Below, one piece after another: positions 1 to 41,452 of a stretch of 41,452 nucleotides of DNA (its first letter is position 1; each line of letters starts with the position of its first letter). Source of the DNA: Candidatus Heimdallarchaeota archaeon. GTDB taxonomy: Archaea; Asgardarchaeota; Heimdallarchaeia; Heimdallarchaeales; Kariarchaeaceae. The position numbers and the translations under genes are program-made. The notes under the pieces are model-generated. The model was not told where the DNA came from. It saw nothing but the letters and a program-made list of their open reading frames with translations, and made no database searches. The DNA lies in contig WAKA01000084.1 of NCBI GenBank assembly GCA_015523565.1, positions 1 through 41,452 on the forward strand, given 5' to 3'.

Positions 1-1209
1 ATTAACAAGTTTGCGGATTCTTATTGGCAGACAAAAGACATTACAAAAGAAGCAACCAATCCTTATCTTATTGTATTGAATGAGGCTGAAAAGGGAAAGA
101 TTCCTGTCAAGGGGATGGGATACAAGGGTTCCTTTGCCGACAAGGGGTGGGACACAATATGGACAGACATGTCCGAAATTGTACGACCAACACGGGATGG
201 AATATATGGTCGAGAATATATTTCAACTGAGACGACAATTGGCAGTCGTTCCATAATTCCAACCCTTGATGAACACAACCCGCAATTTGTCAAATTATCC
301 CTTCCTGTCATTTTTGATCATTTGCCAGATACGATATCCAACAAGGTTGTTCTCGAATCTATAGCCAAGGCTTCAAATGAGGTGGGAACCGTTTTTATCG
401 CTTCCCCCAACCAAGTCTCTTCATTGAAACTAACAGATCGGCTAATTATGAAAATTTCTGATTTGAATGAGTTGTCGTTCAATATTGATCCTTTGGGAAT
501 CGAGGTTGACTTGCCTGGATTACTTGGATTTAACCCCTATGGAGAGGAAGTTGCAAAAATTTATCGGAATGACAGTTTTGATATGATTGTTTCTACAATC
601 AAAAAGGTCAAAGGGCATTTTCCAAGGAAATTGCTGATCATCAGACTTCCTCTCACTGAATCAACTGGTCCTTTCCTTGTCAAACTTCTGAAAAACGTAT
701 CCTTTGATGCTGTTCATCTTTATGCGGATTATCATGGGGATACATTTGCGGATGATTTTGAAATTAGGCAATTCATTAAAGATGCATTAAGGCAAGCCCA
801 TGAGACCTTGGTTAAAGAGGGGATAAGGGATCAAATCTCTGTCATTGCAAGCGGCGGGATAATTTTGGCAGAGCATGTGCCAAAAGCGATGATCTGTGGC
901 GCCGATGTTACTGCAATCAATTCTACCGCTTTGGTTGCATTGCAAATGAAATTCAAGGATGAATGCAAAAACCCCTATCAGTCAAAGATTGCCCCTGACA
1001 GTTTTAATACTGATTGGGGGAGACAAAGGCTGGTAAACCTTCTTGCTGCATGGCATTACCAAATACTTGAAGTTCTAAGTGCCATGGGTATGAGGGACGT
1101 ACGCAGATTAAGAGGGGATATAGGACGTGCCATCTTCAAGGAAGAAATTGAAAAAGAAGCCTTTGGGGATATTCGGGGATTTGCCCAAAAGGGAGGTGTA
1201 TACCCATGA
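1..1209 (+). CDS. Glutamate synthase-related FMN-barrel protein (GltB2-like, degenerate), 5'-truncated by window edge
   Basis: Frame is open from base 1 (INKFADSYWQ...). C-terminal GIRDQISVIASGGI...KAMICGAD and EVLSAMG...LRG match the GltS FMN barrel. The KxxQGAKPG motif is absent. Confidence 0.8.
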   Translation: MNKFADSYWQTKDITKEATNPYLIVLNEAEKGKIPVKGMGYKGSFADKGWDTIWTDMSEIVRPTRDGIYGREYISTETTIGSRSIIPTLDEHNPQFVKLSLPVIFDHLPDTISNKVVLESIAKASNEVGTVFIASPNQVSSLKLTDRLIMKISDLNELSFNIDPLGIEVDLPGLLGFNPYGEEVAKIYRNDSFDMIVSTIKKVKGHFPRKLLIIRLPLTESTGPFLVKLLKNVSFDAVHLYADYHGDTFADDFEIRQFIKDALRQAHETLVKEGIRDQISVIASGGIILAEHVPKAMICGADVTAINSTALVALQMKFKDECKNPYQSKIAPDSFNTDWGRQRLVNLLAAWHYQILEVLSAMGMRDVRRLRGDIGRAIFKEEIEKEAFGDIRGFAQKGGVYP

Positions 1210-2507
1210 TGTCCACTGGTCTGCAATTAAGAGTCCAAAAGCATGCCAATCATATTAACGAGGGTCTGAAAAAACTCGTTTTGTCCAATATCCCCCCTCC
1301 CCCCGCATTGGGGAATTATCGATGGACCTCCGACCTGATCAGGGCTACATATTTCCAAGCCTTAACAGGTGAAATTCCTCCTGAAACTTTAAACTATAAG
1401 ACTGGTGCAAGCAATGGCGGATTTGACATGCTTCATTTTGATTTCCAGGAGCATATTGACCAAAGCTCAATTGATATTCGGTCTTTTGATCTGGGAATCG
1501 ATCTCAACCGACGGGGGAATGGATCCAAAATCAAAATCTCTCAACCCACCTATGGCGGGGGGATGTCCTTTGGATCTATCAGCTTAAACTTCATGGTTGC
1601 AAGGGCAAAGGCGGCGCAAATGCTAAATACTTTTACATGTACTGGTGAAGGTGGCTATCCTGAAGAGCTCTTGCCTTACAAGGATCATGTAATTACACAA
1701 GTCGCAACTGGATTGTTTGGTGTCAAGGAGGAGACAATACAGCATGCCCGCATTGTTGAATTCAAGTACGCTCAAGGTGCAAAACCTGGTCTGGGTGGTC
1801 ATCTTCTTGCTGATAAGGTTACTGCACAAGTGGCAAAAATGAGGGATTCTGTTGCATTTTCCAGTCTATTTTCTCCTTCCCCCTTTCACTCTGTATATTC
1901 TGTAGAGGATCATAAAAAACATGTTGACTGGATAAAAATCACAAATCCCTCTGCGCTGGTGTCTGTTAAGGTGTCAACACCGAAAGATGTTGAAATGGTG
2001 GCTATTGGAAGCTATTATGCAGGGGCAAACATAATCCATATCGATGGCGCTTATGGTGGAACTGGTGCGGCACCAGAAATCGCTAAAAAGAATATTGCCA
2101 TGCCAATAGAGTATGCAATCCCCAAAGTACACAAATATCTTGTTCAAGAAGGTGTGCGGGACGAAATTACACTTATTGCAAGTGGTGGAATACGCACGGC
2201 TTATGACGTGGCAAAAGCCATTGCGCTTGGTGCTGACGGCGCTGTTATTGGCACAGCAGAAAATATTGCCATAGGTTGCACGCACTGCGGAAACTGTGAA
2301 AGGGGAAGAGGATGCCAGATCGGCATTGCAACTTCGGATCCGGAACTGAGTCAATACAGACCTGTTGACTGGTCTGCAAACAGAATTGTAAACCTGTATC
2401 GGGCATGGAATAAACAATATGCACAGATACTTGCTGGTCTCGGCTTGAAAAAGATAAGTGAACTTCGTGGAAGGACAGACTTGCTTTATTATGGAGGAGG
2501 CAACTGA
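1206..2507 (+). CDS. FMN-binding glutamate synthase subunit (archaeal-type GltB2)
   Basis: GMSFGSIS, TGEGG, QVATGLFGV, FKYAQGAKPGLGGHL, IDGAYGGTGAAP, ASGGIRT and Fe-S motif CxxCxxCx5C. ATGA overlap with the upstream gene. Confidence 0.92.
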   Translation: MMSTGLQLRVQKHANHINEGLKKLVLSNIPPPPALGNYRWTSDLIRATYFQALTGEIPPETLNYKTGASNGGFDMLHFDFQEHIDQSSIDIRSFDLGIDLNRRGNGSKIKISQPTYGGGMSFGSISLNFMVARAKAAQMLNTFTCTGEGGYPEELLPYKDHVITQVATGLFGVKEETIQHARIVEFKYAQGAKPGLGGHLLADKVTAQVAKMRDSVAFSSLFSPSPFHSVYSVEDHKKHVDWIKITNPSALVSVKVSTPKDVEMVAIGSYYAGANIIHIDGAYGGTGAAPEIAKKNIAMPIEYAIPKVHKYLVQEGVRDEITLIASGGIRTAYDVAKAIALGADGAVIGTAENIAIGCTHCGNCERGRGCQIGIATSDPELSQYRPVDWSANRIVNLYRAWNKQYAQILAGLGLKKISELRGRTDLLYYGGGN

Positions 2508-2509
2508 TT

Positions 2510-5008
2510 ATGAAAAAAATCATAGAAAGCAGAAAAAAAATTGTAGAAGGGCTTCACATTCCCACTGAATCCGTAGAGGGTGAAGGTGGGTGCGGTGTTG
2601 TTGGCTTTGCCTGCACTACCCAAGTCGAAGGTCGTCACTTATTGGCGGCATTAAGGCAGATGACCAACCGTGGCAATGGGAAAGGTGGTGGTATTGCCGC
2701 AGTCGGGCTTGACCCATCATTTTTTAATACATCTCTTGAGACCCTCGAAAGTCATTATCTTTTGGCAATTGCATTCCTTGATCTTAATGTCAAAGAGGAA
2801 CTGGAAAATGAATTCATCGCTTCAAAATTTGACATAGCCTCACAAGGGGTTTTTCCGGAACTTGATGATTTCTCATCCATTGGGTTGGAAATCAAGCCTC
2901 CCACTGTCCATTATTATCTAGTTAAACCAAAGACAAGTGCATTGGACATCTTTGTTTCAGATAATGACCTTTCAAAACTCCCCAAAAGTGATATTGAGGA
3001 TGAATTTGTCTATCAAAACTCATTCCTCCTCAACAAAAGATATTACTCATCACTGGGTGAAAAAAAGGCTTTTGTCCTTTCTCATGGGAAAAACCTGTTG
3101 GTTCTAAAAATTGTCGGATATGCAAATCAAGTAATTGAATATTATAAAATGGAAAATTTCAAGGCACATGTCTGGATCGGACACCATAGGTATCCCACAA
3201 AGGGGACAGTTTGGCACCCTGGCGGCGCCCATCCTTTCATTGGTCTGAATGAGGCACTCGTGCATAATGGTGATTTTGCAAACTACCATTCGGTAGCTGA
3301 ATATCTTGCGCAAAGAAACATTTATCCCCTTTTCTTGACAGATACGGAAGTCGCCGCGCTTCAATTCGATCTTTATTCGCGTGTCTACAAATATCCGATT
3401 GAAGCAGTTATTGAAGCTTTGGCTCCCACTACAGAACGGGACTTCGTTCTTCTCCCCCCTGATAAAAAAGAGCTTTACTCGAAAATTCAATACAATCATC
3501 TTCATGGGTCACCTGATGGTCCTTGGTTCTTTATCATTGCACAGAATGTTCCTGCATATGACAGTTACAATCTTATTGGCATTACTGATACTTCTATGCT
3601 CCGACCACAAGTATTTGCCATCCAATCCAATGAAGAAACAATAGGGCTTATTGCATCTGAAAGACAGGCTATTGATGCAATCCTTAGGTCCATGTCAGAA
3701 CATGACCCCCGTTTTGGTTCAAAGGCCGATATATATTGGAATGCAAGAGGCGGAAGCCACACAGATGGTGGTGCATTCATTTTCTCGATTGACAAAAAAG
3801 ACAAATCAATGGTCTGCACCAACAAATTCGGTCAAATCGTGCATGTTCCAGAAAAGCGTAATGGCTCCCATCAAATTGAAGTCATCAAGAAACTTGCAGA
3901 GGGAAACAGATTCCCGTTAGTGGATGATTGCCTTCAAAAAGCCGATGGTCTCCCTCAACTGATTGACCAAATCTTGACTCATCATGACCCCCTCGAAACA
4001 TTTCATTCTCTTTCATTTCTTCTTGATATATGGCATTTGATTCCTAATTCCTCAAATGGTATGCTACGGGGTAAAGTTGAAAGTGGCATCACAAATGCCC
4101 TCAAAAAAGTTCCCCATATTACAGATGGTTCTGGGGAATATCTGCGCATTAATTTCGAAACTTGGAAAAATATTCGGTCTCCCATGAGGAATGAAAAATC
4201 ATTGGTGATCGACATTGCAGACTTTCCGCCTGAAGGGGAAGAAAGTGCCGCTTTTGCCATTGTTGAAGCATATAGGCTTGGATGGAAACATGTGATCACA
4301 TTTGATTGGAGAGGTCAACGGTTCTGCGGAAGTGGTTTGGGTCCAAATAGCGATGGCTTTCGCATTGACGTTTACGGAAATCCTGGAGACTATTTGGGAT
4401 CTGGTTTGGATGGTGCTGAAATCTATGTTCATACTGCCGCACAGGATCAAGTTGGTCAAATCATGCGAAGGGGCAAGCTTGTGGTTTATGGTGATGTGGG
4501 TCAGACATTTATGTATGGGGCAAAAGGTGGTGAGGCTTTTGTTCTAGGAAATGCCGCAGGAAGACCTTTGATAAATGCTGGTGGTTCGCCTCGTGTTGTC
4601 ATTAATGGCACATGTCTTGATTACTTGGCTGAATCATTTATGGCTGGAGACCCCTTGAATGGTGGAGGCTTTGTCATCATCAATGGTGTCAAATTTGATG
4701 AGAATGGTGCTCCTGTTGACCTCCCAGAGCCTTATCCTGGTGGAAACCTGTTTTCACTTGCATCTGGTGGCGGTATATATATCCGAGACCCAAATAGGCT
4801 TGTATCAAAGGACCAATTGAATGGAGGTACATTTGTAAACCTTTCTCCAAGGGATATGGATCTTATTCTCCACTATTTGGATGAGAATGCATCCTTGTTC
4901 AGGTATTATCCATTTTCCAAGGAGATGCTGAACCAGCTAATGGAACAAGACCTTTCATTCAATTTATATCGAAAAATCATCCCAGTAAAACTAAAAGAAC
5001 TTTCTTGA
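2510..5008 (+). CDS. Glutamate synthase glutamine amidotransferase (Ntn, GltB1) fused to GXGXG (GltB3) domain
   Basis: CGVVG (Cys29), NRGNGKGGG, HHRYPT, HPF, HNGD, TDTE. C-terminal GNPGDYLGSG/GDVGQTFMYGAKGG beta-helix repeats. Confidence 0.9.
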   Translation: MKKIIESRKKIVEGLHIPTESVEGEGGCGVVGFACTTQVEGRHLLAALRQMTNRGNGKGGGIAAVGLDPSFFNTSLETLESHYLLAIAFLDLNVKEELENEFIASKFDIASQGVFPELDDFSSIGLEIKPPTVHYYLVKPKTSALDIFVSDNDLSKLPKSDIEDEFVYQNSFLLNKRYYSSLGEKKAFVLSHGKNLLVLKIVGYANQVIEYYKMENFKAHVWIGHHRYPTKGTVWHPGGAHPFIGLNEALVHNGDFANYHSVAEYLAQRNIYPLFLTDTEVAALQFDLYSRVYKYPIEAVIEALAPTTERDFVLLPPDKKELYSKIQYNHLHGSPDGPWFFIIAQNVPAYDSYNLIGITDTSMLRPQVFAIQSNEETIGLIASERQAIDAILRSMSEHDPRFGSKADIYWNARGGSHTDGGAFIFSIDKKDKSMVCTNKFGQIVHVPEKRNGSHQIEVIKKLAEGNRFPLVDDCLQKADGLPQLIDQILTHHDPLETFHSLSFLLDIWHLIPNSSNGMLRGKVESGITNALKKVPHITDGSGEYLRINFETWKNIRSPMRNEKSLVIDIADFPPEGEESAAFAIVEAYRLGWKHVITFDWRGQRFCGSGLGPNSDGFRIDVYGNPGDYLGSGLDGAEIYVHTAAQDQVGQIMRRGKLVVYGDVGQTFMYGAKGGEAFVLGNAAGRPLINAGGSPRVVINGTCLDYLAESFMAGDPLNGGGFVIINGVKFDENGAPVDLPEPYPGGNLFSLASGGGIYIRDPNRLVSKDQLNGGTFVNLSPRDMDLILHYLDENASLFRYYPFSKEMLNQLMEQDLSFNLYRKIIPVKLKELS

Positions 5009-5016
5009 CTTTATTA

Positions 5017-5841
5017 TTATTCGTCAAGTATTGTCATTTCAGGATTAAAATCATCTGTAAACACTGGCTCTGGTATGGTTGCCTCAACTCCATCATTTTG
5101 AAGAATGGCTTCGCGCCACTCTTCTGCCACTTCCCTGACTTTTTCATTCGGTAATGTGACAGAATATACATGCAATGATAGCCAATATTTGTTCCCCTTC
5201 TTTTTTGGATGACTTTTGAAATAGCATTCTGGATACTTTTTCACCAGTTTTCGTGTAATTCCTGTAATTTTAGATTCCCCAATATTGTATGCGTTGAAAC
5301 CATATTCATGGAACGTTGCCCTCCCAAATTTCTCAACCAGTCTTGGAATGATTTCATTGTCCAAAATAGACTTCATTTCTCGTGGCACTCCTGGCAGGGA
5401 GAACCAAATCATGTCACCTACATGTGTCATGACTCCTGGTGCCACTCCCTCTTCATTTTGAAGCGGAACACTCTCCGAAGGAAGCATGGCCATTTTCATT
5501 CTGCTTTCACTTACATTTCCTATCCTTCTTTTGATGAATTCCAAAGCTTTTTCATTTAACTCCAAAGGTCTTTTCAGAAATTTTGCAATTGCCTCCAACT
5601 GAATGTCATCATGGGTCGGTCCTAATCCCCCCATGATTATCAAAATTTTGGGTTGCCTTTTTGTAATCTCATTCAATGCTTCATGAATATCCTCAAAATA
5701 ATCCCCTACCGTTGTAATTCGTTTCATTTTATAACCCAATTTAGTCATTTTGAGACCAATGTATGTTGCATTGGTGTTGACAGTTCGTCCAATGAGTAAT
5801 TCATTGCCTAAACAAAGAAGTTCTACTTCTGGAAATTCCAC
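5017..5841 (-). CDS. COG1058 / CinA N-terminal molybdopterin-binding-fold pyrophosphatase
   Basis: GNELLIGRTVNTN, GGLGPTHDD, GVAPG, LPGVPREM. No CinA C-terminal deamidase domain. Confidence 0.9.
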   Translation of the reverse strand: MEFPEVELLCLGNELLIGRTVNTNATYIGLKMTKLGYKMKRITTVGDYFEDIHEALNEITKRQPKILIIMGGLGPTHDDIQLEAIAKFLKRPLELNEKALEFIKRRIGNVSESRMKMAMLPSESVPLQNEEGVAPGVMTHVGDMIWFSLPGVPREMKSILDNEIIPRLVEKFGRATFHEYGFNAYNIGESKITGITRKLVKKYPECYFKSHPKKKGNKYWLSLHVYSVTLPNEKVREVAEEWREAILQNDGVEATIPEPVFTDDFNPEMTILDE

Positions 5842-6052
5842 AATTCATGTATCTTGTGTTCATTTATGACTGTTGTTGCCCATATTCCAAAAATTATTGG
5901 ACTATTTTCAATGAATGTGGCATTTCTCTTAATTTATTTATATATTTGAAGGTGAAACTGAATATTCATGACGGAAATAATACAATCATACATGGGTAAA
6001 CTACCGTTCCTTTTGAATATTCTTTAAGAGATTTAAAATTCCAATAAATTTT

Positions 6053-6700
6053 CTATTGTTTTTTTTTCTCCTGTTGCGAAATTTGAGAAACCTGTTCTCT
6101 TTCATTGAATCTCGCCAAAATTCTGTTGATCAGGGATGTTGTCGAAAGCCCTTCAACTTCTGACTTCAATCGCACAATCTCAATCTCAGGAAATCCTCTT
6201 CTCGTCAATTGTCCTTTCAATTTTTCAAGATCATAATGCTGATCCGCACCAATTGCTACAATATCGGGTTCCACTCGTTCAATTGTCTTGATATGATCAT
6301 TAGGATGACCTAAAATTGCGATATCAACAGGTTTAAGTGCTTGGACAATGAATCTCCTGTCTTCTTCATGATTAATGGGCTTTCTTTTCCATTTTTGTGC
6401 GGTGACATCCCTTGCAATGACCACAACTAAAATATCACCTAAGCTTTTTGCCTCATTTAATGTTTCAATGTGTCCCCTATGAATTAAATCATATACGCCA
6501 CCTGTAAAAACAATTTTCAATTCTTTTCTTCCTGATGGCGTCAATTTAAGCTCTCCCTCGACTTCTTCAATCATCCCCACTTTCTGCAATTTACTGATAT
6601 CATCCCTTTTTATTCCTGATTCTCCAATTATATTCTCTAAAAACGGTTTTCCCTTTAAGCCTTCAATATATACTCTCTTCAATAATTCTTTCACTATCAT
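6053..6700 (-). CDS. ribL: Cytidylyltransferase-family protein, probable archaeal FAD synthase (RibL-like), with N-terminal winged-helix extension
   Basis: GGVYDLIHRGH (HxGH), VVIARD, PDIVAIGADQ, STT. N-terminal LQKVGMIE...LKLTPSG resembles a wHTH wing. Confidence 0.7.
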   Translation of the reverse strand: MIVKELLKRVYIEGLKGKPFLENIIGESGIKRDDISKLQKVGMIEEVEGELKLTPSGRKELKIVFTGGVYDLIHRGHIETLNEAKSLGDILVVVIARDVTAQKWKRKPINHEEDRRFIVQALKPVDIAILGHPNDHIKTIERVEPDIVAIGADQHYDLEKLKGQLTRRGFPEIEIVRLKSEVEGLSTTSLINRILARFNEREQVSQISQQEKKKQ

Positions 6701-6877
6701 TCACTTTTTCAATTCTTGAGATTACTTTGAATGTATTCTTTATGAACATATGGATGCCTTTTCGGTTATTTATAGACACGAAAAAAGGCAACGTTTTCGT
6801 TTTTTTCCAGAAAATGCCTGAATTTTCATCTGGAAATTTAAAACCTTCAAAATTTAATTGTAAATGAGAGTGATTTT

Positions 6878-8200
6878 GTGCCATCCATTAGCTATCAGAT
6901 GCCAAAACGATTGAGTGGAAGTACCGCCGAAGCCTGTCAAATCCATTTGAGGGCCATCGTTAAAGCAATCAATGACGTCCATCCAAAACGTATGTTCCTC
7001 AAGTTGGATGCTGAACCATTCAATCATGAAAAGCAAGTGTTGATAGCCACTGGAAAAAATGCATTGGAAATGGCTTTGAGTTGCAACGAAAAATCAAAAA
7101 CAGGTTTCCAGAAAGCCTTTATCCTGCAGGTTGATGGATACTTTGATGAACCAAGCCTGAAGTTAATGCCTCCTCATTGGATATTCAGAAAAACAAGCCA
7201 CCCTCTGCCCGATAAAAACACAATTGACGCTTCTGAAGAGATATTGAATTATCTACAATCCATTCCAAAAGACACTATTGTTCATTTTTGTATCAGTGGA
7301 GGGACATCTTCCAGCTTTGCAGTCCCTGAAGTTGGATTGGATTTAAATACTTATCAACAGATAATTTTTGATGCCATTAATTCAGGCTTTGATATCCATG
7401 AACTTAACTATTTACGTGCCTTGATTGATCGAACCAAAGGCGGCAAAACGGCTGAAATGATTCCTGACAATCCAATCTATACTTGGGTGGTTTCAGACGT
7501 AATTGATGACAACCCTGCATATGTTGGATCTGGTCCCACTGTCGCTGGAATGGCTCGACATTACAAAGTTGAGGATTGGCTTCAACAAAAAATCCAATCC
7601 CTAAATTTAAACATAAGATTTGAGTACTTGCTCGAACTTTTTACCATGGCCCAAGAGACAAAAGAAAACCTCTCGGTTTCAATTGTCTCCACAAGAGCTG
7701 ATTTTGCCCGTGCCCTTCAACAAAGATTGGATTCTTCTGGCTTTTCAAATGAAATTGTCTCACTTGATCTTGCAGGTGATATAAAAGAATGTGCCACTGA
7801 TATAATGCAAACCATTGCCGAAAAAGCAAGGTCTGCAACTGATGAGCTTCGCCATACCCTGATCTGGATGGGGGAGCCAACTATTAAACTTGATTCTGAA
7901 GCAACAAAGGGAAAGGGAGGTCGAATTTCCGCCCTTGCAGTATTAATGGCGGAACACCTCCGAAACCATCCTCATATCCTTTTTCTGGGATTGGCTACCG
8001 ATGGAAAAGACGGTAGATCTCCAGACCCTGCTTATGTTGTTTCCTCTGAAACATGGCAACATCTCAGACCTTTAGGGGGGCCCTTTGCAATCCTGAAAAA
8101 AGGAAATTCAGGAAAAGCTCTTTCTTCATTGGGATATGGCATTCCTCTTTCAAATACCCAAATCAATTTGCTAGATCTTTACTTGGCAATTTTCACTTAA
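6878..8200 (+). CDS. Glycerate 2-kinase (MOFRL/DUF4147 family), divergent
   Basis: ATGKNA, SHPLPD, ISGGTSS, KGG, SDV, GSGPT, GKGGR, TDGKDG, N-x-x-D C-terminus. Confidence 0.8.
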   Translation: MPSISYQMPKRLSGSTAEACQIHLRAIVKAINDVHPKRMFLKLDAEPFNHEKQVLIATGKNALEMALSCNEKSKTGFQKAFILQVDGYFDEPSLKLMPPHWIFRKTSHPLPDKNTIDASEEILNYLQSIPKDTIVHFCISGGTSSSFAVPEVGLDLNTYQQIIFDAINSGFDIHELNYLRALIDRTKGGKTAEMIPDNPIYTWVVSDVIDDNPAYVGSGPTVAGMARHYKVEDWLQQKIQSLNLNIRFEYLLELFTMAQETKENLSVSIVSTRADFARALQQRLDSSGFSNEIVSLDLAGDIKECATDIMQTIAEKARSATDELRHTLIWMGEPTIKLDSEATKGKGGRISALAVLMAEHLRNHPHILFLGLATDGKDGRSPDPAYVVSSETWQHLRPLGGPFAILKKGNSGKALSSLGYGIPLSNTQINLLDLYLAIFT

Positions 8201-8262
8201 ACCTTGTCTGTCAAAAAAACATTCATAACTTAATACGTTCGTCCACTATAAGGAAGGAACTC

Positions 8263-9960
8263 TTGAAAAAAACCTTGATCTTTTTTGGTGGTTTGCTTAC
8301 CTTGCTCCTTATTCCAATGGGTGTCCCACCTATGGTTATCGTTGGAGAAACCGTACCATCTCAAACACATTACTTGCCTATGCAACTTAACAGGACAGAC
8401 TTGTTGCCTCTTCTTAACCTTTCTTCAACTTCTGTTGAACGCGGAAACTCGCTTACCGTTTTGATCGCCTTAAGGGACAAAAATAATGCAAGCATATTTT
8501 ATGAGGGCATTCCTTTTTTCCTTTGGATTCATGATGTGGAAAATAATGTCACATCCTCGCTTGTCAACGATACAACAACAAATGGATTCTACAATTACAC
8601 ATTGGAGACTTACTTTACTGAAACCCCACTGCATAAGGGCAACTATACGTTGACCTCCCAATTCAATGTCACTGGCATTGGGATTTTGGAGGTTTCCAGT
8701 TCATTTGAAGTGGTTCTAAATCCCAGCGCAAAAGTTCTGTTCCTTCCTGATTACACTCTTATTGATTTCTTAAAAGTAGATGAAAATTTTACAATTACAA
8801 TAAACATGGAAAATGTGGGTGCTGCGAATGCTTTCAACGTCTCCATAAATATTCAATCAATTGATGAGCCAGTTGGTCTCATTGCCTCCCAATTCCCAAT
8901 CAAAATTCCATTGATGGCGTCACAGACTACATTCTCTTTTAACTTCACCGTTAATCCAACGCGGTTTGGGTTAGGGAAGATATCTTTTTTGACATCTTAT
9001 ACTAATGCAGAAGGCATAAGCAAATTAGGTAGCTTTTCAATTAATTTCCGGATTCTACCAAGATTAATCGCCTCCTTTTCACCCGAAACGGAATTGTTCT
9101 CTGGGAACCTTACAAAATTCAACCTAAGGATTACAAACCTTGAACGCGCAAACTTTACAATCTCATATTCCCTCACATCTGACCTGATCTCATTTTTCAC
9201 CGACTTGGAAACTAATAAACAGCTAATCTTGGCAGGTCAAACCATCTCAAAGAAAGTGACTGGCGCCGTTCTTAAAGACGGCTTGGCTACTGTGACCCTC
9301 AAGGTTATATTTTTCGATGAAGATGGTAGTGGAACGGCTGAAATTCTAATTATTACCCAAACGTTTTCGGTCTCTACCTCTCCACTCAATGTCATTATTA
9401 ATAACCCCAATCCCAATCAATGGCTCTTGGTCATCAATCTGTTATTTCTTGTAATACTTCTTGCCAGTGTCGTTATACTTTATTTTAAACCACAACTCAG
9501 AAATCAAATTTTGAGAAAATTTATGGCTCCCAGCGTGCCTAACTATGAATTGGATACTGAAAATGTTATTGTTGATGGATCAAATGTTGCTTGGGAAAGA
9601 CCAGACAATGAAGGAAAACCCAACCTGAAAAATATTGACCTTGCAGTTTCCACTCTCAAACAGGCAGGATTTAAGGACATTTTGGTCATCGTTGATGCCG
9701 CCCTTCGTTATCAAGTTTCAAATATTGATGAATTTGACAAGGCTGCAAGAAGCGGCAAAATTCACGTAATGCCTGCAAAAGTTTCCGCAGATCAATTTAT
9801 CTTGCGACTCGCCAAGGAACGGAATGCAATGGTTCTTACCAATGACTTGTTCAAGGAATTCAGGGATGAAATGGATGATATTGATGAAAAACGGATACCC
9901 TATACCATTCTGAATGGTATCCTTTACTTGCACCCTTTGGGAAAAAGAAGAAATGAATAG
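8263..9960 (+). CDS. Single-pass membrane protein: signal peptide, Ig/CARDB-like ectodomain, TM helix, C-terminal NYN/PIN (Zc3h12a/Regnase-like) RNase
   Basis: Likely TTG start at 8263 after AAGGAAGGA. MKKTLIFFGGLLTLLL signal; ENVGAANAFNV CARDB-like motif; TM WLLVINLLFLVILLASVVILYF then basic residues; VIVDGSNVA...VDAA...SADQFIL...TNDLFKEF. Confidence 0.85.
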   Translation: MKKTLIFFGGLLTLLLIPMGVPPMVIVGETVPSQTHYLPMQLNRTDLLPLLNLSSTSVERGNSLTVLIALRDKNNASIFYEGIPFFLWIHDVENNVTSSLVNDTTTNGFYNYTLETYFTETPLHKGNYTLTSQFNVTGIGILEVSSSFEVVLNPSAKVLFLPDYTLIDFLKVDENFTITINMENVGAANAFNVSINIQSIDEPVGLIASQFPIKIPLMASQTTFSFNFTVNPTRFGLGKISFLTSYTNAEGISKLGSFSINFRILPRLIASFSPETELFSGNLTKFNLRITNLERANFTISYSLTSDLISFFTDLETNKQLILAGQTISKKVTGAVLKDGLATVTLKVIFFDEDGSGTAEILIITQTFSVSTSPLNVIINNPNPNQWLLVINLLFLVILLASVVILYFKPQLRNQILRKFMAPSVPNYELDTENVIVDGSNVAWERPDNEGKPNLKNIDLAVSTLKQAGFKDILVIVDAALRYQVSNIDEFDKAARSGKIHVMPAKVSADQFILRLAKERNAMVLTNDLFKEFRDEMDDIDEKRIPYTILNGILYLHPLGKRRNE

Positions 9961-10004
9961 CACAAATCCGAAAAGCTTTATCTTTATTGGGAGAGCTTAC
10001 TCTG

Positions 10005-11582
10005 ATGAAAAAAACATGGTTTTTTATAATGATTCTCCTAATTGGTTTTTTTCCACAAGGTTCCTCACAAACTATTTCCTCTCCAAATGTCATTCTCATG
10101 ATTGGAGATGGGATGGGACCAGAGGAGATAAAGTTGGCAAGTCTTGTTGAATACGGCGCTGAAAACCTTTCAATTATGGATCAATTCCCAGTACAGGCAT
10201 TTTATAAAACAGACAATGTTGATGGGGAATTAACTGACAGTGCTGCGGGTGGAACTGCCATTGCCACTGGGCAATTGACTAAAAATTCAGTCATTTCCAT
10301 GGATGCCACCAAATCAATTCGGATAAAAACAATTTTGGAATACCTGAGAGATGATTTTGGATATTCCACTGGCTTGATCACAACCACCGAATTTGCCCAT
10401 GCAACTCCTGCTGTTTTTGGTAGTCATACCACCAATAGAGATAACAAAAAAGAAATCAAGGATCAATTACTTTCCAGCGGCATTGACCTAATCCTTGGAG
10501 GGGGAAGGGAAGTTTCTTATGTGGGGGGTGCTGATGCCGCCAAATCCATGGGTGAAAAATACGGGTATACTACAGTTACGAATGTAAATGAACTTAATTC
10601 CCTTGACAACTCATCCGACAAGGTTCTTGGTGTATTCGGAACCATAAACATGCCTTTTGAACTTGAACGGAACCCTTCCGTGGATCCTAGTTTGATAGAA
10701 ATGACTTCTTTTGGCCTTAAATATTTGCAAAGCAAGAACAATCCATTTTTTGTAATGATTGAAGGTGGGCGGATTGACCAAGCAGGTCATTTGCCTCTAT
10801 ACTTTGAAAATAAAACTCTGTACAACGCAATGGAAACCATAATGTTCGAAAAATCTGTTCGACTTGCCTTGGATTTTGCCAAAAAAGTTGGCAACACGAT
10901 TGTTGTTGTTGCGGCAGACCATGAGACAGGTGGATTACAAATCCATGATTACTCCAATTTGGACAATGACTTGCCAGAAGAAGGACTTTCTCGCGATGAA
11001 AACAATAGGAGAAGAATTGCGCGAGTAAATGAAATTAATGCTTCATGGTTAAGTACATCGCATACCCCTACACCAGTTAAATTTTTTGGATACGGCTCTG
11101 ATTTTGGAAATATCGTGATTGATACTATTGATGATGTGTTTTGGGCAATCAATGCTGCTTTGGGATCATTTCCAACAATTCGAAATGATAAATGGTCATT
11201 TACAGACTCTTCAATATCTCTTTCATTCTCGATTGAAGACCGTGATTATTCCACAACTGGATATGAAGTTACTGGGGAGTTTGAAAATGGCTCTACTTAT
11301 TCTTCAGGAATAATCCCCGTCAACCTTGAAAAGAATGATTTCTTCAATGTGACAATCCCCATAACCAATTCAAGCCAAAGATTTACCTTTCAAATAAAGG
11401 TTTTTGATGGAACCGAAAGTACCAGTTCTCTGAAAAAAGTATTTGACGGCATTGAAGAAACTTCCATGAATTCTTCCATTTCTTCATCAGTTGAAAATGC
11501 AGTACTCTCTCCCATATTTGCGATTGCATTTGGAATTCCTTTAATCATCAGGAAACGGAAAGTCCTTCAACAAACTTCCTAA
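10005..11582 (+). CDS. Secreted/surface-anchored alkaline phosphatase (PhoA superfamily) with C-terminal beta-rich domain and sorting-type tail
   Basis: Signal MKKTWFFIMILLIG; IGDGMG, TDSAAGGTA, HATPA, EGGRIDQAGH, ADHETGG; tail SPIFAIAFGIPLIIRKRK. Confidence 0.92.
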   Translation: MKKTWFFIMILLIGFFPQGSSQTISSPNVILMIGDGMGPEEIKLASLVEYGAENLSIMDQFPVQAFYKTDNVDGELTDSAAGGTAIATGQLTKNSVISMDATKSIRIKTILEYLRDDFGYSTGLITTTEFAHATPAVFGSHTTNRDNKKEIKDQLLSSGIDLILGGGREVSYVGGADAAKSMGEKYGYTTVTNVNELNSLDNSSDKVLGVFGTINMPFELERNPSVDPSLIEMTSFGLKYLQSKNNPFFVMIEGGRIDQAGHLPLYFENKTLYNAMETIMFEKSVRLALDFAKKVGNTIVVVAADHETGGLQIHDYSNLDNDLPEEGLSRDENNRRRIARVNEINASWLSTSHTPTPVKFFGYGSDFGNIVIDTIDDVFWAINAALGSFPTIRNDKWSFTDSSISLSFSIEDRDYSTTGYEVTGEFENGSTYSSGIIPVNLEKNDFFNVTIPITNSSQRFTFQIKVFDGTESTSSLKKVFDGIEETSMNSSISSSVENAVLSPIFAIAFGIPLIIRKRKVLQQTS

Positions 11583-12429
11583 TTTCAGAGACAATAAACT
11601 GTGGATTATCTTCCTGAAGAAAATGACCTGCATTGGGGACTCCAACAAACTTTCCACGAGCCATCCTTTTTGCAAAATCTTCTCCATTTTGTTGGTTAAA
11701 TATTACATCCTTGTCTGAAAACATGATCAATGAGGGGATATCAATAGATTCAACCTTACTGTATATTTGAAGAAATAAAGGATGGTTGGGATGGTTCTTG
11801 CTTGTTGGTATCATTTTTGGAAACGCGGCTATGCCCGCCCGTTTTTCCTTTTCATTATTGGCATCCAAATAAACCTTCAAATCCTTCTCTGGAATTTTTC
11901 TAATCGTTCCTTTCTTGAACGCCACTTCCTGAAAGTATCCATTGAACAACAGTTTATTTGCTAATGGGCCTGTAAATGCAAATTTGAAAAGTAGAGGGAC
12001 TTTAACGACAGGCGTAGTCATTGTGTTCATTGCCACAATTCCAATAAATCGTTTCTGGTTTCGTACCAATGTCCCAAACCCAATTGGTCCGCCCCAATCT
12101 TGTCCAACCAAAATTATCTTGTCCAAATTCAATATTTCAATAAATTTTTCTACAATCTCAATATGCTTTGATAATGTGTATTTATCTATTTCCTTTGGCT
12201 TGTCAGACGCTCCAAATCCCAGTAGATCAATTGCATATGATCTGCCCGTTTTTGCCAACCCTTTCATGATATTCCTGTAAAGATATGCGGAGGTCGGATT
12301 TCCATGTATCATCAAAAAATTCACATTTCCTTCTCCATGGGCAAGATAGTGAATCTTGTAATCTTGAATCTCAACATAATCCCCCTTAATATCGAAATCA
12401 ATAGGATATGGTGGGCTGTTTACAGTCAC
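11548..12429 (-). CDS. Haloalkane dehalogenase-like alpha/beta hydrolase
   Basis: HGNPTSAYLYR, DLLGFGASDKP, GQDWGG (Asp nucleophile), GHFLQED. Confidence 0.88.
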   Translation of the reverse strand: MTVNSPPYPIDFDIKGDYVEIQDYKIHYLAHGEGNVNFLMIHGNPTSAYLYRNIMKGLAKTGRSYAIDLLGFGASDKPKEIDKYTLSKHIEIVEKFIEILNLDKIILVGQDWGGPIGFGTLVRNQKRFIGIVAMNTMTTPVVKVPLLFKFAFTGPLANKLLFNGYFQEVAFKKGTIRKIPEKDLKVYLDANNEKEKRAGIAAFPKMIPTSKNHPNHPLFLQIYSKVESIDIPSLIMFSDKDVIFNQQNGEDFAKRMARGKFVGVPNAGHFLQEDNPQFIVSEIRKFVEGLSVS

Positions 12430-12583
12430 TTTCTTTCAAAATAATATTTATGTAACCAAATAAGAACCTGTTCGGTAAAAAAAAGTTATGCAGTATCTTT
12501 TTTTTGGAAAATTGATGATTTTTCGAAAACCAATTCAATAAACTTTCGTGAAATTTTAATGCATCAAAAAATCACTCGATTTA

Positions 12584-13288
12584 ATGCTTAAAGAAGCAAT
12601 CATTCTTGCAGGAGGAAAAGGGACACGTCTAAGAAGTGTGACCCGAAATGTTTTCCCCAAAGGCTTGACTCCTGTAAAAAATAAACCCATTCTAGGATGG
12701 GAAATGGAATGGCTTGCACGAGAAGGAATACAAAAAGTGATTTTAGCGACAGGTCACTTGGCAGAAAGAATTGAGGACGCTTTTGGTACAAAATACGATA
12801 CTTCCTTTGGCTCATTGAATATTGAATATTCTGTTGAAAAAGAAAAATTGGGTAGTGGTGGTGCAATCAAGCTTGCTAAAGACCTTGTTGACGGTGATCT
12901 TGTAATTGTGTTGAATGGGGATATCCTGACCACTGCCTCTATCGATCCATTGGTAAAACTCCATGAAGATTTGGATGTATATGCAACAATGATGGGCGTT
13001 AACATGGTCAGTCCATTCGGGATTGTCCATCACGAAAATTCCCTTGTCACTAAATATGAGGAAAAACCGAGACTTCCTGTCCCAATTCATGCTGGTGTTG
13101 ACCTTTTTGATACAGATGTCCTTAACCGATTTCCCACTAAAGGACAAATGGAAGAAACAATTTTCCTAGAACTAGTTAAAGAAAGAAAATTTGGATTTCA
13201 TTTGATTTCTGATGATGTGTTCTGGATGTCGATAGATACCCAAAAAGATTTTGAAACTGCAAATAAAACTTGGCCGGGACTCTTGTAG
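12584..13288 (+). CDS. Sugar-phosphate nucleotidyltransferase (NTP_transferase family)
   Basis: ILAGGKGTRL...PK, EKLGSGGA, LNGD, EEKP, W-x-S-I-D-T. Confidence 0.9.
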   Translation: MLKEAIILAGGKGTRLRSVTRNVFPKGLTPVKNKPILGWEMEWLAREGIQKVILATGHLAERIEDAFGTKYDTSFGSLNIEYSVEKEKLGSGGAIKLAKDLVDGDLVIVLNGDILTTASIDPLVKLHEDLDVYATMMGVNMVSPFGIVHHENSLVTKYEEKPRLPVPIHAGVDLFDTDVLNRFPTKGQMEETIFLELVKERKFGFHLISDDVFWMSIDTQKDFETANKTWPGLL

Positions 13289-13382
13289 AAAGTTACAAGT
13301 ATTGATTTGTCTGAAATGTGATAAACTATCGTTTAGCTTTTATGATGATGAAATATTGATGAAAAGAGAATAAGGTGAAACT

Positions 13383-14465
13383 ATGACTCGAAAAATCAAA
13401 GTGGCAATTGCAGGCTTGGGTAACTGCGCTGCGGCAATAATACAAGGTTTAGAATACTACAAGGATGCTGCAGACGATGAAAAAGTTCCTGGTCTAATGC
13501 ATGTCCGATTTGGACCTTACCATGTCAGGGACATTGAAATTGTGGCGGCATTTGAGGTGAACCGACTGAAAATCGGAAAAGACGTGGCAGACGCTATCTG
13601 GGAACCTCCCAATTGTGTGAACAAGTTTGCAGATGTCCCGAAGACTGGCGTTATAGTCCAACCAGGTCCAATTTCTGATGGTGTAGCTCCCCATATGCGA
13701 GAATCATTTTATTGCTATGATGAAAGTAAAGTTAAGCCAGTTGATGTTGCACAAGTGTTGAAAGATACTGGTGCTGAAATTCTTGTGAATTTCCTTCCTG
13801 TCGGTTCTGAGGATGCAACAAAAATCTATGCACAAGCTGCTTTGGATGCAGGGGTCTCTTTTGCAAACGGCATCCCCTCATTTATCGTCTCTGATGAGGA
13901 ATGGGCCGAAAAATTCACTAAGGCTGGCATTCCTGCCGCAGGTGATGATATTAAATCCCAGCTTGGTGCCACAATTCTCCACCGAGTCTTGATGCAATTG
14001 ATGGATGATCGTGGTATAGCTGTTGACAGAACTCATCAACTCAATGTTGGTGGAAATACAGACTTTGAAAATATGAAGCATGAAGGACGATTGACAACGA
14101 AGAGAATCTCCAAAACTGAAGCCGTCACTTCTGTTCTTCCCTATGAGATTCCCGTAAGGATCGGTCCTTCCGACTATGTTCCGTTCCTCAAAGACAATAA
14201 AGTCTGTTACATCAATGCAGAAGGCAGAAATTTTGGAGACCAAAAAGTTATCATTAACCTAAAACTCTCTGTCCAAGATTCTCCAAATTCTGCTGGTGTC
14301 ATGATTGACGTGATTAGGGCCTTGGCAATTGCAAGGGATAGGGGGATTGCAGGACCATTATATAGCATGAGTGCATATGCATTCAAGCATCCACCCAAGC
14401 AGATCCCTGATTTTATTGCCAAGGAAAATGTTGAAAAGTTCATAAATGGAGAATTGGAGGCCTAA
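13383..14465 (+). CDS. ino1: myo-inositol-1-phosphate synthase (canonical)
   Basis: GLGNCA, GDDIKSQLGAT, QLNVGGNTDF, KRISKT, DNKV, DSPNSAG, FKHPP. AGGTGA SD upstream. Confidence 0.95.
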   Translation: MTRKIKVAIAGLGNCAAAIIQGLEYYKDAADDEKVPGLMHVRFGPYHVRDIEIVAAFEVNRLKIGKDVADAIWEPPNCVNKFADVPKTGVIVQPGPISDGVAPHMRESFYCYDESKVKPVDVAQVLKDTGAEILVNFLPVGSEDATKIYAQAALDAGVSFANGIPSFIVSDEEWAEKFTKAGIPAAGDDIKSQLGATILHRVLMQLMDDRGIAVDRTHQLNVGGNTDFENMKHEGRLTTKRISKTEAVTSVLPYEIPVRIGPSDYVPFLKDNKVCYINAEGRNFGDQKVIINLKLSVQDSPNSAGVMIDVIRALAIARDRGIAGPLYSMSAYAFKHPPKQIPDFIAKENVEKFINGELEA

Positions 14466-14467
14466 AA

Positions 14468-15526
14468 ATGTCTGGTATTAAAGTTGCAATAGCTGGAATT
14501 GGAAACTTGGCAAGTGGTTTTGTCCAAGGCATCCAATATTATAGTAAAAACTCGGAAGAAAATATTGCCCATCCACGACTCGGTGGATATGAAATCAAGG
14601 ATATCAAAATTGTCGCTGCTTTTGACATAGACGAACGTAAAGTTGGAAAAGACTTGTCTGAAGCCATTTTTGCTTATCCAAATAAAATGCCCAAAGTCAT
14701 TGATGTTCCTGAACAGGATGTTCCTGTCAAAATGGGTCCTGTTTTGGATGGGGTAGCTGAAACAGCTGAGGATGTTCTCAAGGTTGCCTCCGAAAAAGAA
14801 TGTGATGTCACTGAAGAGCTTAAGCAATCTGGTGCAGAAATGCTCATAATTGCTACACCTAGCGGTGCTGTCCAATCATGCGAAGCATACGCCCAAGCTG
14901 CGCTGAATGCAGGGATTGGTGTCATCAATGCAACTCCAACCCCCATTGCAAGAAATACAAAATGGGCAAGGGAATTCAGGCTTGCAAAGCTTCCTCTATT
15001 GGGTGATGACCTTCAGTCACAGGCAGGGGGAACTGCGTTCCATAAGGGACTAATTAAGCTTCTAAATGATATTGGTGTAAAGGTTGCTGATACATATCAA
15101 TTGGATGTATCTGGAGGACTGGAAGGTCTTACAACCCTTGACTTTGAAAGAAGAAACTATAAAAGGTCAGTTAAGGAACATTCCATAAAACAAGCCCTTG
15201 ATTATGATTTCGAAGTGGCGGCAGGAACAACCGATTATCTTGAATTCTTGGGATCAACACGCATCGGCTATTATTGGGTTGAAGGTAAAGGCTTCCTCGG
15301 TCAAACAGTCAAACTTGACATACAAATGGAATCCATTGACGGATCTAATGGTGCAGCCTCATTGACTGATGCAGTCAGAGTAATGAAAATCGCCTTAAAC
15401 AAAGTTGCCACTGGTCCATTGGTTTCTCCAGCTCCTTACCTGTTTAAAGCACCACCTGTTGTCATTCCACTAGACAAAACTCCACAAGCATTCGATGATT
15501 TCATTACTGGTAAGGTTCTACTCTGA
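14468..15526 (+). CDS. Second, divergent myo-inositol-1-phosphate synthase paralog
   Basis: Colinear with the upstream gene (GIGNLA, VAAFDID..KVGKDL, GDDLQSQ, KRSVKE, FKAPP) but with altered active-site segments. Confidence 0.85.
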   Translation: MSGIKVAIAGIGNLASGFVQGIQYYSKNSEENIAHPRLGGYEIKDIKIVAAFDIDERKVGKDLSEAIFAYPNKMPKVIDVPEQDVPVKMGPVLDGVAETAEDVLKVASEKECDVTEELKQSGAEMLIIATPSGAVQSCEAYAQAALNAGIGVINATPTPIARNTKWAREFRLAKLPLLGDDLQSQAGGTAFHKGLIKLLNDIGVKVADTYQLDVSGGLEGLTTLDFERRNYKRSVKEHSIKQALDYDFEVAAGTTDYLEFLGSTRIGYYWVEGKGFLGQTVKLDIQMESIDGSNGAASLTDAVRVMKIALNKVATGPLVSPAPYLFKAPPVVIPLDKTPQAFDDFITGKVLL

Positions 15527-16771
15527 TTTACGAATTCTTGCCGCATTTAAGTGTCCAAATAATCCTTCAACTTCCGCTAATTTCATGGTTGGCTCAATCA
15601 ATTTGTTTGTTTCCTCTATTTGTTGAAATGTCTGCATTTTCAGAAAATCTTTCACAGATAGTCCTCCAGTAAACCGAGCCGCCCCGTTTGTTGGTAGTGT
15701 ATGATTTGGTCCTGAACAATAGTCTCCAAAAACCTCCGCTGATTTATTTCCTATGAACAATGAACCATAGTTGGTGACATTGGAAATCAGCCAGTCTTTC
15801 TCGGATACCATGATTTCCAAATGTTCTGGTGCTTTTTTGTTTATTATGTCTACAGCCTGCATTCTATTGCTTACAAGAATGGTCATGCCATTTTTGATTG
15901 CCATTTTTGCAGTTTCCCTTGTAGGCAGAATTTCCAATTGCTGTTTTAGTTCTTCAACAACCTCTTGTGCAAGTTCCTTGTCCAATGCAACAAAAATGGG
16001 GATTGCCTCCACATCGTGTTCAGCCTGAGCCAAAAGATCTGCTGCAATATATTTTGGATTGGCAGAACGATCTGCAACTACCATGACTTCAGACGGTCCG
16101 GCAATCATATCAATCCCCACAATTCCAAAAACCTGTTTTTTTGCCATTGTTACATATTTGTTCCCTGGTCCAACTATTTTGTCAACTTTTGGAACACTTT
16201 CTGTTCCATATGCAAACGCTCCAATTGCCTGTGCCCCTCCAATCCTAAAAATTGAATCTGCTCCTGCAATATCCGCAGCAACTATTGTTTCTGCCTTGAT
16301 TTTCGGAGATGTCACCAAAATTTCCTTGACTCCTGCAACTTTGGCAGGAACAATTGTCATCAATGCAGTGGACGGTAATGCATATCTCCCACCTGGTATA
16401 TAACAGGCAACACGGTTAAGGGGAATAATCCTATGACCAACTACCCCATAATCTGTTTGGATTTCCAAGTCCTTGAACATCTTTTTTTGTTCTTCCGCAA
16501 ACATTTGGATGTTTCTTTTGGCAAACTTCAATGCTTCAATAAAATCCTGGTCTACTTTGGAATATGCGTTCTCTATCTCTTGTCTGTTTAATCGAAACTT
16601 TTTCTCTCCAATATTGTCGAATTTTTCGGAATATTGCCTTACTGCATTATCCCCTCTCATTTTTACATCTTTCAAAATCTCTGCTACAACTGATTCTGCA
16701 CTATTTGTCTCCTTTAGCATAAAGAAATCGGTTGATAGATTTTCGTACTGTGTAACTTCAAATAAAGTCAT
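15518..16771 (-). CDS. hisD: Histidinol dehydrogenase
   Basis: YIPGG...PST, GGAQAIGA, VGPGNKYV, GIDMIAGPSE, QAEHD, APEHLE, GDYCSGPNHTLPT. Start 16771 after GGAGGAG, ATGA overlap. Confidence 0.96.
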   Translation of the reverse strand: MTLFEVTQYENLSTDFFMLKETNSAESVVAEILKDVKMRGDNAVRQYSEKFDNIGEKKFRLNRQEIENAYSKVDQDFIEALKFAKRNIQMFAEEQKKMFKDLEIQTDYGVVGHRIIPLNRVACYIPGGRYALPSTALMTIVPAKVAGVKEILVTSPKIKAETIVAADIAGADSIFRIGGAQAIGAFAYGTESVPKVDKIVGPGNKYVTMAKKQVFGIVGIDMIAGPSEVMVVADRSANPKYIAADLLAQAEHDVEAIPIFVALDKELAQEVVEELKQQLEILPTRETAKMAIKNGMTILVSNRMQAVDIINKKAPEHLEIMVSEKDWLISNVTNYGSLFIGNKSAEVFGDYCSGPNHTLPTNGAARFTGGLSVKDFLKMQTFQQIEETNKLIEPTMKLAEVEGLFGHLNAARIRKSE

Positions 16772-18030
16772 CTGTTTCTCCTCCATAACTCATCGATTAC
16801 CTGATCAAATTTTCCTCCATTTGCCCTTAGAAATACTAAAACAAAATATAATAGATCTGCTGTTTCCCAAATCAAATTTTCTCGGTTCTCAAAATTCAAC
16901 AACTCATTCATTTCCTCTTTGATTTTTTCTTTCAGCATCTCATTATTGTTGAGCAACTGCCAAGTATAAGATTCTTCATTCCTGCCTTCTGCCCTCTCAT
17001 TTATAATTGAAAACAATTTATTTAAATTGTATCCCTGTTCTTGGAAGCAAGTTTCTGTATTTCTATGACATGCTCCTTGTCCCTTCTGCCTGACCGTAAA
17101 AAGTAACGTATCCCTGTCACAATCATATCTTGCTTTTATGAATTCCTGAAAATTCCCTGATTTCTCACCTTTGACCCATAGTTTGTTTCTTGATCTACTG
17201 AAATATGTTGCCTGAGTTTGTTTGTAAACTGCTTGGGGTCTTAAATCCCCTAATGTCTTTTTCAATGAACCTGGTGTTGAATAGGCAAGCATCAAAACCT
17301 TTCCGCTGTCTGCATCTTGAACAATTGTCGGTATTTTCCCATTACATTTGGAAAAATTCAATACATTCACAAACAAGTCTTGTAATTGTATTTTCCCCGT
17401 ATATATGCTCATTCCCAATTGTGAATTTATTTCCATTTCTTCCAATCTCAATATTTCAAATTCCTGACTGATTCCACCAGCATATGTGATTTGATTTTCA
17501 GTGTGAGCTGAAATTTTTTCAACAAAGTCAAAATTTATGCCCTGCATTGTTCCTTCATTATTGATATCTGTCACCAAAAATTCAGTGCAGTAATCTGCAA
17601 GTTCTTCCATCTTTTCAATTGCTGTTCTTTCCGTTTTTTTTCTCCAACCATCTATGGCAACATTTCCATCCTTTACATCCAATGCCACAATTACTCTCTT
17701 TCTGTCAAAAACAGAAAGAAAATCTGGTGTAGCTTTTGTGCCAATGATAATCTTTTTCGCCCCATATCCCAATACCCTTTCCGCCTTGTCTACACTTCGT
17801 ATGCCTCCTCCCACCCTACAATCTGCAATTTGACAAATCTGCTGAACCAATTCTTCATTTCCCCCTCTCATAAAGGCAGAATCAAGGTCAATAACAGCAA
17901 TCTCCCCAATCCTGTTGAATTTCCTTGCCAAATCAAAAGGTCTTTCTATTTCTACCTGTTTTCTTTTTGGGTCTCCTTGAATAAGCTGTACCGCTTTGCC
18001 TGACATTATGTCTATACTTGGAATGATCAT
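16768..18030 (-). CDS. hisAIE: HisA-HisI-HisE fusion (ProFAR isomerase + PR-AMP cyclohydrolase + PR-ATP pyrophosphatase)
   Basis: IIPSID..GKAVQL, VGGGIRS (HisA); FSRSR..LWVKGEKSG, DCDRD, ACH..C (HisI); SYT..L, KIKEE, ETADLLY (HisE). Confidence 0.92.
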   Translation of the reverse strand: MIIPSIDIMSGKAVQLIQGDPKRKQVEIERPFDLARKFNRIGEIAVIDLDSAFMRGGNEELVQQICQIADCRVGGGIRSVDKAERVLGYGAKKIIIGTKATPDFLSVFDRKRVIVALDVKDGNVAIDGWRKKTERTAIEKMEELADYCTEFLVTDINNEGTMQGINFDFVEKISAHTENQITYAGGISQEFEILRLEEMEINSQLGMSIYTGKIQLQDLFVNVLNFSKCNGKIPTIVQDADSGKVLMLAYSTPGSLKKTLGDLRPQAVYKQTQATYFSRSRNKLWVKGEKSGNFQEFIKARYDCDRDTLLFTVRQKGQGACHRNTETCFQEQGYNLNKLFSIINERAEGRNEESYTWQLLNNNEMLKEKIKEEMNELLNFENRENLIWETADLLYFVLVFLRANGGKFDQVIDELWRRNR

Positions 18031-18794
18031 CTGTCTACCTCCTTTCTTACGGGAACATTATTCCCATCAAGAAAATCCTTCAACTGTCTAATAGTCAAAT
18101 TTCCATAATGAAATATGGATGCGGCCAATGCTCCACTTACATCTGTCCTCTCAAACAACTCCAAAAAATGCTCTTTTGCTCCCCCACCCCCTGAGGCAAT
18201 TACAGGGATATCAACCATTTCATTCACTTGTTTATACAGATCAATGTCAAACCCTGAACTTGTTCCATCTCTGTCCATCGAAGTAAGCAATATTTCCCCT
18301 GCACCAAGTTTCTCCACTTTTTGGATCCACTTCATTGCATCTAAATCCGTTTCCCTCGTCCCACCAGATATAAAGACTTTCCATTTATCTGCAATTCTTT
18401 TGACATCCACTGCAACAACAATGCATTGACTGCCAAACTTTCTTGAAGCCTCGCTAATCAATGCTGGATTGAGCACTGCCGCAGAATTTATGCTAACCTT
18501 GTCTGCTCCCGCTTCCAAGAGTCTTTTTATTTCTCCAATGCTTCTTATGCCCCCTCCGATCGTAAAAGGAATAAATACATTTTCTGCAACGTCTCGAATC
18601 AAGTTAACTGCTGTATCCCTTGCTTCTTGAGTTGCCGTGATATCTAAAAACACAAGTTCATCGGCACCCATCTGAGCATATTTTCCGCCTAAAACAACAG
18701 GATTGCCTACCTCTTTTACATTCTGAAAATTTATGCCCTTCACAACCTTTCCATTTTTTACGTCTAAACATGGAATGATTCTTTTCGTTAACAT
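18027..18794 (-). CDS. hisF: Imidazole glycerol phosphate synthase, cyclase subunit
   Basis: KRIIPCLDV, GADELVFLDI, GGGI, GAGEILLTSMDRDG, ASGG, LAASIFH. Confidence 0.97.
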   Translation of the reverse strand: MLTKRIIPCLDVKNGKVVKGINFQNVKEVGNPVVLGGKYAQMGADELVFLDITATQEARDTAVNLIRDVAENVFIPFTIGGGIRSIGEIKRLLEAGADKVSINSAAVLNPALISEASRKFGSQCIVVAVDVKRIADKWKVFISGGTRETDLDAMKWIQKVEKLGAGEILLTSMDRDGTSSGFDIDLYKQVNEMVDIPVIASGGGGAKEHFLELFERTDVSGALAASIFHYGNLTIRQLKDFLDGNNVPVRKEVDR

Positions 18795-19384
18795 TCCAGC
18801 CACCTCTTAAGAAATCTCAATCCAAGCATTCCTGACTTTTCTGGATGGAATTGTACTCCTATTGCATTGTCAAATTCAATTGCAGATGCAAACACTGTTC
18901 CTGCATTTTCTGTTGTTCCAATTGTATAGTTTCCATTACTGGGTTCTGGATAATATGAATTGACAAAATAGTAGTATCCGCTTTCAATCAATGAATTGGA
19001 AGACGCTTCCACCCAATTCCAGCCAATATGTGGTACTTTTCCCTTTCTAAATCTTTTAACTTCACCTTCAATTATCCCAAGTCCCATTGTCCCTGGTGAT
19101 TCCTCACTTTTCTCAAAAAGCATTTGATAGCCAAGACAAATTCCCAAAAAAGGGTTCCCATCATCTATCCAATCACCAATGGCATCAAAAATTCCAATTT
19201 TTTTTATTTCCCCAACTGCTGAGGAAAACTCGCCAACTCCTGGAATGATCAGTTTGTCAACTTTTTCCATGTGTTCTGAATTTTTGACAACTTGGCTTTT
19301 ATATCCCAAATACTTCAATGAATTTCTTACGCTTCCTATATTTCCCCCTCCATAATCTATAATTCCTATTATGCCTTTTTTCAT
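18788..19384 (-). CDS. hisH: Imidazole glycerol phosphate synthase, glutaminase subunit
   Basis: IDYGGGN, PGVG, GICLGYQ, PHIGWN, QFHPEKS. Confidence 0.96.
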   Translation of the reverse strand: MKKGIIGIIDYGGGNIGSVRNSLKYLGYKSQVVKNSEHMEKVDKLIIPGVGEFSSAVGEIKKIGIFDAIGDWIDDGNPFLGICLGYQMLFEKSEESPGTMGLGIIEGEVKRFRKGKVPHIGWNWVEASSNSLIESGYYYFVNSYYPEPSNGNYTIGTTENAGTVFASAIEFDNAIGVQFHPEKSGMLGLRFLKRWLEC

Positions 19385-19974
19385 AAAATCACTCCTTTAG
19401 TACTCGGTATTGTGTTGCTGGCACGTGGGTCTATATTCCATGCCTGTCTTAACGATTTTGCCAATCCCTTGAATATGGCTTCAAGCTTGTGATGATCATT
19501 CTCTCCAGCAAGCAATTTAATGGCAATGTTTGCCTGCATGCCGTTGGTTAAGGCCTCAAAGAAATGTTTTGTCAGATCTGTATCATAGTCTCCACAAAAT
19601 CTCCGCCGAAAGTCCGCTTCAAAATGAATATATGGTCTTCCACTGAGATCCACCGCTACCATTGCCAAAGCGTCGTCCATTGGATAGATAAAACTGCCTG
19701 CTCGAAAAATTCCACGATAGTCCCCCAATGCCTGCCTAATGCCTCTTCCAAGTACAATCCCTAAATCTTCAATTAAATGATGTTGATCCACTTCTATGTC
19801 TCCTTTTGCTATAATCCTAATATCCAACATAGAGTGCTTGCCCAATGCTTCTAACATGTGACCGAAAAACTTTATGGGAATGTCAATTTCCACCTCGCCC
19901 TGACCATCCAAGTCAAGTGAGATGAAAATATCTGTTTCCTTTGTTTTCCTGCTAAGCTCTACTTTTCTTGCCAT
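19381..19974 (-). CDS. hisB: Imidazoleglycerol-phosphate dehydratase (monofunctional)
   Basis: RKTKET, DQHHLIED, PMDDA, NDHHKLEAIFK, PSTKG. Confidence 0.97.
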   Translation of the reverse strand: MARKVELSRKTKETDIFISLDLDGQGEVEIDIPIKFFGHMLEALGKHSMLDIRIIAKGDIEVDQHHLIEDLGIVLGRGIRQALGDYRGIFRAGSFIYPMDDALAMVAVDLSGRPYIHFEADFRRRFCGDYDTDLTKHFFEALTNGMQANIAIKLLAGENDHHKLEAIFKGLAKSLRQAWNIDPRASNTIPSTKGVIL

Positions 19975-19975
19975 C

Positions 19976-21661
19976 TCATAAAACCTCCATTATATCATTT
20001 ATGTCTTCAATTATGTTTTCTACCCCCAATTCCCGAAATTTCTTGTGTGAACTCCCTGTTGTTGCAACTCCTATTGGTTCCATACCTGCACGTCTTGCCG
20101 CTTGAATATCATTTGGTGTATCACCAAAATACTTGCCTGACTTCGCTTTCAATTCTTTCAATGCAAGAAAAATGCCTTGGGGGTCTGGTTTGTCATTTTC
20201 CACATCTTCCATGCAAATGACCGCATGAAACAAATCAATCGTCTTTTCTTTTTCAAGTGTCATGAAAGCTTCTGATTTTGGTCTTCCAGTTACAATTGCT
20301 AGCCTATACTCTTCATTAAGCATTTTTAGTAGGTCTTTGTCCATTATCCATTTTTCACGGACTGAAAAATTTGGGTTCTCCAAAAATGCTACCTGAAATC
20401 TCCTTTTGACCTCCTCAAAGGTAATCTCTGGATTTGTTTTTCTGATAAAATAATAGGTTACATTCCAGTCATTATTATACCCCTCAATTTGTTTTACCCT
20501 TTCAATATCGATGTTTGAAATAATTTTGCCAGTCATTTCCTTGACAACATATTTAATTGTTTCACGATATGAGGAGGTTACATCAACTAAGACCCCATCC
20601 ATATCAAAAAGAAGTGCAGGTTCTGCCATTATTTTGTCCAATGCATCCAAGAAGTGCATGGCTTGCCATTTAACCCCTACAGTAACTCTCGAATAATTTT
20701 TCACTTGATTTGACCTGTTCCGTATCAGTATTCCCGCCTTTGAAAGTTTCCTGACAACCCAATCATTGATTAAACCAAAATCAATCATCAAGAAATTCGC
20801 TTTTGACGGTGGAACAAAATAACCTCGATTGAGCATTTCTTTTCTTAACCATTCCCTTGTAACTTTTACATTCTTCACGTAACCTTCAATGAAACCCCTG
20901 TCCTCCAAGACCGCTTGAACTGCAATACAGGCAAGGTAATTGACGGCATAGGGTGATGTAACCTTTCTCAAAAAATTTGCATTTTCCGCATTTGTGGCAA
21001 TGAATCCCACTCTCAATCCAGCCAATCCATATGCCTTTGAAAAGGTGCGTAGAACAACCAAATTTTTAATTTCCCCAATCAATGGGATGGCACTTTCAGA
21101 ACCAAATTCCCCATATGCCTCGTCTATCACAAATAGTGTCTTTAAATTCTCTCTGGCAACCTTCTCTAAAAATTGCCTTTTATCATCAATTTCTGTTCCT
21201 GTTGGGTTGTTGGGATCGGCTATCAAAACCAATTTTGGCTTTTCCTTCTTTATAACTTCCAATATTTCTTTCCTTGGAAAGGAAAAGTCCTCGTTGTATG
21301 GTACTCTCAAAATTCTAGAATTTGCAATACGCAAATAAAATTCATACATTGAAAAAGAGGGAGTTAAAATGAGTGCCTTTTCATTCACGCTCATATAGCT
21401 TTCAATCACTAATTTCAACCCCTCATCAATTCCCGCAGTAAGGACAACATTTGCAGGAGATATTCCAAAACTTTCAGAAATTTTGTCTATTGTAGTTTTA
21501 TAGCTGGGATATATTGAAATATCCTCTGGTTTAACTGACTGAATTGCATGCAAAACCTTTGGTGAAACCCCAATAAGATTTTCATTGAAGTCAAGACGAA
21601 GTTTTCCTCGTCTATTTTCCAAAGGGGGTTCGTAACTCATTGGATTTAACTGTGCCTTCAT
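19976..21661 (-). CDS. hisC: Histidinol-phosphate aminotransferase fused to a HAD phosphatase (probable histidinol-phosphate phosphatase)
   Basis: LDFNEN, PNNPTG, DEAY, RTFSKAYGLAGLRVG; then FDMDGVL, VTGRP, KPDP, GDTPND. Confidence 0.92.
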   Translation of the reverse strand: MKAQLNPMSYEPPLENRRGKLRLDFNENLIGVSPKVLHAIQSVKPEDISIYPSYKTTIDKISESFGISPANVVLTAGIDEGLKLVIESYMSVNEKALILTPSFSMYEFYLRIANSRILRVPYNEDFSFPRKEILEVIKKEKPKLVLIADPNNPTGTEIDDKRQFLEKVARENLKTLFVIDEAYGEFGSESAIPLIGEIKNLVVLRTFSKAYGLAGLRVGFIATNAENANFLRKVTSPYAVNYLACIAVQAVLEDRGFIEGYVKNVKVTREWLRKEMLNRGYFVPPSKANFLMIDFGLINDWVVRKLSKAGILIRNRSNQVKNYSRVTVGVKWQAMHFLDALDKIMAEPALLFDMDGVLVDVTSSYRETIKYVVKEMTGKIISNIDIERVKQIEGYNNDWNVTYYFIRKTNPEITFEEVKRRFQVAFLENPNFSVREKWIMDKDLLKMLNEEYRLAIVTGRPKSEAFMTLEKEKTIDLFHAVICMEDVENDKPDPQGIFLALKELKAKSGKYFGDTPNDIQAARRAGMEPIGVATTGSSHKKFRELGVENIIEDINDIMEVL

Positions 21662-22641
21662 CAGTTCGCCTCTCCCAAGTTCTTTAAAAGTTGCTTGAAT
21701 TGAATTGGTTCTTCCTCAAAAATATATAATGTCGGTGCAACAACCACTCCAGAACCTCCAATTTTTCTCAAGTCATCAATGGTTTTCATTAATTTCACCT
21801 TGGAAACAATTATGTGAATGGCAAACCATTCTCCATCCATCCTTGTTTTAACACTTGATACTGTAGGTCCTTGCAACCCATTCATGCCATTTCCTTCAAA
21901 TAATTTTGGAACAATCTTTTCAGGGTTCCCTCTCATGTTTGCAAATACAGAAACAAAATCCTTGGCACGAATTGTTGCCTCAAATATCTCCAATAACTGC
22001 TTTGCCATCTGAAGAGCCTTTGTATCTTGTTTAAGATTGCTTTTGTTACCAATAAAACATGCTTCTGACTTAAGAATACAGCCCCCCTCTATTCTTTTTA
22101 AACGATTGTCCTTGAGTGTCTGTCCTGTGGAAACCAAATCGACAATGAACTCGGAATTTCCTAGTGCAGGAGATACTTCCAAAGTTCCAGCTCCCTTAAC
22201 AAACTCAAACGGGATGCCCCATTTTTTCAAAAAATTTCCTGTTAGTTTTGGGAACTTTGACGCAACTCTGAAATATCCATTCCTTTTCTTCCCCTTTTCT
22301 TTCAATTCCTCAATTCTATTTACATCCCATGTTTCAGGAACTGCAACTTCCAATGTGCATCTTCCAAAACCTAGTGCATCATGGATAATCAATACATTTC
22401 CCCTGTTTTCAACCAATTCATTCACAAGGTCCGCCCCTGCAATCCCGAACGTAAGGAGACCCGTCTCAATTCCACGGACGATGTCCTCCTGTCTTTGAAA
22501 TACAACCTGTAGTTCTGGGATCCCCTCAATTTCAGCAAAGTATTGCCTTCCCTTTCGGCGGACATTCAATCCACATCTTGACAAAAATTCAATTGTCTCA
22601 GTTTCCATTCTTCCTTTACTTGGTATGCCTAACCGTATCAA
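21661..22641 (-). CDS. hisG: ATP phosphoribosyltransferase, long form
   Basis: Likely TTG start 22641 after GGTGA. PSKGRM, FQRQEDI, DLVSTGQTL, ANMRG, GLQGPTVS C-terminal regulatory domain. Confidence 0.95.
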   Translation of the reverse strand: MIRLGIPSKGRMETETIEFLSRCGLNVRRKGRQYFAEIEGIPELQVVFQRQEDIVRGIETGLLTFGIAGADLVNELVENRGNVLIIHDALGFGRCTLEVAVPETWDVNRIEELKEKGKKRNGYFRVASKFPKLTGNFLKKWGIPFEFVKGAGTLEVSPALGNSEFIVDLVSTGQTLKDNRLKRIEGGCILKSEACFIGNKSNLKQDTKALQMAKQLLEIFEATIRAKDFVSVFANMRGNPEKIVPKLFEGNGMNGLQGPTVSSVKTRMDGEWFAIHIIVSKVKLMKTIDDLRKIGGSGVVVAPTLYIFEEEPIQFKQLLKNLGEAN

Positions 22642-22705
22642 AAAATCACCTAGAAAAAATTTAGAACCTTTTATCTTCAAAATTTTATTTGAAAAAATTT
22701 TCTCA

Positions 22706-22843
22706 TCAAGAGGTGTGAACATAACCACCTAGCATATTCGCACCTCCTGAAAAAAACCTCGGACTAAATTGGCAATGATCACTTGAAAATTAATCATGAT
22801 GAAGGTAATCACTGCTCATTCTTTCTTAGCCTCTGAATACCTT
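22706..22843 (-). promoter_or_regulatory. Candidate structured his leader (mini-ORF MSSDYLHHD plus alternative stems and a long hairpin)
   Basis: Mini-ORF 22819-22790. Stem 22815-22805/22782-22772 (11 bp, 2 G.U). Alternative stem 22843-22834/22811-22802. Hairpin 22750-22706. Confidence 0.45.
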
Positions 22844-22970
22844 GACATTTTCTTCATTCAAAAATGTAATGATCCATCTCTGGGGTTTTCTCCCTATATT
22901 TTCCCATTCAATTTCAAATCTTTTTGGCTGTCAACCATTTATTTAATAATTGGATTTGCCTGTCTAATTT

Positions 22971-24173
22971 GTGAGCCAAATTCAACAGAGACGCAGTCCT
23001 AGATGGATGTATTTTCTTATTCAAATGAGTTTTTCATTTTCTCAGAATCTTGCCTATCAATACATTCCCCTGTTCAATAAAAAACTTGGTGCTGATGAGA
23101 TAGAGATGGGATTGATGACTGCTGTTCAAAACGTTTTTTCAACCGCTTTCAGCCCTTTTTGGGGAAAAATCTCTGATAAGCATGGACGTAAAATGTTTCT
23201 CCTGCTTGGTTCATTCATTGCCACCACCAGTGCTTTTACCCTTGCCACTGCAAAATCCCCTACCCATGTCCTCATTTCCATTGCCATTAACTCATTTGGT
23301 CTGTCAATGCTGGTTCCGGCTTGGCAAGGTGCACTTGCTGATTATACGGAAGGCCTGAAAAGAGGGGGGTTTATGGGAAAGTTATCTGGTGTTTCTTATT
23401 TTTATGTGACATCAGCATTGATCCTTTATTCTGTGATTGCCCCCCACTTACCTCTAAACGAAATACAGCAATATCGGGTTGTCATGCTCACTTCCGCTAT
23501 AAATTTTCTCATTATGGTCTTACTCTCTTGGATACTAATAGACCTAAAAGATCCAAACGGAAGTGATAATCATTATACACTTCTTGATCCCATAAAGGAT
23601 CCTGTGTATCGGAGATTCCTGATTGTTGTCCTGTTTTGGTGGTTCTGGATGAGCCTTGCTTGGAGTTATTTCCCAACTGTCATTTCTGAAGTCATAGATG
23701 CTAATGTCTCTGAAGTTGCATGGATTGCAATAACTGGTACAATTGTCCAAGCTTTCGCCTCTTACAAAATGGGTTCCTTAATTGACAGGATCGGTGAACG
23801 CAAATCAATTTTCTTTGGATTCCTGACATTCACAATAGTCCCCCTCAATTTTGCTTTTGCTACAAAATGGTGGCACCTCATTCCTGCCCAAATCATTGCA
23901 GGCATTGGCATCGGTTTCGGATTCACAGCCCTTCAAACATATATCCTAGAAATAGCAGGGTCTGAAAAAGCTGGAAATTACCAAGGTACATATAATTTAC
24001 TTTGGGGCATTGTTACCTTTGTTGGATCATATTTCGGGGGATGGTTCCTACAATGGCTGAAAAACCAATTAGGGTCGCTTCCTCGGGCTTTAACCATCTC
24101 TCTCCTTATTGTTACCGCTTTTAGGTTCTTCTCCAATTTTATAATGTATTTCTTCCTACCAGACCCAAAATAA
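22971..24173 (+). CDS. Major facilitator superfamily transporter
   Basis: About 12 hydrophobic segments; motif A GKISDKHGRK and its repeat GSLIDRIGER. Confidence 0.92.
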   Translation: MSQIQQRRSPRWMYFLIQMSFSFSQNLAYQYIPLFNKKLGADEIEMGLMTAVQNVFSTAFSPFWGKISDKHGRKMFLLLGSFIATTSAFTLATAKSPTHVLISIAINSFGLSMLVPAWQGALADYTEGLKRGGFMGKLSGVSYFYVTSALILYSVIAPHLPLNEIQQYRVVMLTSAINFLIMVLLSWILIDLKDPNGSDNHYTLLDPIKDPVYRRFLIVVLFWWFWMSLAWSYFPTVISEVIDANVSEVAWIAITGTIVQAFASYKMGSLIDRIGERKSIFFGFLTFTIVPLNFAFATKWWHLIPAQIIAGIGIGFGFTALQTYILEIAGSEKAGNYQGTYNLLWGIVTFVGSYFGGWFLQWLKNQLGSLPRALTISLLIVTAFRFFSNFIMYFFLPDPK

Positions 24174-24179
24174 AATCAT

Positions 24180-25019
24180 TTATTTCTTGTCCTTTAATTC
24201 TTTAAGTCGGGCTTCCATTTCCATTCTCTTTTTCTTTTCCTCTTCTGCCTTTTTCTGTGCTTCTTCTGCTCTCTTCTGTGCTTCTTCTGCTCTCTTCTGT
24301 GCTTCTTCTGCTCTCTTCTGTGCTTCCTCAGCTTGAATGGTCATTTTCTCCCTTCGTGTCAATAATCTTTTCCCAGTTTTCCGATCCACAAGAACCATAT
24401 AGTAAAGTGGTGTAATTTCATCTTTCAGATACTTTTCCTTTCTTTTCATCAATCCTAATTTGAATGGAAGAAGATCTGGTCTGATGTCGATTAATTTTTC
24501 ATGGTCAATCGGTTGACCTTCCATGCAACAGATCTCACTTGTTTCTATTGTTCGATATTGTCCCCCCTCAAGATAATGAACCTTTAGTAAAGGAGCTTTT
24601 ACATAACTTGGTTTCTGAAGATGATCACTTAATATTACATAAACAGGTATGCGAAGCCTTTGGCATTGTTGCAATACAACTCCAAGATCATTCCTGAATG
24701 TGGAGGATGAAAGAACATTTACTGCCATTGTTGGAACTTGATTTCCATATTTACTTGCATCATATGATGAAACGCGAAATGGAATGTTTAAATTCAGAAA
24801 AAAACTAATGTCAAATTGGAGATCAAGCTTTTCACCATACAACCAAAAATAATGGTGAAGGTCCCAAAATGTTCTATGTTCTGGGAAATTCGTTGACAGT
24901 ACCTCATAGAGGTATGTGATCTCATCTGAATGCGGTTCACTTTCCCTACGACCTAAACGTGGTTTTGGGCGTTCGGATTCTTCACTTGCAAACTGATGTC
25001 TCGTTGTTCGGATTACCAT
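24180..25019 (-). CDS. Uma2/DUF820-like PD-(D/E)XK-fold protein with coiled-coil repeat tail
   Basis: ESEPHS, FDISFF, PTMAVNVLSSSTFRND, L.IP.Y; tail (AEEAQKR)n. Confidence 0.65.
   Translation of the reverse strand: MVIRTTRHQFASEESERPKPRLGRRESEPHSDEITYLYEVLSTNFPEHRTFWDLHHYFWLYGEKLDLQFDISFFLNLNIPFRVSSYDASKYGNQVPTMAVNVLSSSTFRNDLGVVLQQCQRLRIPVYVILSDHLQKPSYVKAPLLKVHYLEGGQYRTIETSEICCMEGQPIDHEKLIDIRPDLLPFKLGLMKRKEKYLKDEITPLYYMVLVDRKTGKRLLTRREKMTIQAEEAQKRAEEAQKRAEEAQKRAEEAQKKAEEEKKKRMEMEARLKELKDKK
24241..24332 (-). repeat. 21-bp tandem repeat (3 perfect + 2 partial copies) encoding AEEAQKR heptads
   Basis: TTCTGTGCTTCTTCTGCTCTC at 24253, 24274 and 24295 on the + strand, with degenerate flanking copies. 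Confidence 0.95.
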
Positions 25020-25233
25020 TAACTATTCATTCCCAAAGAACCCTAAAAACATTTTGCAATCCGAAATTATGAATCTTTATTAATAAACTGATACGCACAG
25101 AATGACAAAATTATCCGATATTCATAAAAAGTTTCTTCAATTTCTTTATCTTTGATGGAACCGCTGGAATTCTTTCTGGCTTCTTCTAATCATATTCATC
25201 AAAAGCTATGAAACACAAAACCTTGACATACCA

Positions 25234-26031
25234 ATGGTCATAATTGCAACTTTCCTAGCAACAATTTCCTTCTTCCTGTCCTTGATAACCTTTGTCGAAC
25301 CAGTAATCGTTGTGCTCAGTAATTTAACCAATGGACTCTTTAGCATCCTAATAAACCTGCTCATCCCCGTCTATTATATCTATACCATGACTATTGTGCT
25401 CCTCTCAATCCAACAAATTAAAAAACAAAGCTCTCCTTTGCAAAGACAATATCTCCGATATTTACAAGCATTCACTATAACACTTTTCGGTGGTGTGACT
25501 GCAATTGTTTCCTTGACCTTCATCTTATTTTCCAAAGAAAACCAATTGCCACATACTGACATTGTCTATATTTGGGTCAACATATTACCAAAAATCGCAT
25601 TCCTTGTTGGATTCTGGTTTTTTTATAAGGCTTTTCTCCAACCCCAGTCACCAGCAGTCTTTCAACCTCAACGAATTGAAAAGATACTTATTATCTCAAG
25701 CGAAGGACTGCCGCTGTTTGATCTGAATACAACTAAAAAAGATCAAATTTCAGATACCCTTTTGTCAGGTGCAATCACCGCAATCAAAGCTGTCCTAAGC
25801 GAAGCAACCCAGATAACAGGTGATCTTAGGTCAATCAGCATAGGTGAACATACCCTTATGTTCAAAACCAATTCGGAAATCACCATCATTCTTTTCACTA
25901 AGGAACCAACAAGCTATATTGGGGAAACACTCCCCTTGATCCTTGAAAAAGTGGCATCCATGGATCTTGAACAAACTTCTGAAATTGAGGAAATCATACA
26001 ATCAATCATACTGAGATTGAATCCTGCTTGA
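25234..26031 (+). CDS. Multi-TM protein with C-terminal longin/roadblock-like domain; probably 5'-truncated
   Basis: About 4 TM segments, then ILIISSEGLPLF...DTLLSGAITAIKAVLSE...LRSISIGEHTLMF. An in-frame upstream ATG at 25102 is cut off by TGA at 25153. Confidence 0.65.
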   Translation: MVIIATFLATISFFLSLITFVEPVIVVLSNLTNGLFSILINLLIPVYYIYTMTIVLLSIQQIKKQSSPLQRQYLRYLQAFTITLFGGVTAIVSLTFILFSKENQLPHTDIVYIWVNILPKIAFLVGFWFFYKAFLQPQSPAVFQPQRIEKILIISSEGLPLFDLNTTKKDQISDTLLSGAITAIKAVLSEATQITGDLRSISIGEHTLMFKTNSEITIILFTKEPTSYIGETLPLILEKVASMDLEQTSEIEEIIQSIILRLNPA

Positions 26032-26234
26032 TGTCCCTAAAAATTACTCGATTGACCGCTCTGAAAGAAATTTGATAAAAAGAACAATAAGAACAAATTA
26101 TTTCCATCAAATGCGGTTTTGAATGGGATTCTCTTTAGTCGCTTTAACATCAGTTGTGCTTGGAAGATTCTTTTTCGAAAAATTTATGGAGATCAATACT
26201 GATGATCAATTAATTCCACTTGGGGGATCAAATT

Positions 26235-26471
26235 ATGCCTTCTGTCAACAAAAATATTAAAACAAAATTATGGTCAAACAAAAGAATTTTGGCTGATTCA
26301 ATCGCTTTGATTATTGTTTCAATAGCTTTGATCATCCTTTTGAAATTTCCGAACTTGGAATTTTCATATAAGGTTTCCATATATGTGACCATAATTCTTG
26401 CAGCAATCCTTCCTCTCATGATCCCATACCAAAAAGCAAAAATATCTACAGATAGTGCAGAAAATCAATAA
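26235..26471 (+). CDS. Small two-TM hypothetical membrane protein
   Basis: Two hydrophobic segments; ATG at 26235 preceded by GGGGGA. Confidence 0.55.
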   Translation: MPSVNKNIKTKLWSNKRILADSIALIIVSIALIILLKFPNLEFSYKVSIYVTIILAAILPLMIPYQKAKISTDSAENQ

Positions 26472-26723
26472 TTCAATGCGTTATGTTGACTGAATCAAAT
26501 AATTCAATTGTTATTTTTATTATAGATAAGGACGAAATTCTCTCCTCATGTCGTCTGAATCCAACGGATTTTAGTAACTGAATTGGATTTATCTAAAAAC
26601 AGACTACTAACCGTTTATTTATGCATCAATTTGTATTGCTGAACTCACAAAATTCAGAAATTAAAACCCCCCCGATTATCTTCTGAATATTCTTACTCTA
26701 ATCTGCTGAAAACACCTGTTTAA

Positions 26724-27380
26724 CTACTTTGAAAGAAATTTAATGAAAAGAACGACAAGTGCAAAAATGACAACTATTATAAGAATCACAGATATTGGAG
26801 AAGAAGATTCTTTCTTGTCATTTTTGAAATAATCCTCTGGATATATTCCTATACTTCCTGTAAATGTAAAGTTTGCTGTGTCTGTGACTTTATTGAGATA
26901 GAACCCCTCATCACAGTAGATCTGCTCGTTGTTTACGCATGGGATTTGTTCAGCTATATCATCTGGAAAATACAATGACATCAATGGGATAATGGTTTCT
27001 GTATTGTTTCGAAACATATGGAATTCCAATGTTGATTTCAATGGTGGAAGACCGTAATAGTTCAGTTTGAATGTGTAAATCATTGTTATCCCTAATTTGT
27101 ATGCATCCAAACTTGAATTTTTGTTTCCAACAACAAAGGTGGTGTTGATTCCTTTGCTGTCAAATTCCTCAAGCCGTGTGCCATTTTGAAATGAGGCTTC
27201 ATAGAGAATATATCCGAAAATTGTATCATTGATTTCAAGCCCTAACTTTGAGTTTGGTAAAATAATTGGATGGAAAAAACCAAACCCCAAAGATACATCA
27301 TATGATTTTGCTGAAACTTGTGGAATTAATGAGACCACGCAGAGCAAAATTAATATGGCGGATGTAAAATATTGTTTCAT
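26724..27380 (-). CDS. Secreted, C-terminally anchored hypothetical surface protein
   Basis: Signal MKQYFTSAILILLCVVSLIPQVSA; N-x-T sequons; C-terminal SSPISVILIIVVIFALVVLFIK. Confidence 0.75.
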   Translation of the reverse strand: MKQYFTSAILILLCVVSLIPQVSAKSYDVSLGFGFFHPIILPNSKLGLEINDTIFGYILYEASFQNGTRLEEFDSKGINTTFVVGNKNSSLDAYKLGITMIYTFKLNYYGLPPLKSTLEFHMFRNNTETIIPLMSLYFPDDIAEQIPCVNNEQIYCDEGFYLNKVTDTANFTFTGSIGIYPEDYFKNDKKESSSPISVILIIVVIFALVVLFIKFLSK

Positions 27381-27390
27381 AATCTTTCGA

Positions 27391-27410
27391 ATATATATAT
27401 ATATATATAT
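27391..27410. repeat. (AT)10 dinucleotide microsatellite
   Basis: atatatatatatatatatat between divergent ATGs at 27380(-) and 27409(+). Confidence 0.95.
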
Positions 27411-27916
27411 GAATTTCCCGATAAATCATGCTTTCAATCAGGAAAATTACCACATTTCTAATTATTTCGAGTTTATTTATCGGGTGGGGTTATTTAATGT
27501 AAATTCCTATCCCTCTGAAGTCCTATCCCTCTGAAGATCGGGCAAATAAATTTGATATTTTAAAGAGATCTACTATTGGGTTATGTATTGATGCAGGGTA
27601 TGACATCATAGACAATCAAATTCTTGAAGTGAGGAATAATGTGGAAATGAAATTTATTTTTGTTTGCAGTAATGGTAATACCTATGAACAGGTGTACACT
27701 GACACATCGGACATCAACCTTCCTGGTGGTGAATTTATAAGAGATGATACTGCTGGAAGACTTGTATACCTTTGGGAATATAGATCCACCACAACTGGTA
27801 GAATCATGGACTTGGAATTTCATCTCTATCCTGTTGTGCTTACAGGCATCCCCCTTCCTGGAGGCTCCACCTGTACATTATGGGAAATTTTCGGCAAAGT
27901 TGTTACTATTTGTTGA
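27409..27916 (+). pseudogene. Hypothetical gene frameshifted by a 16-bp tandem duplication (163 aa if one copy is removed)
   Basis: MNFPINH...NSYPSE stops at 27534. Removing one TCCTATCCCTCTGAAG joins it to DRANKFDIL...MKFIFVC...VVTIC. Confidence 0.5.
27505..27536 (+). repeat. Perfect 16-bp tandem duplication TCCTATCCCTCTGAAG x2
   Basis: Directly visible at 27505-27520 and 27521-27536. Confidence 0.97.
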
Positions 27917-27959
27917 CATAGGTCTATATTGCAGTATCCTCTGAAAATTTAATCCAACG

Positions 27960-29226
27960 GAACTAATTGTACTTTCAATTGGAATTTTTTCATTTCTTTG
28001 ACAAGAGAACATCCCATTGTGAAAACAAAGAATTAAATCGCCTACTCTTGATCTTGAAACAGCATTTTGTACTCAATTCCTTCTGTTGCCCCGACGATAT
28101 TACAACTATTAACTTTCCATCTTCCGAAAACCATGTTTCGGTCAATTAGAACGTGACTTGCTTTTTCAAACGGGAGGATCACAAGTTCCTCGCCCCTGAA
28201 AAACGCCTTTAGAAACCCCAACCTTACAAAAGCAAAGATGCCTGCAAATCCTGGCACAATCTCTGGATTTTCTATAACAAACTTAAATGAAACATTGAAG
28301 TCAGGAATATTGATGTGAAAAACATGATTCATCCATCTTACTAATGTTTCTCATATTCTAATCAAGGGTGTACCAAAATCATAGAATTTTTCCTTCAAAA
28401 AAATCAGATAAACGGCAATCCCCGCAAACAATGAGCCACGTGTAGGTCTCATCTCATCCTTGCAATTGCCTTTATTGGTTCTGTTACATACCGATACAGG
28501 ATGCGACCAAGGATTGTCAGCTTGTTTGTAGATCTGACAAATGCATCGAGTGGACGGAATATGGTCGGTGAAAATTCAAAAAGCAGAAATTTGCGTCTTC
28601 TCAAGACAAGTTTCTGATCCGTGAAAAAGTAATCCCCTGATCTGTTGAAATTTGAATTGATTTTTCAATGATTCCGTGCCACAAGTAATTTCCCCGTACC
28701 TAAAATTGGTTCTTCATCCTCAAATCTGTTGACCGTCAAATGCTTCCGTTTTCACTTCTCCAATTTCTTCGGTTCCACAAGTGCTTTTTTCAAATCCTCT
28801 TCAGTTATCTCCTCAATCTTTTTTCCAACTTGTTGCAATAATGGGGTCTCTGATTTCAATCTACGTATTGATAATCTGTACCTTTTTTTTGGGGTCTTTG
28901 CTAAAAAGATTCCTAATCTTGAATTTTGTTGATCCAAACGGATTCAATACCTCCTTATTAGTTCAATTGAAAATTATCATTGGATGTTTCTTTTTCCTTT
29001 CATACAATTCATCCCAAAATTCAAGAAAAGCCTTCTCAAGGAAGTCATGCATCTTTTCATGGCATTGATGATGAGAAACTGATAAGCAGTTTTCAATTTT
29101 CCCGTTCCTTCAATTTTGAATTTTTTCTGTTGACCATTCGCTTTCAAGGGTCTCCTTGAACCTTGTCGCATCCATCGTGCCCTCCGCAAATTTAATTACT
29201 ATTCGCGCGTCAATAATGTCCAATTA
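27960..29226 (-). pseudogene. Degraded, 5'-truncated paralog of the 29765-31141 gene
   Basis: Fragments in several frames match the intact paralog (WTLLT..VIKF; KIEGTGKLK; PKKRYRLSIR; ENPEIVPGFAGIFAFVR; DRNMVFGRWKVN; GIEYKMLFQDQE*), with multiple stops and frameshifts. Confidence 0.92.
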
Positions 29227-29622
29227 TCCGACCACAAGGCATTTTATTACCTTCAATATCTGTTGAATGACCTGAAACCCTCCAAGTTCCGAAGAATGTT
29301 TGAAGATGAAAGCCTTCACGCGATGGAAAAACTATTTATCTCTGCATGGGTAATCTATTTCAGAGAGGATACAATGCCCGATGTTGTCAGCGAAATCCGA
29401 GAGATAATAAAGGAGAGATATGATTCCGAAGAGGAGTTTGTAAGGGAGGGGTTGAAAGCAGGTGGACCTGAATTTGTGAAGCTTCTGACGCCAGATGAGC
29501 TGATCGGTCTGACGCCTGAACAGATCATGGGGCTTTTCCAAACCAAAGAGGTTCTACGGAAGCTTTCCAAGGAACAAAGGCAGGAGCTTGCCCGAATTCT
29601 GGTGAGTGAGGAAAACGAATAG
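29217..29622 (+). CDS. Orphan 3' fragment of the Rpn-like gene at 40508; intact 82-aa ORF from internal SD/ATG 29374
   Basis: Nearly identical to the C-terminal half of 40508..41452 but lacking six 8-aa repeats. AGAGAGGATACA-ATG at 29362-29376. Confidence 0.75.
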
Positions 29623-29764
29623 GTGAATATTTAATGCCCATTGATATAAGTCACCTTGTTCAATTTTCATGAAAGGGTAATGAGATTAGTTCCTCGACAG
29701 ATTTAAATGATCGAATATATTCAAAGATTCTGAAATCTCACATTCCAAAATAATATAGAAGACT

Positions 29765-31141
29765 TTAATCAGATATACTCTCAATCGTGTTATTTATCAG
29801 AATCTTTTCCGTCTCTTCGACACTCGGATATCTTAAGGCGGAAACAAAAAATTTCACAGCCATTTCTTGATCATGAAAAATCATTTTGTACTCAATTCCT
29901 TCTGGTACCCCGACAACATTGCAACCATTGACTTTCCATCTTCCGAAAACCATGTTTCTATCAATGAGAAGATAGTTTGCTTTCTCAAATGGAAGGATTA
30001 CAAGTTCCTCCCCCCTAAAAAATGCTTTAAGAATCCCTACCCTCACAAATGCAAAGATGCCAGCAAACCCTGTGATAATCTCCGGATTTTCAATCACAAA
30101 ATTAAATGCAACATCGAAATCTGGAACTGTAACATGGAAAACTTGTCTTATCCATTGTCCTAGTGTTCTCCATGCTTCAATCAAAGGTGCACTCAAATAA
30201 TGGAACTTGTCTCTCAAAAATGTTAAATAAACAGCAATCCCTGCAAACAGTGAACCTAATGCAGGTCGTATCTTTACAACTGCCTTGATTGGCTCTGTAA
30301 CATACCGATAAATGATACGCCCAAAAATGATCACCTTATTGGCTGGTCTGACAAATGCATCGAATGGACGGAATATAGTTGGTGAAAATCCAAAAAGCAG
30401 AAATTTACGTCTTATCAAGACAAGTCGCTTATCCGTAAAAAAATAATCTCCAGACCTGTTGAAATTTGAATTAACCTTCCAGTGGTTTCGTGCCACTCGT
30501 AACCTTCCCACACCAAGAATTGGTTCTGTTTCCTCAAGTTTTTTGGTTTTCAAGAGCTTTTGCTTCCATTTCTCCAATTTCTTCGGTTTTATTCGTGACT
30601 TTTGCAAATCCTCTTCTGTTATGTTTTCAAGTTCTTGTCCAACTTGCTTTATCAATATGATTTCTGGTTTTAAGGTTCTTATTGTCAATCTATATCTCTT
30701 TTTTGGATCCTTGCTGAATAGGTTTCTGAGACTGAATTTAACAGACCCAAAGGGATTCAATACCTTCTTGTCTGTCCAATTAAAAATAAGCAATGGATGT
30801 TTCCTTTTTTCTTCATCCAATTCATCCCAAAACTCACTCAAAGTCTTTTCAAGAATGTCATGCATATCTTCAAGGGCATTGATGATTAAAATCTGGTATG
30901 CTTTCTTCAGTTTTCCTGCTCCCTCAATTTTGAATGTTTCAGTTGGCCATTCATTTTCCAACACTTCCCTGAAATTTGTCTCATCAATTGTCTCCTCAGT
31001 GAATTTTATGACCGCTCTTGCTGTCAACAGTGTCCATTTGTATAATTTTCCCTCTTTAAGCAATTCATACTTTTTCTTTGTCCAAAACCTTTCCTCTGGA
31101 ATCCTCTTGTGATTTTGGTGGATTGAAGGAAGTATTTTCAC
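29765..31141 (-). CDS. Hypothetical membrane protein; possible PH/GRAM-like domain interrupted by hydrophobic helices
   Basis: 458-aa ORF coupled to ribK (GTGA overlap). SGDYFFTDKRLVL...[hydrophobic segments]...ILPFEK...C-terminal helix. Confidence 0.7.
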   Translation of the reverse strand: MKILPSIHQNHKRIPEERFWTKKKYELLKEGKLYKWTLLTARAVIKFTEETIDETNFREVLENEWPTETFKIEGAGKLKKAYQILIINALEDMHDILEKTLSEFWDELDEEKRKHPLLIFNWTDKKVLNPFGSVKFSLRNLFSKDPKKRYRLTIRTLKPEIILIKQVGQELENITEEDLQKSRIKPKKLEKWKQKLLKTKKLEETEPILGVGRLRVARNHWKVNSNFNRSGDYFFTDKRLVLIRRKFLLFGFSPTIFRPFDAFVRPANKVIIFGRIIYRYVTEPIKAVVKIRPALGSLFAGIAVYLTFLRDKFHYLSAPLIEAWRTLGQWIRQVFHVTVPDFDVAFNFVIENPEIITGFAGIFAFVRVGILKAFFRGEELVILPFEKANYLLIDRNMVFGRWKVNGCNVVGVPEGIEYKMIFHDQEMAVKFFVSALRYPSVEETEKILINNTIESISD

Positions 31142-31539
31142 TCTTTGACCTCCAACTCCAATTCAGAACCATCTTGCAGTCCAAATTCCTCTCGTAAATA
31201 GATATCTGAAATAACCTCTATTGTTGACTTCCTGTGAACTGTCAATGCAGGTCTGACAAGCACAACATCTCTTCTCTCATTACCAATCCATAATCTTGCC
31301 TCTACCGTTTCTATTGCCCCCATTTTTTTCCCATCCAATACCAATCCATCATACAATTTCCCGTGTTTCATAAAATGATTGCCCACAGCTACTGCCCCCT
31401 TTTCATCTGCTTCAAGGTTCAACGTTCCTGGAAATGGTTCTTTTCCCAATATCTTTTCAAAAATTTCCTTGTATATTGGCATTGAAACAAATTTACCCCC
31501 CTTCCCCAAACCTCTTGTCACTCGAACAGGTATCCTCAT
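31138..31539 (-). CDS. ribK: CTP-dependent riboflavin kinase (archaeal), no HTH
   Basis: VTRGLGKG, PFPGTLN, RPALTVH, IEVIS..LR..FGLQDG. Confidence 0.9.
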   Translation of the reverse strand: MRIPVRVTRGLGKGGKFVSMPIYKEIFEKILGKEPFPGTLNLEADEKGAVAVGNHFMKHGKLYDGLVLDGKKMGAIETVEARLWIGNERRDVVLVRPALTVHRKSTIEVISDIYLREEFGLQDGSELELEVKE

Positions 31540-31589
31540 TTACCTTCCTTCCACAATCTCACTTTTGAGCATTCAGGTTGTATTCGTTT

Positions 31590-32450
31590 TCATTTGTTCT
31601 TCTTCTTTTTTATGTATTCCTTGATTCTATAGAGCTCTGGTTCCTCCCCTTTTCTTATCAATGCAAACCCTGGTCTAAATCTGTCATAAACTCCTGAACT
31701 TGAAGAAAAAACAGAATATACGTATCTGTTGTATTTTGCATAGCCATCAACAATCGCTACATGGGCTCGAACTATGTATCGAATCTCATTTTTCTCGCAA
31801 AATTCCTTTGCCGCGTCTTCATCAAAAGTATACAGAGATGGCCCCCTTGAATTGGAGAAAAAGCCTTTTGGTGCATTGTTTTTTGACCATACCTGTCTTT
31901 GGGATTCAACAGGGTCGTTGAATACCAATTGAACCAATTCTGGTTTCCTTATGGGATTTTTCCCCTTCACAATCTTTCCTATATCATAAGGATGATCAAC
32001 TGCAGGAATCCCCCCGTGTACGAAAAATGCTTCTCTCTTCATTCTTGCGGCCATTGGAAGATTTCTGAAAAATTCAGAAATTTCTGGAAGAACATGGTCT
32101 ATGTTATAGTGTTTCCTAAGCTCATCAAAAAATCCATACCGTGAACATATGTCGAAATCCTCATGGTTTCCCCGAACCAGAAAAATTGATCTTGGATCAC
32201 CTGAAATCCTCTCCGCCAATCCATTTAAGGTCTCAACCTGCTGACGCCCCCTGTCAACAAAATCACCCAAAAAAACTGCTGGTAACCCCAACTCGTCCCT
32301 AATGGTGTCTGACCTTTTTAACGTCTTGAAATCTCCATGTAAATCGCCAAATGCCAAAATCTCATCTGGCAACTCAAGCAATGCAGGTTGCTTCCGCAAA
32401 ATCTCCATTGCAGACCTAAGGTTCCCCAATAACTCCGATTTGGATATCAT
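31590..32450 (-). CDS. PPP-family Ser/Thr protein phosphatase (PP1/PP2A-like)
   Basis: GDLHG, GDFVDRG, RGNHE, YGFFDE, VHGG, NDP, RG, VRAH, SVFS. Confidence 0.92.
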   Translation of the reverse strand: MISKSELLGNLRSAMEILRKQPALLELPDEILAFGDLHGDFKTLKRSDTIRDELGLPAVFLGDFVDRGRQQVETLNGLAERISGDPRSIFLVRGNHEDFDICSRYGFFDELRKHYNIDHVLPEISEFFRNLPMAARMKREAFFVHGGIPAVDHPYDIGKIVKGKNPIRKPELVQLVFNDPVESQRQVWSKNNAPKGFFSNSRGPSLYTFDEDAAKEFCEKNEIRYIVRAHVAIVDGYAKYNRYVYSVFSSSSGVYDRFRPGFALIRKGEEPELYRIKEYIKKKKNK

Positions 32451-32688
32451 CTAATTCTATCTTGCCAACTTGCTAGAAAAACATTGTCGTCATATCTATC
32501 CCAATCTCCTTCCACAAATGAAAACCGACCGCTACTCAAAAATGACCCTTAATCTATTTGGAAATCACCATTTATTCAATTATTTGTTTATAATTTCGTA
32601 TTTTATCTCAATTTCTCTACAATTGTCTACCGACTCACTTTCCCTCAACATTTGCTTTAATAAAGAATGCTAATTCAATGTTATTTAC

Positions 32689-33312
32689 ATGAAAGCAAGA
32701 ATAGGAATCTCGTTATTGCTTCTTTTTGTTATCCTGCTTCAGACCTCGGCTGATATTAATACACAGTTGGTCGGAGTAAAGGAGGGTGATTCATTTGATT
32801 TCAAAATCACATTGTACGGGAAAAACATATATGCCCATCCTCCCTTCAATAAAAATCAAACCTTGAATATCAAGGTGACTGGAAACCCAAATAGTACAGA
32901 CGATCTTCCAGTAAGTATAACCTATGAGAACGGAACGGTTGAAGAAAGTTTTGTCCACATGAAGGAATTCGGTGGTCCATTTGTCTATACGGATTGGGAA
33001 TACTGGTCAGATAAGTCCCACCACTGGAACATAGTCGAAGAAGTCACAATAATAGACAAAGATGAGCAATTCACTGTCCAAATTCATGAAAACTCATCAA
33101 CTTACAATCTTGACTATGTAGCATCATACCGTAAAAGTGATGGATCATTACTTCTCTACAATTGGACAGATACATCCACTGTCTCAGGAACACCAGATAC
33201 ACAAAAGATCATTGTCGAGCAAGTGACCTCATCAAACAAGAACAGTAGCCCATTTGCCTTATTTACTCCTATAATTGCAATCCCGATATTGATTAAAAAA
33301 AGAAAAAGATAA
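32689..33312 (+). CDS. Secreted surface protein with C-terminal sorting-type tail
   Basis: Signal peptide; VGVKEGD N-terminal motif; N-x-S/T sequons; SPFALFTPIIAIPILIKKRKR. Confidence 0.8.
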   Translation: MKARIGISLLLLFVILLQTSADINTQLVGVKEGDSFDFKITLYGKNIYAHPPFNKNQTLNIKVTGNPNSTDDLPVSITYENGTVEESFVHMKEFGGPFVYTDWEYWSDKSHHWNIVEEVTIIDKDEQFTVQIHENSSTYNLDYVASYRKSDGSLLLYNWTDTSTVSGTPDTQKIIVEQVTSSNKNSSPFALFTPIIAIPILIKKRKR

Positions 33313-33424
33313 GTTCCCATTCCGAGAAATTGACACAACAATCAAATTGCACAAGCTTTGCTATTTTCTAGACTTCTTATCACCATTCAGGGAAATCGCC
33401 CATTTTGTCCAACCCAAAAGCCGT

Positions 33425-34081
33425 TCAATCCTCACGAATGTGACCAATCTGGGAAACTCCCTCTTTATTCCCAGCATTGCCTTCTGAAATCTTCCGACCC
33501 AAAGCAGCCATGAGCATGTCGCTTTCTGTCCTCTCAAGCAAGTATCTTGCAGTATCGACTTTCTTTCGAAGAGAATTGGCTATCTGCTTGCCAAAATCCA
33601 ACCCAATTATATTCTCGTAGATTTCTCCCATGTAATCCAAATACCGACGACCACCTTTCACATCTCCCGACAAAAGATAATGTAGAACAACCCTCCTGAG
33701 CTCACCCACAACATCCGCAAGCCCTGTAACCCAAATCCATGATGGGACATTTAGCTCATTGTAATCTGGAACCTTCTCCCCACTCATGATAGCATGCAGG
33801 ATTTCCAGTTCCACAAACTCCTCAACTCCGCTGATGCTTACATTCCAGCTCAATACTGCCGCCGTATGATCCATCAAAGGTTTCAACTTCCCATAAAGCT
33901 CCCTTGCCTTCATCAGGAATTCCGTCGCATCCCCTCCCTTGACCAAGCGGGAAATGGCCCTCCCCGAAAATCTGTTCAAATCACGCGTCAAGTGGATAAT
34001 CTTCTCCCTGTTGCTGTCAAACTCATCAAGCTCCTTTACAACCCTCTCCAAAATGTCTGACAAATCTCCGAGAATGTCCAT
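33425..34081 (-). CDS. Translin/TRAX family protein (archaeal C3PO-like)
   Basis: REKII..TR, EEFVE, GLADVVGELRR, LRKKVD. ATG 34081 after GGTGA. Confidence 0.85.
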   Translation of the reverse strand: MDILGDLSDILERVVKELDEFDSNREKIIHLTRDLNRFSGRAISRLVKGGDATEFLMKARELYGKLKPLMDHTAAVLSWNVSISGVEEFVELEILHAIMSGEKVPDYNELNVPSWIWVTGLADVVGELRRVVLHYLLSGDVKGGRRYLDYMGEIYENIIGLDFGKQIANSLRKKVDTARYLLERTESDMLMAALGRKISEGNAGNKEGVSQIGHIRED

Positions 34082-34222
34082 AAAAGAATCACCCATGCGA
34101 CATTTAAAACTGTTTTCTCTCATTATATCCAAGGTTATGGATACTTGACATATCCTTAAGAAAAAGGGCTAACTCCTAATCCTTTTGTACTTTGAGCATT
34201 CCATTCCATTCAATAATCTCTA

Positions 34223-35413
34223 CTAACGTTCCTGAGAAAACAATTTGACTGCCCTCTCCTTGAGCTGATCGTATCGTTCCTCCAATTCAATAATCGATTT
34301 GAATTTGTCCAATTCCAATGTCTCATTCAATTTTTGGTATGCCTCGTTCAGGTAAAGTTGAATGAAATTTCCCAATGTATCAAATTTCCCAGAACTTATG
34401 TATCCTCTTTCCCCTGAAATCTTTTCCCATAGTTGACTATCATGTTCATAGAACAAAATTTCCCATAAAACCCCAAAATCCTTATGGATTAATTGCAATG
34501 AAATATCCACTTTGTGTAGGGACGAAACAAAGTATACCTCTTGCCAATCTATCCTATGTATTTTTGAATTGATTAATAGTCTAATATTAAATCTTCCTAG
34601 CTTGAATAAATCCTCTTCTATGGGAAAAAAATCATCTGGCATACCTTCATAATCGAACCTAAAATTAACCAGTATGTATTCCATATCTAAACTTGATTGA
34701 TCTTCAAGTTTCAGGTCATAAGTTTCTGAAATATTGATCAATTTATTTTTCAGTAATTCTATTTTTCCCTTTGGACACAAATCATCAATACCCAATTTTT
34801 TTAATTTAGGTAAATTTATGATCATGTCTTGGATATATTCTAATGGGTTTTTGTCCAAATTCAATGTCTGGAGGTTTTCCAAATTTCCAATACTATCAGG
34901 CAAAGAAACAAGTGAATTGTTAGACACATCCAAATATTTCAATTCCACAAGTCTGCCTATAGAATCGGGTAATACAGATAAGTTATTGTCCCCAAGATTA
35001 AACACCTCAAGATTTGTCAGGTTTTCTATACTTTCAGGTAAAGATGTCAATGCATTACTTGATACATCCAAAAATTTCAATTTCGAAAATTCTCCAACAG
35101 AATTAGGTAGCCTAGATATCATGTTCTTTGACAAATCCAAAGTTTCCAGGTCAGACAATTCACTTAACCACTCTGAAACATCTTTAATGCCTGTATTACT
35201 CAAAAATAAATTTCTTAACTTTGTAAATTCCTTGATTATTCCTGGTATGGTTTTGAATGAGTATTTCTCAGACAAATGCAGGCTTACAACCCTTCCATTT
35301 TCCGCAATAAACAAACCGTAAAGTGAATCTAAATCCACCATCCCATTCTCAAGTTCGGAAAACAATGAAACAAGGGCTTCACGGTCTTTTTCACAAATAT
35401 TTTCCTTTTTCAT
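34223..35413 (-). CDS. Leucine-rich repeat protein with uncharacterised C-terminal domain
   Basis: About 7 23-aa repeats LxxLDVSxNxLxSLPxSIGxL; N-cap DREALVSLF. Confidence 0.92.
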   Translation of the reverse strand: MKKENICEKDREALVSLFSELENGMVDLDSLYGLFIAENGRVVSLHLSEKYSFKTIPGIIKEFTKLRNLFLSNTGIKDVSEWLSELSDLETLDLSKNMISRLPNSVGEFSKLKFLDVSSNALTSLPESIENLTNLEVFNLGDNNLSVLPDSIGRLVELKYLDVSNNSLVSLPDSIGNLENLQTLNLDKNPLEYIQDMIINLPKLKKLGIDDLCPKGKIELLKNKLINISETYDLKLEDQSSLDMEYILVNFRFDYEGMPDDFFPIEEDLFKLGRFNIRLLINSKIHRIDWQEVYFVSSLHKVDISLQLIHKDFGVLWEILFYEHDSQLWEKISGERGYISSGKFDTLGNFIQLYLNEAYQKLNETLELDKFKSIIELEERYDQLKERAVKLFSQER

Positions 35414-36187
35414 TTCTTGCCCTCCAATCTAAAAATACCAATTATTAATTCAAAACATATGCGTTTCCCAAATTTCTCTTGTGATCCTTGGTCTAACCCA
35501 ACTAACGGATAAGTTTCTGGAAAATACTCCATATTTTTGTCCGATAATGTGAAAACACCCGAAATCTGATACCCAAGAATATCTCCGCTTATTTTTCTTA
35601 GGTTTTCCTTCTCTATTCTTATAAGTCTTAAATCAAGCAGTTCCTTTGAAAAAAGAATAAACATGTCTTTTTATCCATACATATCTATGATATTTGAACT
35701 TCTATATCCTTTTAATGTGATAATTGTTCTCCTTTCCTTTCATGTTGCTCAATAGACTAATCTCCCAATCTAACATTCATCCCCATGACTACTCCGTCTG
35801 AGCCTGACATGCCTGTTACTGTCAAATATTGGAAGGCATCACATCCCTACTTTGTCTTTATTATGGTAGGGTGAAAACCTCATTATCGATTTTTCAATTG
35901 AGTGGGGTACATTATTAATCAACCTTTGAACAATTTCTCAACTAAACTAATTGTCTCAAACGGGAGAACTCCTATTGAAATGGTAAAATTCCATTGCAAA
36001 ATGTCAAAATCGCAAACTCAACATCTGCAAACACATATTCTGAACAATATCCCTTAATCTTCCCAATAAGTTTCATCATGAATTCCTTAGAAATGTAACT
36101 ATGAAAATCCATCTCTTTAAAGAAATCTTCAATCTTTTTAGAATCAACTCCTGCCTCTTTTTGCCTCTCTAAAGAGAATGAGTTCAC
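35410..36187 (-). pseudogene. Possible degraded coding region (short ORFs 35410-35664 and 35972-36187)
   Basis: Two short co-oriented ORFs with protein-like but stop-interrupted sequence between them; no recognisable family. Confidence 0.3.
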
Positions 36188-36486
36188 AAAACGGACAACT
36201 GATTTGCTTTGTTATGTAAACCCCTCCTCATTTTAATTTTTTATTTTTATATGTAAATGTCTTTCTCAAATGGAATGCTTGCTTTATCTTAGAATCTAAA
36301 CCACTTATACATTCATCAGGAAAGACAGATGGAATGAAGATACTATGAATTGTCACTTGAAACTCCCTATTTATATCAAAATTAGATCCCTATTTGAGTT
36401 GACAGGAGAAAAAATGAGTGATGTGAAATGCACAATTAATTTATTAATCCCAAAATTTTTTTATTACAAATTGTATATTATACAAT

Positions 36487-37173
36487 ATGAGCATTTTAGA
36501 CTACGAAATGAAAAATGCAAGGGATTTTCTACTGTTCAGTGCATTCATCAATTTTGTATTTTTTATTTTGTTTATTATTGTGGATTTTAAACCGCTTGCA
36601 AATAGGTATTACACAGACGACAATACATCGCGTGCGTTGCTTTTTTCATCAATGTATGGACTTTGGTTCTATCTGGAAACTGGTATTTTTATGATGGGTA
36701 CATTGTATATGGCGTTTTTCTTGTGGAAGGGATTGAGTGACACACAACGCATGGGGGTATTGTTATTTGTGGGGTCTATACTCTTCTTGGATATCAAAAT
36801 CATTTTCGGAAGTTGGGAGAGGACTATCTTCCCAATCTGGCTTTACATAGGGCTGTTCATGTTTTGGATTGGTCTTAACCTTATCTATGGAGAAGGCGGA
36901 TGGGTTTGGCTTTTCAGCTTCGGTACTGTTGCTAGTTTTGTAGTTCAGTTTTTCCTGCTCCATGTTGATACATTTATGTTTAATTATTATATTCCAGGAA
37001 ACTATTCTGACAGGTTGGTGTATCTTAACATTGTGAAGACAGGCATTGGTGTGTTATGGTTTTGGGGAATCGTTTTCCGTTGGTATTTTGCCAAAACATT
37101 CCAGGGAATACCAATTATCCTTGAAAGGAAAAAGGCATATGCACTAAACAACACTAAAAACTATTTTCTCTAA
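36487..37173 (+). CDS. Multi-pass (about 6 TM) hypothetical membrane protein
   Basis: 228-aa ORF, strongly hydrophobic and aromatic. Confidence 0.7.
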   Translation: MSILDYEMKNARDFLLFSAFINFVFFILFIIVDFKPLANRYYTDDNTSRALLFSSMYGLWFYLETGIFMMGTLYMAFFLWKGLSDTQRMGVLLFVGSILFLDIKIIFGSWERTIFPIWLYIGLFMFWIGLNLIYGEGGWVWLFSFGTVASFVVQFFLLHVDTFMFNYYIPGNYSDRLVYLNIVKTGIGVLWFWGIVFRWYFAKTFQGIPIILERKKAYALNNTKNYFL

Positions 37174-37763
37174 GCAAAATATGTGGTTCTTTCCTCAACG
37201 GAAGGACGGTTGCCGACTTTGCGGTTCCGTACCTGCGGAAAACCCAATGGAAGAATGACTTGTGGTCGATAATGCTCTTCAATCCCCAAAATTGTATTCA
37301 GGAATGTTTTCGGCTCTGGTGTATATGTGACAGTTCCCAGTCCTTCCTGCTCAGCTGCCAAGATCATGTATGCAATGGTAAGCCAAGTACTCTCAAGAGA
37401 ATGCCGATCTGACCACCTGCTGTCTTCAAACACAACTAAAAGAACAGGTGCCTCCGTCAGGAAAGGCTTTGTCACCCTGATGTCCTTCTTTTGTACCCAG
37501 TCCAAGAATTCCTTTTCACCTACCGCTCGTTTCTTCCTGTAAAATTCACGTTCAACAGCTTCTGCCTCTTCCCTTATTCGTTTTTTCACCTCAAAATCTG
37601 AAACCACAGCAACCAAATATGGTGACTTGTTTGAACCTGACGGAGCATATATGCCTGCCTGTATGATTCGTTCGACTACTCCATCGGGCAAAGGGTCACG
37701 CTTATACCGTCGAGTAGTTCGCCTCTGTTTCATCACCTCATAACAGCAACCCATACGACACAA
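37170..37763 (-). CDS. Nitroreductase family protein (iodotyrosine deiodinase-like branch possible)
   Basis: RRTTRRY, APSGSNKSPY, KPFLTEAP, LAAEQEGLGTVTYTP, LPLGFP. Confidence 0.9.
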   Translation of the reverse strand: MCRMGCCYEVMKQRRTTRRYKRDPLPDGVVERIIQAGIYAPSGSNKSPYLVAVVSDFEVKKRIREEAEAVEREFYRKKRAVGEKEFLDWVQKKDIRVTKPFLTEAPVLLVVFEDSRWSDRHSLESTWLTIAYMILAAEQEGLGTVTYTPEPKTFLNTILGIEEHYRPQVILPLGFPQVRNRKVGNRPSVEERTTYFA

Positions 37764-37994
37764 TTCACCACGAATTTATCTATGATTCCAAACTGCCAAA
37801 AAACGATCTATCCATCTCCTAACCAAATAATAACGGTCTTCTGTATCTCAAACTGCTAAAATTATAAAATTACCAAAAACCTCCTGCCCTATAAAAAAAC
37901 AAGGATCAAGCCCTCCCTCTTGAATTGTTTCAATCAACCTTCTCTCTTTATGTCCATCAAAAAAAGTTATATGCCCTAAACAACCTAATAATTT

Positions 37995-38435
37995 ATGATC
38001 AAAGGTTTGTATGTTATCTCCCAAGCAGGAGTGCCCATATATTCCTACAATGAGAATGAAACTGAAGACCAGGACATTCTCTTTTCGGGACTGATAACAG
38101 CTATCAAAAAATTTCTTGAGGAGATAAATGTCGGACAGGTCAGGCAATTCACCACTGAAAGCCATATCATCCAAATCTACTCAAATGCAGGATATGCAGT
38201 TGTTTTCATCTTCGACCTGAGCAGCGGAATTGATGCAGAATCTGGAAAAAAACTGTACAATACAATCCTCGAACAACTTGGGGACTCAATCAAAATGTTT
38301 GAGGAAGCAGGAACTCATTTTACAGATGAACTTGAAACACTCCTTTCATTGACAATTTCTCAATCATTGGCAATCTGGAAAGAATACATTGCGCAAAGCA
38401 AGGTGTCCAAAAAAATACAGGAGAGTCTCTGGTAA
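37995..38435 (+). CDS. Stand-alone longin/roadblock-like protein
   Basis: MIKGLYVISQAGVPIY...DILFSGLITAIKKFLEE; same pattern as the C-terminus of 25234..26031. Confidence 0.75.
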   Translation: MIKGLYVISQAGVPIYSYNENETEDQDILFSGLITAIKKFLEEINVGQVRQFTTESHIIQIYSNAGYAVVFIFDLSSGIDAESGKKLYNTILEQLGDSIKMFEEAGTHFTDELETLLSLTISQSLAIWKEYIAQSKVSKKIQESLW

Positions 38436-39181
38436 TGGTTGAGATCAGAAACAATATCCCTGTCACCGCAATGTTGTATGAACCATCCGTTGCAATACTC
38501 ATCTCAATCATAGCCATACTTTCCTACAGGAAATACCGAAACAAGAGATCTGAACCCACAAAGTTCTTGTCATACTCCATGATATTCCTGTCACTCTCAA
38601 TACTTGCAACAGGAACTGGAAAAGTAATCATGTTTTTTGCCCCATTCACTCCTGAAGAATTCAATGTCACAGGATTCACAATTCTCATAGGATACTGCCT
38701 GTCAGCCACCTCAAACATATTTGCTGCAAGATTTATCCAATCAATTTTCAAGGATGAAAACTCAAACTTTGCCTTCTACGCCGCAATTGGCAACGGCATA
38801 ACAATCGGCTTCATCATCTCCAAAATTATCGATCCTGACATCGCATTCAAAACATATGCATACAATAAAATTGTCCCTGCACTTATTTGGCATATCATTA
38901 TGACTGCATTGACCTACTCCTCACTCATTATTGTCTCAAGAAATGAAGCCAAGAATGCAACCACAAAGCTGATGAAGACTGGGTTCAAACTAATCTCATA
39001 TTATGGAATAGGATACCTTCTCGTTTTTGTATTCTTCATTGCTGACCTGTTCTACGGAACCGCAAGGGGGAAGGGATACACTATATTCTACTATCTAGGT
39101 TGGACATCCGCCGCAGTGGCAATAATCTTCGCTTACCTCGGATACATCATGCCTGATTGGTTCAGAAAAAAACTTGTTTGA
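38435..39181 (+). CDS. About 7-TM membrane protein, translationally coupled to the longin-like gene
   Basis: TAATG overlap; seven hydrophobic segments; C-terminal YLGYIMPDWFRKK. Confidence 0.8.
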   Translation: MVEIRNNIPVTAMLYEPSVAILISIIAILSYRKYRNKRSEPTKFLSYSMIFLSLSILATGTGKVIMFFAPFTPEEFNVTGFTILIGYCLSATSNIFAARFIQSIFKDENSNFAFYAAIGNGITIGFIISKIIDPDIAFKTYAYNKIVPALIWHIIMTALTYSSLIIVSRNEAKNATTKLMKTGFKLISYYGIGYLLVFVFFIADLFYGTARGKGYTIFYYLGWTSAAVAIIFAYLGYIMPDWFRKKLV

Positions 39182-39253
39182 ATCAAATAATTCTTGAAAG
39201 TTAACTAGACCTTTATTTTCAACAAAAAAATCAAGACATTCCAAAATATTTGC

Positions 39254-39988
39254 TTAACTTAATCTTGTAATATACTCCAAATCATTTCGATCCAACTTTG
39301 AAAGTATCTCATTAATTTCACTGCGTGTTCTAAACATCTCCCGACCAACATGACGAAAAATGTCTCTCAAACGAACATCCATCAAAACCGCTGAGGGAGT
39401 CAACCGCCCCTTAAATGGGGGGTCTTCCATTATAACTTTTAACCTGTCTTCTACTCGATCACATAAATAAAACTTGTTCTGTCGAAAATGTTCAATCAAA
39501 ACATGTGTTGCACTAGGCGTAAAATTAATCATCTTGTTGTATACCTCTTCCAATACATCTGCATTCTTTTCTATCTCCATTGTAGTGCCACCCAAATAAT
39601 ATAACCCAATCCCTTTATATACGTATAGGGGTCCCATTCCACCAGTTGATACAACATCTCCTGATTTCAAAAACAAAACTGAATAGTAATCCCCCATTAA
39701 ATAGGAACGCAACGCATTTATCGCCCTTTCCACTCTGTCAAGATCATCTTCATCATAGACATGGATGTGTGTTGAACCTGTGAAAATCGTTATCTCCTCA
39801 TAAGAACCAAGATCCATAAATTCTACTTGCATAATTGCATCATCATGATCCAATGACGAATAAATATAGTACCCTTCCTCAAAGCTATCCTCGTAATATG
39901 ACATGAAAGGAATCAATTCCGCTAAATCTTCAAAAATCCTCCTAATAAATATCTGAATTAATCCGCCTTCTCCCCTAGGAAATATCAA
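39254..39988 (-). CDS. Hypothetical protein
   Basis: 244-aa ORF with plausible composition and GAGGG upstream; no recognised motif. Confidence 0.65.
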   Translation of the reverse strand: MIFPRGEGGLIQIFIRRIFEDLAELIPFMSYYEDSFEEGYYIYSSLDHDDAIMQVEFMDLGSYEEITIFTGSTHIHVYDEDDLDRVERAINALRSYLMGDYYSVLFLKSGDVVSTGGMGPLYVYKGIGLYYLGGTTMEIEKNADVLEEVYNKMINFTPSATHVLIEHFRQNKFYLCDRVEDRLKVIMEDPPFKGRLTPSAVLMDVRLRDIFRHVGREMFRTRSEINEILSKLDRNDLEYITRLS

Positions 39989-40099
39989 TTATAATCCCTC
40001 TAAAAATTATTTGATTAAACATTATTTAGACATTTGCAAATTATCCTGCAATCTCTCAAATTAATCTGTAAAATATATCAAAATGATCTATTTTAATAA

Positions 40100-40173
40100 T
40101 GAGCGTGAAGGGATTTGAACCCTCGACCGACGGATTAAGAGTCCGTTGCTCTACCAAGCTGAGCTACACGCCC
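40100..40173 (-). tRNA. tRNA-Lys(CTT), no intron, CCA not encoded
   Basis: Reverse complement GGGCGTGTAGCTCAGCTTGGTAGAGCAACGGACTCTTAATCCGTCGGTCGAGGGTTCAAATCCCTTCACGCTCA folds as a cloverleaf; anticodon loop CT-CTT-AA. Confidence 0.96.
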
Positions 40174-40507
40174 TTAAATCTTTCTTTTCACCAGTGGTTG
40201 GTTTTTCTGCATGCTTTTCCCGAAACTCACAATATTGAAATGTTCCGGAAAAATTCATTTGTCCGAAGACAATTTAATTTTGATTTTGTACTAATTATAA
40301 TTTTCGGAAGGTACTCATTTGAATCTTTGAAGTCATTGCTTTTCAGCAAATTAATTTCCCTTTTTCTATTCAATATCTTTTGGAGAAATATTATTTTTTT
40401 TGCAAGGCAATTTAATGGGTTTTTGTGTCTGAACTGAAGGCAACTGAATTGATTCTGTACAAAAAAGACGATAAAACCTCCTCTGTTGGATAAATATTAA
40501 GCATTCA

Positions 40508-41452
40508 TTATTCGTTTTCCTCGTTCATCAGAATTCGGGCAAGCTCCTGCCTTTGCTCCTTGGAAAGCTTCCGCAGAACCTCTTTGGTTTGGAAAAGCCC
40601 CATGATCTGTTCAGGACTCAATGCGGCAAGCTGGTCAGTGGTCAACAATTGAACCTGTTCAGGACGCAATGACTGGATCTGTTCAGGGGACAATGCGGCA
40701 AGCTGTTCAGGGCTTAGAGAAGCTACCTGCTGAGGGGTCAAAGCCTTGATCTGCTTGGAGGTCAGACCGATCAGCTCATCTGGCGTCAAGAGCTTCACAA
40801 ACTCTGGACCACCTGCTTTCAACCCCTCCCTTACAAACTCCTCTTCGGAATCATATTTCTCCTTAATTATCTCGCGGATCTCGCTGACGACATCGGACAT
40901 TGTATCCTCTCTAAAATAGATTACCCATGCAGAGATAAATAGTTTTTCCATCGCGTGAAGGCTTGCATCTTCAAACATCCTTCGGAATCTAGAGGGCTTC
41001 AGGTCATCTAGGAGCTGTTGCAGGTAATAAAATGCCTTGTGGTCGGACGGCTGGACATCCATGACAAGCTCCGGGAATTCGGGAAGGTACAGGGCTCGAA
41101 AATGCGGGGTTCCGCATATAAAAAGATCCATTTCCCTTGTTTTTGCGGTCACTGCAAAAATACGGCATCGGCTTATTGCCATAGTCTTCAAATCAGATTT
41201 GTGTTTTTTGTTGTGCCTCACCGCCAAGCAGGTGTAGATCTTGGATTGGTACACAGTATACCCTGTCGGCCAACGCTCCAGCTCTATGGGGATGACCAAT
41301 CCGCCTTTCTTGAACATGGCGTCGGGTTCCTGCTTTTTTATCGGGTCTATGAGCGACGCCTCCGTCCGTCCGACGACCTGCCAGCCCTCAAGACCGAATG
41401 CCTTGTTGAAAGCTGGAAAAAAATCTTTTCTTAGTTCAAAAACAAATTGGAA
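40508..41452 (-). CDS. Rpn/PD-(D/E)XK-like nuclease with variable repeat-containing C-terminal tail; 5' end beyond window
   Basis: Frame is open to the window end (FQFVFELRKDFF...). EPDAMF...IPIELER...YQSKIY motif; visibly GC-richer than flanks; internal AGAGAGGATACA-ATG at 40900. Confidence 0.65.
   Translation of the reverse strand, partial: FQFVFELRKDFFPAFNKAFGLEGWQVVGRTEASLIDPIKKQEPDAMFKKGGLVIPIELERWPTGYTVYQSKIYTCLAVRHNKKHKSDLKTMAISRCRIFAVTAKTREMDLFICGTPHFRALYLPEFPELVMDVQPSDHKAFYYLQQLLDDLKPSRFRRMFEDASLHAMEKLFISAWVIYFREDTMSDVVSEIREIIKEKYDSEEEFVREGLKAGGPEFVKLLTPDELIGLTSKQIKALTPQQVASLSPEQLAALSPEQIQSLRPEQVQLLTTDQLAALSPEQIMGLFQTKEVLRKLSKEQRQELARILMNEENE
40604..40787 (-). repeat. Degenerate 24-bp/8-aa repeats (consensus SPEQLAAL)
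   Basis: TPDELIGL TSKQIKAL TPQQVASL SPEQLAAL SPEQIQSL RPEQVQLL TTDQLAAL SPEQIMGL. Confidence 0.9.

What the first reader, a model, noticed from the sequence alone, without database searches (positions are those of the whole stretch)
8263..9960. Receptor-like ribonuclease: glycosylated Ig-like ectodomain, one TM helix and a cytoplasmic Regnase-type NYN domain
Seen: a signal peptide and an approximately 360-aa beta-rich region with 13 N-x-S/T sequons, with none after the TM. A single TM helix (9421-9486) is followed by basic residues (KPQLRNQILRK), then VIVDGSNVA / SADQFIL / TND. Established: these motifs are the acidic catalytic positions of Zc3h12a/Regnase-type NYN (PIN-like) RNases, normally soluble. 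One Asp of Regnase YDD is Ala here. Inference: type I topology puts the RNase in the cytoplasm under possible control of an extracellular domain. That is the logic of eukaryotic IRE1 built from unrelated parts. It could be a surface-triggered RNA-decay or antiviral system in an Asgard-like archaeon. I do not know of a characterised example.
Basis: partly seen in the sequence, partly recalled or inferred. Interest (0 to 1): 0.82.

Follow-up and report, generated by a model that had tools for sequence, protein, structure and literature searches.

The report
Membrane-anchored Regnase-type RNase of Heimdallarchaea
This Heimdall-group Asgard archaeal gene encodes a single-pass surface glycoprotein with three antibody-like domains outside the cell and an apparently intact Regnase-type RNA-cutting domain just under the membrane; it looks like a receptor wired to an RNase and is a near-universal gene of one archaeal order, but neither RNA cutting nor signalling has been shown.

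Summary
ORF 8263-9960 (+, TTG start) encodes a 565-aa protein with these parts, in order:
- a signal peptide;
- three beta-sandwich domains (AF2 pLDDT 91.5) carrying 13 N-glycosylation sequons;
- one TM helix;
- a basic juxtamembrane linker of about 30 aa;
- a C-terminal Zc3h12a-type NYN domain (Pfam PF11977, 64 bits; model TM-score about 0.69 to ZC3H12C, Regnase-1 and KHNYN).

Four of Regnase-1's five acidic active-site positions are kept, together with the equivalent of N144 and an extra family-invariant Asp (D478).

The fusion is real. It is present, mostly as a single copy, in 37 of 43 other sampled genomes of one Heimdallarchaeia order, including two complete genomes. It was not found elsewhere in the 301 Asgard genomes sampled. 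The ectodomain occurs only on this gene.

The nearest NYN relatives are other membrane-anchored NYN proteins from Thermofilaceae. Neighbouring genes are housekeeping genes, and PADLOC gave no match.

My best reading is a core, membrane-tethered endoribonuclease whose activity probably depends on self-association. Ligand gating in the manner of IRE1 stays possible but untested, and an antiviral role is disfavoured. I found no publication on the family. This scan had already flagged the same family in two other genomes, with the same verdict.

The parts
8250..8259 (+). Purine-rich Shine-Dalgarno-like AAGGAAGGAA ahead of the TTG start at 8263
   Evidence: Read from the sequence. Its function is inferred.
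8263..8346 (+). Signal peptide (residues 1-28): MKK n-region plus a hydrophobic core. Cleavage is inferred.
   Evidence: Hydropathy. Homologues show signal-peptidase-like sites such as ...PSQA/T and ...PAQS/I. No SignalP-type tool was available.
8401..8715 (+). Ectodomain beta-sandwich D1 (residues 47-151). It is membrane-distal, macroglobulin(MG)-like, and the fastest-evolving part.
   Evidence: AF2 model m3a2f230842ae, pLDDT 91.5. VIA Z 12.7, rmsd 2.1, 96 aligned residues to an alpha2-macroglobulin MG domain, 2p9r. Identity to relatives is 25-53%.
8734..9054 (+). Ectodomain beta-sandwich D2 (residues 158-264), CARDB/TRAP-beta-like, with the invariant N-x-G-x-x-N-A-F motif
   Evidence: Sub-threshold Pfam hits to TRAP_beta (20.5 bits, cut-off 22.4) and CARDB (15.1 bits). 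Invariant N184, G186, N189, A190 and F191. Model. Fold matches Z about 10.
9064..9375 (+). Ectodomain beta-sandwich D3 (residues 268-371), membrane-proximal, with an invariant F-x-D-x-D-G loop
   Evidence: Model. VIA Z 15.0, rmsd 1.8, 106 aligned residues to the C-terminal sandwich of an archaeal amylopullulanase, 7e1y. Invariant F350, D352, D354 and G355.
9421..9486 (+). Single transmembrane helix (residues 387-408, WLLVINLLFLVILLASVVILYF)
   Evidence: Kyte-Doolittle peak of 3.2. The positive-inside rule is met. A TM is present at the same place in about 30 clusters.
9487..9573 (+). Basic juxtamembrane helix and linker (residues 409-437). Its length is constrained across the family.
   Evidence: Length 30 +/- 2.6 aa (range 26-39) in 28 clusters at 50% identity or less. 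The model shows a helix at residues 410-421.
9559..9927 (+). Zc3h12a-type NYN (PIN-like) endoribonuclease domain (residues 433-555). Active-site residues are D438 (nt 9574-9576), N441, D478 (9694-9696), D510 (9790-9792), D528 (9844-9846) and E532 (9856-9858).
   Evidence: Pfam 64.1 bits. PDB sequence hits to ZC3H12C, KHNYN and Regnase-1. AF2 pLDDT 92.2. Foldseek TM-score 0.65-0.70 and 24-27% identity to ZC3H12B/C, Regnase-1 and KHNYN. The listed residues are invariant or at least 90% conserved.

Best explanation
The gene encodes a type I single-pass membrane glycoprotein of a Heimdallarchaeia archaeon. A Sec signal peptide directs three tandem N-glycosylated beta-sandwich domains to the cell surface. 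One TM helix and a length-constrained, basic linker of about 30 residues hold a Zc3h12a-type NYN (PIN-like), metal-dependent endoribonuclease against the cytoplasmic face of the membrane.

Shown here: the architecture, the topology signals, the fold, conservation of the active site, and the status of the gene as a core, mostly single-copy gene of one order.

Inferred mechanism: the protein is a membrane-tethered endoribonuclease that cuts RNA close to the membrane, for instance transcripts being translated there. In this it is comparable in logic to bacterial RNase Y. As in Regnase-1, activity probably needs NYN-NYN self-association. The TM helix and the ectodomain stalk would set that association by clustering the protein in the plane of the membrane. 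Whether an external ligand changes the clustering is open.
For: Architecture and topology.

The active site is largely intact:
- D438 = D141, N441 = N144, D510 = D226, D528 = D244, E532 = D248 and K531 = R247;
- these come from the HMMER alignment to ZC3H12C, combined with Regnase-1 numbering from PMC4772114 and PMC5499597;
- all are invariant or at least 90% conserved across 8 to 32 family members, together with an extra invariant D478.

Fold: TM-score about 0.69 to solved ZC3H12B/C, Regnase-1 and KHNYN domains.

Core-gene pattern:
- full-length matches in 37 of 43 other genomes of the order, usually one per genome, including two complete genomes;
- only NYN-alone hits elsewhere in the 301 Asgard genomes sampled.

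The ectodomain profile finds only this same gene in 39 of 46 genomes of the order, including the window's own genome, and only NYN-bearing proteins in the 5.8-billion-protein set.

Membrane tethering appears older than the ectodomain:
- the family's NYN clade (SH-aLRT 97) has as nearest outgroups (support 82-84) Thermofilaceae and other proteins with an N-terminal TM plus coiled coil, or a short ectodomain plus TM.

Linker length is constrained. Regnase-1's PIN domain needs head-to-tail dimerisation for activity (PMC4772114). Neighbours are housekeeping genes and no partner is conserved.
Against: - No biochemical data exist. One of the five Regnase acidic residues (D225) is Ala or Gly throughout the family, so activity or metal use could differ.
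- The conserved, three-domain ectodomain exclusive to this gene is more than a plain anchor needs. That leaves room for a sensing function.
- No substrate, RNA-binding accessory domain or partner gene was identified.
- Model coordinates could not be inspected, so the position of D478 in the active site is inferred from secondary-structure placement only.
- No multimer prediction was possible.
Confidence: 0.55

Rival explanations
1. Ligand-gated receptor RNase, an enzyme-linked receptor with IRE1-like logic. Binding of an external ligand (a surface glycan, an envelope or S-layer component, another cell, or unfolded secreted protein) to the beta-sandwich ectodomain drives dimerisation or clustering. 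That assembles active NYN dimers inside and triggers RNA cleavage.
For: - The ectodomain architecture is conserved across the order and occurs only on this gene.
- The tether between TM and NYN is short and length-constrained.
- Regnase-1's PIN domain requires dimerisation (PMC4772114).
- A second, independent ectodomain-TM-NYN design exists in another Asgard genome: PQQ beta-propeller, TM, then NYN.
- Some genomes carry two divergent paralogues.
- The membrane-distal domain D1 evolves fastest.
Against: - No classical prokaryotic sensor fold was found, only generic MG/CARDB/E-set sandwiches.
- The nearest relatives work with bare anchors plus coiled coils.
- No ligand, dimer model or regulated output was tested.
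Confidence: 0.25
2. Antiviral or abortive-infection sensor. Virus attachment to the surface domains activates the RNase, which degrades host or viral RNA.
For: - Eukaryotic Zc3h12a-family RNases (MCPIP1) have antiviral roles (the abstract of PMC3597685 as listed; PMC5499597).
- The exposed domains diverge fast.
Against: - The gene is near-universal and mostly single-copy across an order, unlike the patchy distribution of defence genes.
- Synteny with housekeeping genes: glycerate kinase-like, alkaline phosphatase, AlaX and proteasome genes.
- No PADLOC match for the protein or for 7 neighbours.
Confidence: 0.07
3. Primarily a surface, adhesion or envelope protein. Its cytoplasmic NYN domain is non-catalytic and serves as an RNA- or protein-binding anchor.
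For: - The D225 equivalent is lost.
- Beta-sandwich arrays are typical of adhesins and envelope proteins.
Against: - The NYN domain is the most conserved part, at 48-78% identity against 22-74% across the three ectodomain domains.
- D438, N441, D478, D510, D528 and E532 are invariant or nearly so. This is hard to explain without catalysis.
Confidence: 0.08

Closest known systems
Eukaryotic Zc3h12a-type NYN RNases: Regnase-1/MCPIP1 (ZC3H12A), ZC3H12B-D, KHNYN, N4BP1 (Pfam PF11977)
   Same: - The same nuclease domain family by HMM (64 bits) and by fold (TM-score about 0.69, 24-27% identity).
- The equivalents of D141, N144, D226, D244, D248 and R247 are kept.
   Different: - No CCCH zinc finger (the protein has no cysteine at all), and no NTD, KH or UBA domains.
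- The D225 equivalent is Ala, and there is an extra invariant Asp after strand 2.
- The protein is membrane-integral with an extracellular domain, whereas the eukaryotic proteins are soluble.
- By sequence it is closer to prokaryotic NYN proteins (35-40% identity) than to eukaryotic ones.
IRE1 (ER stress sensor kinase/RNase)
   Same: Overall logic only: a type I single-pass protein with a sensor-like domain on the far side of the membrane and an RNase on the cytoplasmic side. In IRE1 the RNase is switched on by oligomerisation (established knowledge).
   Different: The parts are unrelated. There is no kinase or KEN domain (Pfam), and the ectodomain is three beta-sandwiches, not the IRE1 lumenal fold. 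Activation by clustering is not shown here.
Bacterial membrane-anchored endoribonucleases: RNase Y (N-terminal TM), and PIN-TRAM proteins with four TM helices (COG4956, PMC5499597)
   Same: An endoribonuclease held at the cytoplasmic face of the membrane as a conserved, core-type gene. COG4956 also has a PIN-like catalytic fold.
   Different: Those proteins have N-terminal anchors and no large ectodomain. RNase Y uses KH and HD domains. Here the anchor precedes a C-terminal NYN domain and follows a glycosylated ectodomain of about 360 aa.
Other archaeal membrane-anchored Zc3h12a-like NYN proteins. From Thermofilaceae: P0058 and P0139, annotated 'hypothetical protein'. P0151 and P0057 are from unnamed metagenome assemblies. 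Also the Asgard PQQ-propeller-TM-NYN protein P0165.
   Same: The same NYN subfamily tethered to the membrane. P0058, P0139, P0151 and P0057 are the nearest outgroups in the NYN tree.
   Different: They have a bare N-terminal TM plus coiled coil, a short unrelated ectodomain, or a beta-propeller. None has the three-sandwich ectodomain. The PQQ form branches elsewhere in the tree, so it is an independent fusion.

Membership tests
RNase_Zc3h12a NYN domain family (PF11977) | Match to the family HMM above the curated gathering score | tested here: met
   64.1 bits against a cut-off of 23, residues 433-555. 68.2 bits in the six-frame genome search.
RNase_Zc3h12a NYN domain family (PF11977) | PIN-like alpha/beta fold superposable on solved Zc3h12a-type domains | tested here: met
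   AF2 pLDDT 92.2. Foldseek E 3e-9, TM-score 0.65-0.70 to 7ndh, 7ndj, 8wzc, 6sjd, 3v33 and 5h9v.
RNase_Zc3h12a NYN domain family (PF11977) | Acidic active-site constellation (MCPIP1 D141, D225, D226, D244, D248, plus N144) | tested here: inconclusive
   Four of five acidic positions plus N144 are kept and invariant. The D225 equivalent is Ala or Gly family-wide. An extra invariant D478 may compensate. Activity was not assayed.
Regnase/ZC3H12 subfamily (eukaryotic) | CCCH zinc finger directly after the NYN domain | tested here: not met
   The protein ends about 10 residues after the NYN domain and has no cysteine.
IRE1 family | Cytoplasmic Ser/Thr kinase domain plus KEN RNase domain | tested here: not met
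   No kinase or Ribonuc_2-5A hit in Pfam at E up to 1. The cytoplasmic part is a 157-aa NYN domain only.
RNase Y | N-terminal TM followed by KH and HD domains | tested here: not met
   No KH or HD hit. The anchor lies N-terminal of a C-terminal NYN domain and follows an ectodomain.
Known anti-phage defence systems (PADLOC-DB 2.0) | Match to a defence-protein HMM, or location in a defence gene cluster | tested here: not met
   No hit at E up to 0.01 for the protein or for 7 neighbours.
CARDB / TRAP-beta type E-set domains (ectodomain D2) | Match above the Pfam gathering score | tested here: inconclusive
   TRAP_beta 20.5 bits (cut-off 22.4) and CARDB 15.1 bits (cut-off 22.7). The fold is a generic beta-sandwich. 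Atlas leads point to CARDB clusters at scores of 0.81-0.84 only.

The most novel reading that the evidence does not exclude
This is an archaeal enzyme-linked receptor. Ligand- or contact-induced clustering of an Ig-like ectodomain assembles active NYN dimers and converts a cell-surface event directly into cytoplasmic RNA cleavage. That would be a eukaryote-style single-pass receptor design, arising in the archaeal group closest to eukaryotes, wired to a Regnase-type RNase rather than a kinase.
Probability: 0.25. Interest if true: 0.85.

Novelty: new variant of a known kind. Interest (0 to 1): 0.62.

Why it matters
Archaeal RNA decay is poorly mapped, and I know of no membrane-bound endoribonuclease described for Asgard archaea; the library searches found none.

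A core, order-wide protein that places a Regnase-type RNase directly under the membrane, behind a glycosylated Ig-like ectodomain, could be one of two things. It may be a new organiser of membrane-proximal RNA turnover. Or it may be the first single-pass receptor that signals straight to RNA cleavage.

Both readings bear on how Heimdall-group archaea, the closest known relatives of eukaryotes, couple their cell surface to gene expression. The cytoplasmic domain is small (157 aa), so the question is directly testable in vitro.

Tried and rejected
- Misassembly or chance fusion: rejected. The full architecture recurs at 28-63% identity in many independent assemblies, including two closed genomes.
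- Upstream ATG at 8053 as the start: rejected. It overlaps the upstream gene, and homologues begin at the TTG-equivalent MKK.
- Conserved operon partner: none found. Alkaline phosphatase lies downstream only in close relatives (L001, L003). AlaX-like, PIN_12-like and proteasome neighbours recur only in subsets.
- The ectodomain on other effectors, or alone: not found. One search scored only the 8000 best candidates.
- A specific structural analogue of the ectodomain: only generic beta-sandwich matches to MG domains, transglutaminase barrels, HAP2 domain III and TRAP-beta, at Z 10-15 per single domain.
- The TRAP-beta link: sub-threshold and not domain-consistent, so not pursued.
- Defence annotation: none.
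- Literature: six full-text searches (NYN domain/transmembrane/archaea, Zc3h12a/Asgard, NYN/Heimdall, Regnase/archaeal, Asgard/receptor/ribonuclease, and one on Regnase active-site residues) found no description of the family.
The context of the Thermofilaceae relatives could therefore not be read.
- dN/dS per domain: not attempted, because the closest relatives are only about 60% identical and synonymous sites are saturated.
- Model coordinates are not exposed, so active-site geometry and possible dimer interfaces could not be measured.

Full report
**1. The gene.**
The open frame 8053-9960 (+) overlaps the upstream gene, which ends at 8200. The TTG at 8263 follows AAGGAAGGAA. It gives a 565-aa protein (P0001) whose N-terminus matches the MKKT... 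starts of its homologues. The collection's own gene call (P0002, 547 aa) is 18 residues shorter, which by length fits a start at the Met-19 codon and would truncate the signal peptide.

**2. The observation.**
- Hydropathy shows an N-terminal hydrophobic segment and one strong TM helix at residues 387-408 (nt 9421-9486).
- The TM has 0 K/R in the 15 residues before it and 4 in the 15 after (KPQLRNQILRK).
- There are 13 N-x-S/T sequons before the TM and none after.
- Shuffles of the ectodomain give 6.6 +/- 2.2 sequons (P=0.005).
- Across 27 family clusters the density is 3.1 per 100 aa outside and 0.38 inside.
- Sequon positions are often conserved.
- The genome has an STT3/AglB gene.
- The protein contains no cysteine.

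**3. The cytoplasmic domain.**
- Pfam PF11977 (RNase_Zc3h12a) scores 64.1 bits against a cut-off of 23.
- phmmer against PDB sequences finds ZC3H12C, KHNYN, ZC3H12B and Regnase-1.
- An AF2 model built on a 58-sequence alignment has pLDDT 92.2.
- The model superposes on those structures at TM-score 0.65-0.70 and 24-27% identity. PRORP nucleases are the next tier of matches.

The residue mapping comes from the HMMER alignment, with Regnase-1 residue numbers taken from PMC4772114 and the five-Asp site listed in PMC5499597:

| This protein | Regnase-1 |
|---|---|
| D438 | D141 |
| N441 | N144 |
| A509 | D225 |
| D510 | D226 |
| D528 | D244 |
| K531 | R247 |
| E532 | D248 |

D438, N441, D510, D528 and E532 are invariant in 8 sequences and at least 90% conserved in 32. 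So is an additional D478, which lies just after strand 2. The domain therefore looks catalytically competent, with one substituted acidic position. This is an inference; no assay exists.

**4. The ectodomain.**
- An AF2 model of residues 29-386 (32-sequence alignment) has pLDDT 91.5 and pTM 0.77. It consists of three beta-sandwiches.
- Foldseek and VIA-align give only generic matches, at Z 10-15 per single domain and 8-16% identity:
  - macroglobulin domains of alpha2-macroglobulin and complement;
  - transglutaminase barrels;
  - HAP2 domain III;
  - an archaeal amylopullulanase sandwich;
  - TRAP-beta.
- Pfam gives sub-threshold TRAP_beta and CARDB hits on D2.
- The Atlas search gives CARDB-type leads below 0.85.
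- No recognised ligand-binding sensor fold is present.
- D1 is the most divergent domain, and the NYN domain is the most conserved.

**5. Distribution.**
- Seven full-length homologues at 31-63% identity were found by word search.
- About 30 clusters (at 50% identity) with the same signal, roughly 360-aa ectodomain, TM and NYN layout were found by exhaustive HMMER with the NYN domain.
- In GTDB representative genomes, every full-architecture hit whose record title gives a lineage is a Heimdallarchaeota MAG. These include the closed genomes of Ca. Heimdallarchaeum endolithica and aukensis.
- One NCBI record is named 'NYN domain-containing protein [Candidatus Kariarchaeaceae archaeon]'.
- In 301 sampled genomes of the phylum, full-length matches (E at most 1e-64, frames of 570-650 aa) occur only in the window's own order: 37 of 43 other genomes, usually one per genome.
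- Elsewhere there are only NYN-alone matches, either short soluble proteins of 165-200 aa or long soluble fusions.
- The window's genome has this gene plus one soluble 171-aa NYN frame.
- An ectodomain-only profile finds the same gene in 39 of 46 genomes of the order, including the window's own. Everything else it finds is a weak single-domain hit.
- In the large protein set that profile finds only NYN-bearing proteins and one fragment.

The ectodomain and the RNase are thus an obligate, order-wide pair.

**6. Relatives with other designs.**
I built an NYN-domain tree of 163 sequences and 136 columns with a quick IQ-TREE search, so many forks are unresolved.
- The family forms one clade (SH-aLRT 97).
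- Its nearest outgroups (support 82-84) are P0058, P0139, P0151 and P0057.
- These are membrane-anchored NYN proteins. They carry an N-terminal TM plus coiled coil, or a signal, short ectodomain and TM.
- Two of them, P0058 and P0139, are from Thermofilaceae MAGs and are annotated 'hypothetical'. The source organism of P0151 and P0057 is unknown.
- A PQQ beta-propeller-TM-NYN protein from another Asgard genome branches elsewhere, so it is an independent fusion.

Membrane tethering of this NYN lineage is therefore recurrent. It probably predates the three-sandwich ectodomain.

**7. Context.**
- Flanking genes are a DUF4147/MOFRL glycerate-kinase-like gene, a membrane-anchored alkaline phosphatase, a cytidylyltransferase-family (CTP_transf_like) gene and an alpha/beta hydrolase.
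- Synteny holds only among close relatives. More distant loci have AlaX-like, PIN_12-like, MarR-like and proteasome neighbours.
- PADLOC gave no match for the protein or its neighbours.

**8. Mechanism.**
Shown:
- the architecture, topology signals, fold and conserved active site;
- a tether between TM and NYN of constrained length, 30 +/- 2.6 aa;
- core-gene distribution.

Inferred:
- the protein is a membrane-tethered endoribonuclease acting on membrane-proximal RNA;
- it probably needs NYN self-association, as Regnase-1 does (PMC4772114).

Open: whether the ectodomain merely positions or clusters the enzyme, or transmits an external signal as in the IRE1-like reading. The core-gene pattern, the housekeeping context and the lack of a PADLOC match argue against a dedicated antiviral system.

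**9. Novelty.**
Six full-text searches found no description of this family. The 2017 PIN-superfamily survey lists only 23 archaeal PF11977 members, and gives the function of the bacterial members as unknown.

This scan had already flagged the same family in two other genomes. Its follow-up agents reached the same verdict, and my tests agree independently.

I class the finding as a new variant of a known kind: a known RNase domain and the known principle of membrane-anchored RNases, in a previously undescribed receptor-like architecture.

Noticed in passing
window 8263-8319: The collection's own gene call for this protein (P0002, 547 aa) is 18 residues shorter than the TTG-8263 protein. By length it would start at the Met-19 codon and remove most of the signal peptide. 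Homologue N-termini support the TTG at 8263.
   Followed up: partly
window 9987-11582 (+): The gene 26 nt downstream encodes a 531-aa alkaline phosphatase (Pfam, 214 bits) with an N-terminal signal, several sequons and a C-terminal TM anchor. It keeps its position next to the NYN gene in L001 and L003 only.
   Followed up: partly
L029:157-2169 (-) (G053:C1; = P0165/P0051): Another Asgard genome encodes a signal peptide, PQQ-type beta-propeller, Ig-like domain, TM and NYN domain (670 aa). This is an independent receptor-like NYN fusion, annotated only as a PQQ-repeat protein.
   Followed up: partly
P0058, P0139, P0151, P0057 (database proteins; P0058 and P0139 are from Thermofilaceae MAGs): These are small archaeal NYN proteins with an N-terminal TM followed by a coiled coil, or a short ectodomain plus TM. 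They are the nearest outgroups of the Heimdall family in the NYN tree. The coiled coils hint that dimerisation matters.
   Followed up: partly
L033:147-3152 (-), L034:186-3215 (-), L039:206-1720 (+), L040:165-1556 (-): Other Asgard genomes carry long soluble NYN fusions: about 1000-aa proteins with an N-terminal P-loop motif (GKNGVGKS), and about 460-500-aa proteins that look TPR-like at the N-terminus.
   Followed up: no
window 9433-9438 (TM residues I391-N392) and family TM segments: An Asn sits in the core of the TM helix in 9 of 28 family clusters. Many others have small-xxx-small motifs. Both are known drivers of TM helix association, but I ran no chance control.
   Followed up: no
L005:2142-3959 (-), with homologues in L006, L008 and L009: A 605-aa protein with a sub-threshold N-terminal PIN_12 hit (26 bits, cut-off 32) recurs just upstream of the NYN gene in four loci of the sister family. 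It is not present in the first 20 kb of this window.
   Followed up: no
G000:C47:1721-2068 (-) (L026): This is the second, soluble Zc3h12a-type NYN gene of the same genome (171-aa frame, 35 bits). It is the form common in other Asgard lineages.
   Followed up: no
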